Below, in pieces: positions 1 to 64,000 of a DNA stretch of 64,000 bases. The notes under the pieces were generated by a model. It did no database searches. It was not told the DNA's origin and saw nothing but the letters and a program-made list of their open reading frames with translations. The translations under genes and the position numbers were made by a program. Within the stretch, counting starts at the first letter, position 1, and the number at the start of each line of letters is the position of its first letter. The stretch is from Candidatus Aphodosoma sp. Its GTDB lineage: Bacteria > Bacteroidota > Bacteroidia > Bacteroidales > Paludibacteraceae. The stretch lies in NCBI GenBank assembly GCA_045614825.1, contig JAZLDO010000040.1, forward strand, positions 3,815 through 67,814, written 5' to 3'.

Positions 1-806
1 TAGTGTATTCTACCCTTATAACCAGTGATGCCAGTTTGCATACTAAGAAGGTCGTCATTCTTAGACTTCTTATAATCTGCATTATCGCGTTTGAGTTGGA
101 ATTCGGCAGCCTTGAGATAGTCGCAAGGGTCGAACTCATACGAAATAGCCAAAGGAGCGAGGTTTAACGACTTCAAATTCTCGATGAAATCGGCTTTTCC
201 TGACAAAGCAAACATCTTGATGAGGCTCTCTTGAGTGCGATCGTTAGAGTCTTTAGCACGACCTTCACGTTGAGCAATCCAAGCCGAAACATTCTTCTCT
301 GTGATAGCGTAACGAATATAACTACTAAGTTGCATAAACGACTTAGCCATGTCGCGAGGCGAGAGACCGCGTTTAACAATAAAACAGCGATTTAATCGCA
401 CCAAAGTGCGTATCCAGTCAGCCGCGAGAAGATTGTCGCCAATAGCAATTTCGCAAGTAGTGCCAGTAGTGCGCATAAGCGAAAGAGCAAGAAGCGATGG
501 ATCCATTACGATATCGCGATGATTACTAATAAACAAAGTTGGCAATGAAGAGATGTGCTCCTCACCCGATACAGTTAACGACGTAGCAGAAGTAGAAATC
601 AAGGCTTCGAGAATTGGACGAATGACCATATTCTGAAATTCCACCAAATTAGAGAACCTACTACTTGCTTGTGCAATTTGGTCTAAATTGACCATAGGGA
701 AGTAGGTTTTGATGAGATGCACGAAAGAAGCATCGCTTAAGAGCGATTGCAAATTTTCGGCGATTTCATCGTTGTTTACAGGACGAATGTCATCAAAATA
801 ATTCAT
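1..806 (-). CDS. PlsC-family lipid acyltransferase, C-terminus cut by window edge
   Basis: My own minus-strand translation from the ATG at 804-806 stays open to nt 1 (MNYFDDIRPVNNDEIAENLQ...TLFISNHRDIVMDPSLLAL...CEIAIGDNLL...IAQREGRAKD). The NHRD..D and EGR blocks resemble PF01553 acyltransferases. It is absent from the ORF track because it runs off the window. Confidence 0.6.
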   Translation of the reverse strand, partial: MNYFDDIRPVNNDEIAENLQSLLSDASFVHLIKTYFPMVNLDQIAQASSRFSNLVEFQNMVIRPILEALISTSATSLTVSGEEHISSLPTLFISNHRDIVMDPSLLALSLMRTTGTTCEIAIGDNLLAADWIRTLVRLNRCFIVKRGLSPRDMAKSFMQLSSYIRYAITEKNVSAWIAQREGRAKDSNDRTQESLIKMFALSGKADFIENLKSLNLAPLAISYEFDPCDYLKAAEFQLKRDNADYKKSKNDDLLSMQTGITGYKGRIH

Positions 807-810
807 ATTT

Positions 811-896
811 TTAGATATTTAGTAGCGAGTAACGAGTAACGAGACTTGCCATTCAAAATTTTAGATATTTAGTAGCAAGTAGCAAGACTTACCATT
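811..896. repeat. Tandem duplication (about 50-nt period) with different internal 7-mers
   Basis: TTAGATATTTAGTAGCGAGTAACGAGTAACGAGACTTGCCATT (811-853) is repeated as TTAGATATTTAGTAGCAAGTAGCAAGACTTACCATT (861-896). Confidence 0.85.
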
Positions 897-898
897 TT

Positions 899-954
899 AA
901 TTCTCAATTCTCAATTCTCAATTCTCAATTCTCAATTCTCAATTCTCAACTCTC
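899..954. repeat. Heptamer tandem array (AATTCTC)x7 + AACTCTC
   Basis: Counted directly as 8 units of 7 nt. It overlaps the lolD 3' end and supplies the lolD stop codon. Confidence 0.95.
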
Positions 955-1592
955 CCATCAATCATGCGGATGACGCGGTCGGAGATAGAGGCGAGTTCTT
1001 CGTCGTGTGTCACGATGAGAATTGTTTGTCCGAAAGTGTCGCGCAGGTCGAAAAAGAGACGGTGAAGTTCGGTGCGATTCTGCGAGTCGAGACTACCAGA
1101 AGGCTCATCGGCAAGGATAATTTCGGGTTTATTGATAAGCGCACGGGCTACAGCAACACGTTGTTTTTCTCCACCCGAAAGTTCCGATGGTTTGTGACTG
1201 CAACGTTCGGCAAGTCCGAGATATTCAAGCAAACGGCGCGCCTCTTTACGTGCTTCAGACATAGATACACCAGCAATCAAAGCAGGCATCATCACATTCT
1301 CTTCTGCAGTGAATTCGGGCAAAAGTTGATGAAACTGGAACACAAAACCAATGTGCTTATTGCGAAAAGCAGAGAGTTCACGTTCTTTGAGAGAGAGTAC
1401 ATCGGTGCCATTAAGTATCACAGAGCCAGAATTAGGTCGGTCGAGAGTACCGACAATTTGCAAAAGAGTAGTTTTGCCAGCGCCACTTGGTCCCATGATA
1501 CTAACTATCTCGCGAGGTGCAATATGAAGGTCAACGCCTTTGAGCACTTCGAGAGAATCGTAAGATTTGTGTATGTTGTTTATTTTTATCAT
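939..1592 (-). CDS. lolD: ABC transporter ATP-binding protein, LolD/MacB type
   Basis: 217 aa with Walker [10 protein letters not shown], signature LSGGEKQR, Walker [12 protein letters not shown] and H-loop VTHD. The last codons and the TGA stop lie inside heptamer array 899-954. Confidence 0.8.
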
Positions 1593-1603
1593 ATTATAGA
1601 CAT

Positions 1604-1624
1604 GAGATACGAGACACGAGACGA
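1604..1624. repeat. Heptamer array GAGATAC GAGACAC GAGACGA
   Basis: Three 7-nt units directly upstream of the lolD start. Confidence 0.8.
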
Positions 1625-1649
1625 TTATTTATTCAACCTGCGGTTGATA

Positions 1650-1669
1650 GGACACGGCACGCCGTGTCC
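1650..1669. repeat. REP-like GC hairpin GGACACGGC-AC-GCCGTGTCC
   Basis: Abuts the tcdA stop codon. Same stem family as 58723-58742 and 58785-58805. Confidence 0.7.
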
Positions 1670-2386
1670 CTACTTGGTAAGTTGGCGGATGACATGTGAG
1701 GCGAGGCAACAGCCAAAAACGGCTGGCATGTAGCTGACAGTGCCTACGTTAGACTTTTTGTTTTGTTCGCCTTCGGTGATTTCGACCCTTTCGCGAGCCA
1801 CAACTTCGGCTGAATAGACTACAGTAATACCCTTACGGACACCTAATTTGTGCAGACGTTTGCGCACCATACGAGCAAGTTTGCAATAGTCGGACTTAGA
1901 AATGTCGTCAATCTTGACTTGCGTAGGATCGAGTTTACCACCAGAGCCCATGCTGCTTGCAATAGGGATATTGCGCTCGACAGCTTGGTGCAATAAATAG
2001 ACCTTCGGAGCAAGGGTATCAATGGCATCGATTACATAGTCGTAAGGCTCGCTTTCGAGGACTTCGATAGTGCGCTCATCACGCAAATATTCGTGAATTA
2101 ATCGGAGTTTTACGTCAGGGTTTATATCAAGTAAACGTTCGGCAAGCACATCTACTTTGGCACGTCCGACGGTAGATTTTAGAGCAATGAGTTGGCGATT
2201 GCGATTGGTGTCGCTAACCACGTCGGCATCGACAAGAGTCAAATGACCAACACCGGCACGAACAAGCATCTCGGCAGCGTAGGCACCTACGCCACCAACA
2301 CCAACGACTAAGATGTTGGATTTGGCGAGTTTTTCGACGGATTCATCGCCAAACATTAGGATTGTTCGTTCTTGCCAGAGATTCAT
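1670..2386 (-). CDS. tcdA: tRNA threonylcarbamoyladenosine dehydratase (ThiF/E1-like)
   Basis: 238 aa with Rossmann motif VVGVGGVGAYAAEMLVRAGVG followed by TLVDADVVSDTNRNRQ. Length and C-terminal region are typical of TcdA/CsdL. Confidence 0.8.
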   Translation of the reverse strand: MNLWQERTILMFGDESVEKLAKSNILVVGVGGVGAYAAEMLVRAGVGHLTLVDADVVSDTNRNRQLIALKSTVGRAKVDVLAERLLDINPDVKLRLIHEYLRDERTIEVLESEPYDYVIDAIDTLAPKVYLLHQAVERNIPIASSMGSGGKLDPTQVKIDDISKSDYCKLARMVRKRLHKLGVRKGITVVYSAEVVARERVEITEGEQNKKSNVGTVSYMPAVFGCCLASHVIRQLTK

Positions 2387-2401
2387 TTTTTATTTTTTTA
2401 T

Positions 2402-2437
2402 CGGACTGGTCGGACTAGTCAGACTAGTCGGACTAAT
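2402..2437. repeat. 9-nt tandem array (CGGACTGGT CGGACTAGT CAGACTAGT CGGACTAAT)
   Basis: Four units between the tcdA start and the chrA stop. Confidence 0.85.
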
Positions 2438-2446
2438 TGAACTTTA

Positions 2447-2983
2447 TTAGTATATTATTAAACCTATGATAGCTGCGGAGAGAATCATCAATATTGGACT
2501 TAGTTTGAGCCATTTAGTGGCAATAAATGCGCCAGCGAAGATGAGCCATGCTGTCCAATCGGAATAATTTGTGCCAAATGTTTCTTCGGTGATGAGAAGA
2601 AGTGCAGCAGCAGCAATTAGTCCGATGACTACGGGACGCAAGATGCGCATAATGCTATCGATATATTTATTATCCTTTTTCTTTGACATAAAGGCAATTA
2701 AAAGCATCATTATAATGAACGAAGGCAAGACAAGGGCAAATGTAGCAAGCGCTGAGCCAAAGGCGTTGCCTGTGGCAAGATAACCAGCATAGGTAGCACA
2801 GTTGATGCCGATGGGTCCAGGTGTGATTTGACTGACCGCCACCATATTAGTGAACTCAGATGCCGTAATCCACCCGTAATGCTCCACAACCTCGAACTGA
2901 ATAAGAGAGAGCATTGCGGCTCCGCCTCCGAATCCGAAGAGTCCTATCTTGAAGAAAGTTATGAAGAGTTGTAAGTAAAGCAT
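2447..2983 (-). CDS. chrA: Chromate (CHR family) transporter, half-size subunit
   Basis: 178 aa polytopic hydrophobic protein with the CHR motif FGFGGGAAMLSLIQFEVV..GWIT..EF. Confidence 0.75.
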   Translation of the reverse strand: MLYLQLFITFFKIGLFGFGGGAAMLSLIQFEVVEHYGWITASEFTNMVAVSQITPGPIGINCATYAGYLATGNAFGSALATFALVLPSFIIMMLLIAFMSKKKDNKYIDSIMRILRPVVIGLIAAAALLLITEETFGTNYSDWTAWLIFAGAFIATKWLKLSPILMILSAAIIGLIIY

Positions 2984-2986
2984 TGA

Positions 2987-3014
2987 AGTGAGGAATTAGG
3001 AGTGAGGAGTTTTT
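2987..3014. repeat. Heptamer array AGTGAGG AATTAGG AGTGAGG AGTTTTT
   Basis: Spans the 12-nt junction of the two chrA halves and encodes the last residues (..TPHS) of the upstream half. Confidence 0.75.
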
Positions 3015-3550
3015 TTGTTTTTTCTTTTGCGATATTCAACATCTGCAGCCCCACTGATAATAGCAACGAGGATAACCCAAATTGGCGATACACCAAGGAG
3101 CCAAATGAGTAAAGCTGATAAAATTGGTATCCAAATAGTTTTAATTGTTATTTTGGCAGTTTTGGCAAGTTTAAAAACTGGCACTGCGATAAGTGCAATT
3201 ACGGCAGGACGAATGGCACGAAAGGCACGAACAACGTATTCATTGTCTTGAAATTGATTAAGAAACATTGCAAAAATAAGAATTGCAATGAAAGAGGGAA
3301 GTCCGGCACCAAGAGCACTGACGATAGCACCTCGTTTGCCTGCAATTTTTTCGCCCACAAGTATAGAGATATTCATGGCAAGTATGCCCGGTGCTGTCTG
3401 CGCAAGGACAACCATATCGAGAAAATCTTCGGACGTAATCCACTGACGCTTAACGACAACCTCCGCTTCGATGACAGGCAACATGGCATAGCCTCCACCA
3501 ATGGTGAAAGCTCCGATTTTCATAAACGAAGTGAAGAGTTGCCAAAGCAT
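2996..3550 (-). CDS. chrA: Chromate (CHR family) transporter, half-size subunit
   Basis: 184 aa from the ATG at 3548-3550 with CHR motif GAFTIGGGYAMLPVIEAEVV..RQWIT..DF. The track ORF extends to 3724 but crosses a -7 box (3575-3582) and a repeat element, so I shortened it. Confidence 0.7.
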   Translation of the reverse strand: MLWQLFTSFMKIGAFTIGGGYAMLPVIEAEVVVKRQWITSEDFLDMVVLAQTAPGILAMNISILVGEKIAGKRGAIVSALGAGLPSFIAILIFAMFLNQFQDNEYVVRAFRAIRPAVIALIAVPVFKLAKTAKITIKTIWIPILSALLIWLLGVSPIWVILVAIISGAADVEYRKRKNKKTPHS

Positions 3551-3574
3551 AATATACGCAATATAAAAAACGTA

Positions 3575-3582
3575 CAAATATA
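3575..3582 (-). promoter_or_regulatory. Bacteroidota -7 box TATATTTG upstream of chrA
   Basis: Matches TAnnTTTG on the minus strand, 25 nt before the ATG at 3550. Confidence 0.5.
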
Positions 3583-3625
3583 CGAAAAAGTTTTTACCTA
3601 CGCAATAGGTAATTGTTTTTTGACG

Positions 3626-3745
3626 ACACACAATGAGAGTGTGTATTTTTAAGGTTCGGTGAAGGTTGCTTGCAGGTTGCTCTATGGTATATTTAAATTT
3701 TGGAAATTTCGAGATTGAATACACAATGAGAGTGTGTGTTTTTGA
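3626..3745. repeat. About 120-bp dispersed element, copy A
   Basis: Two copies of the hairpin unit (GAAT)ACACAnTGAGAGTGTGT + T-run flank the core AGGTTGCTTGCAGGTTGCT. Same organisation and orientation as 14488-14599. Confidence 0.8.
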
Positions 3746-3802
3746 GTAGAGATTTTTTATTTTTTTAGGTCTTAAAAATTTGCGTATTTCGAAAAAAATT
3801 AC

Positions 3803-3810
3803 TACATTTG
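3803..3810 (+). promoter_or_regulatory. -7 box TACATTTG upstream of gyrB
   Basis: TAnnTTTG, 60 nt before the ATG. Confidence 0.5.
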
Positions 3811-3854
3811 TAAGTTAAAACAGATATTTCACGTTTTTCAGTCTAAAAAACTAA

Positions 3855-5828
<1,974 letters not shown>

Positions 5829-5830
5829 TA

Positions 5831-5858
5831 AAGTTGAAAGTTGAGAGTTGAAAGTTAC
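5831..5858. repeat. Heptamer array AAGTTGA AAGTTGA GAGTTGA AAGTTAC
   Basis: Begins 3 nt after the gyrB stop, in the TGA-containing orientation on the plus strand. Confidence 0.9.
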
Positions 5859-5934
5859 CATTCGGGATTAACTATTCATTAATCAAAAAACTTTTAAATT
5901 ATTAAGATTATTAACTTCTAAAACTATAGAATAT

Positions 5935-7059
5935 ATGAAATTTACGGTATCAAGTTCATTACTTCTTAGTCGCCTACAAATGGTAGGTAAAGTGATTAGT
6001 TCAAAAAACACTATGGCTATCTTGGATAATTTCTTACTCCAAGTAAATGGTAGTCAGCTTACTATCACAGCTTCAGACCTCGAAACCACGCTTACAACAT
6101 CTCTTGAAATTGACAATCAAGAGGGCGATATAACAATTGCATTGCCTGCAAAACTTTTGATGGATTCGCTCAAAGAGTTCCCAGAACAACCACTTTGCTT
6201 CGATATTAACCCAGAAAACTTGGCAGTTGTATTCCGCACAGAAACAGGCAATTATAACTTTATCGGACAAAATGGCAACGAATATCCAAAAGCTCCTGCA
6301 TTGAAAGAAGAGAACTTTAAATGCACTATGGATGCTACAGTTCTTGGCACAGGTGTAGGAAAAACAGCGTTTGCAGCTGCAACAGAAGACTTACGCCCTA
6401 CAATGACAGGTATTTTCTTCCACTTTAGCAATAATGGCGTTACTTTTGTTGCCACTGATGCTCACAAACTTGTTCGCCTAAACAATAACACCGTTCAAAC
6501 AGAGAATGAGGCGTCGTTCATTCTTCCACGTAAAGCAGCCAATATGGTTAAAAACCTTGTAGCAAGCGAAAAAGGTGAAGTAAAAGTAAGCTTTGATGAT
6601 AAAAATATTATCTTTGAAATGCCTACTTATCACATGATTTGTCGCCAAATCGAAGGTCGTTTCCCTAATTACAATGGTGTTATTCCACAAAACAACCCAT
6701 ACGAAATCATCCTTGATCGCCACCAATTTATTAGCTCAATCAAACGTATTATTGCATTTGCTAACCAAGGTACTTATCTTGTTAAATTGAGCATTTCAAC
6801 TGGCAAAATGACCCTCTCGGCTCAAGATATTGATTTTAGCATCTCTGCTCAAGAGACTATTCCTTGCCAATTCGAAGGCGAATCTATCAATATTGGCTTT
6901 AAAGCTCCGCTTTTGGTGGATATTCTCAATGGTATTTCAAGCAATGAAGTGCGCTTGCAATTGGCTGATCCATCACGTGCAGGTATCATTCTTCCACTCG
7001 AAAATGAAGAAAATGAGGATATGCTCACATTGTTGATGCCTATGCTTATTAATGAATAA
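5935..7059 (+). CDS. dnaN: DNA polymerase III beta sliding clamp
   Basis: 374 aa with three-domain clamp-like periodicity, the typical N-terminus MKFTVSSS.LL..L..V..VI and C-terminal LLMPM. Confidence 0.9.
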   Translation: MKFTVSSSLLLSRLQMVGKVISSKNTMAILDNFLLQVNGSQLTITASDLETTLTTSLEIDNQEGDITIALPAKLLMDSLKEFPEQPLCFDINPENLAVVFRTETGNYNFIGQNGNEYPKAPALKEENFKCTMDATVLGTGVGKTAFAAATEDLRPTMTGIFFHFSNNGVTFVATDAHKLVRLNNNTVQTENEASFILPRKAANMVKNLVASEKGEVKVSFDDKNIIFEMPTYHMICRQIEGRFPNYNGVIPQNNPYEIILDRHQFISSIKRIIAFANQGTYLVKLSISTGKMTLSAQDIDFSISAQETIPCQFEGESINIGFKAPLLVDILNGISSNEVRLQLADPSRAGIILPLENEENEDMLTLLMPMLINE

Positions 7060-7070
7060 TCTTTATTAAA

Positions 7071-7098
7071 TGCATAATTCATAATGCATAATTCATAA
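7071..7098. repeat. Heptamer array TGCATAA TTCATAA TGCATAA TTCATAA
   Basis: Lies just after the dnaN stop. A related shorter copy sits at 13578-13591 after obg. Confidence 0.85.
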
Positions 7099-7146
7099 TT
7101 TATGGGTTATGCATTTTTTATATAGACAGGAGATATCAGATACGAG

Positions 7147-7965
7147 ATGCAAGATATTACACCGTACATAAAAAGATTGTTGATGAGCCATATAACAGGT
7201 TTGTCTATGACTCAATTGTTGGCTGAAAGAGATTTATGCCTTTCGGAAGAACAACAAACGTGGTATAATGAGGCTATTGCGAGACTGAAAAACAATGAAC
7301 CATTACAACATGTACTAGGTTATTGCGAGTTTTATGGACGTAAGTTTAAATGCGATGGCAGAGCCCTTGTGCCTCGACCTGAGACTGAAGAACTTGTAGA
7401 GTGGATTGCGTCTAATTGGTCAACAGTCAACAGTCAACAGTCAACAGTCAAAATTCTTGATATTGGTACAGGAACAGGATGTATTGCTTTGTCGTTGGCA
7501 AAGGAGTTGCCTATGGCTAAAATTATAGCATTGGATATATCGAAAGAGGCTTTAAGTCTTGCGCGTGAAAATGCCGAAATGTTGGAGGTGAAGAATGTTG
7601 ATTTTGCCGAAGGAGATATATTAAATATGGGCGATGAGCATGTGGTGGCAAGAGAAAAATATGCAGTGATTGTAAGCAATCCACCATACGTGCGTGAATG
7701 CGAAAAGGTAGAGATGGAAGCAAATGTACTTGATTATGACCCTCATACTGCGTTGTTTGTATCGGATGAAGACCCCTTAATTTTCTATCGAACTATTGCT
7801 AAATTTGCATTGACACATCTTACACCTAATGGTGCGCTCTATTTTGAAATAAATCAGTATCTTGGTAGGGAGACTTGTGATTTGTTAGTTGCAATGGGAT
7901 ATAGAAATGTAGAGCTGAGAGATGACATTAATGGGAATGCGAGAATGGTAAAAGCCACATTATAA
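7147..7965 (+). CDS. prmC: Release-factor glutamine N5-methyltransferase
   Basis: 272 aa with SAM motif ILDIGTGTGCI and catalytic NPPY (VSNPPYV). It carries an in-frame CAACAGT array at 7421-7448. Confidence 0.85.
   Translation: MQDITPYIKRLLMSHITGLSMTQLLAERDLCLSEEQQTWYNEAIARLKNNEPLQHVLGYCEFYGRKFKCDGRALVPRPETEELVEWIASNWSTVNSQQSTVKILDIGTGTGCIALSLAKELPMAKIIALDISKEALSLARENAEMLEVKNVDFAEGDILNMGDEHVVAREKYAVIVSNPPYVRECEKVEMEANVLDYDPHTALFVSDEDPLIFYRTIAKFALTHLTPNGALYFEINQYLGRETCDLLVAMGYRNVELRDDINGNARMVKATL
7421..7448. repeat. Heptamer array (CAACAGT)x4 inside prmC
   Basis: In frame, encoding ..STVNSQQSTV.. immediately before the SAM-binding motif. Confidence 0.9.
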
Positions 7966-7979
7966 ATTAAAAATTGAAT

Positions 7980-8426
7980 ATGAATGATATACTATTAAAT
8001 AAAGCAGCGACGTATGCTTCAAGATGTGAACATTGCGAGAGTGAAGTGAGGGAAAAACTTATGAATTGGTGTGCATCTCGCGAAGAAACAGACGAAATTA
8101 TTGCATACCTTATAGAGGAGCGCTATATTGATAATCAGCGATATGCCAATAGTTATGCTAAAGATAAATTTAGGTTTAACCATTGGGGAAAATACAAGAT
8201 TGGGATGATGCTCAAAAGTAAGAATATTGATAATGAGTTTATAGAAGGAGCTTTAGGTCAAATAGAAGAAGAGGAGTATTTAGAGAAATTAGAACAGATA
8301 TTGCGTGATAAGTTACGCTCTCTAAAATATTCATCAGAGTATGAAAAAAAAGGCAAACTATTTAAGTTTGCCCAATCACGCGGATTTGAATCATCCGCTA
8401 TTTCGAAGGTTATAGATAATCTATAA
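7980..8426 (+). CDS. recX: Recombination regulator RecX
   Basis: 148 aa from the ATG at 7980 (the track start 7974 is TTG). It shows the helical-repeat RecX pattern (YIDNQRYANSYAKDKFRFNHWGKYKI). Confidence 0.7.
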   Translation: MNDILLNKAATYASRCEHCESEVREKLMNWCASREETDEIIAYLIEERYIDNQRYANSYAKDKFRFNHWGKYKIGMMLKSKNIDNEFIEGALGQIEEEEYLEKLEQILRDKLRSLKYSSEYEKKGKLFKFAQSRGFESSAISKVIDNL

Positions 8427-8430
8427 CCTT

Positions 8431-10770
8431 TTATTTTTTCTTGGCGCGAGTGGTTTTCTTTTTGGTTGCGCCTTTAGATTTGTTGGCTTCGTCAGCAATG
8501 ATTGCTTGGCATTGCTCTAGGGTGAGGTCTTCGGCGATGGTGCCTTTAGGGAGTTTATAGTTTTCACCGGCGTGGGTGATGTATGCTCCGAAGCGTCCAT
8601 TGAGAACGAGAATGTCTTCAGCTTCGAATTTCTTTATTTCACGATTTTTGTCAGCTTGGCGTTTTTCTGCTATAAGTTCGATGGCACGCTCGCGAGTAAC
8701 GGTCAATGGGTCTTCATCTTTTGGCACAGATACATAGTTTTTTCCATGACGGATATATGGACCGAATTTGCCAATACCAACACTTAAAGGTTCACCTTCA
8801 TATTCGCCAAAATCAATAGGGAGCTTGAAAAGGTCGAGAGCTTCTTCAAGTGTGATAGATTCCATTGACTGACCTGTGCGAAGAGACGCGAAACGAGGTT
8901 TTTCTTCATCAGAAGCCGCACCAATTTGAGCAACAGGTCCGAAACGTCCAATTTTCACAAATACTGGTCGACCCGATACGGAATCAATGCCGAGTTCACG
9001 CTCACCTGCTTTCTTGCCCGTAGAGTGCATTGCCTCTTCGACATTTGGGTGGAATTGAGTATAAAACCCATCAATATTTTTAGTCCACTCGAGCTTACCT
9101 TCGGCAATTTTATCGAAATCTAACTCAACACGTGCAGTGAAGTTATAGTCCATAATGTTAGGGAAGTTTGCCAAAAGATAGTCATTGACTACTATACCTA
9201 TATCGGTCGGCGAAAGTTTTCCTTTTTCGACTGATGCTTTTTCGACTTTATCTTCTTCTTTGATTTTGCCAGCTTTGAGGGTTAAGACTCTATATGGTCG
9301 TGCTTCATTTTGAATTTCGCGTTTTTCGACATACTCGCGAGCAAGAATTGTTGAAATTGTTGGTGCGTATGTAGAAGGACGTCCGATACCTAGTTCTTCA
9401 AGTTTGCGGACAAGTGACGCTTCGGTATAGCGCGCAGGGCGTTGTGTGAAACGTTCTTGAGCTTGCATTGTAAGCATAGAAAGAGTGTCGCCTTCTACAA
9501 GTTTTGGAAGCATACCCTCAGTTTCTTGAGTTGAATCGTCATCAGTAGATTCCATATAGACATTCAAGAAACCGTCGAATTTTAGAACTTCGCCTATAGC
9601 TACAAATTTTTCGTCAGAATTATCGATATTGATAACTGCTGTTGTCTTCTCAAATTCAGCATCAGCCATTTGACTAGCAATAGTACGTTTCCAGATAAGG
9701 TCATAAAGTTTACGTTCTTGGGCAGTGCCTTCAATTTCACGAACATTAAGGTAGGTTGGACGAATGGCTTCGTGAGCCTCTTGAGCGCCTTTAGATTTAG
9801 TGCTATATTGACGACGTTTGTAGTATTTATCACCTGCCATTTCGAGAATTTCTGCTTTGGCCGTATTAAGGGCTAAGTCGGAAAGATTGACCGAGTCGGT
9901 ACGCATATAAGTGATTTTACCACTTTCGTATAGTGACTGTGCAACACGCATTGTCGTTGCTACTGGAAATCCGTATTTGCGAGAAGCTTCTTGTTGAAGT
10001 GTTGAAGTTGTGAATGGTGCAGCAGGTGTGCGACGAGTTGGTCGAGTTTCGATGCTTTCAATATTGTATTTTGCAGTAGCTGCTGTTTCAAGGAATGCTT
10101 TTGCTTCAATTTCGGTTGCGAAGCGGTTACGAAGTTCTGCTTTGAATTCAGCATCTTGCCCATTTTCGGTTTTAACTTTGAATGTTGCAACTACACGGAA
10201 TGATGCTTCGGCACTGAATTGTTGAATTTCGCGTTCGCGCTCAACTACGAGACGAACAGTGACCGATTGCACACGACCAGCAGATAATGATGGTTTGATT
10301 TTACGCCAAAGGACAGGCGACAATTCAAAACCAACAATACGATCGAGAACACGACGTGCTTGTTGAGCATCGACAACGTTGAGGTCAATATCACGTGGAT
10401 TTTCGATAGCATTAAGAATAGCATTTTTGGTAATTTCGTGGAATACAATACGATGAGTTGGTTTGTCTTTTAGTCCAAGAACTTCGTATAGGTGCCATGC
10501 AATTGCTTCTCCTTCGCGGTCTTCATCGGATGCTAACCAAACAATATCTGATTCTTCAGCCGATTTTCGTAGATCTGCTACAAGTTTCTTTTTATCGGCA
10601 GGGATTACGTAATCAGGCTTATAATTTTGAGTTACATCAATACCAAAATCTTTCTCTTTCAAATCGCGAATATGACCAAAACTAGACATAACGCGATAGT
10701 CTTTTCCCAAAAATTTCTCGATTGTCTTTGCTTTTGCAGGAGACTCAACAATTACCAAATTTTTTTGCAT
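8431..10770 (-). CDS. topA: DNA topoisomerase I
   Basis: 779 aa with Toprim N-terminus LVIVESPAKAKTIEKFLG, catalytic Tyr region ITYMRTDS and a Lys-rich C-terminal tail. Confidence 0.95.
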   Translation of the reverse strand: MQKNLVIVESPAKAKTIEKFLGKDYRVMSSFGHIRDLKEKDFGIDVTQNYKPDYVIPADKKKLVADLRKSAEESDIVWLASDEDREGEAIAWHLYEVLGLKDKPTHRIVFHEITKNAILNAIENPRDIDLNVVDAQQARRVLDRIVGFELSPVLWRKIKPSLSAGRVQSVTVRLVVEREREIQQFSAEASFRVVATFKVKTENGQDAEFKAELRNRFATEIEAKAFLETAATAKYNIESIETRPTRRTPAAPFTTSTLQQEASRKYGFPVATTMRVAQSLYESGKITYMRTDSVNLSDLALNTAKAEILEMAGDKYYKRRQYSTKSKGAQEAHEAIRPTYLNVREIEGTAQERKLYDLIWKRTIASQMADAEFEKTTAVINIDNSDEKFVAIGEVLKFDGFLNVYMESTDDDSTQETEGMLPKLVEGDTLSMLTMQAQERFTQRPARYTEASLVRKLEELGIGRPSTYAPTISTILAREYVEKREIQNEARPYRVLTLKAGKIKEEDKVEKASVEKGKLSPTDIGIVVNDYLLANFPNIMDYNFTARVELDFDKIAEGKLEWTKNIDGFYTQFHPNVEEAMHSTGKKAGERELGIDSVSGRPVFVKIGRFGPVAQIGAASDEEKPRFASLRTGQSMESITLEEALDLFKLPIDFGEYEGEPLSVGIGKFGPYIRHGKNYVSVPKDEDPLTVTRERAIELIAEKRQADKNREIKKFEAEDILVLNGRFGAYITHAGENYKLPKGTIAEDLTLEQCQAIIADEANKSKGATKKKTTRAKKK

Positions 10771-10780
10771 AAAAGTATAT

Positions 10781-10829
10781 AGGTTGAAAATTGAAAGTTA
10801 AAAATTGAAAGATGAAAGTCAGAAATCGC
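10781..10829. repeat. Degenerate heptamer array (AGGTTGA AAATTGA AAGTTAA AAATTGA AAGATGA AAGTCAG AAATCGC)
   Basis: Seven units, 11 nt upstream of the topA start codon. Confidence 0.8.
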
Positions 10830-11110
10830 TGTTTTATAGACAAATAAGTGATTCTCGAAGTAGCCTTTAAGAATAAAATCTCACGACTCAAAATTCAAAT
10901 TTCACATTATATAATATAGGATTTAAAAATTTTTGCAAAGTAACAAAAAGAATTGCATACTGACAACCCTTTGAATAAAATATTTTGTTTTTTTTAGAAT
11001 GTATATAAAAAACAAGTTCGAAGAGATAGATATGGGAAGAAAAATAGAAGGATAGAACGTTATTTTCAAAAGATTTACAAAAAAATACCTTATATCTCAA
11101 AAAAAAGTAG

Positions 11111-11118
11111 TAACTTTG
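11111..11118 (+). promoter_or_regulatory. -7 box TAACTTTG upstream of hpt
   Basis: TAnnTTTG followed by CA, 29 nt before the ATG. Confidence 0.65.
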
Positions 11119-11146
11119 CAAAAGATATTGTTTATTTGGAAATGCT

Positions 11147-11686
11147 ATGAAAACAATAACTCTAAAAGATAAAACATTTAGAATTTCGATACCTGAAACT
11201 AAGTTATTTGAGGCTGTTGATAAAATTGCAGAAAAGATGTCAGCGGATTTAAAAGATAAGAATCCGTTGTTTTTAATTGTGTTAAATGGCGCATTTATGT
11301 TTGCGTCTGATTTATTGAAACGTGTGGAGATTCCAGCTCAGCTTTCATTTGTAAAGGTTTCATCTTATTGTGGGACTTGTAGTACAGGTAATGTTACTGA
11401 ACTTATTGGCCTAAATGACGATGTTAAAGGTCGTACAGTTGTAATTATTGAAGATATTGTTGATTCGGGTCGCACGATGTATGGTATGGTTGAAAAATTG
11501 AAATCGCTTGGTGCTGAGGATTTACGTATTGCTACGTTATTCTTTAAACCTGAAGCATTGCAATACGACCTAACCATTGATTATGTTGCAATGAATATAC
11601 CTAATGACTTCATTGTAGGATATGGTCTTGATTATGATGGTTATGGACGTAATCTTCGTGATATTTACACTTTAATTAATTCATAA
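11147..11686 (+). CDS. hpt: Hypoxanthine phosphoribosyltransferase
   Basis: 179 aa with PRPP loop VVIIEDIVDSGRT and GYGLDY near the C-terminus. Confidence 0.9.
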   Translation: MKTITLKDKTFRISIPETKLFEAVDKIAEKMSADLKDKNPLFLIVLNGAFMFASDLLKRVEIPAQLSFVKVSSYCGTCSTGNVTELIGLNDDVKGRTVVIIEDIVDSGRTMYGMVEKLKSLGAEDLRIATLFFKPEALQYDLTIDYVAMNIPNDFIVGYGLDYDGYGRNLRDIYTLINS

Positions 11687-11716
11687 TTTTTGTAATAAAT
11701 TAAATCTATATATACT

Positions 11717-12295
11717 ATGCTTAATATTGTAATATCAGGAGCTCCTGGCTCGGGGAAAGGTACTCAAAGTGCTATTATTGTTGACAATTACGGGCTTACA
11801 CACATATCAACAGGTGATATGCTCCGTGAGGAGATTAAAAATGGTACTGAAAATGGGAAAAAAGCTGAAGTATTGATTAATGATGGTAAGCTTGTGCCTG
11901 ATGAGATGATTATCGCTATGCTCCATGATCAAGTGCAAAAACATATTGCCGCTGGAGATACTAAAGGATTCATTTTCGACGGTTTTCCTCGTACTGCAGC
12001 TCAAGCTGTGGCGCTAGACAATATGCTTCATGAACTTGAAACAGAAGTTAGTTGCATGCTCCACATGCAAGTAGAACACGAGTTATTGATTGAGCGTTTG
12101 CTCAATCGCGGTAAGACTTCAGGCCGTGCAGATGATAATCTTGAAACTATCCAAAAACGCCTTGATGTTTATAACTCTCAAACTTTGCCTGTTATAGAAC
12201 ATTACAAAGCGTCAGGGCGCTATAAAGCAGCTTGCAATAACTCATCGGTTGATGCATGTTTTGCTCAAGTGCAAGAAATTATTGATAATTTATAA
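11717..12295 (+). CDS. adk: Adenylate kinase
   Basis: 192 aa with P-loop GAPGSGKGTQ, DGFPRT and the short-lid form. Confidence 0.93.
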   Translation: MLNIVISGAPGSGKGTQSAIIVDNYGLTHISTGDMLREEIKNGTENGKKAEVLINDGKLVPDEMIIAMLHDQVQKHIAAGDTKGFIFDGFPRTAAQAVALDNMLHELETEVSCMLHMQVEHELLIERLLNRGKTSGRADDNLETIQKRLDVYNSQTLPVIEHYKASGRYKAACNNSSVDACFAQVQEIIDNL

Positions 12296-12300
12296 TATAG

Positions 12301-12335
12301 ATATGAGATTTTAGACTCAAGATTCAAGACTTGTT
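12301..12335. repeat. Heptamer array (..AGACTCA AGATTCA AGACTTG)
   Basis: Lies directly after the adk stop. Confidence 0.7.
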
Positions 12336-12365
12336 TTGGGTATTGTTTTTTGTTTAATTTTTCAA

Positions 12366-12388
12366 ATCTAACATCTAAGATCTAAGAT
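12366..12388. repeat. Heptamer array ATCTAAC ATCTAAG ATCTAAG AT
   Basis: Abuts the obg ATG at 12389. Confidence 0.8.
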
Positions 12389-13573
12389 ATGTCAAATTCC
12401 AATTTTGTTGACTACGTAAAGATATTTTGCCGTTCGGGTAAGGGTGGTGGTGGATCAACTCACTTTCATCGTGAAAAATATATACCAAAGGGAGGCCCTG
12501 ATGGTGGTGATGGCGGTCGCGGTGGTCATATTATCCTACGCGGAAATAAGGACTATTGGACTTTGCTCCACTTGAAATTTGCTCGCCATATTTTTGCAGG
12601 CGACGGCGGACATGGAAGTGGCAGTCGCAGTTTTGGAGCTGACGGAGAAGATAAATATATTGATGTTCCTTGTGGTACTGTAGCATACGATGCTGATACA
12701 GGCGAATACCTATGCGATATCACGGAAGATAAACAAGAGGTTATCCTCCTCAAAGGTGGCCGTGGAGGACTTGGAAACTGGCATTTTCGTACTGCAACAA
12801 ATCAAACTCCTCGCTATGCTCAGCCAGGAGAACCTCGCGTAGAACGTAGTGTAATTCTTGAACTTAAAGTGTTAGGCGATGTCGGTTTAGTTGGTTTCCC
12901 TAATGCTGGTAAATCGACATTGTTGAGTGTTGTATCGGCAGCTAAGCCTGAAATTGCTAACTATCCATTTACTACGCTTGTGCCTAACCTCGGCATTGTT
13001 TCTTATCGTGGTGGTAAGTCGTTCTGTATGGCTGATATACCTGGTATTATTGAGGGTGCAAGCCAAGGTAAAGGACTAGGTTTGCGTTTCTTGCGCCACA
13101 TCGAACGTAATGCTATTCTGCTGTTTATGATTCCTGCCGATAGTGATGACATCAATAAGGAATATAATATTTTGCTCAACGAATTGAAGGAATATAATCC
13201 TGAACTCGTTGATAAACAACGTATTCTTGCAATTACTAAGAGTGATATGCTTGATGAAGAGTTGATGCAAGCAATGGAGGCTGAATTACCAACAGATATA
13301 CCTCATATATTCATTTCGGCTGTGGCTGGATACAATATCACGGAATTGAAGGACTTACTTTGGGCAGAAATCAATAAAGAGGAAAATCGCGTGCAAACGT
13401 TCACTCATCGTAACCTTGACGTTCAACGCCCAGCTTCTCAAAATGCAGAAGAGGAAGATTGGGATGAGGAATTGGAAGATTATGATGACGAAGATGTTGA
13501 ATGGGATGAAGATTGGGACGATGATAATGATAATGCTGGCGGATATATGGTCGATGATATTGAATATGTTTAA
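12389..13573 (+). CDS. obg: GTPase Obg
   Basis: 394 aa with a Gly-rich Obg fold, G1 [10 protein letters not shown]3 DIPG and G4 TKSD. It has an acidic D/E/W-rich C-terminal tail. Confidence 0.93.
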
Positions 13574-13664
13574 TTAATGCATAATTCATAATTTTATTTG
13601 CAAAAAATAAAAAAAATATAGAATTTTCAAGATTAAAATTTACATTTTACTATAATATTCAAAC

Positions 13665-13702
13665 AAAAAGTCGCAATTTCATTATAAGAATTGCGACTTT
13701 TT
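13665..13702. terminator. Bidirectional intrinsic terminator between convergent obg and Nudix genes
   Basis: AAAAAGTCGCAATT-TCATTATAAG-AATTGCGACTTTTT. The stem is flanked by an A-run and a T-run. Confidence 0.7.
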
Positions 13703-13968
13703 ATATTATAACACACAATTATAATTGATTTAACACCACTCCTTAATGTGTAATCCGATTTTTTTACTATTTATACGTGATTTTTTCGCATTTTTATTTG
13801 GCGTATAAATTATTTTATTTATCTTTGTTGCGTAATAAAAAATACTTTTATGAACAATAGTTTTTGAGTTTTCATAATAAGAGATTGATTTTAGATAATA
13901 GATTTTGTTTGTAGTTATGGATTTTTGCAAGTCGCTGTGAAGCGCTGACCAAAAATCCATATCTTTTT

Positions 13969-14466
13969 TTATCTCAACCAACCTAATTTTTCAATTTCTG
14001 ACTCAAAATTTGGGGTAAATATTCCTTTGCCTATATTTTTTCTAATTTCATCCAAAGTCCAAAAACGCCCCTCTTCTACCTCTGAGGGATCAGGCTGAAA
14101 TACACCATCATAAGTGCAACGATAGATATATACTAATTCAGCTTCGACAGATGAACGAAATTGATATTGCATAATAAATTCGGGCGTAAAGTCAACAACT
14201 CCTAACTCCTCACGAGTTTCTCGCAATAAAGCTTCTTCTATCTGCTCGCCATAATCAACATGGCCACCTACGGCAGTATCCCACTTGCCAGGTTGAATTT
14301 TTTTTGACATTACTCGTTTTTGGAGATATAAGTCGCCTGCAGAGTTGAATATGTGGAGATGAACTACGGGGTGCAACAAAAATGTTTGAGCATGGCACTC
14401 GGTGCGTGAGGCTGAGCCTATTACATCACCTTCGGGGTTGACTATTGGGAATATTTCGTCGTGCAT
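13969..14466 (-). CDS. Nudix hydrolase
   Basis: 165 aa with Nudix box GGHVDYGEQIEEALLRETREELGV. Confidence 0.85.
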   Translation of the reverse strand: MHDEIFPIVNPEGDVIGSASRTECHAQTFLLHPVVHLHIFNSAGDLYLQKRVMSKKIQPGKWDTAVGGHVDYGEQIEEALLRETREELGVVDFTPEFIMQYQFRSSVEAELVYIYRCTYDGVFQPDPSEVEEGRFWTLDEIRKNIGKGIFTPNFESEIEKLGWLR

Positions 14467-14487
14467 AGAGTTATTAATTTTATTGTT

Positions 14488-14599
14488 GAATACACACTGA
14501 GAGTGTGTGTCTGTTTTCTACGGTACAGGTTGCTTGCACCTTGCTTGAGGGTAAGGCGAAATTTGGGGTTTGAATACACATTGAGAGTGTGTATTTTTT
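14488..14599. repeat. About 120-bp dispersed element, copy B
   Basis: GAATACACACTGAGAGTGTGTGT ... AGGTTGCTTGCACCTTGCT ... GAATACACATTGAGAGTGTGTATTTTTT. Confidence 0.8.
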
Positions 14600-14605
14600 A
14601 GAGAT

Positions 14606-14657
14606 AAAAAGACAGGAGAACATGATTGCTTTGCGGTTGATGTTTTCCTGTCTTTTT
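14606..14657 (-). terminator. Hairpin terminator downstream of lepB
   Basis: AAAAAGACAGGAGAAC ...21 nt... GTTTTCCTGTCTTTTT, with one mismatch. Confidence 0.55.
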
Positions 14658-14680
14658 ATTATTTTTATATAAAAAAGGGG

Positions 14681-16174
14681 TTATTTTGAGGCGTCGAGAC
14701 CGAAACGGCTCCAGCGTATTTTGCCGTTGAACCATTCTACATCGCGGTCTAAAGATAGCCAAACGAACATAGGACGTCCGACAATGTGATCTTCAGGCAC
14801 AAATCCCCACATGCGCGAGTCGGCAGAGTTATGGCGATTATCGCCCATCATCCAGTAGTAGTCCATTTTGAATACATACTCGGTGGCAGGTTCGCCGTTG
14901 AGGTATGCCACACCATCGCGATATTCGAGCGTGTTGCGCTCGTAGTTGACGATACAAGGGCGATAGCGCAAGATATTGTCTTCGGTGAGTTGGATTGTGT
15001 CGCCTTTGGCGGGTATCCAAAGTGGACCATAATTATCTCTATTCCACTTATATGTATATGATAGAGGGTATATTGGAGTATGCATTTCGGGCAAAATCTT
15101 CTCTACTGATACTTGAACCACCATAGGCATAACTTTCACTTTGTCTAATACCTCTTCAGTCATAGCCATTACATAAATAGGGCCCCATGCACCATTGTTT
15201 TTAGGTTCCATACCTATACGTGTCAAATATGGAGCATAATCAGCACCATTCAATACCGATGTCTCTGTAACACTAACACCTAACTTATGCAAAGCTTCTG
15301 CCGAGAATGTAGCACCATTAGTTTGCACAAAATAGTTATGTTGTACACCTTTAGGATTTTCAAACACCTCGCCATCAACATATAATACATTATCTTTCAA
15401 CTCGATAGTTTGACCAGGGAGACCTACACAACGTTTTACATAATTCTCACGACGGTCAACTGGACGTACCACCAATTCGCCTAATTGAGCTTCTTGTTGA
15501 CGTACTTTTTTCGCACCTACAGTCATACGCTCCACAAAATTGTCGTATGGTATCACACTATCATACTTAAACGTACGAAATGCTATCGTACTTTGCGCTG
15601 CTTGAAAACACAATGTATAATAATCAGGATTAGCACACAATTGAGGCACAGTATCACCAGCAGGGAAATTAAATACTACGATATCACCCAACTCTACTTT
15701 GTCCCAACCTTTCAAACGACGATATTCCCATTGTGGTTTTTCGATATACGACTTACCCCCCCAAGGGAAAGTATGTTGCACAAGCGGGAATGACAATGGT
15801 GTGTTAGGAATACGAGGACCATAGCTACACTTGCTAACCGCGAGAAAATCACCCACTTTCAATGTTTGTTCCAACGACGACGATGGAATTTGATAGTTTT
15901 GGAAAAGGTAGAGATTGATGAAATACACTGCTACCAAAGCAAACACTATAGCATCAATCCACGAACAGATAGTATATATCGTTTTGTTAGTATTCTCATA
16001 TTTTTTCCACCAAGTCCAAGGAATGAATTTGGTTATAAAAATATCAAAAATAAATGGATACAACAACATCCACCAAAAATTGCCCACCCAAGCAATAAAC
16101 AGCACATAGATTAGCGACCATATCGCCAATTTAATCCACGATGAAATCGGTTTTTTTAAACGAGAATTATTCAT
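14681..16174 (-). CDS. lepB: Signal peptidase I (long Bacteroidota form)
   Basis: 497 aa with N-terminal TM helices and S26 boxes, including GDNRHNSADSRMWGFVPEDHIVGRP. Confidence 0.88.
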   Translation of the reverse strand: MNNSRLKKPISSWIKLAIWSLIYVLFIAWVGNFWWMLLYPFIFDIFITKFIPWTWWKKYENTNKTIYTICSWIDAIVFALVAVYFINLYLFQNYQIPSSSLEQTLKVGDFLAVSKCSYGPRIPNTPLSFPLVQHTFPWGGKSYIEKPQWEYRRLKGWDKVELGDIVVFNFPAGDTVPQLCANPDYYTLCFQAAQSTIAFRTFKYDSVIPYDNFVERMTVGAKKVRQQEAQLGELVVRPVDRRENYVKRCVGLPGQTIELKDNVLYVDGEVFENPKGVQHNYFVQTNGATFSAEALHKLGVSVTETSVLNGADYAPYLTRIGMEPKNNGAWGPIYVMAMTEEVLDKVKVMPMVVQVSVEKILPEMHTPIYPLSYTYKWNRDNYGPLWIPAKGDTIQLTEDNILRYRPCIVNYERNTLEYRDGVAYLNGEPATEYVFKMDYYWMMGDNRHNSADSRMWGFVPEDHIVGRPMFVWLSLDRDVEWFNGKIRWSRFGLDASK

Positions 16175-16184
16175 AATTTTATTA

Positions 16185-16910
16185 TTATTTCATTAAGTCA
16201 GTCATTGAATAAAAACCTGCAGGTTTGCCAACAAGGAATTCAGCCGCTACCACTGCGCCAAGGGCAAAGCCTTCGCGCGATTTTGCCTCGTGTGTGATAG
16301 TAATGCTATCCACCTCCGAGTCGTATTTTATAATATGAGTACCAGGCACTTTGCCTTCGCGCAAAGCCTCAATTAAGAGTTGAGAGTTGAGAGTTGAGAG
16401 CTGAGAATTGTGCAACACCCACTCCGATTTTCTATCCAAATTCTCCAAGATGCCTTCAGCAAGCGTGATCGCCGTACCACTTGGAGCATCTTTTTTCTCA
16501 GTGTGATGAATTTCGGTCATCGCCACATCATAATTGGCATAACGATTCATCATCTGAGCCAAACGTCTATTCAATTCAAAAAAAAGATTGACCCCCAACG
16601 AAAAATTAGAGGCCCAAAACAAAGTGTAACCCTTTTCTGCTATCTCTTGTTTCAACTCAGGCAACACCGCATTCCACCCCGTAGTACCCGACACCACAGG
16701 CACATCTACTGCCCAAGCCTTACGATAGTTTTCGACAGCCTTCGTTGGAACAGTAAACTCAATAGCTACATCCGCCGAAGCAAATGCCTCAGATTCAAAT
16801 TCTTCTTGATTATCAACATCAACTTTCGACACTATTTCATGTCCTCTCTCAAGGGCAATACGCTCAATAATATGCCCCATCTTACCATACCCTATTAATG
16901 CTATTTTCAT
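16185..16910 (-). CDS. dapB: 4-hydroxy-tetrahydrodipicolinate reductase
   Basis: 241 aa with the N-terminal dinucleotide motif IGYGKMG and EIHHTEKKDAPSGTA. It carries an in-frame heptamer insert at 16375-16409. Confidence 0.88.
   Translation of the reverse strand: MKIALIGYGKMGHIIERIALERGHEIVSKVDVDNQEEFESEAFASADVAIEFTVPTKAVENYRKAWAVDVPVVSGTTGWNAVLPELKQEIAEKGYTLFWASNFSLGVNLFFELNRRLAQMMNRYANYDVAMTEIHHTEKKDAPSGTAITLAEGILENLDRKSEWVLHNSQLSTLNSQLLIEALREGKVPGTHIIKYDSEVDSITITHEAKSREGFALGAVVAAEFLVGKPAGFYSMTDLMK
16375..16409. repeat. Heptamer array (AAGAGTT GAGAGTT GAGAGTT GAGAGCT GAGAATT) inside dapB
   Basis: In frame on the minus strand, encoding ..[11 protein letters not shown].. Confidence 0.9.
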
Positions 16911-16913
16911 ATT

Positions 16914-17954
16914 TTAGTTTTCTCTTATATAATCCAACGCCTCAAAAATCTCTTCTTTTGTAACAATCTGATTTATACGCACATCTCCAACACCAGCAAG
17001 CAACGTAAAATTTATCACACCACCACTATTTTTCTTGTCGTGCATCATTAATTCATACAATCTATCATACTGCTTACACATATAAGGGAATGCCCCATAA
17101 TACTCCTTTGCGAAAGCCAATATCTGCGACAATATCCTCCTATCGAATTTCAACTTCACAAACGACAAATACAACTCCGCCACCATACCCCACATCACCG
17201 CAAACCCATGCAACATCGGACTACCCACCTCATACGACAACGCCTCAAACGCATGACCTACCGTATGACCAAAATTCAAAGCCTTACGTTGTCCCTTTTC
17301 ATTTGGATCAAGCTCAACAACCGACTCCTTTATATCTAAATTTTGCTTCAACAATAGCGACAATCGTTTCACATCAAAGTCATCCAAATCATAACTCAAT
17401 GTCTGATCCAACAAAATAGAATCCGCTATCAACGCATGCTTCACCATCTCGGCATACCCCGACAATCGATTCCTAAAATCAAGCGTCTCAAAAAAACGCG
17501 TGTCAATCAACACCCTTTCCGCCTTAGCAAACACTCCAATCTCATTCTTCAACCCTCTAAAATTCACCCCCGTCTTGCCACCAGTAGCCGCATCAACCAC
17601 ACCGAGCAACGTAGTAGGAACATTCACAAAACGCATACCACGCTTAAATGTTGCCGCCACAAATCCCCCCAAATCCGTAACAACTCCCCCCCCTACATTC
17701 ACCAACAACGACGACCGAGTTGCTCCATTATCAACCAACACACTCCAAACCTTCACCCCCGTATCCAATGTCTTCACATCATCTCCCACATCAATTTTTA
17801 TAACATACGGACCAAACGCCGACCAATCAATCCTCGAAAAACAATGTTCAGCCGTATTCTCATCAACCAAAACAAACACCCTATCGACAGCTAAAGATTT
17901 AACCACAGCCGCCAACTCCACCTCAACTCTATCCGTTACAACAAAATTACCCAT
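16914..17954 (-). CDS. aroB: 3-dehydroquinate synthase
   Basis: 346 aa with GGGVVTDLGGFVAATFKRGMRFVNVPTTLL, ATGGKTGVN and the metal-binding HTVGHA. Confidence 0.85.
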   Translation of the reverse strand: MGNFVVTDRVEVELAAVVKSLAVDRVFVLVDENTAEHCFSRIDWSAFGPYVIKIDVGDDVKTLDTGVKVWSVLVDNGATRSSLLVNVGGGVVTDLGGFVAATFKRGMRFVNVPTTLLGVVDAATGGKTGVNFRGLKNEIGVFAKAERVLIDTRFFETLDFRNRLSGYAEMVKHALIADSILLDQTLSYDLDDFDVKRLSLLLKQNLDIKESVVELDPNEKGQRKALNFGHTVGHAFEALSYEVGSPMLHGFAVMWGMVAELYLSFVKLKFDRRILSQILAFAKEYYGAFPYMCKQYDRLYELMMHDKKNSGGVINFTLLAGVGDVRINQIVTKEEIFEALDYIREN

Positions 17955-17977
17955 TCCCTATTCCTTATTCTCTATTA

Positions 17978-18910
17978 TCATTTACTCATCTCCAACATCC
18001 TATGAATAGGACGCACAGCACGCTCACGTATATCCTCATCCACCTCAATAGCAGGCACCTCATCACGCAAACAAAGATACAATTTCTCAAGAGTATTCAT
18101 TCTCATATAATCACACTCATTCATCGAACAAGCACGACCCGCTGGAGGCACAGGAATAAACTCCTTATCCGAACAACGCTTTTGCATCTCATGCAAAATA
18201 CCCGACTCGGTGCAAACCAAGAATTGAGTAAACTCGCCATCCACAGCATAATTAAGCAATGCTTGAGTTGAACCCACCACATCTGCCAAGTCAGCAATCT
18301 CTTTTTTACATTCAGGGTGTACCAACACCTTAGCCTCAGGATATTGCGCTTTAAGTTCAATCAACTTTTCAAGAGAGAACTGCTCATGCACATGACACGC
18401 ACCATTCCACAACAACATATTTCTGCCCGTAACAGCATTAATATAACCACCAAGATTACGATCAGGACCAAAAATCAACTTAGCATCCTTAGGAAACTGA
18501 TCCACAATCTTACGCGCATTCGTAGATGTCACCACCACATCCGTATGAGCCTTCACCGCAGCCGTAGTATTCACATACGAAATCACCGTATAATCAGGAT
18601 GCTCAGCCACAAACTTACCAAACTCATCAGCATTACAACTATCTGCCAACGAACATCCAGCAGCCAAATCCGGAACAAGAACTTTTTTCTGAGGCGAAAG
18701 AATCTTAGCAGTCTCGCCCATAAAGTGCACACCGCAGACAACCAAAATATCAGCATCCGACTTCTCAGCCCATTGCGCCAACGCAAGACTATCCCCAACA
18801 ACATCAGCCACATCCTGAATTTCACCAACTTGATAATAATGCGCCAAAATCACAGCATTTTTCTCTTTACGCAAACGATTAATTTCCGCAATCAATTGTT
18901 CCTTTTCCAT
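17978..18910 (-). CDS. nadA: Quinolinate synthase
   Basis: 310 aa with ILAHYYQ, VHFMGE and VHPEC, plus conserved Cys ligands in a three-fold repeat. Confidence 0.9.
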   Translation of the reverse strand: MEKEQLIAEINRLRKEKNAVILAHYYQVGEIQDVADVVGDSLALAQWAEKSDADILVVCGVHFMGETAKILSPQKKVLVPDLAAGCSLADSCNADEFGKFVAEHPDYTVISYVNTTAAVKAHTDVVVTSTNARKIVDQFPKDAKLIFGPDRNLGGYINAVTGRNMLLWNGACHVHEQFSLEKLIELKAQYPEAKVLVHPECKKEIADLADVVGSTQALLNYAVDGEFTQFLVCTESGILHEMQKRCSDKEFIPVPPAGRACSMNECDYMRMNTLEKLYLCLRDEVPAIEVDEDIRERAVRPIHRMLEMSK

Positions 18911-18985
18911 AGTATTCCAATTTAAAAAATTATAACCAAAAAATACAATAAGCCCCCTACAAAACCATCAAAACATATAACATGC

Positions 18986-18993
18986 AAAGTTAC
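18986..18993 (-). promoter_or_regulatory. -7 box TAACTTTG upstream of the nadA operon
   Basis: CAAAGTTA on the plus strand, 76 nt before the nadA ATG. Confidence 0.6.
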
Positions 18994-19095
18994 TATTTTA
19001 TTTTGATATAACAAAAAAAAATCAACAAACCATACACAAAACACAAACACCCACCACACCCAAAAAACAAATTTGCCAAAACAAAAAAAAATTCG

Positions 19096-19103
19096 TAACT
19101 TTG
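19096..19103 (+). promoter_or_regulatory. -7 box TAACTTTG upstream of ychF
   Basis: 35 nt before the ATG. Confidence 0.65.
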
Positions 19104-19137
19104 CACTCCATAATAATTAACTACACACTAAAATAAA

Positions 19138-20241
19138 ATGGCATTACAATGTGGTATCGTAGGGTTGCCAAACATCGGTAAATCAACCCTTTTCAACTGT
19201 CTTTCAAACGCAAAAGCCCAATCGGCTAACTTCCCATTCTGTACAATCGAACCTAACGTAGGCGTAATCACCGTACCTGACGAACGCCTCAACAAACTCG
19301 CTGAACTTGTTAATCCTCAACGCATAGTACCTACTACTGTCGAAATCGTCGACATCGCTGGTCTCGTAAAAGGTGCTTCTAAAGGCGAAGGTCTCGGCAA
19401 TAAATTCCTTGCGAATATCCGCGAAACAGATGCTATTCTACACGTACTTCGCTGTTTTGACGATCCTAACGTCGTGCACGTTGACGGCTCGGTTGACCCT
19501 ATACGCGACAAAGAAATCATCGATGCTGAGCTCCAACTCAAAGACCTCGAAACTGTAGATTCTCGCATCCAAAAAGTACAAAAACAAGCACAAACCGGAG
19601 GCGACAAACAAGCTAAACAAATCTACGAAGTACTCGTAAAATATAAAGCTGCCCTCGAACAAGGTCTCTCGGCTCGTACTGTAACTTTCGACAATAAAGA
19701 TGACGAAAAAATCGCTCGCGAACTCTTCCTTCTCACTGCAAAACCTGTCCTTTACGTATGTAATGTTGACGAAAGCAGTGCTGCAACTGGCAACGAATAT
19801 GTGGAACGCGTACGCGAAGTAGCAAAACAAGAAGGTGCCGAAGTGCTCGTTATTGCAGCCAAAATCGAAAGCGAAATCGCCGAATTCGAAACATACGAAG
19901 AACGCCAAATGTTCCTCGCCGAAATCGGACTCGAAGAATCAGGCGTAGCCCGCCTCATCAAATCGGCTTACGCACTTCTTCGCCTCAAAACATACTTCAC
20001 TGCGGGCGTTCAAGAGGTTCGCGCTTGGACTTTTCACGATGGATGGAAAGCTCCACAATGTGCTGGCGTAATCCACACTGATTTCGAAAAAGGCTTCATC
20101 CGCGCCGAAGTAATCAAATACGAAGACTTCCTCTCTTACGGCTCAGAAGCAGCAGTGAAAGAAGCTGGCAAAATGGGTGTCGAAGGTAAAGAATACATCG
20201 TTCAAGATGGCGACATCATGCACTTCCGCTTCAACGTATAA
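19138..20241 (+). CDS. ychF: Ribosome-binding ATPase YchF
   Basis: 367 aa with G1 GLPNIGKST and the C-terminal TGS-like end [11 protein letters not shown]. Confidence 0.93.
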
Positions 20242-20264
20242 AACAACTATAAACACTATATCAC

Positions 20265-20305
20265 AAAAAATCCCCTGATACACATCAATATCAGGGGATT
20301 TTTTT
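20265..20305. terminator. Bidirectional intrinsic terminator (ychF / small Cys-rich gene)
   Basis: AAAAAATCCCCTGATA-CACATCAA-TATCAGGGGATTTTTTT. Confidence 0.85.
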
Positions 20306-20318
20306 ATTAAACAAAACC

Positions 20319-20816
20319 TTATTTTTTAGAGCATGTCGAAGAACATGGTTTTTGGCAACTTGTAGATCTTTCGCCTCCTCGATGACAAGCAGATCTATCT
20401 CCTCTTGGAGCTTGACGCATTTCACAATCCATTCTTTTTACTTTCATTATTTCAAGATATTGAATATAACGATCATCACCCAAAATCTTACGTAACTCTG
20501 CATTACACTCATTGCGACACTCTTCTTTAGTCATCGGATTAGCAGTCACTTTTCTCTTATCACATTTAGTATAATGCGATTTATAGAATGACAACAATTG
20601 TTCACGTTCTGCGCTAGTCAAATCCTTAATAATACGAGACAATCTATCTACTTGCATCATTGCACGTGTTTCTGGCGAATATACACAACTACGCTTAACA
20701 CACTCTTTTTGACATTGACCTACTTGTTGTGAAGTACATGTTTTTTGTTGTGGACATTGAGCCATCAAACCCATTGTCATCATTACTGCCATTACGGCTA
20801 CTAAAATCTTCTTCAT
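20319..20816 (-). CDS. Hypothetical small secreted Cys-rich protein
   Basis: 165 aa with signal peptide ...GLMAQ/C. Cys-rich ends flank a helical core with LTxxE/Q-like motifs (DLTSAEREQLLSFY), which weakly resembles Spy/CpxP-type periplasmic proteins. Confidence 0.6.
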   Translation of the reverse strand: MKKILVAVMAVMMTMGLMAQCPQQKTCTSQQVGQCQKECVKRSCVYSPETRAMMQVDRLSRIIKDLTSAEREQLLSFYKSHYTKCDKRKVTANPMTKEECRNECNAELRKILGDDRYIQYLEIMKVKRMDCEMRQAPRGDRSACHRGGERSTSCQKPCSSTCSKK

Positions 20817-20857
20817 AATAATCGATTTAATTTAATTAATACTCAATTTATGAAATA

Positions 20858-20911
20858 GCAAAATCCGCGGTATCTTTGCTATTTTCTACCTTTTTGACCC
20901 GCAGATTTTGC
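20858..20911 (-). terminator. Long-loop hairpin just downstream of the 3739-aa gene
   Basis: GCAAAATCCGCGG ...28 nt... CCGCAGATTTTGC, a 13-bp stem with one mismatch. Confidence 0.4.
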
Positions 20912-20917
20912 AAAAGT

Positions 20918-32137
<11,220 letters not shown>

Positions 32138-32181
32138 ATAATTAAAAATAATTTATCACAAAAAAATAACACAATACGATG

Positions 32182-32189
32182 CAAAGATA
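32182..32189 (-). promoter_or_regulatory. -7 box TATCTTTG upstream of the 3739-aa gene
   Basis: CAAAGATA on the plus strand, 45 nt before the ATG at 32137. It lies after the terminator of the upstream giant gene. Confidence 0.6.
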
Positions 32190-32331
32190 CAAAAAAAATC
32201 ATAAAAAACAATATTTTTGTTTATTTTAATATATTTTTAACTATTGCTGTCCGCTAAAAAATAAATTAATTGTCTAAAAGGATAATAGGTAAAGGAAATT
32301 TACTGGACAGTAATATTTTACTATACACTAA

Positions 32332-32369
32332 AAAAATCCGTTTTTACAATTATGCAAAAACGGATTTTT
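32332..32369. terminator. Intrinsic terminator downstream of the 3445-aa gene
   Basis: AAAAATCCGTTTTT-ACAATTATGC-AAAAACGGATTTTT, 10 nt after the stop codon. Confidence 0.8.
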
Positions 32370-32378
32370 CATTATTTA

Positions 32379-35300
32379 TTATTGAACCACAACGATTCGA
32401 CCCAGATGGATAGCACCTGTACCATCTATCACCCTAACAAGATAAACTCCTGTTGTTGGCAATCCTTCTACCTCTATAGGATAAGTGGTTGGAGTATGTC
32501 GCAATACTACTTTACCCGTAGCGTCAACAACCTCTAACATCAAGCCCCGTTGCTCTTCAGCTGTCCACTCACGATTAATATATGTAGTCGAACCACCCAA
32601 TATAGGGTTTGGCGCTATAACTAAAGACAACACATAAATATCATCGATACCAGTGCCAACTTCAAGCGTGAGATTAACAATCGAGTCACAACCTGCTGCA
32701 GATGTAAACACTTCACGATATTTACCTGCTTTAGTCAATGATTTTTCGCCAAACTCATAGAACTCGCCTTCTGCGATATAAACAATTGTATCAATTTCTA
32801 TTGTTTCTACATAATCGACATAAATATGTACGACCGAATCACACTTATCAGGATAAGAGAATCTTTGAATCAACATCGTATCTTGATATATTGCCAATTT
32901 ATTATAGCCATAACCAGTATATAGTTCACCTTCACAAATATAGTCGTTCTCAATTGTTGGCTCTGGTTCTACTACTGCAAGATGGAGATGTACTGTCGAG
33001 TCGCAACGCAATACGTTTTGGAACACACGTGTAAAATCACCTGCATCTGTCAATATTGTATCAAGGAATTGATAAGTAGATCCAAGACAAATTGTATCGT
33101 AAACTTCAACTTCAGCAGGAAGAACTGTTAATTCCATCACCTCTACCGAATCACATCCTCTGTTAGTTGAATACACTCGCTCGTAACGACCTGATGTAGT
33201 CAAAACAGTATCGAGCCACTCTACTTTATCACCTTCGCACACTAAACGTGTTTCAACAAAATATTTAGGTATTACACTCATAGTGAGTGTGATGATTGAG
33301 TCACAACCTCGACTATTAACCAATGTATCAGTATAAATACCAGCTTCAGTGATAGCTTCATTACCCAACATATAGACGTCCCCTTCGCAAATAGTATCTG
33401 AAATTGCGTATGCAGTTGGCAATACTGTCAATTTAAGACGAACTATACTATCGCAACCACAAGCCGATGTGAGGCGAGCTTCATAATAACCTTCGACTAC
33501 AAGGTTTTTATTCTCGAAAGGAGCTTTATTATACACCTCGCCTTCACAAATAGTGTCATTATACTGATATGTACCAGATGAATTCATTGTCAAATGCAAA
33601 GTTTTCAATGTATCGCACTCACCTACACCACTTGCTTCACACAACATAGTCAATCTGTTTTCTCCTACTTTCAATTTCGAAGAATTAACTTCAAAACCAT
33701 AACGTGAATAAGTAACGGTTCCTTGTAGCGGTTCACAGATAACATCTTCGTAAACTACATTATCAACGTAGCAAATCACTCTGACATCATCGACATAAAC
33801 ATGTGCCGAAGAAGCTTTTGATGCTGTTGAATAGAAGCCAATTTTTATCTCTTTGCCGTTATAGTCTGACAAATCATAACGAGCCAACTCCCAATTATTA
33901 TCTGTACCACCAAAACTATCTAACGTATCAGTTGCAGTAGCTGTAATGACAACTACTTTCAACTGCTCTGTTGGCGAACTATTAGCATAACGGAACGATA
34001 GACTATAATTGCCATCTAACATAATTGATGGTGTTTCCAAAGTTGCATAGCCATTGGTTGATGCACACGACATTCTAACGCAATTGCCATATTCTGAGCT
34101 AATATAACTATAATCATCAATCTTGAATACTGCCCAATTATAGATATTCTCTACTAATGATGTATGTGTTGTATTATCCCAGCACAAAGGTATTTTAGTC
34201 AACTCTTCGCCTTCGAAATCTTCGATAAATGGTGGATAAACCACACCACACATTGTATTGAATACTAATTCAGCCCAATCTGATACAACTCCGTCTTTTA
34301 TTGCTCTAACTCGTGCTTTATATGATGTTGATGCATGCAACCCAGTGATTGAAGCTTTTGTGTCGCTCACTTGGATGGTGTTCACCACCACATTACCTTG
34401 CATAATTTCTACATCATAAAGATCTCCATTGCCCAACCAACAGAGTTCTACACTCGACTCTGTAACTGCATCAACTAATAAATTAACTGGAGTACCCACT
34501 GCTAATGCCTCTACACTGAAGTCATCAATCATCACATTCCATGAAGATGATGACACCTCTCCTTCAATACCTAATTGATATACTCCACTCTCTTCAACAA
34601 AGAGTTCTGCTGCAATTTTTTGATAACCAATATTGCCAACCTCTTCGCGAACTAATATTTCCACCTCACGTTGTGCATTGACAGTTGAAACTAAACTTAC
34701 GTATGCCGACGTTCTATCACTTTGACGAGCATAAACTGAAACTTTATAATATTTACCACCTTCAAGAGCAAAGTCGCGCATAACACGGTTTTTGTTAAAT
34801 CCGCCACGACTTGACAAACTCATGAATTTACTACCTGAATTTGCTGACGCTACTACGCTTGCATCTACGTTGTTAATCAACCAACGATTAGAACCAGACT
34901 CATGATCCTCGGTCCAACAATTACTAAATACATCATTGTCAGAATATGTTTCAAAATCTTCTACAAACAAACCTCCTTCATTGATCACAACGGCTTCGCA
35001 TGTTGTAGTAAATGTAAGTGTTGACCATGGCGATTCCACATCTCCATCACACACTGGACGCACTTTCAACTGGTACTCTGTGTTCGCAACCAAACCACCT
35101 AAACTAATACTATCGCCTGAAACGATACCACTCTCAGTGCCTAATTCCCATTCAACTTCACCAGAACCTGAATTAACGAAATCAACAATTACCGAATCGG
35201 TAGCTACATAACGTAAACTCAAATTGCTCACAACACCACATTCGAATCGTTCAATTCGTATATTATCAATTGACAATGGAGGATTGCTGGCTCCGCTAAC

Positions 35301-38300
35301 GTCATTAGACCATTGCACTACCAAATTATAATTGGTAGGCTCATCGATAGAAACAATAGTTGACTCACTAGTCCAAGCTGGCGAACCTTCCAATTTATCA
35401 TTTTCGTGCAATCTGATATATGTCTCAAGGTTCAACTCATCAGCACCTATTTTATTGCCAGCTGTAACATAAATGTCCATCGGAGCTAAGAATACTCGTC
35501 CAAAATCTCTATTCTCTTCGCCATTAGATTTCCAATCATAAGAGATGATATAATCACCTGCTTCGAACAAGAATGTACGATATGCATAGATGTTTGAACT
35601 TCCATAGTCATAATAGCCATAAACCCCTGTTGCATCAGCTACATACAATGCTTTTTCGCCTGTTTTAACTGAATTGTTGCTATTGCCTGCTATGACAAAT
35701 TTTAGTTGTTCATTCTTAAGTATCCATTCGCTATTCTCTTCATCTTCTTCAAATCCACATATATATGGCAACTCTGGCACATCTTTCATTGTGATAAACT
35801 CTTTTTCAACCCAATCGGTAGCTGTTTGATCTTCACCACAAATCGTACGCATACGCAAAACATATTTAGTGCTACGAGCCAAATCTTTCAATACTAATTG
35901 CTCTGTCAGTGTATCAACATCAAACTTATTGATACCAAGCTCTGAACTCAATTCACATTCATACTTAACAGCTGCTGGTGCATGATTCCATACTGCTACG
36001 GCAAAGGTATCTCCCAACATTTGTATTTTCAAATCAGTAGGAGCGAAACATTCAGGAGCTTTTGAAACTACAATATTGTCAATATATACACTGCTCGTCT
36101 TTGTTGTTCCCTTGAATACGATATACTTGCCCTCTACTTTATAACTTGAAAAATCAATTTGCACTTGTCGCAATAATGAAGAAGCATACAATTCTTTAAC
36201 TTCAACAAATGTTGATTCGTCACTCAAATCACTTTGCAAACCTATTTTGTAGTATGTACCTCCCGACGGGTTGCATGAATTGAATAATATCTGCAATCTT
36301 TCGCCTGGCAAGTTAAATTCTGGCAATGCTAATGCCACATCTTTGTAGAGATGCAATACCTGCTTATCTCCTTCTCCATTACCTGCACGACTCAATTTTG
36401 GATACTCTACACCTAACTCTACCACCGAATTCAATCGTGTATAGCATGATGGGAATGCCATAGGATGATTACCATATGAATTGAACGACTCACTATACAT
36501 CGTTACATCATCGATTGTATAAACATCGCATCGTGTACCAAACAACATAGGTTGAACCCACTCGCCTGTATCAGTGCCACACACACTGCGTGCATATACT
36601 ATATAGTTAGCCCCCTTAGTCAAATCTGTCAACTCTATTGTATCAAGAACACTAACAATACGTGACATCGAATCAAGATCTTGCGTTGCCAAACCATACG
36701 CTAATTGCACTGCGTCTGACTGATATTTCACTGCAACAACCGCCGATGTTTCGTCGGTCGAAATCAACTCTATAGCACGAACATCTGGACATCCTTGAAC
36801 CTCTTCTATCTTAATATTATCTATACATGCATCACCATTATCATACAATGTAGGTCCAACTTTTATTGCAATACGTGCATTTGCAAACTCTGATTCCAAA
36901 ACATTGAATGGAATTCTAACTGTCTCAAACACCTCTTTGTCATTGACATCTTTACGAGGAACGAACGATGGCAATGTAACAACCTCAACAAAAGATGCTG
37001 GATTTGTAGCATCAGTCATCACTCCTACTACAATGTCTGGAGCATAATATGATGTCTGTTTCGACATATAATCCATTGTCAACTGCAACGATGTAGTTGG
37101 AATCTCGAACTGAGGCATAATGACAAACATTGGATAATCCTTAGATGGGAACATCTGTAGCGACTGCTCGCCATCTGAATAGGTTGACCAACTGAGTCCA
37201 CAACTTGGACGCCATTGTTCTGCTGGTTTTTCTGAGAATATTGTATAACAACCCTCATTCACATTGCTAATTTCTTCAAAACTATCATAATATGGTATTG
37301 AGTTAATATCCGCACACAATGTTTTAAACTCAATTTCTCGCCATGAACTTTGCTTGTCGCCACAATTAGTACGAACCTTAAGCGCATAGTTAGTGAATCC
37401 TTTAAGATTATTAATAGTGAATGGATTTTCTGTTACATCAACAATCTCTTCTTCTACAAATCCTTCTTTATTCTTCTCTACTACAACATATTGCCAAGCT
37501 GTTGCTCCTGTTGTATCATTTACTTCTATCGTTACTGAATTACCTCCAATTCCTCTCAAATTCAATGATACTGGACGCATACAGCTCTCTAATTTCTCTA
37601 ACTCAAAACGATTAATAACAACATACGATGTCTCAATGCCCGATGCTGTTGCCTCTATCGATATACGCACAATATTACCTACATAAGCACTCAAGTCAAA
37701 TGTCAATTTTGTGTAATTTGGCAACTCTTTATACCCTTTGCCCAAGACTATTGGATATGTCTCTCCTCCATCTATCGACAATTTTATCGTAACTGTGTCG
37801 GCATAACTATTTGCCAAATTAATTGTCATAACTGCTCCTTCTGTATCACGTAAATCGAATTTTGGAGTCAATATTGTAGCTTTTTCGCCCTCTTTGTTTT
37901 TCTCATTTGTTGGGAAATAGATACGATTATCTCGCTCTACAAACCAACCTCCATTATCCAAATTCTCCCAACACAATGGTATCTCACCATAAGAATAGCC
38001 AGTAAAGTCTTCTAAGTAAGGTAATGCCCACACGCCACACTCGGTAGTAACTGTTCCAACATTAGCTGCTTCGCTCAATTCCGACTCTGAACATACCGAT
38101 TGAATTGTGAAGTCATAAGCTGTTGAGTGCAATAAATTCTCAACTGTCGCTGGATTTGTATTTACTATTGTATCAACCGAAACATGCTCACCACGTTTGC
38201 CTACGATACGCCAACTGCTCTCTTCCCCTTTCGATGTCCAACCTATTGTACAACTATTCTCTGTTACTTCCAAGATTGTTGTTTCTACTGGTTGCTTGCA

Positions 38301-41300
38301 TGTTGGTGCCAATTTTATCTCTACATCATCAAGGCAGAACGAAACATCATCTTGTGGCAAATAAATCACAACATGTTTTGCATCCTTAACATGTTCATAA
38401 TCCGATGTATGCAAATCATTGAAATAAAAACTGAATTTTTCCCACTTCATAGCTTTTTGCACATGATATGTTCCTATAGGCTCAAATCCAGAAGAAATAT
38501 CATCAATTGATGTTGTTACACCTATCGAAATATCCTGATCTGCAGCTGAAGCATAAATCCAACCTTCTATCATATAATCAGCCAATGACTCTACCGCTAA
38601 CTCTGGAGTTACAACAATTGCTTTCGACAAACTCAATGAGTAGTTGCCATCATGCTTTGGATATGTGATTTGATTAACATTTTGATACTCTCCCAAGAAT
38701 ATCCAACAATTAATATCATATTCAAATCCATCTGTCATTGGTAATGATTGTGCCGAACATCTTGTACGGAATGTTCTCACTTCGCTCCATGAGCTCTCTT
38801 CATCTTCACTACACAACGATTTTATTGCATAATAATACTCTTTGTTAGAATCTAAATTCTCTAAATCAGTATATTCTGCAGTAATCTCACCATAGAATAC
38901 ATTACCCATCACGCCTTCTGGTGTAAATGAGAAATCATTAACACTCAACAACCACTTGCCTGCATTCATATCTGTTACTTTAATCGCAGCCGAATTGCTG
39001 GTCAAATTGGCTACTCCCGTTGTAGGAGGCACACAACTTACCTCTTCTATCTTTATATCATCTATACCTATATTAGCCCCTGCATATACTTTTATACCAA
39101 AATAATAAATTCCATCTTCTGGCACTTGGAAATAACCTAAATGCTTAGTCCACTCTTCTTGTATTATCTCTTCAAACAACACAGGTTGCAAACTATCTAC
39201 CACTGGTATTTTAGTATAAGCCAACGATATATGACTTGACGAACTACCACCTTGTATTGCATAAGCCGAGAATTCATAATAAACACCAGCTTTCAACTTC
39301 AATGGTCGATACATCACTGCCGATACACCCGAACTCATCCAAGCATACAACTGACCTGAATTTGCCACCATCGATTGATGTGTTGCATCGCGTTTTTCTG
39401 TTCTGAAATAACCACCTCCATCTTCACGCAAATAGCAACCTGCCAATTGCTGTGCCTCTTGGAACTCCTCAAAGCCTTCCTCTAATGGAGTTGTTTTTGT
39501 TACCTCAAATGGTGTACAATGTGTCTTGATAGTTATTTTTTTAGATGACCAAGCACCCTTCACATTACCACACACCATACGAACATAAACATCATATTCT
39601 GTATCAGTCGATAAACCCGTAACGTCTATAACAGCACTCTCCGATGATATTACCTTACCTGCATCTGGAGCAATTCCAACACCAGTAAAACTTACTTCAC
39701 ACGCAGTCACTCCCTCATCAAGAATCTCTACCTGTGCTGTATATGATGTTACATGATTAATTTTGAAGTCATTGATATTATCACATGCTGGCTTTTCCGA
39801 CACTATCACCTTGTCAATATAATCATGTGCCGAAGTAAACTCTACAGACGTCTGTACAAACAACAAATATTTATTACCAACAGCATCAAAATCTGCTTTA
39901 TATTGATAATAGCCTTTTTTAGTCTCAGCAGGTGTCTCGGTATATGATGTTGGAATATACAACAACTCCTCTGCTCCAACTGTATCTGGCGTGTCATTCA
40001 ACATAACCTTAATACCTCCATCTCCAAAGTTTCGCATCATCATAAACGAAATACGATACTCTTTGTTTTCAGTAAATTTGAACTGAGGTGTCACCAATGC
40101 TTGACCATTACCTGGAGCCTCCAACTGCACACCTGCACCTTCATACATATATTCGGTACGTTCATGTCTTTCTATACTACCTTCTGGAGATGTAGTACTC
40201 CAACATACAGGAGGGAAAGTTGTACCTTCAAAGTTCTCTTCGTATGGCAAAGTTGATACAACATCACACTCTGTCATAAATCTATAATCAAACTCTACCC
40301 AAACCGAAGTGTCGCCCACTCCACAATAACTTGCCACTTTACCCGCAATACGATATTCTGTAGAGTGTGTCAATCCCGACAATTTAAACTCTGGAGCACC
40401 CGACACTGTCTCTTTGCCCGACTTGATTGTTGCAAAATTATCAGGATTTGTCAATCTATAACTTACAACCCAAGAATTTTCATCTTTTCCTTTTGCCCAT
40501 TTCAAACCAAATTCTGTTTGCGTTGGAGCAATCATCTCTATATCTTTAATTTTACGACATGTTGGAGCATCATACACTCTAATATCATCTACATACAAAT
40601 CATACCCTTTTGGCTGAGATTCTGCTTCAATCATAAAATAAACCTCTCCGCTCAATGGAATATTGTAATCGTATTGATACCAACCTGGTGCCTCTACTTG
40701 TGGAGCATGAAACATCGATACATTGATTTCATCCAATACTGTTGCTCCCAATGTGTCTGGTCTATTATTAACTAAGACTCTGAATTTCTCTGGATATACA
40801 ACTCCATCAACCATCACCTCTTTGTCGTGTCTAAATACCCAGAATGAAACATCGTACGAACCTGCAACTTCCATTTGCATCGCTTGTGTGATAATTGCTG
40901 TACGTGTTCCGCCTTTTGTGGCTCTAAATCTCAATACTTTTTGTCCATCTTTTGCTCTATTTTCATAAGAAGCTCCACTATACAAAGACGAAAATGCTGT
41001 TGTATAAATATCCACTCCTTGATCGCCATAATCATCTCCCTCTCCATATCCCTTTACAAATTGCTTAACTTGCCAACAATCTGGAATCAAGCTGTTTGCC
41101 GCCTCGAAACTTTCAGCAAATACATTCGATGCCATAACGTCGCATGCTGTCGTGAATTCCACAGGCAAACTCCATTCTCCTCCCTCCGTTCCAGCACATT
41201 TCGAACGCACTCTAACACTATATCTTGTATTTCCTTCTAATCCTGAAATTGAAACTAATGGTGAAGTTGCCGAAAATTCTTCGCTCTTTATAACTACACT

Positions 41301-42716
41301 GTCTTTTGTAATTTCATATTCATATCTTCCTGCGTTACCAAATTCTGTCCAATGTAAAGTTACTGATTGTGCCAAAATATTTCTTACTTTAATATCTTCC
41401 AAACGTGGACACGCTGGACGCTCTCTCACCATAAAATTGTCAATATACAATCTGTCACTTCCATCAACACCTGCTGGCAATGATATAAACAATGCTAAAT
41501 CCTCTTGATCTCCATAATATGTAACATCCGTACAGAAACGCACTTCATGCCAACCGCTATGAGTGTCAATAGTATCTTCCCAAATAACTTCAAAAGCATC
41601 TGCCGACAATGGATCGACTGTCAAACCTACACTAAATGGCAATCCATAATCACCATAAACCATAAAAGATACCTCTAAATCATTTGCTGCATGAGCAAAT
41701 TGACTTGACACTATATATGCTGTTTTTGAAGCATTACCTTTCATTAACAAAGAGTAACCCACATTATCATATTTAAAAGATGATGTTACCTCTACCCCAA
41801 GCATATTGTCAGGATTCACTAACCAACACATTGGAATAACCTTCGCCTCTGCATCAAAATTCTCACTATAAGGCAATGCTATTGGATCACACAATGTTGC
41901 AAAAACAAACTCTTCTGTATATTTTGACAAACCTTGACTCACCTCTTCACAATCAGAACGCATTACCACAATGTAATTTTTACTACTTTCCAACCCTTCT
42001 ATTGTGAAGAAATATGATCCATCATTCTCAAATCTATAATCATCATAATCACCAACTACTGCACCTGCTTCATCTTTTACTGTAATTCTAAAATGGTCAG
42101 GTGTCGAACCTCCATCCGAATTTACTGCCCAAATAATTGATGCACTATTTTGCGACACCGATACCATCTCTATATCCATCGGATAAGCACAAATCGACAC
42201 ATCTTCTATCGATACTTTATCAAAATAAGCATAACCTCCTGCCGTAGTAGCCTTTCCATAAAATGCTATCTTTATCGTTTTACCAGTATAATTTTTCAAC
42301 GAGTATGTTTTCAACGCCCATGCAGAAGATACCAAATTCGCTTCTAATAAGTTACGAGTTTCTGTACCATCACCATTCAATACATCAACATACACCGAGA
42401 ATTCGGCTGTTTCGTTTTTGAAATAGAAATTCAAATCTTTATCCGATGACAATGTTATCTCTGGTGTACGCAATACACTAAACGTACCTCCAGGATTTGC
42501 ATCAAATCTCATACACATAGCATCAAACGAAGCCTCTTTTTGGCCACGCCACGCGTATGATCCAGAAGCCTGCCCCTCTGTTATACTCCAATCACTTGGT
42601 ATCGCTCGAGCTTTAACATCATTGAAATCTTCATAAAAATTAGATTGAGCATTCAGTTCAAATGCTAAACTCAATAACAATGTAATAATAAGAAAGAAAT
42701 AAGATTTTGTTTTCAT
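32379..42716 (-). CDS. Giant secreted surface protein (3445 aa), collinear paralogue of the 3739-aa protein
   Basis: Uninterrupted 10.3-kb ORF with signal peptide MKTKSYFFLIITLLLSLAFELNAQ. About 11 jelly-roll/FN3-like alternations are followed by seven Cys repeats (32658-33782). The tail ...VIAPNPILGG...GVYLVRVIDGTGAIHLGRIVVVQ lies at 32382-32657. Confidence 0.9.
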   Translation of the reverse strand: MKTKSYFFLIITLLLSLAFELNAQSNFYEDFNDVKARAIPSDWSITEGQASGSYAWRGQKEASFDAMCMRFDANPGGTFSVLRTPEITLSSDKDLNFYFKNETAEFSVYVDVLNGDGTETRNLLEANLVSSAWALKTYSLKNYTGKTIKIAFYGKATTAGGYAYFDKVSIEDVSICAYPMDIEMVSVSQNSASIIWAVNSDGGSTPDHFRITVKDEAGAVVGDYDDYRFENDGSYFFTIEGLESSKNYIVVMRSDCEEVSQGLSKYTEEFVFATLCDPIALPYSENFDAEAKVIPMCWLVNPDNMLGVEVTSSFKYDNVGYSLLMKGNASKTAYIVSSQFAHAANDLEVSFMVYGDYGLPFSVGLTVDPLSADAFEVIWEDTIDTHSGWHEVRFCTDVTYYGDQEDLALFISLPAGVDGSDRLYIDNFMVRERPACPRLEDIKVRNILAQSVTLHWTEFGNAGRYEYEITKDSVVIKSEEFSATSPLVSISGLEGNTRYSVRVRSKCAGTEGGEWSLPVEFTTACDVMASNVFAESFEAANSLIPDCWQVKQFVKGYGEGDDYGDQGVDIYTTAFSSLYSGASYENRAKDGQKVLRFRATKGGTRTAIITQAMQMEVAGSYDVSFWVFRHDKEVMVDGVVYPEKFRVLVNNRPDTLGATVLDEINVSMFHAPQVEAPGWYQYDYNIPLSGEVYFMIEAESQPKGYDLYVDDIRVYDAPTCRKIKDIEMIAPTQTEFGLKWAKGKDENSWVVSYRLTNPDNFATIKSGKETVSGAPEFKLSGLTHSTEYRIAGKVASYCGVGDTSVWVEFDYRFMTECDVVSTLPYEENFEGTTFPPVCWSTTSPEGSIERHERTEYMYEGAGVQLEAPGNGQALVTPQFKFTENKEYRISFMMMRNFGDGGIKVMLNDTPDTVGAEELLYIPTSYTETPAETKKGYYQYKADFDAVGNKYLLFVQTSVEFTSAHDYIDKVIVSEKPACDNINDFKINHVTSYTAQVEILDEGVTACEVSFTGVGIAPDAGKVISSESAVIDVTGLSTDTEYDVYVRMVCGNVKGAWSSKKITIKTHCTPFEVTKTTPLEEGFEEFQEAQQLAGCYLREDGGGYFRTEKRDATHQSMVANSGQLYAWMSSGVSAVMYRPLKLKAGVYYEFSAYAIQGGSSSSHISLAYTKIPVVDSLQPVLFEEIIQEEWTKHLGYFQVPEDGIYYFGIKVYAGANIGIDDIKIEEVSCVPPTTGVANLTSNSAAIKVTDMNAGKWLLSVNDFSFTPEGVMGNVFYGEITAEYTDLENLDSNKEYYYAIKSLCSEDEESSWSEVRTFRTRCSAQSLPMTDGFEYDINCWIFLGEYQNVNQITYPKHDGNYSLSLSKAIVVTPELAVESLADYMIEGWIYASAADQDISIGVTTSIDDISSGFEPIGTYHVQKAMKWEKFSFYFNDLHTSDYEHVKDAKHVVIYLPQDDVSFCLDDVEIKLAPTCKQPVETTILEVTENSCTIGWTSKGEESSWRIVGKRGEHVSVDTIVNTNPATVENLLHSTAYDFTIQSVCSESELSEAANVGTVTTECGVWALPYLEDFTGYSYGEIPLCWENLDNGGWFVERDNRIYFPTNEKNKEGEKATILTPKFDLRDTEGAVMTINLANSYADTVTIKLSIDGGETYPIVLGKGYKELPNYTKLTFDLSAYVGNIVRISIEATASGIETSYVVINRFELEKLESCMRPVSLNLRGIGGNSVTIEVNDTTGATAWQYVVVEKNKEGFVEEEIVDVTENPFTINNLKGFTNYALKVRTNCGDKQSSWREIEFKTLCADINSIPYYDSFEEISNVNEGCYTIFSEKPAEQWRPSCGLSWSTYSDGEQSLQMFPSKDYPMFVIMPQFEIPTTSLQLTMDYMSKQTSYYAPDIVVGVMTDATNPASFVEVVTLPSFVPRKDVNDKEVFETVRIPFNVLESEFANARIAIKVGPTLYDNGDACIDNIKIEEVQGCPDVRAIELISTDETSAVVAVKYQSDAVQLAYGLATQDLDSMSRIVSVLDTIELTDLTKGANYIVYARSVCGTDTGEWVQPMLFGTRCDVYTIDDVTMYSESFNSYGNHPMAFPSCYTRLNSVVELGVEYPKLSRAGNGEGDKQVLHLYKDVALALPEFNLPGERLQILFNSCNPSGGTYYKIGLQSDLSDESTFVEVKELYASSLLRQVQIDFSSYKVEGKYIVFKGTTKTSSVYIDNIVVSKAPECFAPTDLKIQMLGDTFAVAVWNHAPAAVKYECELSSELGINKFDVDTLTEQLVLKDLARSTKYVLRMRTICGEDQTATDWVEKEFITMKDVPELPYICGFEEDEENSEWILKNEQLKFVIAGNSNNSVKTGEKALYVADATGVYGYYDYGSSNIYAYRTFLFEAGDYIISYDWKSNGEENRDFGRVFLAPMDIYVTAGNKIGADELNLETYIRLHENDKLEGSPAWTSESTIVSIDEPTNYNLVVQWSNDVSGASNPPLSIDNIRIERFECGVVSNLSLRYVATDSVIVDFVNSGSGEVEWELGTESGIVSGDSISLGGLVANTEYQLKVRPVCDGDVESPWSTLTFTTTCEAVVINEGGLFVEDFETYSDNDVFSNCWTEDHESGSNRWLINNVDASVVASANSGSKFMSLSSRGGFNKNRVMRDFALEGGKYYKVSVYARQSDRTSAYVSLVSTVNAQREVEILVREEVGNIGYQKIAAELFVEESGVYQLGIEGEVSSSSWNVMIDDFSVEALAVGTPVNLLVDAVTESSVELCWLGNGDLYDVEIMQGNVVVNTIQVSDTKASITGLHASTSYKARVRAIKDGVVSDWAELVFNTMCGVVYPPFIEDFEGEELTKIPLCWDNTTHTSLVENIYNWAVFKIDDYSYISSEYGNCVRMSCASTNGYATLETPSIMLDGNYSLSFRYANSSPTEQLKVVVITATATDTLDSFGGTDNNWELARYDLSDYNGKEIKIGFYSTASKASSAHVYVDDVRVICYVDNVVYEDVICEPLQGTVTYSRYGFEVNSSKLKVGENRLTMLCEASGVGECDTLKTLHLTMNSSGTYQYNDTICEGEVYNKAPFENKNLVVEGYYEARLTSACGCDSIVRLKLTVLPTAYAISDTICEGDVYMLGNEAITEAGIYTDTLVNSRGCDSIITLTMSVIPKYFVETRLVCEGDKVEWLDTVLTTSGRYERVYSTNRGCDSVEVMELTVLPAEVEVYDTICLGSTYQFLDTILTDAGDFTRVFQNVLRCDSTVHLHLAVVEPEPTIENDYICEGELYTGYGYNKLAIYQDTMLIQRFSYPDKCDSVVHIYVDYVETIEIDTIVYIAEGEFYEFGEKSLTKAGKYREVFTSAAGCDSIVNLTLEVGTGIDDIYVLSLVIAPNPILGGSTTYINREWTAEEQRGLMLEVVDATGKVVLRHTPTTYPIEVEGLPTTGVYLVRVIDGTGAIHLGRIVVVQ

Positions 42717-42754
42717 AAATATTTTTTTAAGATTAATATTCTAAATATAAACAA

Positions 42755-42792
42755 TAGTCAGATAGGTCTGACAAGTCCGACCTATCTGACTA
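42755..42792 (-). terminator. Perfect 14-bp stem-loop between the OmpA-like gene and the 3445-aa gene
   Basis: TAGTCAGATAGGTC-TGACAAGTCC-GACCTATCTGACTA. There is no clear U-run, so it could be an attenuator or an RNA-processing/stability element. Confidence 0.55.
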
Positions 42793-42801
42793 TTATATTT
42801 C

Positions 42802-44445
42802 TTATTCACTAAGAATAGTAAATTCTACCCTTCGGTTTTCTGCACGACCTTCAGCAGTTTTGTTCGATTCGATTGGTTCTTTCGAGCCTCGACCATTCCA
42901 TTCCATTCTCGATGGGTCTATGCCACGTTTAACCATTTCATCATATACTGCCTTAGCACGTCCTTCTGACAATTTTTTGTTGTAACGCTCTGAACCTACG
43001 TTATCGGTGTGACCCGTAATTCTAATTCTCATATTAGGATTTTGCGCCAACAACTGATACAATTCTTCAAGCGATGGTGCCGATACATTACGTATAGTCG
43101 TTTTGTCTGTATCGAACAACAAGTTACGCAAGATTACAACTGTGTTTTCCTTAATTGGTTGCAAGTCAACATACAATGTGTCACTTATCACATTAAACAA
43201 TGTATCATTGAAATCAATATATCCTGGACGAGAAACAAAGAGTCCATACATTCCATTATCTATTTGCTCTTCAACAAAACCTGTCTCTTTATCTGTCATA
43301 CCAGCAAAGATTGTATCTGTTGTTTCTCCCAAATTATAAACTTTAACCACAGCATCCAATGGCTCTTGAGTTTCATAATCACTAACAAACAAATAGAAGT
43401 ATGTAGGATCTGGAATATAAGAAATCTCACGCAACTGAGGACGACGCATTTTTCTTTTTGGTTGTGGTTTCGGTGCTTTGTCTATACCAAACAATACTGT
43501 AAATTTAGCACCTATCACAAAAGAATTAACTGCCTTCGACGCTGCCATATTAGTATTAAACACACTGCGTGGAGTCATATTCTTAATGTCTCCTATCGGC
43601 ATTTCTATCTTTTCTCCTACAGATGTCATATTTGCCGAATTCAACAAAATATCTGTTGTGGTATTCTTGTTTATGTTCAACAAACCATAATCTGCAAAAA
43701 GTCCTACTCTATACGATATATCACGACGCGACACTCCTTCTCCCATCTCTCTTGCTTTTGCTGGTATCCACTCGTCTATACAAAGACCCAACTCTGCAGA
43801 TGCTATAACATCCAATCCCAAACTCATTTTCCCTTTATGCTTTAATGAAAATGTTTCCAAATCATGAGTTGGCATATTCTCTAAGTTGTCAATCAATTCT
43901 CTATCTTCCATGAATGTTGTTACATTACTCTTCATCGAGTAATTATTCATCATTCCAATACCTGCTTTAGCACCTAAAAGGAAATAAATAGAGTTAAATT
44001 CTCCTCCAAACATAACTGGTATATTCAAGGCAAATCTATTTTGTTGTTCCTTATAATCTGTCAAATCCATATTGAAAAACATCTTATGATTTGTCATATT
44101 ACCATCAGAATACAAATAATCGCCTTGATAATTCATAGGATCAAACAATGTTGATGAGTTTAAATACATAAACTCCAACCCTGCACGGAAATTAAAATTT
44201 GATTTATGTTTCATAAAATAACCAAATCCAACCATTCCCGCACCTCCTCCAGGAACCGATGTGCCTTCGATTTTGTGCATCAATGATGAATAACCCGCTC
44301 CACCATAAACATCAATAAATGATTTCATTGTCTTCGGAGCTTCTGTTGGTTTTTTACGTTTACGCTTTTGCGCTTCTACATCAGAAAACGGTATTAACAA
44401 CAATACTGCTAATAACAAAAATCCAATTTTTCTAAGACTTCTCAT
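42802..44445 (-). CDS. Outer-membrane beta-barrel / CarboxypepD_reg-like / OmpA_C three-part protein
   Basis: 547 aa with signal peptide ...DVEAQ. The N-terminal half shows alternating aromatic/Gly beta-strand patterns. The middle is a prealbumin-like segment (YLFVSDYETQEPLDAVVKVYN...GLFVSRPGY). The C-terminus is an OmpA domain (LFDTDKTTI...ITGHTDNVGSERYNKKLSEGRAKAV...NRRVEF). Confidence 0.85.
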   Translation of the reverse strand: MRSLRKIGFLLLAVLLLIPFSDVEAQKRKRKKPTEAPKTMKSFIDVYGGAGYSSLMHKIEGTSVPGGGAGMVGFGYFMKHKSNFNFRAGLEFMYLNSSTLFDPMNYQGDYLYSDGNMTNHKMFFNMDLTDYKEQQNRFALNIPVMFGGEFNSIYFLLGAKAGIGMMNNYSMKSNVTTFMEDRELIDNLENMPTHDLETFSLKHKGKMSLGLDVIASAELGLCIDEWIPAKAREMGEGVSRRDISYRVGLFADYGLLNINKNTTTDILLNSANMTSVGEKIEMPIGDIKNMTPRSVFNTNMAASKAVNSFVIGAKFTVLFGIDKAPKPQPKRKMRRPQLREISYIPDPTYFYLFVSDYETQEPLDAVVKVYNLGETTDTIFAGMTDKETGFVEEQIDNGMYGLFVSRPGYIDFNDTLFNVISDTLYVDLQPIKENTVVILRNLLFDTDKTTIRNVSAPSLEELYQLLAQNPNMRIRITGHTDNVGSERYNKKLSEGRAKAVYDEMVKRGIDPSRMEWNGRGSKEPIESNKTAEGRAENRRVEFTILSE

Positions 44446-44472
44446 AATAATTTATTTTTACTTTTTATTTTT

Positions 44473-47400
44473 TTATCTAACTACAATTTTTTCTACATCA
44501 ACACCGCCATCTTCCCTTTCTATAACCATTATATACAATCCCGATTGACTTGGTGTTTGAATATAATTCATACCTTCATTCAAATCAAACTTCATATAAA
44601 TCAATCCCGACAAACTATATATATATCCTCGCGCTGTTTCTGGCGAATCTACCTCTATACGCTCATTCGTAAATACCAATACTCCTGTATTTTCCAACTC
44701 CTCTTCTGCAAAATGTTCTGGAACTAATCCACAAGTCATTATTGCTACTCCATCGTCTTCGCGTGTCAACAAAACTTGGTATTCTCCTTCAAAATCCAAA
44801 TCCAACCCCGTATAATATTGCGATGTTGTGAATCCTTCTAATGGCGTTCCATTCAAAAACCATTGATAAGCAACAAATTCATAACCTCCATTATACTCGC
44901 TATTCTTAATAGCCAACACATCATTCCATCTTTGTGCTATAATATCACTCGGATACAACACTTCTAATGTCAATGTAGTATCTAAATTGCCACAATCACT
45001 ATTATAGAACGTAAAATCAACATCATACCTATCTGGCTTTATACCTTCAGGCAAAACAATGTGTATCGAAGAAACGACACTATCTAAAACCTCAATATCT
45101 TCAAACCCAGCATTCTTTGCCTTATCGGAATATTCAACATTATAACCTGTCAATTTACCACTACTTACTGTATAATCTAACTCAACCATATCATCATCTG
45201 CACATATTGTTGGTACATCGAATTTCAAAACCAAAGACTCCAAAACTTCTAAATTCAACACATAATACAACGAATCACAACCTAATGAACTTGGAACTCC
45301 TTTTTCATAAACTCCTGTTTTTGTCAACTTTTCCGACTCTGTGCCAACAACCCATTCAAATGGCAATTCTGCCGTACAAACCATAGTATCAACTACTATT
45401 GTATCTGCCAACAATGTCTCCAAAGTCAATTGCAATATCGAATCACAACCACACCACACTGAGGTCAATGTATCTACATAAACACCTGCTTCGCTATACA
45501 TCTTGCCATTAAATTCCACTTCTCCTCCAGCGCAAATATAGTGATGCTCTACACCTATAGTTTCACCAATTGCAGGGGCTTTTATTTCTATCTCTTTAAT
45601 ATCTTCACACGCATTAAACATACCTCTAACCACAAGAGCAAACGTGTCTCCCTCATTTGGAGCTACTATACGCATTTTTGGATCTGTCGATACTGTCAAT
45701 CCATTTTCAAACAGAGTTCCCTTCTGACTCTTTATCTCCAAATAATACTCTTTAATTGATGCTACAGTTGGCTCTACATCTAATGTATCTGTCACATTAC
45801 CCTCTTTGTCCATCTTCAAATCCACCATCTTACTATTATCAATCAACTCTATGTAGTTCACACAATCTTGTGGCTTATGAATATAATCAACACCTACTTT
45901 TGGAACACGTGGCCACACGTTGGCATTCAATGTAAAATAACAACCCTCATCCTCTGGATAAATCAAATCTACAGAATATGAGTTTATATCATTCTCTGGT
46001 ACAACAAAAAATCTTTCTGTGCTAACAGGTGTTTTATTTTCATCGCCTTGCACATACCACAAGTAATTAAAACCTGATGGAACAAACAATGTGTCTGCTT
46101 TTTCTGTACAACTCATACCCTCAATTTCACCCTCTGTACAATCCAAAACAAAATATCCGTATGCAAAGTGATAATTGGCAACACATGCTGTCAATGTTAT
46201 ACGTATTTTCACTGTAGAACCCATATGCTCCGCCAAGTTAATACCCAATGTCGTCCAATCCAACCATTTCACAGGGCAGTCATGCGAAATAACTTCTCCC
46301 TCTTTTGGTTGATATGTTTTCCATCCACGAGTATTGCCTTCCGACACGTCACGAGCATTAAAATCTGCCGACGCACACGCCAACACACGCTCACGACCTA
46401 CTGCCGTATTCACAATCTCTACTTTTATACTTGTTTGTTCATTTGCTGCATGATGCGATGCATATTGCAATACTGCTGCATATTTCAACAGCAACACCGA
46501 TTTATCTTCTGGTATTGTATAGGTATATTCAATAACACCCGATGGCGACCCCTGACCTGTTATCGGTGAGTCTCCATGTGGTCCCTCTGTCCAGTTACCT
46601 AAACGCACCGATGCCATCTCGCCCTCTGGTACGGTCTTCAATTGATAACCGGTCAAACGGTCATACTCATCTTGCATATAATGCACGGTGTGAATACTAT
46701 GACGACTCTCATAGCCATAGTCTATAGCACGATTTTGTTCTTTCGGAACATCAAATGGACCAAAAAAACATTTAGTCGCACTATTTGTGAAATCCATATA
46801 ATTCAAACAATGCTTCGCATCTTCATAAACTATATAGTTCGCCTTCTCAACCCACATACTTGTGTCGTTCGCACACAAAGATCTAATCCTGAAATTATAT
46901 ACTCCCTCTGGTATTGTTGAATATGGAATCAAATACTCGGTAGTTGTTATTCCTTTTATTGTTACTACTGCTGTATCTGTCAACGAACTAACCCTATTAT
47001 ACATCAACTCATATTCCGTAGCCTTTCCTGTCCACGACAATTTTACACCACTTACCTCTTTATCTATAAGTATATTAGTAGGTTTTGTTGCACATGCCGT
47101 TGGAGATTTTGCTCTATCAAATTGTATATTGTCTATACAAGGTCCTGGATTATAAATATTCTTATCTCCATCTTCCTTAAACAAAAACACTAAATAATAA
47201 TATCCATCTTCTGATGCTGTAACTTGCCCCTCTACCTGAGTCCACAAAGATGTCTTAAACACTTCCTCGCCATTTGAACTTACAAACTTATTATCTAATG
47301 CATATTGAGGAAATGTTCCCATTGATGTGGTTGTAGGTTTCGCACCACGCAAAAAAGCCACTCGCATCACATCCGACTCTTCATGGTCTTCGCCTTGCAA

Positions 47401-47742
47401 ACGATATTCAAACATCAAATCATACTTGCCTTTTTCCAAGTAAAAAGATTTATATGCAATCACCACACTACCCGATGCTATAAACGAATAGCCTGCCGTT
47501 TTTGCAGAGTCTGTCGATACATACATCGCATGACTTCCCATACGATGCACAGCAGTACCCACTGCAAAACTGTGTCCAACTTTTGCCCGTTTCTCAAACT
47601 TCCAACCGTATGTGCCTACTGTATCTTCTGGATTTTCAAAACCACAAAAATATGGCAACGGAGTATAACCTTCTTGTTGTCCATAAACAACAAAACTTAC
47701 CGACAACAAAATAAGCAATAATGCATGCTGAAAGATTTTCAT
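44473..47742 (-). CDS. Secreted multidomain protein (about 1089 aa) with a divergent T9SS-like tail
   Basis: I place the start at the ATG at 47740-47742 (MKIFQHALLLILLSVSFVVYGQ); the track start 47781 is TTG. It contains an N-terminal jelly-roll module, an FN3-like module, a conserved unknown domain (46108-46812), two Cys repeats (45238-45567) and the tail ...GLYIMVIEREDGGVDVEKIVVR. Confidence 0.85.
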   Translation of the reverse strand: MKIFQHALLLILLSVSFVVYGQQEGYTPLPYFCGFENPEDTVGTYGWKFEKRAKVGHSFAVGTAVHRMGSHAMYVSTDSAKTAGYSFIASGSVVIAYKSFYLEKGKYDLMFEYRLQGEDHEESDVMRVAFLRGAKPTTTSMGTFPQYALDNKFVSSNGEEVFKTSLWTQVEGQVTASEDGYYYLVFLFKEDGDKNIYNPGPCIDNIQFDRAKSPTACATKPTNILIDKEVSGVKLSWTGKATEYELMYNRVSSLTDTAVVTIKGITTTEYLIPYSTIPEGVYNFRIRSLCANDTSMWVEKANYIVYEDAKHCLNYMDFTNSATKCFFGPFDVPKEQNRAIDYGYESRHSIHTVHYMQDEYDRLTGYQLKTVPEGEMASVRLGNWTEGPHGDSPITGQGSPSGVIEYTYTIPEDKSVLLLKYAAVLQYASHHAANEQTSIKVEIVNTAVGRERVLACASADFNARDVSEGNTRGWKTYQPKEGEVISHDCPVKWLDWTTLGINLAEHMGSTVKIRITLTACVANYHFAYGYFVLDCTEGEIEGMSCTEKADTLFVPSGFNYLWYVQGDENKTPVSTERFFVVPENDINSYSVDLIYPEDEGCYFTLNANVWPRVPKVGVDYIHKPQDCVNYIELIDNSKMVDLKMDKEGNVTDTLDVEPTVASIKEYYLEIKSQKGTLFENGLTVSTDPKMRIVAPNEGDTFALVVRGMFNACEDIKEIEIKAPAIGETIGVEHHYICAGGEVEFNGKMYSEAGVYVDTLTSVWCGCDSILQLTLETLLADTIVVDTMVCTAELPFEWVVGTESEKLTKTGVYEKGVPSSLGCDSLYYVLNLEVLESLVLKFDVPTICADDDMVELDYTVSSGKLTGYNVEYSDKAKNAGFEDIEVLDSVVSSIHIVLPEGIKPDRYDVDFTFYNSDCGNLDTTLTLEVLYPSDIIAQRWNDVLAIKNSEYNGGYEFVAYQWFLNGTPLEGFTTSQYYTGLDLDFEGEYQVLLTREDDGVAIMTCGLVPEHFAEEELENTGVLVFTNERIEVDSPETARGYIYSLSGLIYMKFDLNEGMNYIQTPSQSGLYIMVIEREDGGVDVEKIVVR

Positions 47743-47773
47743 GTCTAATATAGATTTTTGTTTGTAATTTTTC

Positions 47774-50700
47774 TTATTCAACTACTACCTTTCTCACCAA
47801 TCTCTCATCTCCTATCACAAGTTCCAACAAATAAACACCCTGTCTTTGTGGCGTACTACTCAAATATCCATCCTTCACAACCACCTCTTCGCCAACCAAA
47901 ATACCTGCTACACTCCACCAACGCACTACACAATCGTTATACCCCTCTTCAAACACCACAACAACTCTTTCGCCAACATCTATTTTGTTAGATACTATAT
48001 CTACTCCCAAAGCCTCCACATTTTCCACTGGCGTACCTACATTGAAACTCAAACCACAACTCATAATCTCCTCTCTTTCGCCCTTTTTAATCAATCCCAC
48101 AGTATAAATATCACTATTATTTATGTCTTCTTCTTGTACATATATATATGTATCATTCTCCCCTTCCATAGGCACCCCATTTTTGTACCACTGTATGTGG
48201 TCAAACTCAAACCCTCCATTATGCTCTGTATCTAACAATGTTATCACATTAGTGAATTTCTGCTCTATTGTTTTCGATGAATACAACACATCCAAGCCTA
48301 CTGCATTCACACACTTCTGCATCTCTCCATTTTCATCCTTATAATAGAACACTACATTCATTTCATATTTACCAGGAATCAATGGATTTACACCATCCTT
48401 TTTATCTGATATTTCACTCACTTTCAAATCTATTACACCACCTTCCATCAATGGGGTCTTCGCCACATCTTTCAATCCAGCTGCTTTTGCAGCATCACTA
48501 AATTGTATTTCATAAGACTCAAAACCGGTCTCTCCATCGCTATACTCCAATACCAAATTCTCACCGCTACACAATTTTATGCTCTCATCCATCGACAATT
48601 TTGCCACAGTCAAAAACAATGTAACCACAGTGTCGCATTCGCATTTACTTGTGCTATCTGCCTTATACACGGTACGATACTTACCCGAACGAGAAAATTC
48701 TTGCCCGTTAAGAACATACGTCTCATCTCCGCATAAATATGCCGATATTGTATCTCTCTCTTTTGGTATTACCTTTAAATCAAGATATACTGTCGAGTCG
48801 CAACCTCCAAACGAAGTTCCTCTATACACTCGATAGAATCCCTCTTGCATATATCTACGACCCTCTATTTTCAACGATTTACCCTCACAGATAGTATCGC
48901 ATATAGTATCTATCACCGCACCTAAACGAGGGACATTCACAGTAACAATAGTATCATCAATACACTCATCGTTCGAAATACCGGTTTGCAACATCACATC
49001 AAACTTACCTCCCCCATTCGGGAAACGATACATCAAACTATCACCTTCGTGTATCAATGTCCAATCGCCATTCTCTTTCAAATACCATCTATGTGTCTCA
49101 CATTTCTCACCTGTTGCACCTCGTGCTGTAGTCACGTGGCTTGTATTTTGGAAATTGATATAGTTTTCGTTACAGAAACGAGGAACCCATTTTGGCGAGA
49201 ATTGTGCTTTTGGCAATTTTGGCAAAAGACTCGCATCCAACTCAAAATAACATGTTGAATCTTGCGCAAACATCACCTTACAACGATACAACGCTGTATC
49301 GTTTTTCTCTATACCTTGCAAATTTCGTGTTGTACACACTGTTTTATTATCACGCACGCGATACCATCTATAGTTAAATCCTATCGGCGCATTGATATTT
49401 GCTCCTGCATTTTCACCACACGACAATCCCTCAATCGTTGCCTCTTCGCAATTCAACGTATAATAAGCATAACCAAAGTGTCCTCCTTGTGCACAGTCAA
49501 ACACAGTCAATCGAATCTTGAATTTCAACGGACCATACTTAGCATATTCTGTCATATTAATACCTACAGTAGTCCATTCTTTCCACAATATTGGAGTTCC
49601 TGCATTTATTATATGCCATGTTCCATCTGAATTTGGATTATTGATCAACTCTTTTGTGTTTGCCACAAAGTTAGCATCACCACAACCCGATGCGTCAAGC
49701 GGATTATCATGTTCATCCAACAATTCCAACATAAATACAGGTTGTTCTACTCTGTCATGACCTGGATCCTCAATCACAATTGCATATTTGAGCAACAAAA
49801 TCATATTCGATCCCGAATCTAAATAGTGTGTATAAGTAACACTCTCAAACTCACCGCCCATATTCCAGTTTCCTAAACGCACCGACACAACCTCGCCTTC
49901 TGGTACGGTTGGCAATTCATTTCCTGTACGAGGATCCATCTCTCCCGGAATATAATGTTTTGTATGACGCGACTGACCTGAATTATAACCAAAATCTACT
50001 GCGCCTATACGCACCGAACCTGAAGTTACATTCGGATAAAACTTGTCATTCACAAAAGCTCCTCCTGGCACATGTGCGCCTGTCTCACACTCCGTGCCAT
50101 CAATATCCCAATTAATAAAGTCTATACAATGCGACAAGGCATTATATACCAATACATTATTTTGTACCACCCACACCGATGTATCATCAGGACAACAACT
50201 ACGCACAAAAATATCATAAACCCCCTCTTCCATTCCTTTCACGGTATATGAAGTTTGGTTTATTCCTGTCACATGATGCACTTCCGACTCTCCATATCGG
50301 CGATACATCAACTCATAACCTGTCGCTCCACCATCCCAACGCACAGAAATATCCGACGACAAAGCACTCGTTCTCACATTTTCTGGTTTTCCACATCCTT
50401 GTGCTCCAATCTGTATATTATCTATCACGATTGATGGCAAACTTGGATTATTATTGCTCGCATCATTTTTCCAAACAAACACCAATTTATACATCGTGGT
50501 CGATTGTTGTGTAATTGTTGTTGTCGACGTTTTCCACTCTTTCGAACCACACAAAAAATCAACTCCATCAAACACTAATTTCGTATTTTTTATGAATGTT
50601 GGCTCACTCGTTACACTACTATTTGTCGCCATTTTTGTCGAAACCCAACATACATACAAACCATCAGCTCCCATTTCACCCTCACATTTCCATGTGAAAC

Positions 50701-51133
50701 TCAAATCATACACCCCTTTGGGCAAAAATATCTCTTTATATGCAATATTATAGATTTGAGCATTCTTATAAGAGAGTGTTTTCCCTCCATCCGAACTGAT
50801 ATACAAGGCATTATCACCCACAAAAGCATCAGCATTCGACATATACCATCTATTTTCTGCTTTTGCCGCATTAGGACCCACATTCAAGTTCCACGAACTA
50901 TATGTCGTCGTATCTTCAAAACCCTCAAAATATGGCAAATTAACATAACTTTGAGCTTGTATTCTCAATGCAACCACAGAAAACAACAACAAAAAAGCCA
51001 CACACAACCCTTTATAATTGTGTATAGCACACTTGTGGAACAAAAATTCTTGCTTCAAATCAAAACGGTTTTTCATAAAAAGAGAATAGATTTTATTTAT
51101 TAATAAGTTATGCGCCAGTGTTTTACAAAACAT
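47774..51133 (-). CDS. Secreted multidomain protein (1119 aa), collinear paralogue of the 1089-aa protein
   Basis: Same architecture as its neighbour, with h-region LCVAFLLLFSVVALRIQAQ. An alternative start at 51076 (MKNRF) is possible. Unknown domain at 49418-50131, two Cys repeats at 48599-48922, tail ...GVYLLELVIGDERLVRKVVVE. Confidence 0.85.
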   Translation of the reverse strand: MFCKTLAHNLLINKIYSLFMKNRFDLKQEFLFHKCAIHNYKGLCVAFLLLFSVVALRIQAQSYVNLPYFEGFEDTTTYSSWNLNVGPNAAKAENRWYMSNADAFVGDNALYISSDGGKTLSYKNAQIYNIAYKEIFLPKGVYDLSFTWKCEGEMGADGLYVCWVSTKMATNSSVTSEPTFIKNTKLVFDGVDFLCGSKEWKTSTTTITQQSTTMYKLVFVWKNDASNNNPSLPSIVIDNIQIGAQGCGKPENVRTSALSSDISVRWDGGATGYELMYRRYGESEVHHVTGINQTSYTVKGMEEGVYDIFVRSCCPDDTSVWVVQNNVLVYNALSHCIDFINWDIDGTECETGAHVPGGAFVNDKFYPNVTSGSVRIGAVDFGYNSGQSRHTKHYIPGEMDPRTGNELPTVPEGEVVSVRLGNWNMGGEFESVTYTHYLDSGSNMILLLKYAIVIEDPGHDRVEQPVFMLELLDEHDNPLDASGCGDANFVANTKELINNPNSDGTWHIINAGTPILWKEWTTVGINMTEYAKYGPLKFKIRLTVFDCAQGGHFGYAYYTLNCEEATIEGLSCGENAGANINAPIGFNYRWYRVRDNKTVCTTRNLQGIEKNDTALYRCKVMFAQDSTCYFELDASLLPKLPKAQFSPKWVPRFCNENYINFQNTSHVTTARGATGEKCETHRWYLKENGDWTLIHEGDSLMYRFPNGGGKFDVMLQTGISNDECIDDTIVTVNVPRLGAVIDTICDTICEGKSLKIEGRRYMQEGFYRVYRGTSFGGCDSTVYLDLKVIPKERDTISAYLCGDETYVLNGQEFSRSGKYRTVYKADSTSKCECDTVVTLFLTVAKLSMDESIKLCSGENLVLEYSDGETGFESYEIQFSDAAKAAGLKDVAKTPLMEGGVIDLKVSEISDKKDGVNPLIPGKYEMNVVFYYKDENGEMQKCVNAVGLDVLYSSKTIEQKFTNVITLLDTEHNGGFEFDHIQWYKNGVPMEGENDTYIYVQEEDINNSDIYTVGLIKKGEREEIMSCGLSFNVGTPVENVEALGVDIVSNKIDVGERVVVVFEEGYNDCVVRWWSVAGILVGEEVVVKDGYLSSTPQRQGVYLLELVIGDERLVRKVVVE

Positions 51134-51181
51134 CTTCCCATAACAGTTCTATCACACAACAAAACGCAATACATCAGCAGG

Positions 51182-51189
51182 CAAATTTA
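51182..51189 (-). promoter_or_regulatory. -7 box TAAATTTG upstream of the 1119-aa gene (head of the 30-kb locus)
   Basis: CAAATTTA on the plus strand, 49 nt before the ATG at 51133. Confidence 0.5.
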
Positions 51190-51304
51190 AGTAAAATAAT
51201 TGATATTCACAACAATTAAGACAAATAAAAATTAAATTACTACCATTTTTTACTTTTTTATACCACACAAATACTAAAACAATCTTTTTTTCGTTTTTTT
51301 TTCG

Positions 51305-51312
51305 TATCTTTG
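51305..51312 (+). promoter_or_regulatory. -7 box TATCTTTG upstream of the M23 peptidase gene
   Basis: 46 nt before the ATG. Confidence 0.65.
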
Positions 51313-51357
51313 CACTCTACTATTTTCATTTCCAAAAAGCACTAAAAAACACTATTT

Positions 51358-52239
51358 ATGAAAATAAAACTAACACTATTTTTACTAACAATCACTCTAT
51401 CGGTTTTCGCACAAGCCGACCCAACCTCAACATCCTCTTCTACTACAGACGAATCTTACAAAATCCCCGATTTAATCGAATTTTTCAACTCATATACTAC
51501 CTTTTCAGAGGGAGAAGAAGAACTCTCAACTTTCAACTCTCAACTTTCAACTCTCAATTCTAAACTCTCAATTCTAAATTCTAAAATTCCCCTCGATTCC
51601 CTCCCCGACTCACTCCATATCGCTTGTACCGACTATCACCCAATAACAACAAGTCAACGCATCACTTCTCGTTTCGGCATCCGTGGTTCACGTTTCCACT
51701 TTGGTGTTGATATCGGTATTCCATACGGCGACACTATTCGTTCTCCATTTTCAGGCACTGTGCGTCTTGCTACATATCAACGAGGCGGGTATGGTCGTTA
51801 CGTCATCATTACTCACGACAATGGACTCGAATCTGTGATGGCTCATTTTTCACGCACTTTGGTCAAAGAGGGACAACAAATCACAGCAGGTCAACCTGTC
51901 GGTTTAGCAGGTAGCACTGGTCGATCTACTGGGTCGCACCTACATCTCGAATTTCGACTATTTGGCAACCAATTTAACCCGGAAAAACTTATTGATTTCA
52001 ATACATTTAAAATCAACACTCAAGACGATGGTTATTATTTCATGACCATTGCCGATACCTATTCTCATCGCCCTCAACTCGAAGAGATGAAGCGTGCAGC
52101 ATACCACCGTGTTCGCTCTGGCGACACCCTTTCCCACATCGCAAAACGCTATGGCACAACGGTCAACCGCCTCTGCTCACTCAACCGAATCAAACCAACA
52201 TCAATCCTCCAAATCGGACAACGCATACGCTATAGATAA
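51358..52239 (+). CDS. M23 family metallopeptidase with C-terminal LysM domain
   Basis: 293 aa with signal peptide ...SVFAQ, M23 motifs HFGVDIG and GSHLHLEF, and Lys[30 protein letters not shown] heptamer-encoded linker lies at 51521-51590. Confidence 0.88.
51521..51590. repeat. Heptamer array, 10 units (AACTCTC/AACTTTC/AATTCTA) inside the M23 peptidase gene
   Basis: In frame, encoding [22 protein letters not shown]. Confidence 0.9.
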
Positions 52240-52240
52240 T

Positions 52241-52310
52241 GAGGAATTGAGAATTGAGAATTGAGAATGGAGAATGGAGAGTTGAGAATTGAGAATGGAG
52301 AATGGAGAAC
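52241..52310. repeat. Heptamer array, 10 units, GAGAATT/GGAGAAT orientation
   Basis: Starts at the M23 gene stop. It is the left arm of an inverted pair with 52846-52943. Confidence 0.9.
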
Positions 52311-52411
52311 CGAAGGTCTTTGAGCCTTTGGCGAAAAAATGTAGAATTGAGAGTTGAAGATCTTTGAGTCTTTGGCGATAAAAATTGAAAAACAAAAGAA
52401 AAATAAAGCAT

Positions 52412-52774
52412 ATGAAACCAAATATTGTTGCTGATAAAAGTAAACTTTTTGCGCTAAGAATCATAAAATTACATTACTTTTTGCTTGAAGAAAAAAAAGA
52501 ATATGTAATGTCTCGCCAAATACTTAAAAGTGGCACAAGTATTGGCGCAAATATTAGAGAAAGTAAAAATGCACAAAGCAACTTAGACTTCATAAATAAA
52601 CTTTCTATTGCCTTAAAAGAAGCTGACGAAACAGCTTATTGGCTCGAACTTCTATCCGAAAGCTCTATAATTGATCAAAAACAATTTGATTCATTATACT
52701 CTGATTTAGATGAAATCATATCGCTGTTAATTTCAATTATAAAAACAACAAAAAATAATATTAACAAGAATTGA
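52412..52774 (+). CDS. Four-helix-bundle protein (23S rRNA intervening-sequence protein / Avd-like family)
   Basis: 120 aa from the ATG at 52412 (the track start 52385 is TTG). Family-typical motifs are present: QILKSGTSIGANIRES....S..DFINKLSIALKEADETAYWLELL. Confidence 0.7.
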   Translation: MKPNIVADKSKLFALRIIKLHYFLLEEKKEYVMSRQILKSGTSIGANIRESKNAQSNLDFINKLSIALKEADETAYWLELLSESSIIDQKQFDSLYSDLDEIISLLISIIKTTKNNINKN

Positions 52775-52845
52775 AAATAAATTTGTTAAGTATGGTAAAT
52801 GCTAATTGAATATAATTGAATGTAATAGAGTGAATATAATTGAGC

Positions 52846-52943
52846 TTTTCTCAATTCTCAATTCTCAATTCTCAACTCTCCATTCTCAATTCCCAATTCT
52901 CCATTCTCAACTCTCAATTCTCAATTCTCAATTCTCAATTCAA
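52846..52943. repeat. Heptamer array, 14 units, AATTCTC/AACTCTC/CATTCTC orientation
   Basis: Ends 1 nt before the lpdA ATG. It is the reverse complement of the 52241-52310 array type. Confidence 0.92.
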
Positions 52944-52944
52944 A

Positions 52945-54282
52945 ATGTTTCAACTAGCAGTCTTAGGTGGTGGCCCTGCGGGCTACACCGCAGCCGAACG
53001 AGCTGCACAAGCCGGACTCAACGTGGTCCTTTTCGAAAAAAATGCACTTGGTGGCACATGTCTAAACGTTGGTTGTATCCCAACCAAAACTCTCCTCTAT
53101 TCGTCTAAACTCTACTACAATGCTGTCAACAGTAGCAAGTATGGCGTTAAAGCTGAGGGTGTACAATTCGAATACGACAAAATCGTAGCTCGCAAAAACA
53201 AAGTAGTGCGTAAACTCATCGCTGGTATCAAAGCCAAAATGACCAACAACAACGTAACTGTCATCAATGGCGAAGCTACAGTTGTCGAAAATGCTAATGG
53301 CGTAGTTACTATTGCCTGTGGCGACGAACAATACCAAGCCGAAAAACTCCTTATTTGTACAGGCTCACAAGTTGCTATCCCACCAATCCCAGGTGTCGAT
53401 ACAGCTGAATATTGGACCTCTACCGAAGCCCTCGAAACTAAAGAAGTACCTGAATCACTCGTAGTTATCGGCGGTGGCGTTATCGGTATCGAATTTGCTG
53501 GTCTTTTTGCTACATTTGGCACAAAAGTTACTGTCATCGAAATGGCACCAGAAATCCTCCCTGGTATTGATACAGAAATATCTGCTATGCTCCGTGCCGA
53601 ATTGGCTAAAAAAGGCGTAGAATTCCACCTCTCTTCTAAAGTGCTCCATGTAGCCACAGGTTGCGTAACATATTCTGACTCAGAAGGCGAACACAAAGCC
53701 GAAGCCACTAACGTGCTTCTCTGCGTAGGTCGCAAACCAAACCTCGCTGGCACCGAAGCTCTCGGACTCGAACCTTTCCGCAATGGCATCAAAGTAGATG
53801 AGCACATGCGCACATCTGTGTCTAACGTATGGGCAGCTGGCGACGTTACAGCATTCTCATTGCTCGCTCACACTGCAGTGCGCGAAGCCGAAGTGGCTGT
53901 TAATGATATTGCTGGTATCGACGATCGCATGCACTATCGTGCTATCCCAGGTGTAATTTACACATCTCCTGAAGTAGCTGGTTGTGGTGCTACTGAAGAT
54001 GCTCTTAAAGCCGAAGGTCGTGAATATCACGTACACAAACTCGCTATGACCTATTCTGGTCGTTTCGTAGCCGAAAACGAAGGTGGCAATGGTATCTGCA
54101 AAATCATCACCGATGCCGACAATCATGTAATTGGCGCACACCTCATTGGCAATCCAGCATCAGAGTTGATATCAACAGCATGCGTAGCCATCGAAGCAGG
54201 CATGACTATTGAGCAACTCCGCAAAGTGGTATTCCCACACCCAACAGTTGCTGAGATTTTCAAAGAAACCATTTGCGAGTAA
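52945..54282 (+). CDS. lpdA: Dihydrolipoyl dehydrogenase
   Basis: 445 aa from the ATG at 52945 (MFQLAVLGGGPAGY FAD motif) with redox-active GGTCLNVGCIPTK and the C-terminal HPT.AE interface. The 35 upstream codons in the track are a translated heptamer array starting at TTG. Confidence 0.9.
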   Translation: MFQLAVLGGGPAGYTAAERAAQAGLNVVLFEKNALGGTCLNVGCIPTKTLLYSSKLYYNAVNSSKYGVKAEGVQFEYDKIVARKNKVVRKLIAGIKAKMTNNNVTVINGEATVVENANGVVTIACGDEQYQAEKLLICTGSQVAIPPIPGVDTAEYWTSTEALETKEVPESLVVIGGGVIGIEFAGLFATFGTKVTVIEMAPEILPGIDTEISAMLRAELAKKGVEFHLSSKVLHVATGCVTYSDSEGEHKAEATNVLLCVGRKPNLAGTEALGLEPFRNGIKVDEHMRTSVSNVWAAGDVTAFSLLAHTAVREAEVAVNDIAGIDDRMHYRAIPGVIYTSPEVAGCGATEDALKAEGREYHVHKLAMTYSGRFVAENEGGNGICKIITDADNHVIGAHLIGNPASELISTACVAIEAGMTIEQLRKVVFPHPTVAEIFKETICE

Positions 54283-54388
54283 GCGAGAGCAAAGTCAAGC
54301 TTGCTTGAGCTTTGCCGAGCATGAGCAATATCTTGAGCGAAGCGAAAAATTTCTGAATAACAATAAGGTTGTCTAATTAGTACAAGGG

Positions 54389-54412
54389 GTTGTCTAATTA
54401 GGCAACTTTTTT
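54389..54412 (+). terminator. Intrinsic terminator downstream of lpdA
   Basis: GTTGTCTAATTAGGCAAC + TTTTTT. Confidence 0.6.
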
Positions 54413-54426
54413 AATATGTAGCAACA

Positions 54427-54470
54427 CCCAATATTGTCCCCCTGTCTTAGGGCTCGAGCGTCCGCAAGGA
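54427..54470 (+). repeat. GC-rich dispersed repeat with CCCCCTGTCTTAGGG(GG) hairpin core, copy 1
   Basis: CCCAATATTGTCCCCCTGTCTTAGGGCTCGAGCGTCCGCAAGG. Confidence 0.75.
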
Positions 54471-54543
54471 AAGTTAAAAACAGGGAACTTTTACAAAATA
54501 CCACAAAAACACTCAATGGTTTTGATAATTAAAACTATTTTTG

Positions 54544-54551
54544 TAACTTTG
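54544..54551 (+). promoter_or_regulatory. -7 box TAACTTTG upstream of the kinase-like ORF
   Basis: 34 nt before the ATG at 54585. Confidence 0.65.
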
Positions 54552-54584
54552 CACAAAAATAAAAAGGTAAAAATATCCATAGAA

Positions 54585-55382
54585 ATGGAACAATATACAA
54601 ATGAAAATTTAACTTTAGAATCTATATATACGTCTATTGAAAGTAATGGTTTTACCTATTATACATTAGAAAAAATAGATCAATATACACAAGAAATACT
54701 AAATGGAAAAACAAATCTTATTCAATTCAATCAACAAGAGCATGCAGGCCTCTGCTGTGCAGGTGAGGTGCTCATTGGGGCGTACATCGTATGCAACTAC
54801 GCGAGAAAATGCCTTGAGGCAAGTTCAGATACTTCAACAAGCGAAAGAATCCCATCAAATTGGGAAATAGATGAACTACAAGAGAAGTTAGTTCAACAAT
54901 GGGCAGAAGCAAAACAGATTTGGTTTGCTAATGCAGAATATGATATTGAATCAGAATATGGTCCAATAATAGCGCAAGGTGCAGAGGCAAAAGTATATTA
55001 TAAAACAGGAGATTCGTCTGTAATAAAACTTCGCACTTCCATATATGCCACTTTGAGCAAAGCCTTAGAAGCAATTGTATTACACAATGCATTATTTCCA
55101 GAAACTCAAATGAATGTAATTGGCTTTATGCGAGATTCAGATGAATTATTTAGATTTATACTTACACAACCTTATGTAGGGTGCAAACGCCTTGCAACAA
55201 AACAAGAAATTGATATCCTTGTGGGAAACTTAGGATTTGAAGATAATTGGAATGGAGAAGGTATAAACTACAAAAGCGACCGACTTTCATTAGAAGATAT
55301 GCATCCTGCGAATGTTTTTATTGATACAATTTCAGACAAAGCCATTTGTATTGATTGTATAGTGAAATTTATAAGAAAATAA
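54585..55382 (+). CDS. Hypothetical protein with a protein-kinase-like signature in its C-terminal half
   Basis: 265 aa from the ATG at 54585; the track start 54516 lies upstream of the -7 box at 54544-54551. A Gly-loop-like AQGAEAKVYYK and a catalytic-loop-like LEDMHPANVFID resemble small PKL/RIO/Kdo-kinase-type folds. No signal peptide. Confidence 0.55.
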   Translation: MEQYTNENLTLESIYTSIESNGFTYYTLEKIDQYTQEILNGKTNLIQFNQQEHAGLCCAGEVLIGAYIVCNYARKCLEASSDTSTSERIPSNWEIDELQEKLVQQWAEAKQIWFANAEYDIESEYGPIIAQGAEAKVYYKTGDSSVIKLRTSIYATLSKALEAIVLHNALFPETQMNVIGFMRDSDELFRFILTQPYVGCKRLATKQEIDILVGNLGFEDNWNGEGINYKSDRLSLEDMHPANVFIDTISDKAICIDCIVKFIRK

Positions 55383-55394
55383 ATTAAAAAATAC

Positions 55395-55433
55395 AAAAAA
55401 AGACGCAAAATAATTTAGTTTTGCGTCTTTTTT
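55395..55433 (+). terminator. Intrinsic terminator downstream of the kinase-like ORF
   Basis: AAAAAAGACGCAAAA-TAATTTAG-TTTTGCGTCTTTTTT. Confidence 0.85.
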
Positions 55434-55513
55434 ATTATAGTAATGATAGATAGGTTAGAGGTTAGAGAGTAATTAGTAATAAAATCCTTATTACTTATTC
55501 CCTAATTTAAAAA

Positions 55514-55547
55514 CCCCTCCCCTCTTCGTTTGCCTTCGGCGACCTCC
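55514..55547 (-). repeat. Second GC-rich repeat type (GGARGTCGCCGAAGGCAA...AGAGGGGAGGGG), copy 1
   Basis: The reverse complement, GGAGGTCGCCGAAGGCAAACGAAGAGGGGAGGGG, matches 62142-62178. Confidence 0.65.
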
Positions 55548-55590
55548 TTCTTGCAAGGCATAATGCAAATAAATCTGCCTTCTGCTCTTG

Positions 55591-55634
55591 CAGCGAGCGT
55601 CAGTTCCCCTAAGACAGGGGAGGAATATGTGCCC
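55591..55634 (-). repeat. GC-rich dispersed repeat, copy 2 (inverted)
   Basis: The reverse complement reads GGGCACATATTCCTCCCCTGTCTTAGGGGAACTGACGCTCGCTG. Confidence 0.7.
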
Positions 55635-55636
55635 GA

Positions 55637-55685
55637 CCCCAATATTGTCCCCCTGTCTTAGGGGGACGAGCGAAGCGGAGGGGGT
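55637..55685 (+). repeat. GC-rich dispersed repeat, copy 3
   Basis: CCCCAATATTGTCCCCCTGTCTTAGGGGGACGAGCGAAGCGGAGGGGG. Confidence 0.8.
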
Positions 55686-55920
55686 AAAATAAAGAGGGGG
55701 TTAATAAAGGAGGATTTTAAAAATCCTATTTTACAGATAATTACATAAAATGTACAAATAAAACGGCGGTTGTTTTTTGACGGTTTTCTATGGAGCAGTT
55801 TGCTCGCACCTATTATGAGAGTAAGGAGAGGATTTTATTTGTACATTTCGACATTTTTCCCCAAAAACATCCACACAAAAAAACAAAAAAACACCTCTTG
55901 CATATATAAAAAAAAAATCG

Positions 55921-55928
55921 TAACTTTG
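55921..55928 (+). promoter_or_regulatory. -7 box TAACTTTG upstream of the 791-aa gene
   Basis: 73 nt before the ATG. Confidence 0.65.
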
Positions 55929-56000
55929 CACCCGATTTATTTTGCCTATATTGCAAGCAAATAACACACCTTAATATTAACAACTTAACACAATAAAACA

Positions 56001-58376
56001 ATGAAAAAACTTACACTTTTTCTTTTTGCTCTTTTAATCTCTTGCTCTGCGTGGGGAGCAAAAATATATCTTAAACCAAGTTCAGATTGGAAACAAAGTA
56101 ATGCTCGTTTTGCAGCGTATTTTTTTGGTAATGGAGAAAAATGGGTTAGCATGACTTGGGTTCCATGGGATAACGAAGTTTGTTATTGTGAGATGCCAAC
56201 TGGATATACTAAAGTTATTTTCTGTCGTATGAACCCTGGTAATACAGCAAATAACTGGAATAATAAATGGAATCAAACAGGTGATTTAAATATTCCTAAC
56301 AATGGGAATAATATGTTTGAGAACAAACAAGGAACGTGGGATGGAGCAACATCAAGTTGGTCAAAATATACAGAATACACTGTATACACATTGGATAGAG
56401 ATAAGGAGATATATTATACGAATGATAAAGACTGGAAAAATAATTTTCAATTTATAGTAGGTAGAAAAGCTAATAAAAATGATTATTCTACTGCATATAT
56501 GATGGCCAAAATAGATAATACAAATCTTTATTATTATAAAACAACAGAAAAATGGGAAAATTATAATGAATGGTCTGTTTTTCATACAACTGTAAATTGG
56601 GTTGGAGAAGATCACTCTGTCTCTCACAGAAAGGATTATTCTGAAGATAAAAGCGTAGGAATAGGCAACACAGAATTATCTGATTGTAATCTTCTATCTT
56701 ATGATGGAAAAGCAACAACACTAACAAATTATGAATCTCTCAACAACACTCAAACTATCAATGTAACAACTGATGGTGATGCATCAATAAAAGGTGGTTC
56801 AATTACTGCATCAACTTATTATTTAAGTGGAGCTAATACAGCAAGTGCAAGTACACCTTCTACTTCTGACGCAAAAACAACAATTTCTGCAGCTTATACA
56901 GCAACAGTAACACTCACTGCAACAGCTAAAACTGGTTACAAATTTGTTGGTTGGTATGAAGGCTCTACTGAAAAATCAACAAAAACAACATATTCTTATC
57001 CCGCTACGAATAGCACAAAAACTATAACTGCTAAATTCGAAGAACTTCCAAAAGATGTAGAATTCCAAGATCCATCAAAACTAGAAATTGGCAAAACTTA
57101 TGGTAAACTCTCTTACATACTTACAATGCCTCAGAATAGATGGTACTGGATTGTGTTACCTTACAATGTAAATGTTGATAGTATCACCACTTCTACTGGT
57201 GGCGGATGGAAAGATTTGGTATTCACTGAATATGATGCAAAGCGTCGTGCTAATGGTGAAAATGGATGGATTAACTGGAAAGAATATGGAGAAGCTAAGC
57301 CAACACAGCTTACAGCCAACAAAGGTTATGTAATCGGTCCTAAAGATGGTCCGTTCGATCAAGATGGTGTTTTTATAGTTACTTTCCCTTCTGCTTCTGC
57401 AACTAACACTGTGGCAGACTCTGTAAACCTCGCAACAACAGAAGCAACTGGCGAAAATGAAAAAGACAACAACTGGCACATCATCGGTACTGGTCTTTAT
57501 CATAATGCTTCACTTAAAGATATAAACTATGTAGCTCTTCCTGCGGTAGTTAATGGTAAAGATAGTTACGAATACAAATATATAACATCAAGTAAAGAAC
57601 CATTTTTTACAAATCCAATAGGCACTAACTCTTTTGCTCCATTCACAGCTTTCTTCGTACAACATGGTGGCACATACTCAGCAGAAGAAACTGCGGCTAC
57701 AACTTCTGCTGAACTCGCTCCTGTGGCTCGCGCTAAGGCACAAGAACAAGAACAAATCTACCTTATCAATATGAACGAGGCTCGCACCGTAGTTATCCTC
57801 AACGCTGAAGGATCTGAGGGATACACTGCTGGCGAAGACTTCCTCGAAATGAATGGTAAAGGCATCAACCTCATCTACTCGTTCGATGGCAACGATGCCC
57901 TCGCTTTCAACCACCGCGCTCCAGAAGCTCAATCAATCGCTCTCGGTGGCTATGTGGCTACTGCTGGCGAACAAACTATCTCGCTCAACGCTTACAATGG
58001 TAACGCCGAAGCTGTTACTCTTATTGATAACCTCACTGGCGAAACTGTCGATCTCCTCGTTGACAACTACACATTCAATGCCGAAGTTGGCTCTCTCGAT
58101 GGTCGCTTCACTGTAGTATTCGCAGCGCAAAAAGCTGGCGACACTACTGTAGATTGCTACAACTCAGTGGCTAACCAAGTGATTGCATACGGCACAGCCG
58201 ACCACTGCACAGTGAGCGGTCTCACTGCTGGCGAAGCAATCGTAGTATATAACACAATGGGACAACTTGTATTCGCATCTATTGCCGACAGCGAAACAAT
58301 CACTCTCCCATCTCTCACCGCTGGCAACTACCTCATCCTCCACAACGGAACAACAAATAAGGTAGCACTTCGATAA
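56001..58376 (+). CDS. Secreted protein (791 aa) with a T9SS-type C-terminal sorting domain
   Basis: Signal peptide MKKLTLFLFALLISCSAWGA, possibly with a lipobox. The N-terminus is a W-rich CBM25/26-like module (KIYLKPSSDWKQSNARFAAYFFG...VIFCRMN...NQTGDL). A Listeria-Bacteroides-type repeat is present (KTGYKFVGWYEGS...TITAKFE). Tail: ...GEAIVVYNTMGQLVFAS...LTAGNYLILHNGTTNKVALR. Confidence 0.8.
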   Translation: MKKLTLFLFALLISCSAWGAKIYLKPSSDWKQSNARFAAYFFGNGEKWVSMTWVPWDNEVCYCEMPTGYTKVIFCRMNPGNTANNWNNKWNQTGDLNIPNNGNNMFENKQGTWDGATSSWSKYTEYTVYTLDRDKEIYYTNDKDWKNNFQFIVGRKANKNDYSTAYMMAKIDNTNLYYYKTTEKWENYNEWSVFHTTVNWVGEDHSVSHRKDYSEDKSVGIGNTELSDCNLLSYDGKATTLTNYESLNNTQTINVTTDGDASIKGGSITASTYYLSGANTASASTPSTSDAKTTISAAYTATVTLTATAKTGYKFVGWYEGSTEKSTKTTYSYPATNSTKTITAKFEELPKDVEFQDPSKLEIGKTYGKLSYILTMPQNRWYWIVLPYNVNVDSITTSTGGGWKDLVFTEYDAKRRANGENGWINWKEYGEAKPTQLTANKGYVIGPKDGPFDQDGVFIVTFPSASATNTVADSVNLATTEATGENEKDNNWHIIGTGLYHNASLKDINYVALPAVVNGKDSYEYKYITSSKEPFFTNPIGTNSFAPFTAFFVQHGGTYSAEETAATTSAELAPVARAKAQEQEQIYLINMNEARTVVILNAEGSEGYTAGEDFLEMNGKGINLIYSFDGNDALAFNHRAPEAQSIALGGYVATAGEQTISLNAYNGNAEAVTLIDNLTGETVDLLVDNYTFNAEVGSLDGRFTVVFAAQKAGDTTVDCYNSVANQVIAYGTADHCTVSGLTAGEAIVVYNTMGQLVFASIADSETITLPSLTAGNYLILHNGTTNKVALR

Positions 58377-58386
58377 TTATTATAGT

Positions 58387-58407
58387 CAACTGACAACAAT
58401 CAACTGA
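58387..58407. repeat. Heptamer array CAACTGA CAACAAT CAACTGA within the 8-bp inverted repeat TATAGTCA/TGACTATA
   Basis: Lies directly after the stop of the 791-aa gene. Confidence 0.7.
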
Positions 58408-58416
58408 CTATAGATT

Positions 58417-58470
58417 ACCCCCCTCGTCCTTCGGACACTCCCCCTAAAACAGGGGAAGAATAATGGGTAC
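58417..58470 (-). repeat. GC-rich dispersed repeat, copy 4 (inverted)
   Basis: The reverse complement reads TACCCATTATTCTTCCCCTGTTTTAGGGGGAGTGTCCGAAGGACGAGGGGG. Confidence 0.75.
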
Positions 58471-58500
58471 TCTAATGTGCTTTCCTAAAACAAGATAAGA

Positions 58501-58545
58501 AAGAGGCTGTGTCAAAATGTAAATTTTGGCTCAGCCTCTTTTAGA
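58501..58545 (+). terminator. Long compound hairpin terminator downstream of the 791-aa gene
   Basis: AAGAGGCTG..CAAAAT.GTAA.ATTTTG..CAGCCTCTTTT. Confidence 0.7.
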
Positions 58546-58722
58546 TAGTACATGACTGAGACTTAATATTGAAGTCCGTCTTTAAACGAAAGCAGAGTCA
58601 AGTTCACTATGTATGCTAAGTGTTGACTGACTCGATAAAATCAAAACAACGCAGCAATTTGGGCATTATAACACATCGCCTTTTTTATGCCTTTGTATCA
58701 AAAACTTATGTTTGTATTGTAG

Positions 58723-58742
58723 GGACACAGCGCGCTGTGTCC
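58723..58742. repeat. REP-like GC hairpin GGACACAGC-GC-GCTGTGTCC
   Basis: Perfect 9-bp stem preceded by TAG, like the other copies. Confidence 0.7.
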
Positions 58743-58784
58743 TATCGGTCGTTAGACCGACAATGAATAATGAAGAATTAGTAG

Positions 58785-58805
58785 GGACGCACGGCTCGTG
58801 CGTCC
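58785..58805. repeat. REP-like GC hairpin GGACGCACG-GCT-CGTGCGTCC
   Basis: Perfect 9-bp stem preceded by TAG. Confidence 0.7.
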
Positions 58806-59133
58806 GCTAATTTATATAGTGCTAAATCTATCGACCTCAACGAGGTCGAACAATATCTAACCGCAAGTAATTTTGAGCAAAGCGAAAAAATCACTTGCGG
58901 CTAAAAAATATCCTCTCCCAACACGACCCTAAATGGGTCGAACAATAAAAAATACAAAAAAGCAACTCCCCCTACCATCAGAATCACGCATAAAACCAAC
59001 TACATTCATTATTGTTTCTGGAAATAATTGAATAACCTACCAACCATCTCACCCAAAATTAGGGAGGGGAAGTGGCTAAAAACCGAGGATATAAAAAAAA
59101 CAAAAAATATTTTGTCATGTCAAAATAATGTTA

Positions 59134-59141
59134 TATATTTG
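59134..59141 (+). promoter_or_regulatory. -7 box TATATTTG upstream of the 668-aa gene
   Basis: 111 nt before the ATG. Confidence 0.5.
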
Positions 59142-59251
59142 CAACATAGTGTATTATGTGCTCATTAAAGTATAATGAGCATATGGTTCGTACACATTAA
59201 TAAATTAAAAATCAACAAATTACCACATTCGTAACTGTTAAATCAAAAAAT

Positions 59252-61258
59252 ATGAAAAAACTTTTTTATTCATTAGTTATTACCCTTTTTGCGCTAAATA
59301 TCAGCGCACAAAGCGTATATATCGTATCAGAAGATGCAAATGCACCCGAAGTTACAGTGCTATCATCAAGTTATAATATCACTCCATTGAATGGTACAAT
59401 ATATGCAAAGGCATGGGAAATATCTGGCGGTACTGGCGACTTGATGTTTTCTGCTGGCGACGACATATTTGAGATTATTGCAGAACCTTCGGTTGATAAG
59501 TATTATAAAATCGAATTTAGTTCTGGTATATATACCCTATCTGCGGCTTATAATAATACATACTCTACAAAATTATATATCAACTCTGAAGTTGAGAGTA
59601 GAGCTAATCTCGAATTATTAACTACTTTCAAAACAAATGTCAAAATAGAAAATAATGTTTTGGGTTACGATAAATGTTATACCTACTCGTGGGAAAGTTT
59701 TTGGAACGAAGCATCGAATATTAGATATGTCATTTTTTCTCAATCAGGCAGTCAATACAATAGCACAACTTCTTTGAAAAACGGCAAAGAATATGTTATA
59801 ACATACGATTATGCATCTTACCACTTCAGAAACAATGAACTCATAGAACCTAATGCAAACACATATAAACTCGCCATTGTAGAAATATCTAACAATGCTA
59901 CAATTTCGGGAGATGGCAATGTTATTGAAAACAATGGCTATGGTTTCTTTAAAGAGATTGTACGCACCAAAACATACTCACTTGCAGATGTTGAGAATTG
60001 GATTTGGATTTCATCACCTTATCGTGCAAATATCACAATCAAAGATGCTAATGGCATAAATCTCTCTCATGCCTACTACTTCAACGATAGCGACTACCAT
60101 GGTGGTGACTACCTATTGAAATACTACGATACCCAAGCAGCTGCCAATGCAAGCGAAAATACTTGGGTAGATACACGCATAAGTGTTCTTGAAGCGGGCA
60201 AAGGTTATATCCTCGGCATCAACCCCGCTGGTCTTACTGCTCCATTTACAGTAACTATCACTTCTACTCCAAACCAAATTATCGACACTTACACTCGTAT
60301 CGGTTTTGGCCATAACAACAACTACTCAAGTAGCATTGATGCTCAACATAGCAATCTTCACCTTGTTGGAACAGGACTTTACAATGAGCCTCGTGGCGTG
60401 AATTTTGGTGGCAAAGTAGCTCACATTTGTATTCCTAAACCAAATGGCTACTCATACCAATACCAATTCAATATGTCGGAAGACGACTATCAAGACAGCA
60501 TTGACTATCTCAAACCATATTCTGCATTCTTTATGCAATATGCAGGTGACTATACATTCCACAATTACAATGGTACAGAGATTGCACCTCGTGCTCCTCG
60601 TCGCTCTGCCAACGTTGCTCAAGAAATGGAAATCTATGAGATTTCACTCAACAACGAAACTACAACTATCATGATGGATGCCGATGGTACAGAGGGTTAC
60701 ACTATCAACGAAGACTTCATCTACTTCACACATACAGTTGATGGCACACAAATTGCAAATCAATTCTATACTTTCGATGGCGAAAATCAACTCTCATTCA
60801 ACCACCGCAAAAACCAAAACCAAACCATCACACTTGGTGGTAAAGTTGCTACTACAGGCGAATACACTATCTCGCTAAATAGTATCAATACAACTGCTAA
60901 TTCGGTAACATTGTTCGACGCTGTAGAAAATACAACTACCGAACTTACTACCAACGGCTATACTTTCACAGCCGAAGCTGGTTCTATCGACAATCGTTTT
61001 GTTATCACATTCAGTTTCGCACCTGGCGTAACTACCGACATTTTAACCACAGAAGCTAATCAGTTGATTGTATCAGGCAACGCAGATAACTGCACTATCG
61101 AAAACCTCATCGTAGGCGAACAAATAATGATTTTCGATGCTATGGGTCGTTTAGTTTACAACGCTCAAGCTGATGCAACTGCAATCAACATATCTCTCAC
61201 TGCAGGCACTTACATCGTTCGTCAAACTAACAACTTCACTAAATTCGTGGTTAAATAA
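59252..61258 (+). CDS. Secreted protein (668 aa) with a T9SS-type C-terminal sorting domain; paralogue of the C-terminal two thirds of the 791-aa protein
   Basis: Signal peptide ...LNISAQ. Shared blocks with its neighbour include W.W...PY, GTGLY, P(F/Y)(T/S)AFF(V/M)Q, (L/A)(S/A)FNHR and G(S/E)(I/L)D.RF. Tail: ...GEQIMIFDAMGRLVYNA...LTAGTYIVRQTNNFTKFVVK. Confidence 0.8.
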   Translation: MKKLFYSLVITLFALNISAQSVYIVSEDANAPEVTVLSSSYNITPLNGTIYAKAWEISGGTGDLMFSAGDDIFEIIAEPSVDKYYKIEFSSGIYTLSAAYNNTYSTKLYINSEVESRANLELLTTFKTNVKIENNVLGYDKCYTYSWESFWNEASNIRYVIFSQSGSQYNSTTSLKNGKEYVITYDYASYHFRNNELIEPNANTYKLAIVEISNNATISGDGNVIENNGYGFFKEIVRTKTYSLADVENWIWISSPYRANITIKDANGINLSHAYYFNDSDYHGGDYLLKYYDTQAAANASENTWVDTRISVLEAGKGYILGINPAGLTAPFTVTITSTPNQIIDTYTRIGFGHNNNYSSSIDAQHSNLHLVGTGLYNEPRGVNFGGKVAHICIPKPNGYSYQYQFNMSEDDYQDSIDYLKPYSAFFMQYAGDYTFHNYNGTEIAPRAPRRSANVAQEMEIYEISLNNETTTIMMDADGTEGYTINEDFIYFTHTVDGTQIANQFYTFDGENQLSFNHRKNQNQTITLGGKVATTGEYTISLNSINTTANSVTLFDAVENTTTELTTNGYTFTAEAGSIDNRFVITFSFAPGVTTDILTTEANQLIVSGNADNCTIENLIVGEQIMIFDAMGRLVYNAQADATAINISLTAGTYIVRQTNNFTKFVVK

Positions 61259-61332
61259 AATATTAACAAAAAAATAAATTAGATTCGAATGACACTCTCG
61301 TTGCGTGCTATTCGTTACTAAAAAACTAAAAT

Positions 61333-61953
61333 ATGAAAACTAAAATCTTTATTGTTGCAGCAATCTTATTTGCGAGTATTGTGAACATTAACGCAATGCC
61401 ACAAGTTGAATTTAAAAATCCAACAGAAAACAGAGAATTCAATACGAATACCACTCCGTTTGACGAAAAAAGAACAGAGGGGCTTCGTGAAGAATATAAC
61501 CAATTTGGACAACAACAACGCCACATCAACGTCAAAAGTGCTTCGTACGAACACTATAACCAAGTAGGTCACCAACAATCTATTCTTGGCAACCAAGATG
61601 CTGTTGCAAATCGTCCTCAATCGGCAACATTGAACAATAACCAATACAACTACGGTTCACAAAATAGTAATCGTAAGGCAGGTGTTGCGTCTAATGGCAC
61701 AAAAGTTTCGTACAATACGCCAATGTCGATTGAACAAATTAGTCGCCCATTGACTTCGGCTGCTGATGAAATGACTATTGAAACAGGTAGCCGCCAAAAT
61801 ATCTCTTTCGACAAAGAAACAGGTGAAGTAGATGGCGATGTTCTTCCTGTCAACCCTTACGACCCTCCAAAAACCGAACCTATCAGTGATGCAATACCAT
61901 TCATCATAATGCTCGCTGCGTTATACGCATTCATCATCCGCCGCAAACAATAA
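61333..61953 (+). CDS. Hypothetical Q/N-rich secreted protein with a C-terminal TM helix and basic tail
   Basis: 206 aa with signal peptide MKTKIFIVAAILFASIVNINA and a low-complexity Q/N-rich middle. It ends ...KTEPISDAIPFIIMLAALYAFIIRRKQ. Confidence 0.55.
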   Translation: MKTKIFIVAAILFASIVNINAMPQVEFKNPTENREFNTNTTPFDEKRTEGLREEYNQFGQQQRHINVKSASYEHYNQVGHQQSILGNQDAVANRPQSATLNNNQYNYGSQNSNRKAGVASNGTKVSYNTPMSIEQISRPLTSAADEMTIETGSRQNISFDKETGEVDGDVLPVNPYDPPKTEPISDAIPFIIMLAALYAFIIRRKQ

Positions 61954-61979
61954 AATTTATTTTCATACCATTATACAGT

Positions 61980-62008
61980 AGAGACGCAATACATTGCGTC
62001 TCTTTTTT
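61980..62008 (+). terminator. Intrinsic terminator downstream of the 206-aa gene
   Basis: AGAGACGCAAT-AC-ATTGCGTCTCT + TTTTT. Confidence 0.85.
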
Positions 62009-62141
62009 ATTCCCTATTCCCTATTAATATAGCGAAGCGTCTAAACCTTCTATATATTACATCATACTCCCCGAAAAAACCAAAATATCAAGCATATCCG
62101 GAATATCCGAACAAGCTTGCTATAACTCTGCCGAACGACAA

Positions 62142-62178
62142 GGAAGTCGCCGAAGGCAATCCTCAAAGAGGGAGGGGG
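62142..62178 (+). repeat. Second GC-rich repeat type, copy 2
   Basis: GGAAGTCGCCGAAGGCAATCCTCAAAGAGGGAGGGGG. Confidence 0.65.
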
Positions 62179-62352
62179 CTAAAAAAGGACAGTAATTAAA
62201 AAAAGTATTACAAAGAGTATTAAAAATCCCAGACTATTAACAATCGTCAACACACATAAAATAACGAATTTTAAGCAATATCTATAAAAAAACACACCTA
62301 TACCACCTTTAAAACGTCATACCAAAAAATGTTTTTTGTTGAATATTCAAAA

Positions 62353-62392
62353 CTACCCAATCAAAAATAAAAATTTGATTGGGTAGCTTTTT
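62353..62392 (+). terminator. Orphan intrinsic terminator with no annotated upstream gene
   Basis: CTACCCAATCAAA-AATAAAAA-TTTGATTGGGTAG + CTTTTT. Confidence 0.7.
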
Positions 62393-62485
62393 GTATTATC
62401 TACAAATCATTGCTATTCAGCCTCCTAAAACAACCGCTCAGTCCTCTAAAAGATAGCTTCATAATAATTCGAAAAATATATTTTG

Positions 62486-62493
62486 TAACTTTG
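62486..62493 (+). promoter_or_regulatory. -7 box TAACTTTG upstream of the Big_2 protein gene
   Basis: 50 nt before the ATG at 62543. Confidence 0.65.
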
Positions 62494-62542
62494 TAAGAAC
62501 TTTTTTCCAACATTTACTACACAAAAAAAAGAAATAACTGAT

Positions 62543-64000
62543 ATGAAAAAATTTAATTTACCTACCTTTTTAATTTTACTTTTTGCTCTCATATTACCCC
62601 AATATGTTGTAGCCAAAGATGCCGAAGTAGATGCTAACGTAATAACATCAGACGCAAATGGGCACTACCTTACTATCGACTATACTAAATATAGCAATTT
62701 TGAAACAAAAGAAATTAATGTCGAAAATTGGAAAACAACAAAAATCACAAACGCCTACAATCTCGATAATGGCAACCTCGACATTTCGTTCTACTATCCA
62801 TGCAACAAAGTAGATTTCAAAATTTCGACCACTTGGCTTTTCGCTTGGGGTGACGCCAATATTGCGATTGATGAAACATACAACAACAACGGAAGTTGGG
62901 ACGACTCGAAAGAGGTCGATAGTAAAACAAAAATAGAAGGACATAACAAAGAGTTTTCGATAACAGGAATAAGCCACTCGGAGAAAATTGCAAAAAAAAT
63001 AGCTTTTAAAAAGACTGGAGGTAATTCGAGTGGCAAATATGTCCACGACATAAAACTACACATTGCACCACACATCCTATTTTCATCGCCCACCACTTTC
63101 GACTTTGCAAAAACCAAAAAAGACGAATGTAATTCGTATCACACAATTGATTTCTACTCATTCCTCTCCGAAGGCGAATTGATAATCGAGCAACCTACTA
63201 ATTTCATCATTACAAGCATCAACGGACAAACTCCTATCCTTACAAATGGTGGATATCATATTGCCAACAACAACACTCTCAAATATATTGACGAAACAAG
63301 CGAACTTAAAAAATATAGCATCGTTGTGGGATTCAAACCTACAACAACAGGCAACATAACCGAAACTATAAAAATCAAAGACAACAAAAACGAAAAAACT
63401 ATTACGCTCAACGGTATTGGTTTCGACAAACAACCTCAAATCATTAGTTGGAATCAAAGCCTCGCTTCTTTAGAAGTCGGTACAACTACCCTCCTCGATG
63501 CTACTACCTCAAGCGGAATGGCTATAACCTACACTTCGTCTAACCCATCTGTCGTTTCGATTGATGGCAATATGCTAACAGCCCACAAAAATGGCACGGC
63601 TACTATCACAGCCCATGCAGAAGGCAACGACCTATACGCCCCTGCTACGATAGAAAAATATGCCAAAGTGGGCAATGGCAATATCGACAACTGCCAAGGC
63701 AATATAATACTTAAAACACATAATGGAGCTACGGGAACAAATTTTTCTTACACATTCACCGACCTTCCTCCAATAAAAGGCAAAATAGTAAAATATAATT
63801 ACACTATAGCAAAAAAACCAGGAGTATTTAGCAGCAACACCTCTTATTCGGTATCAATATCTAACAATATAGACAATAATAAAACAACCTTTTCGGAGAG
63901 TAATTCAGACCGCAAAAATACCAAAACAGGTTCATGCTCATACACATTTGAAAAAGAAGATATCACCGAACTAACACTGACAATGTCATCTAACCAAGGT
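62543..64000 (+). CDS. Secreted protein with a bacterial Ig-like (Big_2) domain, C-terminus cut by window edge
   Basis: My own translation from the ATG at 62543 is open for 486 codons to the window end. Signal peptide is MKKFNLPTFLILLFALILPQYVVA. Big_2-like block: LEVGTTTLLDATTSSGMAITYTSSNPSVVSIDGNMLTAHKNGTATITAHAEG. It is absent from the ORF track because it runs off the window. Confidence 0.7.
   Translation, partial: MKKFNLPTFLILLFALILPQYVVAKDAEVDANVITSDANGHYLTIDYTKYSNFETKEINVENWKTTKITNAYNLDNGNLDISFYYPCNKVDFKISTTWLFAWGDANIAIDETYNNNGSWDDSKEVDSKTKIEGHNKEFSITGISHSEKIAKKIAFKKTGGNSSGKYVHDIKLHIAPHILFSSPTTFDFAKTKKDECNSYHTIDFYSFLSEGELIIEQPTNFIITSINGQTPILTNGGYHIANNNTLKYIDETSELKKYSIVVGFKPTTTGNITETIKIKDNKNEKTITLNGIGFDKQPQIISWNQSLASLEVGTTTLLDATTSSGMAITYTSSNPSVVSIDGNMLTAHKNGTATITAHAEGNDLYAPATIEKYAKVGNGNIDNCQGNIILKTHNGATGTNFSYTFTDLPPIKGKIVKYNYTIAKKPGVFSSNTSYSVSISNNIDNNKTTFSESNSDRKNTKTGSCSYTFEKEDITELTLTMSSNQG

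Follow-up and report, generated by a model that had tools for sequence, protein, structure and literature searches.

Heptanucleotide repeats have been known since 1990 and, to our knowledge, nobody has shown a function for them or a reason for the period of 7. REP/BIME elements in enterobacteria and BOX elements in pneumococci occupy operon junctions or sites after genes, vary between strains and consist of variable numbers of modules that include hairpins; REP hairpins stabilise the upstream mRNA. According to later summaries of Mrazek 2007, heptamers are the dominant class of long simple-sequence repeats (SSRs) in many bacteria. Such long SSRs and the STRR (short tandemly repeated repetitive) sequences of cyanobacteria are described as intergenic, dispersed and limited to few unit families per genome, with polymerase slippage as the proposed origin. 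The GGGAATC and GGGGAYT SSRs of Xanthomonas and Nostoc are 89-93% intergenic, lie nearer to the 5' neighbouring ORF (28 vs 160 nt), form 70-75 convergent inverted pairs per genome and vary in length and sequence between sister species, and they are not linked to gene function (Rehm et al. 2015, PMC4692102). TAACTGA repeats have been found in marine Beggiatoaceae, in cyanobacteria and in some Bacteroidetes including Paludibacter propionicigenes; they stop all three frames when read one way, are translatable when read the other way and overlap stop codons, and this asymmetry was read as a passive constraint (MacGregor 2015, PMC4679880). The first-pass annotation of the present DNA knew of no described function for arrays of this kind; the arrays themselves are not without precedent, in view of that report of the same asymmetry and stop overlap.

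The window, i.e. the whole stretch of 64,000 nucleotides that was analysed, adds a Bacteroidales lineage with very dense heptamer arrays to this picture. Its GyrB shares 85% identity with the GyrB of a Paludibacteraceae metagenome-assembled genome, and the best matches are all from Bacteroidales. The observation is real, but it concerns an already described kind of bacterial repeat, the heptanucleotide SSRs. What is new here are the in-frame arrays in dapB, prmC, the M23 peptidase gene and the giant fn3 gene, the length steps between close relatives, the nested 30-nt core and a lolD array in the ancestral register. Tandem arrays were located with Tandem Repeats Finder (TRF) on the window, which gave 70 rows. 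The arrays at gene boundaries are given below (TRF; for 821..886 and 899..954 also from the sequence).

821..886, plus strand: leader module in two copies, (AGTAGCG/AGTAACG)3.3 at 821-843 and (AGTAGCA)2.3 at 871-886.
899..954, minus strand: (GAGAATT)8, supplying the last lolD codons R-V-E-N and the TGA.
1598..1622, plus strand: (GAGAYAC)3.6, directly before the lolD start; the lolD-sense strand is pyrimidine-rich.
2401..2435, no strand assigned: 9-mer array (TCGGACTAG)3.9, upstream of the thiF start.
2987..3010, plus strand: weak AGTGAGG/AATTAGG units (76% matches) filling the 12-nt chrA1/chrA2 junction.
5830..5856, plus strand: (AAAGTTG)3.9, beginning 2 nt past the gyrB TAA.
7069..7146, plus strand: (AATGCAT/AATTCAT)4.6 past the dnaN stop, then GAGATAT/CAGATAC units abutting the prmC ATG.
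10784..10826, plus strand: about 6 copies of (TTGAAAR), with 13 nt between the array and the topA start that follows it; the topA-sense strand is pyrimidine-rich.
12301..12388, plus strand: GAGATTT/AGACTCA units past the adk stop, then (ATCTAAG)3.3 directly before the obg ATG.
13575..13593, plus strand: (TAATKCA)2.7 past the obg stop, same family as 7069-7100.
17953..17976, minus strand: (ATTCCCT)3.4, occupying the entire nadA/aroB spacer.
52244..52309, plus strand: (GAATTGA/GAATGGA)9.4, beginning 5 nt past the M23 stop.
52310..52384, minus strand: core of about 30 nt, TTTTTYCGCCAAAGRCTCAAAGAYCTTC(GG), two copies nested between heptamer units (TRF period 44).
52848..52941, minus strand: (TTCTCAA)13.4, its end 3 nt short of the lpdA ATG (52945).

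Of the tandem periods, only 7 is over-represented in the window. When exact arrays with 2.5 copies or more were counted, there were 11 at period 7, where dinucleotide shuffles predict 0.25, and none at periods 8-12. A mismatch-tolerant scan (score >=11) gave 12 period-7 arrays, 507 nt in total, where 0.00 were expected; each other period from 4 to 12 had 0-1. The period-7 excess was also found in related and metagenomic loci. On the plus strand 899-954 reads (AATTCTC)7 followed by AACTCTC, and TRF assigns it a period of 7, 8.0 copies and 97% matches. Ten of 14 arrays are non-coding, compared with a non-coding fraction of 10.2% in the window (p=8e-8). For six of the 14 a gene end is no more than 10 nt away, where random placement predicts 0.76 and placement that keeps the genic or intergenic class predicts 2.2 (P about 0.011). 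The arrays and their enrichment at boundaries, as described in the first-pass annotation, are thus real, but its statement that most genes in 0.8-16.4 kb carry them was too strong, as 0.8-16.9 kb has 16 junctions and about half carry an array. It had listed 13 sites, seven of which are clear arrays (899, 5831, 7071, 10781, 12366, 52241 and 52846). Five more are weak but real, namely 1604 (3.6 copies, 83%), 2987 (76%), 12301 and 13578 (2-2.7 copies) and 7130 (about 2.4 units), all of them members of unit families occurring elsewhere. For 58387-58407 a small inverted repeat is the better reading. Further arrays beyond that list are 821-843, 871-886 and 17953-17976, four within ORFs (7419-7451 in prmC, 16376-16410 in dapB, 25210-25248 in the giant ORF and 51521-51585 in the M23 gene) and the 9-mer array 2401-2435, which is placed similarly to the heptamer arrays, yet is not of period 7.

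An assembly artefact was ruled out, since the assemblies L450, L451 and L452, each from a different sample, show 100% identity over 5.7-13.3 kb, and this extends to the arrays. Most arrays in the window are intergenic and they adjoin genes of every functional class. TTGA-class arrays occur in mixed orientations on the plus strand, so that no replication-strand rule is visible in the 64 kb. The whole window gave no family match in Rfam at gathering thresholds.

Replication slippage changes the arrays fast, 7 or 21 nt at a time, and larger modules are gained or lost as well. In relatives with 90-98% protein identity the same junctions differ by steps of 7, 21, 30 or 48 nt or are without arrays, and at 87-99% protein identity entire arrays are present in one relative and absent in another. 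Between L445 and L450, which are 97.8% identical, every indel of at least 7 nt falls in a repeat module (sizes 7, 18, 21, 28, 30, 36, 48, 57 and 64 nt). The 7-nt indel between close strains is CTCGTTA, the 21-nt indel comprises three units, and modules of 30-64 nt differ as well. A slippage or insertion process had been among the roles suggested at first, with a comparison of array lengths between strains as its check, and the 7-nt, 21-nt and 30-64-nt differences together with the presence or absence of whole arrays bear it out; it is the only one of the three suggested roles that the data favour. The gene order lolD-thiF-chrA2-chrA1-gyrB of the window is also that of L001, where the spacers are 13, 6 and 7 nt long and without arrays, including the 13 nt orthologous to 1598..1622 and the 6 nt at the thiF start; in the window the same spacers measure 77, 60 and 12 nt and carry arrays. 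By this comparison the arrays are apparently a lineage-specific gain. Among relatives the prmC/recX junction is 11 or 164 nt long, S26/dapB 13, 11, 257 or 379 nt and hpt/adk 33, 47, 88 or 163 nt, and the nadA/aroB spacer of four relatives is 19, 26, 33 or 47 nt with differing units. The array density of close relatives ranges from 0.19 to 0.77 per kb, a four-fold spread.

Certain arrays and modules keep their position across divergence. The topA leader array is present in L445 and L446 with other lengths, and both arrays of 7069..7146 occur in L446 with different copy numbers. The arrays at 12301..12388 are common to L446; L445 has a different hairpin pair there and L448 a 22-nt spacer without an array. 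Position is held also at the lpdA leader, where about 5 units are kept in L455 (97% LpdA identity) and TTAATTS units in L457 (82%), the array being missing in L456 (84%), and by the prmC peptide described below. In the sense of the minus-strand gene starting at about 805, the module at 821..886 reads (CTCGYTA)n-CTAAATATCTAAAAAT-ATG. The module is found again in L445/L446, ahead of adk, dapB and the S26 peptidase gene, and in L460, ahead of the gene that follows lolD; in the general form (CTCGYTA)n-CTAAAAATCTA-(N4-6)-ATG it lies upstream of at least 5 different genes. Identical units and the 30-nt core recur at unlinked loci. The core nests inside arrays, always in one orientation relative to the array, even within ORFs, and it is in frame in the giant ORF of L450 and in the DapB protein P0058. 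Arrays serve as landing sites for the core.

The effects on coding are most direct at lolD and lpdA. The lolD terminus, AGA GTT GAG AAT TGA, lies within the array, so that the gene does take its last codons and its TGA from the repeat as had been proposed. The repeat follows the register of the ancestral V-E-N codons. A 93% relative (L460) ends lolD within (AGTTGAR)4.5 in another register and terminates K-S-stop; in a 78% relative (L459) the array is missing and the gene ends ATT GTT GAA AAT GTT TGA, and the L001 gene ends without an array too. LolD homologues of 88-96% identity end in VEN, IEN, LVK, LIKS, VINNE, KIIV or in array-coded tails of 10 and 26 aa; in P0245 and P0259 open-orientation arrays at the 3' end are tolerated as such 10-26-aa tails. 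The 35-codon N-terminal extension of lpdA had been called spurious, and we agree: the extended ORF begins at 52840 because the array 52848..52941 is open in all frames, its Pfam matches start only at residue 38, 117 of the 120 LpdA matches listed are 444-447 aa long and three are 448 aa, and the 97% homologue among them has 445 aa, which fits the start at 52945. For annotation the hazards are therefore spurious N-terminal ORF extensions as in lpdA, variable C-termini as in lolD, and contig breaks as in L455, whose contig begins 30 nt before the lpdA leader array. Four arrays lie in frame inside ORFs (TRF).

7419..7451, plus strand: (GTCAACA)4.7, 33 nt, in frame in prmC, encoding STVNSQQSTV.
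16376..16410, plus strand: (AGAGTTG)5, its minus-strand reading an 11-residue peptide, in frame in a DapB surface loop.
25210..25248, plus strand: (TTGAGAG)5.6, its minus-strand reading a 12-residue peptide, in frame in the 3739-aa fn3-rich ORF.
51521..51585, minus strand: about 9 copies of (AACTCTC), in frame in the variable N-terminal part of the M23/LysM peptidase.

The prmC array lies between the N-terminal domain and the methyltransferase fold, and its peptide WSTVNSQQSTVK is identical in L446 though the whole proteins are 77% identical. In DapB homologues of 88-95% identity the loop is built of other heptamer units and differs in length (241-271 aa for the proteins), always in frame, and a 61% homologue has an ordinary loop. 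Essential enzymes can thus host in-frame arrays while the array unit changes. In L450 the giant-ORF array contains the 30-nt core as an in-frame insertion of +10 aa, and the homologues seen are all in frame (3736, 3746 and 3759 aa). By eye, with no alignment, no array-coded repeat peptide was seen in the N-terminal part of the L457 M23 orthologue.

Our data indicate that the arrays are probably hypermutable repeats, changed by slippage and exchange and passed through a filter of selection, and not dedicated read-through barriers. They fall into the heptanucleotide SSR class together with cyanobacterial STRR, the Mrazek long SSRs, Beggiatoaceae TAACTGA and Xanthomonas GGGAATC. The larger modules could be swapped between arrays with common units. 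Some arrays may have been seeded by the gene's own 3' end, the lolD array apparently extending ancestral GTT GAR AAT codons (native GTT GAA AAT GTT TGA in L459 vs GTT GAG AAT TGA in the window). Selection would purge arrays wherever a protein is disrupted, so that they would accumulate in junctions and in frame in permissive protein loops; many array-bearing junctions measure just 6-22 nt in array-free relatives, which is the length of the array-free spacers in L448 and L001. Because 7 and 3 are coprime, the stop-containing orientation closes all three frames and the other may be open. This asymmetry, pointed out in the first-pass annotation, holds as arithmetic, and it acts as a filter on which orientation may overlap which gene end. 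Dispersed identical units and the 30-nt core are not predicted by purely local slippage. The positions kept across divergence at the lpdA leader, the prmC peptide and the topA leader, and a possible preference for TTGAGAR units, also count against this reading.

The frame filter does not account for the strand polarity, which is real and shared with described heptamer families: purine-rich after stops, a tendency to pyrimidine-rich before starts, and inverted pairs with the purine arm first. In about 800 arrays from metagenomes, with crude ORF-based gene calls and one shadow-ORF error noted at lolD, position and orientation were strongly coupled. Arrays that are purine-rich in sense numbered 103 near a stop and 31 near a start, and those pyrimidine-rich in sense 22 and 60, respectively; the start-side rule was not followed in divergent spacers (13 vs 24). 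In the window gyrB, M23 and lolD fit the rule on the stop side and lpdA, topA and lolD on the start side. Units with stops on both strands displayed the same coupling (18 near a stop and 4 near a start vs 0 and 14, p=1.6e-6), and in units closed or open on both strands it is still the purine-rich strand that comes after stops. Inverted pairs were purine-arm-first in 72 of 77 cases, or 39:1 after de-duplication, and in 8:0 of those with symmetric stop behaviour. The coupling follows purine richness, not stop codons, and since it persists in units with symmetric stop behaviour, the reading-frame filter is not the whole explanation and was rejected as a full account of orientation.

It is conceivable, although we hold this tentatively, that heptamer arrays form a sequence-independent, strand-polar class of elements with one shared cause. 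In such a class the purine-rich strand would run 5' to 3' away from the gene's 3' end, whatever the unit or the GC content (32-71%). The cause could be a bidirectional terminator or 3'-end structure with the 3' arm in a weak rY:dR hybrid, or a polar synthesis, e.g. repeats added at 3' ends and then joined head to head. If either is true, the dominance of 7-nt repeats among bacterial SSRs becomes testable. Public metagenomes already contain many strains of this lineage that differ at single arrays, and the Paludibacteraceae strain series, with its nested 30-nt core and in-frame dapB arrays, would be a natural experiment for such a test.

Among the competing explanations the one that survives best, though we regard it as rather unlikely, is that of functional intercistronic RNA or DNA elements in which single arrays, and hairpins with the purine arm first, would affect the transcript as bidirectional terminators or attenuators, REP-like 3'-end stabilisers, or unstructured leaders suited to the Shine-Dalgarno-independent initiation typical of Bacteroidota. 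The inverted pairs fold strongly, the 15 that were folded giving -30 to -66 kcal/mol except one with unrelated arm units at -20, and the 72 of 77 with the purine arm 5' agree with such a role. The array past the dnaN stop pairs with an inverted copy downstream and a T-run (7083-7115) to give a hairpin and then a T-run. The gyrB array, which in gyrB sense is purine-rich with stops in three frames, stands where L001 has a canonical hairpin-plus-T terminator, and in four other Bacteroidales loci unrelated heptamer arrays lie 5-68 nt past the gyrB match. The leader module before at least 5 genes and the lpdA leader array held at 82-97% LpdA identity point the same way, as does the finding that Xanthomonas heptamers are mostly transcribed (Rehm 2015, PMC4692102). 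Against this, the junctions in L448, L001 and L456 lack arrays and any compensating element, units and copy numbers drift freely, arrays also lie within housekeeping ORFs, no regulatory effect was found in Xanthomonas (Rehm 2015, PMC4692102), and the window has no Rfam match. Arrays may act as transcription or structure punctuation, as suggested in the first pass, the inverted pairs being strong predicted hairpins of fixed polarity.

An improbable alternative is a mosaic element that is mobile or actively synthesised and owes its spread to a dedicated process, be it a MITE-like (miniature transposon) or RAYT-like (REP-associated tyrosine transposase) enzyme or strand-specific addition of repeats at DNA ends and head-to-head joining, the last of which would yield the fixed purine-first polarity. 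The 39:1 polarity, the identical units and core at unlinked loci in a single orientation relative to the array, and the insertion polymorphisms of 30, 48 and 57-64 nt between strains could be so explained, but no transposase, target-site duplication or defined termini were seen, and ordinary recombination between arrays would move cores too. The contigs with TTGAGAR arrays span 32-71% GC, and in viral contigs TTGAGAR gave at least 120 matches vs 17, 60 and 48 for three permuted units of the same composition. As these control heptamers also give tens of matches, many units behave alike; the preference is at most few-fold and is not decisive, and TTGAGAR was rejected as a uniquely favoured unit. 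A PF05635 (23S-IVS/Avd-like) gene sits between the two largest arrays of the window, which are convergent, and is missing from the same junction in L457. Its link to arrays is not general: a phmmer search with the protein over the ORFs, 50 aa or longer, of the window and 200 loci (L001-L200) gave 4 matches, one adjoining an array (L021) and one weak case among 120 metagenome loci. The gene was therefore discarded as a general array carrier and kept as a local insertion.

Even less probable are dedicated translational read-through barriers, a role offered in the first-pass annotation, in which stop-orientation arrays after genes halt ribosomes in every frame. In the large sample, arrays that overlap a stop or begin no more than 10 nt from one were closed in sense in 95 cases and open in 13, and 82 genes take their stop codon from an array, as lolD does here and in L460. 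This bias, however, tracks purine richness even where stops are on both strands or neither, and more than 10 nt past the stop it is gone (36 closed vs 33 open) and then reversed (19 vs 57). At co-directional junctions the closed reading ran with the genes in 110 cases and against them in 94, a lack of net bias that leaves half of these arrays open. Relatives do without arrays, open tails are tolerated at lolD, and an ordinary stop already stands upstream of the gyrB and M23 arrays. The same asymmetry was taken as a passive constraint by MacGregor 2015 (PMC4679880). The barrier role is thus not sustained. Contingency (phase-variation) switches, in which a one-unit change, 7 not being divisible by 3, would toggle the M23 gene or the giant surface protein, are hardly credible and were rejected, for although arrays do lie in the 3739-aa fn3-rich ORF and the secreted M23/LysM peptidase, every homologue seen keeps the frame (3736, 3746 and 3759 aa), the housekeeping genes dapB and prmC carry arrays as well, and most arrays are intergenic beside genes of all functional classes.

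Our preferred reading, hypermutable repeats under a selection filter, can now be set against the known systems. Unlike the single palindromes of REP, BIME and BOX elements, the elements here are tandem 7-mers and enter ORFs in frame, and the 29 window ORFs scanned with Pfam contain no Y1-transposase domain and no RAYT-type gene. With respect to MITEs and transposons, convergent arrays flank variable cargo, from 13 nt up to the PF05635 gene; no fixed termini or duplications were seen. The SSRs of contingency loci in host-adapted pathogens likewise have units that are not a multiple of 3 and sometimes lie in surface-protein genes, but here the arrays are mostly between housekeeping genes and no out-of-frame alleles were seen, the giant ORF being intact in relatives (3736-3759 aa) and the DapB variants in frame. 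We take it that the STRR1-3 units are not present as such in the window and that arrays of CAACAGT type, at 7419-7451 and in DapB loops of relatives, presumably coincide with STRR3. STRR and the Mrazek SSRs, as summarised in the literature, have the same period and dispersal as the arrays here; STRR belong to heterocystous cyanobacteria and the window to Bacteroidota, with GyrB best matches all in Bacteroidales, so that the arrays are not STRR in the strict sense.

The likeness to the TAACTGA repeats is close. Both are tandem heptamers, mostly intergenic and a few nt from start codons; in the forward orientation they have stops in three frames and frequently run over the upstream stop, in the reverse they are translatable and enter ORFs at permissive places, and strains differ by indels in 7-nt increments (PMC4679880). 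The units differ, as many families coexist here (TTGAGAR, GAGAYAC, AGTARCG, GCATAAT and others) and TAACTGA is in none of the 70 TRF rows of the window, which places the arrays outside that family in the strict sense. In the BOGUAY genome of Candidatus Maribeggiatoa the arrays are mostly forward and just upstream of starts, whereas here the purine-rich or closed orientation is at stops. With the heptamers of Rehm 2015 (PMC4692102) our large-sample polarity agrees. Those units are G-rich and their behaviour was ascribed to G-quadruplexes, while the window units are AT-rich; the TRF-listed units are without GGG runs, where a quadruplex takes at least 4 G-tracts of at least 3 G, so the shared polarity cannot be a G4 effect. 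By period, boundary placement, polymorphism and polarity the arrays belong among the heptanucleotide long SSRs (Mrazek 2007; Rehm 2015; MacGregor 2015), and the comparison shows that three-frame stops on the one hand, and the G-quadruplexes proposed for Xanthomonas on the other, are special cases of a broader purine/pyrimidine polarity.

The arrays of the window are heptanucleotide SSRs of a kind already known, here dense and fast-moving. Among the TRF rows for the window, 24 of 70 have period 7 or its multiples 14, 21 or 28. Counting exact arrays with 2.5 or more copies, the window has 11 at period 7, where dinucleotide-preserving shuffles predict 0.25, and 0 at periods 8-12. A mismatch-tolerant scan gave 12 arrays at period 7 (507 nt; 0 expected) and 0-1 arrays at each other period from 4 to 12. 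Period 7 is the sole tandem period in excess within the window. Pfam annotation identifies a lolD-like ABC ATPase, thiF, two chrA halves, gyrB, dnaN, prmC, recX, topA, hpt, adk, obg, a NUDIX gene, an S26 peptidase, dapB, aroB, nadA, ychF, two giant fn3-rich ORFs, an M23/LysM peptidase, a PF05635 four-helix-bundle gene and lpdA. GyrB shares 85% identity with its counterpart in a Paludibacteraceae metagenome-assembled genome; all of its best matches are Bacteroidales.

Features of the window
803-898: leader module (CTCGYTA)n-CTAAAAATCTA
899-954, + strand: (AATTCTC)7, then AACTCTC, at the 3' end of lolD
2401-2435: 9-mer tandem array (TCGGACTAG)3.9, 5' of the thiF start
3717-3737, 14488-14508, 14572-14592: dispersed 21-nt palindromic repeat GAATACACAnTGAGAGTGTGT
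20918-32137, minus strand: giant ORF, 3739 aa
32379-42716, minus strand: giant ORF, 3445 aa
52244-52309: heptamer array, convergent with 52848-52941 and flanking the PF05635 gene with it
52310-52384: two copies of the 30-nt core TTTTTTCGCCAAAGGCTCAAAGACCTTCGG
52385-52774: PF05635 gene (23S rRNA intervening-sequence protein, Avd-like four-helix bundle), between M23 and lpdA
52848-52941: lpdA leader array, (TTCTCAA)13, 94 nt
54516-55382: 'Kinase-PolyVal' domain protein (PF18762)

The 9-mer array is placed much like the heptamer arrays, and the orthologous spacer of L001, the nearest reference genome locus, is 6 nt. The palindromic repeat (3 copies, 0 expected) is followed by T-rich tails in 2 of 3 cases and may represent a family of REP-like or terminator-like elements with no relation to the heptamers. 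In a Pfam search that covered the copies of the relatives, the orthologue of the first giant ORF gave weak fn3 matches; the giant ORFs are followed by a gene with an OmpA domain and by two Pfam-less ORFs, each about 1100 aa long. Between 16 and 52 kb the GC skew takes strongly negative values of -0.2 to -0.4, presumably a coding-strand effect. The Kinase-PolyVal gene is followed by several Pfam-less ORFs with long spacers of 618 and 875 nt, and contig L457 differs from the window downstream of lpdA, carrying a Zeta-toxin-like gene; 54516-55382 together with 55.4-64 kb may form an island that is variable or mobile.

Enrichment at gene boundaries, as the first-pass annotation had proposed, was borne out: 10 of 14 arrays lie in non-coding DNA, which makes up 10.2% of the window (p=8e-8), and 6 of 14 have a gene end no more than 10 nt away, against 0.76 under random placement and 2.2 when the genic or intergenic class is kept (P about 0.011). 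The examples it named are correct. lolD ends AGA GTT GAG AAT TGA within its array, arrays follow the gyrB stop after 2 nt and the M23 stop after 5 nt, and the lpdA leader array ends 3 nt 5' of the true ATG at 52945. This start was assigned because Pfam matches in the long lpdA ORF begin only at residue 38 and because LpdA homologues among the matches listed (120) are nearly all 444-447 aa, the closest being 445 aa. Within 0.8-16.9 kb an array is present at roughly one junction in two, rather than at most genes as had been stated. Of the 13 sites originally listed, 3 are weak and 58387-58407 makes a better case as a small palindrome; four in-frame genic arrays had been missed.

In-frame arrays in the window
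prmC: encodes STVNSQQSTV
dapB: encodes an 11-aa stretch
3739-aa ORF: encodes a 12-aa stretch
M23 peptidase: 22-aa array-coded stretch

Heptamer arrays of unrelated units also begin 5-68 nt after the gyrB match in four other Bacteroidales lineages (L003, L015, L022, L077), as one does after gyrB in the window; about 0.2 such cases would be expected from overall density and roughly 2 counting intergenic DNA only.

Comparison between relatives shows how quickly the arrays change. L001 has the gene order lolD-thiF-chrA2-chrA1-gyrB in common with the window, with spacers of 13, 6 and 7 nt and no arrays, vs 77, 60 and 12 nt with arrays in the window, and its gyrB is followed by an ordinary hairpin-plus-T terminator. 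A DapB search returned many homologues at 88-95% identity and 241-271 aa, a few shorter ones merely starting at an internal Met. Their length variation is confined to one loop made of different heptamer units in open frame, that is, with no stop; in a 61% homologue the same loop is ordinary. The contigs of five DapB homologues have the gene order of the window.

Spacer lengths in different relatives
prmC-recX: 11, 164 nt
S26-dapB: 13, 11, 257, 379 nt
hpt-adk: 33, 47, 88, 163 nt
aroB-nadA: 26, 33, 47, 19 nt

Array density in these relatives is 0.19-0.77 per kb. Between L445 and L450, contigs that are 97.8% identical, indels of at least 7 nt all fall within repeat modules and measure 7 (CTCGTTA), 21 (three units), 18, 28, 30, 36, 48, 57 and 64 nt, and the contigs of three samples (L450, L451, L452) are identical, arrays included. 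The lpdA leader array is retained, with other units and copy numbers, in relatives at 97% and 82% and is missing in one at 84%; a 77% homologue of prmC has the identical array peptide. In the 97% LpdA relative (L455) the contig starts 30 nt 5' of the leader array (L455 1-70). We suspect that heptamer arrays cause breaks in short-read assemblies and that metagenome bins under-represent them.

The lolD end indicates how an array may begin. LolD homologues at 88-96% identity end in VEN, IEN, LVK, LIKS, VINNE, VISNE, KIIV or KII, and two have tails encoded by an array, 10 and 26 aa long (NAQCTMHNAQ...), which are open-orientation arrays tolerated at a 3' end. An array-free 78% relative ends ATT GTT GAA AAT GTT TGA AAA TGA and the window GTT GAG AAT TGA GAA TTG A..., so that the window array continues the V-E-N codons of the ancestor. 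In a 93% relative the array is (AGTTGAR)4.5 in another register, ending K-S-stop. These ends fit local seeding, in which a 7-mer at the gene's own end would be duplicated and then expanded.

Larger modules also accompany the arrays. The core TTTTTTCGCCAAAGGCTCAAAGACCTTCGG, which holds a small hairpin (CCAAAGG...CCTTCGG), is nested in TCTCAA-type arrays, always in one orientation, and its presence differs between 97.8%-identical strains. The leader module (CTCGYTA)n-CTAAAAATCTA-(N4-6)-ATG recurs 5' of several unrelated genes, often tandemly duplicated in units of about 50 nt, in this lineage only.

Sites of the two modules outside the window
Core: S26-dapB spacer, four relatives
Core: giant ORF of L450, 1351-1380, in frame, +10 aa, ...NSQLSIFSPKAQRPSVLNSQ...
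Core: loop of the DapB homologue P0058, judged by peptide SPTAQRPSV
Core: L445 about 10840-10870; L196 about 1003-1032
Leader module: L460 about 2300-2380; L445/L446 junctions of adk, dapB and S26

Such recurrence implies that arrays sharing units also exchange or acquire neighbouring sequence. In L457/L458 (LpdA 82%) M23 is followed directly by lpdA after a 72-nt spacer, and the PF05635 gene is thus a lineage-specific insertion. A homologue of this gene in contig L021 likewise begins right after an array.

The orientation asymmetry first noticed at a few genes, in which a closed reading has a stop triplet in all three frames, is statistically real far beyond the window. A metagenome scan for (TTGAGAR)3 gave at least 120 loci (757 kb, 32-71% GC); among the matches listed, 120 loci hold 275 period-7 arrays and at most 15 of any other period. 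A viral-contig scan gave at least 120 matches for the target unit and 17, 60 and 48 for three control units of the same composition. The total sample comprised 845 arrays of at least 21 nt from loci chosen for purine-rich units, with genes called crudely as longest non-overlapping ORFs (one shadow-ORF error, at lolD). At co-directional junctions the closed reading runs along the genes in 110 cases and against them in 94, with no net bias. Position depends on orientation: 86 closed arrays lie nearer the upstream stop and 24 nearer the start, and 70 open arrays lie nearer the downstream start and 23 nearer the stop (Fisher p=1.6e-14). Divergent spacers break the start-side rule (13 vs 24).

Arrays by distance of array start from the stop
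10 nt or less, or overlapping: closed in sense 95, open 13
11-60 nt: closed in sense 36, open 33
61-200 nt: closed in sense 19, open 57

Stops are purine-rich triplets, and 'closed' and 'purine-rich' were therefore confounded in the original examples. The coupling is equally strong when scored by purine content. It persists in the small samples of units with the same stop behaviour on both strands (31 near stop and 9 near start vs 1 and 19, p=5e-8) or closed on both (18 and 4 vs 0 and 14, p=1.6e-6), and in arrays with no inverted partner (103 and 31 vs 22 and 60, p=4e-13). In inverted pairs the purine-rich arm is 5' in 72 of 77, in 39 vs 1 after de-duplication by flanks (p=7e-11) and in 8 vs 0 in stop-symmetric classes. 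Fifteen pairs were folded, giving -30 to -66 kcal/mol on contigs of 42-70% GC; a single pair, whose arm units are unrelated, came to -20 kcal/mol. The orientation coupling is not due to stop codons as such.

On the best-supported account, the arrays arise and change by slippage, as the 7- and 21-nt alleles show, with module exchange as a probable second route. Selection would remove arrays wherever a protein is disrupted, and the coprimality of 7 and 3 would decide which orientation can overlap each gene end. A dedicated barrier function, one of the roles first suggested, has no place in this account. The purine-first polarity is real and common to the described families, and slippage with selection does not explain it; a transcript-level role (terminator, 3'-end stabiliser or leader) is possible, as is a polar mode of array synthesis.

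The first-pass annotation knew of no described function for such repeats. Heptamer arrays with such behaviour had already been reported. Heptamers are the dominant long SSR class, with polymerase slippage as proposed cause (Mrazek 2007, as cited in PMC4679880 and PMC4692102). TAACTGA arrays occur in Beggiatoaceae, cyanobacteria and five Bacteroidetes including Paludibacter; 13 array sets overlap a stop codon, and arrays in reverse orientation can be translated (LSVISYQ) and occur peripherally within ORFs (MacGregor 2015, PMC4679880). GGGAATC and GGGGAYT heptamers are 89-93% intergenic, at a mean of 28 nt from the 5' neighbouring ORF vs 160 nt downstream, form 70-75 convergent inverted pairs per genome and differ in length and sequence between sister species, no function having been found (Rehm et al. 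2015, PMC4692102). These G-rich heptamers have the same polarity as the arrays described here, which was ascribed there to quadruplexes, whereas the present units lack the G-runs that a quadruplex needs.

What the first reader, a model, noticed from the sequence alone, without database searches (positions are those of the whole stretch)
52241..52943. Four-helix-bundle (23S-IVS/Avd-like) gene bracketed by inverted heptamer arrays: a cassette-like insertion between M23 and lpdA
A 10-unit array in GAGAATT orientation (52241-52310) and a 14-unit array in AATTCTC orientation (52846-52943) form an inverted pair. They flank a 535-bp segment whose only gene is a 120-aa four-helix-bundle protein of the family first seen in 23S rRNA intervening sequences and related to the DGR accessory protein Avd. 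Between the left array and the gene lie two 18-nt direct repeats, TCTTTGAG(C/T)CTTTGGCGA, at 52317-52334 and 52361-52378, 44 nt apart. The arrays could pair as a long stem or act as recombination substrates that invert or excise the cassette. Genes of this family are scattered in many copies in Bacteroidota genomes without a known mobility mechanism.
Basis: partly seen in the sequence, partly recalled or inferred. Interest (0 to 1): 0.65.

Follow-up and report, generated by a model that had tools for sequence, protein, structure and literature searches.

The report
IVS-like gene cassette with heptamer arms
A small, strongly conserved four-helix-bundle gene sits between two host genes, bracketed by mirror-image runs of a 7-base repeat; the same bracket surrounds relatives of this gene in many bacterial phyla and in viral contigs, which links a very large orphan gene family to the unexplained bacterial heptamer repeats and to the intervening sequences of ribosomal RNA.

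Summary
A 10-unit GAGAATT-type array (52241-52310) and a 14-unit AATTCTC array (52846-52943) bracket one 120-aa PF05635/TIGR02436 gene between an M23 peptidase gene and lpdA. The host is a Candidatus Aphodosoma-like Bacteroidales genome.

The arrays belong to the cassette. Sister species with an empty site have no arrays. A second allele (53% identical) at the same site carries a different, matched heptamer pair.

The bracket is a property of the family. Of 73 relatives from many phyla, 82% have a period-7 array upstream and 67% downstream, against 19% of other spacers in the same loci. Where both are present, the two units are reverse complements in 35 of 40 cases. The same holds in a distant Xcc0516-like clade and in viral contigs.

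The gene almost always points the same way as its operon (57 of 58) and is under strong purifying selection.

The closest known thing is the ORF-bearing 23S rRNA intervening sequence (Coxiella S23p), which has heptamer repeats, a terminal stem and RNase III excision. This cassette lies in an mRNA operon junction instead.

I found no evidence that the arrays invert or excise the cassette. Presence/absence here arose by homologous allele replacement. RNA-level function is inferred, not shown.

The parts
51358..52239 (+). Upstream host gene: M23 peptidase with a LysM domain. Its stop codon (52237-52239) directly precedes the left array. Its linker holds an in-frame heptamer array at 51521-51585.
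   Evidence: Pfam PF01551 and PF01476; array; alignment of orthologues.
52241..52310 (+). Left (5') arm: 10 purine-rich heptamers (GAGAATT, GAGAATG, GAGAGTT).
   Evidence: Copy number differs between strains that encode the identical protein.
52294..52381 (+). Two 44-nt tandem copies at 82% identity. Each holds the 18-nt motif TCTTTGAG(C/T)CTTTGGCGA (52317-52334 and 52361-52378). Function unknown. It is replaced by unrelated sequence in other strains that carry the same gene.
   Evidence: The motif is also found in the empty-site spacer of L010.
52412..52774 (+). [quoted passage not shown]
   Evidence: Window against L002: 24 synonymous and 0 non-synonymous differences; dN/dS 0-0.13 across orthologues.
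52775..52845 (+). AT-rich inner spacer with 10-14-nt tandem repeats (TAATTGAATA and similar), expanded in other strains. It contains TAAATTTG at about 52779-52786, which fits the Bacteroidetes -7 promoter box TAnnTTTG (consensus from my own knowledge). It is a possible internal promoter for lpdA, untested.
52846..52943 (+). Right (3') arm: 14 pyrimidine-rich heptamers (AATTCTC, CATTCTC, AACTCTC, AATTCCC), the reverse complement of the left arm. It ends 1 nt before the lpdA start codon.
   Evidence: The duplex of the two arms is -97.2 kcal/mol with RNA parameters and -64.9 with DNA parameters.
52945..54282 (+). Downstream host gene: dihydrolipoyl dehydrogenase (lpdA), 445 aa. In more distant relatives its ATG lies only 5-20 nt after the M23 stop.
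   Evidence: Pfam.

Best explanation
This is an intervening-sequence-type guest cassette that lives in an operon junction instead of in 23S rRNA. The unit is [purine-rich heptamer array] - four-helix-bundle gene - [complementary pyrimidine-rich heptamer array], and it is inherited and exchanged as one piece.

It sits between the stop codon of the M23 gene and the start codon of lpdA. In more distant relatives those two codons are only 5-20 nt apart. The cassette points the same way as both host genes.

Inferred mechanism. The cassette is transcribed as part of the host transcript. The two arrays then anneal into a stem of about 70 bp. The stem loops the insert out and brings the M23 stop and the lpdA start next to each other. 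Like the terminal stems of the founding members of this family in Coxiella and Leptospira 23S rRNA, the stem is a substrate for RNase III, which would release the guest mRNA. Because the arms are tandem repeats, they can pair in many registers. They can also regrow by slippage and by template switching between the inverted arrays, so pairing survives rapid change in copy number.

Shown: the architecture, co-inheritance of arms and gene, generality across phyla, the orientation bias, purifying selection on the protein, and spread between strains by homologous recombination.

Inferred: co-transcription, stem formation in vivo, RNase III cleavage, and any benefit or role of the protein.
For: 1. 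The arms belong to the cassette. Six sister species have M23 followed by lpdA with a 137-190-nt spacer and no heptamer arrays. Nine or more contigs with the gene have both arrays. A second allele at the same site (53% identical; L012, L014) has a different matched pair, TGAGGAA and TTCCTCA.

2. The bracket is family-wide. Of 73 relatives with full flanks, 60 have an array within 250 nt upstream, 49 downstream and 40 both. Of other intergenic spacers in the same loci, 19% (28 of 145) have one. The upstream unit equals the reverse complement of the downstream unit, with at most 1 mismatch, in 35 of 40 cases; in direct orientation this holds in 5 of 40. A distant Xcc0516-like clade shows the same (39 of 69 upstream, 21 of 69 downstream, 13 of 16 pairs complementary). 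So do viral contigs (13 of 23 upstream, 16 of 23 downstream, 10 both).

3. In a sample anchored on (GACAGAT)x3 arrays, all 4 family genes found lie directly beside the array, with the same polarity.

4. Unit variants are partly mirrored in both arms at orthologous sites: GAAAATT with AATTTTC in L289 and L293, and GGGGAAT with ATTCCCC in L002.

5. The gene is co-oriented with its upstream neighbour in 67 of 74 loci and with its downstream neighbour in 68 of 74. Where both neighbours run the same way, it agrees with them in 57 of 58. Ordinary adjacent pairs are co-oriented in 75% of cases. Arrays abut the upstream stop codon, with a median offset of -3 nt.

6. The predicted fold of 52225-52960 pairs the arms: MFE -214.9 kcal/mol, z -14. 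The duplex of the arms alone is -97 kcal/mol.

7. Published precedent. The Coxiella IVS carries an S23p ORF preceded by 2-3 tandem heptamers (GACAGAT) whose copy number varies between strains. It has a 28-bp terminal stem, and RNase III cuts at the start of the first repeat (PMC4990558).

8. More distant relatives have M23 and lpdA 5-20 nt apart, so the cassette interrupts a tight junction.
Against: Arm mismatches show no excess of G:U over A:C on the sense strand (33 against 49, with 119 transversion-type mismatches). There is therefore no positive sign of selection on RNA pairing, and the arms could be kept alike by a DNA copying process.

In L288 the arms are only loosely complementary.

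Heptamer arrays with the same polarity rule (purine-rich after stops, pyrimidine-rich before starts) also occur at junctions without this gene.

A -7-box-like TAAATTTG after the gene could give lpdA its own promoter, in which case the two arms need not lie on one transcript.

No transcript data were available. Rfam has no match. In the Xcc0516-like clade the bracket is less frequent, and the four true Xanthomonas loci showed none.
Confidence: 0.5

Rival explanations
1. The arms act at the DNA level, as in REP/RAYT 'REPtrons' or MITEs. They fold as single-strand hairpins or serve as terminal inverted repeats that are recognised or made by a trans-acting enzyme, or by the Avd-like protein itself. 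Under this reading the many solo arrays and ORF-less array hairpins are non-autonomous derivatives of the ORF-bearing cassettes.
For: Arms and gene are co-inherited.

Arm mismatches show no wobble bias, which fits a DNA copying process.

ORF-less [purine array][pyrimidine array] hairpins with loops of 1-146 nt occur in the same genomes (L089, L091, L092, L106, L118, L131, L159, L167).

Arrays more than 600 nt from the gene share its arm unit more often than in permuted pairings: mean distance 1.24 against 2.16, with 0 of 2000 permutations as low.

The family is spread over many phyla and viral contigs, with 57-69% protein identity across phyla.

Xanthomonas has 70-75 inverted pairs of GGGAATC arrays per genome (PMC4692102), and GGGAATC-type arrays flank Xcc0516-like genes in Lysobacterales.
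Against: No transposase or recombinase lies in or near the cassette, and there is no target-site duplication.

The unit sequence differs widely between cassettes, which argues against sequence-specific end recognition by a shared enzyme.

The only recent gain or loss that could be resolved is a homologous recombination tract.

The 120-aa protein has no known catalytic motif. Only about 4% of (GACAGAT)x3 arrays have such a gene nearby.
Confidence: 0.2
2. The arrays are ordinary host simple-sequence repeats of gene boundaries: heptamer LSSRs such as TAACTGA or STRR, perhaps with a role in translation or mRNA stability. The gene merely sits between an after-stop array and a before-start array, and the complementarity is a by-product of a genome-wide repeat 'dialect' combined with a polarity rule.
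For: In this window, purine-rich arrays start 1-9 nt after stop codons and pyrimidine-rich arrays end 0-5 nt before start codons at junctions without the gene.

Of non-IVP spacers in IVP-bearing loci, 19% have arrays.

Units are shared within a locus.

MacGregor 2015 describes such arrays upstream of start codons in Beggiatoaceae, Cyanobacteria and Bacteroidetes, including Paludibacter (PMC4679880).
Against: Empty M23-lpdA sites in sister species have no arrays at all.

The filled/empty pair L288 and L011 is nearly identical in its flanks, yet the arrays come and go with the gene.

Two alleles at one site each carry their own matched unit.

Arrays are 3-4 times more frequent next to the gene than in other spacers of the same loci.

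The window uses at least 10 different units, yet the two arms match each other.
Confidence: 0.1
3. The inverted arrays are substrates for recombination that flips the cassette, making it an invertible, phase-variable switch, or that excises it.
For: The arms are long inverted repeats (66-78 nt at 86-91%). Bacteroidales are rich in invertible DNA segments (established knowledge). A 62-nt piece of the empty-site spacer is inverted between two species, but that piece has its own, different inverted repeats.
Against: The orientation is the same in every contig recovered, for both alleles. Family-wide, 57 of 58 agree with the operon. Recombination between inverted repeats inverts a segment and cannot excise it. 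No recombinase gene is nearby.
Confidence: 0.03
4. The gene is the Avd accessory protein of a diversity-generating retroelement.
For: The fold is Avd-like (TM 0.72-0.80 to 4DWL). PF05635 is the family most often found in DGR loci (PMC10053308).
Against: No reverse transcriptase domain is found among the genes scanned in roughly 42.8-62.0 kb of the window or in the annotated neighbours of L001-L004. There is no template/variable repeat pair; the only direct repeats of 50 nt or more in 42-64 kb are the arrays and two paralogous gene segments.
Confidence: 0.02

Closest known systems
ORF-bearing intervening sequences (IVS) of 23S rRNA (Coxiella burnetii S23p; Leptospira)
   Same: The encoded protein belongs to the same family (PF05635). 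The size is similar, about 430-760 nt against about 700 nt here. The termini are complementary and form a stem. Tandem heptamers lie just upstream of the ORF (GACAGAT x2-3 in Coxiella) and vary in copy number between strains. The distribution is sporadic and horizontal (PMC4990558).
   Different: This cassette lies between two protein-coding genes, not in helix 9, 25 or 45 of 23S rRNA. Its arms are whole arrays of 10 and 14 heptamers (66-78 bp), against a 28-bp stem. The protein here is under strong purifying selection, whereas the Coxiella ORF is described as decaying. RNase III excision is shown there and only inferred here.
Heptanucleotide simple-sequence arrays: GGGAATC in Xanthomonas, GGGGA(T/C)T (STRR) in Nostoc, TAACTGA in Beggiatoaceae, Cyanobacteria and Bacteroidetes
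   Same: They are tandem period-7 arrays, mostly intergenic, that abut start or stop codons. Copy number varies between close relatives. Related units occur (GGGAATC, GGGGAAT, GAGAATT). Xanthomonas has 70-75 convergent (inverted) pairs per genome (PMC4692102; PMC4679880).
   Different: The passages of those papers that my term searches returned tie the arrays to no gene family; neither paper was read in full. Here the inverted pair encloses a specific gene, and the link holds across phyla. I found no paper making this link.
REP/RAYT 'REPtrons' and hairpin MITEs processed by RNase III (Correia/NEMIS of Neisseria) (from my own knowledge)
   Same: A single gene is flanked by inverted copies of a short repeat that is also scattered, alone or as hairpin doublets, through intergenic spacers of the same genome. 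The hairpins lie within operon transcripts.
   Different: RAYT is a recognisable Y1 transposase and REP sequences are conserved within a genome. Here the protein is a 120-aa helical bundle with no known catalytic site, and the repeat is a tandem array whose unit drifts.
Avd of diversity-generating retroelements
   Same: It has the same fold and belongs to the same superfamily.
   Different: There is no reverse transcriptase and no template/variable repeats nearby. Avd genes are not reported to be bracketed by heptamer arrays.

Membership tests
PF05635 / TIGR02436 four-helix-bundle (23S rRNA IVS protein) family | Profile score above the curated cut-off | tested here: met
   Pfam 93.7 bits against a cut-off of 33.8; TIGR02436 105.3 bits against a cut-off of 24.
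PF05635 / TIGR02436 four-helix-bundle (23S rRNA IVS protein) family | Four-helix-bundle fold like 2RLD and 2GSC | tested here: met
   AlphaFold model at pLDDT 95.9 with four helices; TM 0.88-0.91 to 2RLD and 0.72-0.79 to 2GSC.
PF05635 / TIGR02436 four-helix-bundle (23S rRNA IVS protein) family | Pentameric assembly | not testable with these tools
   2RLD and 2GSC each have five chains. The oligomer was not modelled.
23S rRNA intervening sequence (IVS) element | Encodes an S23p-family ORF (ORF-bearing subclass) | tested here: met
23S rRNA intervening sequence (IVS) element | Complementary termini that fold into a stem enclosing the element | tested here: met
23S rRNA intervening sequence (IVS) element | Located in 23S rRNA (helix 9, 25 or 45) | tested here: not met
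   It lies between the M23 peptidase gene and lpdA. No Rfam match in 51000-54500.
23S rRNA intervening sequence (IVS) element | Excised from the transcript by RNase III | not testable with these tools
   No transcript data were available. Shown for Coxiella (PMC4990558).
Heptanucleotide LSSR/STRR arrays | Tandem period-7 units, intergenic, copy number variable between close relatives | tested here: met
   about 6-14 units on the left and 13-16 on the right among contigs that encode the identical protein.
Diversity-generating retroelement | Adjacent reverse transcriptase | tested here: not met
Diversity-generating retroelement | Template repeat / variable repeat pair | tested here: not met
Transposon or MITE | Target-site duplication at the ends | tested here: not met
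   The junctions GATAA|TGAGG... and ...TTCAAA|ATG have no duplicated flank.
Transposon or MITE | Transposase encoded, or many near-identical copies in the genome | tested here: inconclusive
   No transposase nearby. Only one copy of the gene lies in the 64-kb window. The rest of the genome was not available.
Invertible DNA switch | Both orientations present in the population | tested here: not met
   All recovered contigs show one orientation. Reads were not available.
Integron gene cassette | attC site and an integrase with attI nearby | tested here: not met
   No integrase among the neighbours. The repeats flank the gene on both sides rather than forming one 3' attC.

The most novel reading that the evidence does not exclude
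PF05635 four-helix-bundle proteins and heptanucleotide arrays form one two-part system found across Bacteria. The ORF-bearing cassettes are the autonomous form. The Avd-like pentamer binds, protects or helps to propagate its own heptamer arrays. The widespread solo arrays and array hairpins (STRR, GGGAATC, TAACTGA and the like), as well as the ORF-less rRNA intervening sequences, are its non-autonomous offspring. This would parallel RAYT genes and REP sequences.
Probability: 0.15. Interest if true: 0.9.

Novelty: new variant of a known kind. Interest (0 to 1): 0.68.

Why it matters
Three puzzles have stood apart for decades:
- where the intervening sequences of 23S rRNA come from and how they move (open since about 1990);
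- what the abundant heptanucleotide repeats of Cyanobacteria, Xanthomonas, Beggiatoaceae and Bacteroidetes are for;
- what the very large family of stand-alone Avd-like four-helix-bundle proteins does.

The evidence here puts all three into one architecture: gene plus complementary heptamer arms, sitting inside operons, across phyla and in viral contigs. That gives concrete experiments, namely arm swaps, rnc mutants, and binding of the protein to its own repeat.

It also has a practical consequence. These cassettes interrupt operons without an obvious promoter or terminator. Their arrays break assemblies and lengthen gene calls; lpdA is called with a false N-terminal extension through the array in L288. 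Annotation pipelines could recognise them.

Tried and rejected
1. Wobble test for RNA-level selection on the arms. G:U was 33 against A:C 49. This gives no support; I report it as evidence against the RNA reading, not as proof of it.

2. Rfam over 51000-54500 at E up to 1: no match.

3. PADLOC defence models for both alleles and for the neighbouring kinase: no match.

4. Fetching the Coxiella IVS itself with (GACAGAT)x3. I used the loci it returned as an array-anchored sample instead.

5. Looking for close homologues at other genomic sites as evidence of recent transposition. The 81-93% homologues P0002, P0008 and P0009 are all at the same M23-lpdA site.

6. The idea that every unit carries stop codons in all three frames. 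This is true for GAGAATT but for only 23 of 71 upstream arrays, so I rejected it as a general explanation.

7. The idea that the purine-rich units act as Shine-Dalgarno mimics. The Clostridia-type units (CGGAATT) and the AT-rich units do not fit, so I did not pursue it.

8. The 18-nt motif as a dispersed element. Apart from weak 3-mismatch matches that look like chance, it is confined to Aphodosoma M23-lpdA spacers, including one empty site. Its function is unknown.

9. Protein-to-unit covariation as a test of specific binding. I did not run it, because co-inheritance alone would produce the same signal.

Full report
**What is there.** The window comes from a Bacteroidales genome close to Candidatus Aphodosoma (Paludibacteraceae). 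Its LpdA is 96-97% identical to that of several Aphodosoma MAGs. At 52241-52310 there are ten purine-rich heptamers (GAGAATT, GAGAATG, GAGAGTT), starting right after the stop codon of an M23/LysM peptidase gene. At 52846-52943 there are fourteen heptamers of the reverse complement (AATTCTC and variants), ending 1 nt before the ATG of lpdA.

The arrays are far beyond chance: 40 matches to a double unit against 1.4 expected. They are complementary over 66-78 nt at 86-91%.

[quoted passage not shown] It matches PF05635 at E 1e-26, TIGR02436, and PDB 2RLD at E 2e-52. The confident four-helix model superposes on 2RLD, on Xcc0516 and on the DGR protein Avd.

**The arrays belong to the cassette, not to the host junction.** Seven metagenome contigs encode exactly the same protein. 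All have M23-gene-lpdA with both arrays, but with different numbers and variants of the unit, and partly unrelated inner spacers.

Among species representatives with about 97% LpdA identity, six have M23 followed by lpdA with a 137-190-nt spacer and no heptamer array. One has the same cassette. Two (L012, L014) have a different allele of the gene (53% identity), flanked by a different matched pair, TGAGGAA on the left and TTCCTCA on the right. In more distant relatives the M23 stop and the lpdA start are 5-20 nt apart. The cassette therefore interrupts what was a tight operon junction.

**The bracket is a property of the gene family.**
- *Main sample.* I fetched 80 loci encoding relatives (55-74% identity) from Bacteroidales, Clostridia, Cloacimonadales, Treponema, Planctomycetota and Anaerolineales, and scanned their flanks with a simple period-7 detector. 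Of 73 with full flanks, 60 have an array within 250 nt upstream, 49 downstream and 40 both.
- *Control.* Of other intergenic spacers in the same loci, 19% (28 of 145) have an array.
- *Matched arms.* The unit differs from locus to locus (GAGAATT, GAAAATT, CGGAATT, GAAAGTT, GAAAACG, GATAATT, AGGTGAA, GAGGTAT and others). Even so, the upstream unit is the reverse complement of the downstream unit, within one mismatch, in 35 of 40 cases.
- *Polarity.* The 5' arm is purine-rich in 65 of 71 arrays. The 3' arm is pyrimidine-rich in 63 of 67.
- *Distant clade.* A separate sample built on the distant Xcc0516 sequence shows the same pattern in Lysobacterales, Betaproteobacteria, Acidobacteriota, Planctomycetota and others, with G-rich units such as GGGAATC, GGGGAGT and GGCAGTG. 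Arrays are upstream in 39 of 69 and downstream in 21 of 69, and 13 of 16 pairs are complementary. The four true Xanthomonas loci showed none.
- *Viral contigs.* Ten of 23 have arrays on both sides.
- *Reverse test.* In 93 loci picked only for a (GACAGAT)x3 array, four have such a gene, and in all four it lies right beside the array with the same polarity.
- *Unbiased sample.* In 857 kb of lpdA loci, arrays occur only in the Aphodosoma loci, the Prevotellaceae-like loci L022-L024 and two other loci with a single array each (L020, L084). Apart from one pair formed by the M23 in-frame array with the left arm in the window, the only inverted pairs are these cassettes.

**How the cassette sits in its host.** The gene points the same way as its upstream neighbour in 67 of 74 loci and as its downstream neighbour in 68 of 74. 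Where the two neighbours agree with each other, it agrees with them in 57 of 58. Ordinary adjacent pairs agree in 75% of cases.

Spacers are short, with medians of 69 and 62 nt, so the arrays fill them. The left array typically starts at, or contains, the upstream stop codon (median offset -3 nt).

The protein is under very strong purifying selection. Window against L002 shows 24 synonymous and 0 non-synonymous differences, and dN/dS is 0-0.13 over orthologues whose dS exceeds 1. It is therefore a working protein, unlike the decaying ORF described for Coxiella.

**History at this site.** Homologues at 81-93% identity are all at the same M23-lpdA junction, with arms that mix GAAAATT/AATTTTC with GAGAATT/AATTCTC. 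The cassette is an old resident.

On an lpdA tree the three states (type A, type B, empty) are interleaved. The closest filled/empty pair (L288 and L011) is identical for more than 2.7 kb upstream. All 17 M23 differences fall in the last 104 nt of the gene, and four lpdA differences fall in its first 14 nt. That is the footprint of homologous replacement of an allele that includes the whole spacer. It is not the footprint of insertion or excision at the arrays. Nothing suggests inversion.

**Most likely mechanism.** The best-supported reading is that this is the same kind of element as the ORF-bearing intervening sequences of 23S rRNA, living in an mRNA operon junction. The published Coxiella element has an ORF of the same family and two to three tandem heptamers (GACAGAT) just upstream of it, with strain-variable copy number. 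It also has a 28-bp terminal stem, and RNase III cleavage at the start of the first repeat (PMC4990558).

Here the transcript would fold so that the two arrays pair. The arm duplex is -97 kcal/mol, and the whole 736 nt folds at -215 kcal/mol with z -14. This loops out the guest gene and brings the M23 stop next to the lpdA start. A duplex of this length would be expected to be cut by RNase III.

These steps are inferred. The wobble test gave no support for selection on sense-strand pairing. The likeness of the arms may instead be maintained by slippage and by template switching between the inverted arrays (the mechanism is from established knowledge; it was not tested here). A -7-box-like TAAATTTG after the gene might give lpdA its own promoter.

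**Rivals.**
- *DNA-level, REPtron-like system.* ORF-less array hairpins occur in the same genomes. Distant arrays share the unit of the local cassette. Both keep this reading alive. It lacks an enzyme and a target duplication.
- *Independent host repeats.* Arrays with the same polarity occur at other junctions in the window. This reading fails on the empty sites and on the two alleles with different matched units.
- *DGR role.* Excluded locally, since there is no reverse transcriptase and no template/variable repeats.

**What is known and what is new.** Heptamer arrays as such are described: TAACTGA (PMC4679880), and GGGAATC with 70-75 inverted pairs per Xanthomonas genome (PMC4692102). So are heptamers inside the Coxiella IVS and the scattering of this gene family, even inside cas operons (PMC3936711) and in the rRNA genes of CPR bacteria.

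I found no paper that links the gene family to flanking inverted heptamer arrays. The search covers open-access text only. I therefore rate this a new variant of a known kind.

**Limits.** The repeat detector and the gene calls are my own simple scripts. Each sample is the 80 best hits to one query. Only one 64-kb window of the source genome was available. No expression data were available.

Noticed in passing
window 895-954, 1598-1622, 2989-3010, 5830-5856, 7069-7100, 12362-12388, 13575-13593, 17946-17970: Many short operon spacers in this genome consist of heptamer arrays of at least ten different units. Purine-rich arrays start 1-9 nt after a stop codon; the ABC ATPase ORF 939-1592 (-) even ends inside one. 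Pyrimidine-rich arrays end 0-5 nt before a start codon.
   Followed up: partly
window 7419-7451, 16371-16406, 25210-25248, 51521-51585: Heptamer arrays lie inside coding sequences, always in the stop-free orientation, and read as heptad-like peptides ([13 protein letters not shown] in the M23 linker). In M23 the unit and the copy number differ between species, whether or not the cassette is present.
   Followed up: partly
L008:4865-5000 vs L011:4849-5000 (empty M23-lpdA spacers): The 'empty' spacers are hairpin-like themselves. A 62-nt piece is inverted between two species (87% identity) and is bounded by AACGCAAATT / AATTTGCGTT. It is either a small invertible segment or a palindromic element inserted in both orientations.
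   Followed up: partly
L089, L091, L092, L106, L118, L131, L159, L167 (coordinates): ORF-less hairpins, made of a purine-rich array followed 1-146 nt later by its complementary array, occur in genomes that carry the gene. They may be loop-deleted or non-autonomous forms of the cassette.
   Followed up: no
L022:4652-5000, L023, L024 (Prevotellaceae M23-lpdA spacers): The same junction in Leyella/Segatella-labelled MAGs is 169-376 nt long and full of heptamer arrays, but has no four-helix-bundle gene. L022 shares the piece TTTT(T)CGGTAAGCGAGAGCAGA with the type-B cassette of L012 and L014, so it may be a decayed cassette.
   Followed up: no
window 54516-55382: A gene with a Kinase-PolyVal domain (PF18762, typical of polyvalent proteins of mobile elements) follows lpdA. 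The region downstream of lpdA differs between otherwise syntenic contigs: a Schlafen/AlbA_2-HATPase gene in L001, and rplS/TonB in L002.
   Followed up: no
window 821-886 (- strand): Two 44-nt direct repeats, each containing heptamers (TCGTTAC / TTGCTAC in sense), lie between the GAGAATT array and the next start codon (808). The layout is the same as the 44-nt duplication next to the left arm of the cassette.
   Followed up: no
L288:3406-4839: A gene caller extended lpdA by 32 codons through the stop-free right array (477 aa against 445 aa). This is an annotation artefact that these arrays will cause routinely.
   Followed up: no
L289:5694-6248, L290:3836-4390: A second, longer (184-aa) gene with a weak PF05635 match lies about 1 kb downstream of lpdA in two contigs of the same clade. 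I did not examine it for arrays.
   Followed up: no
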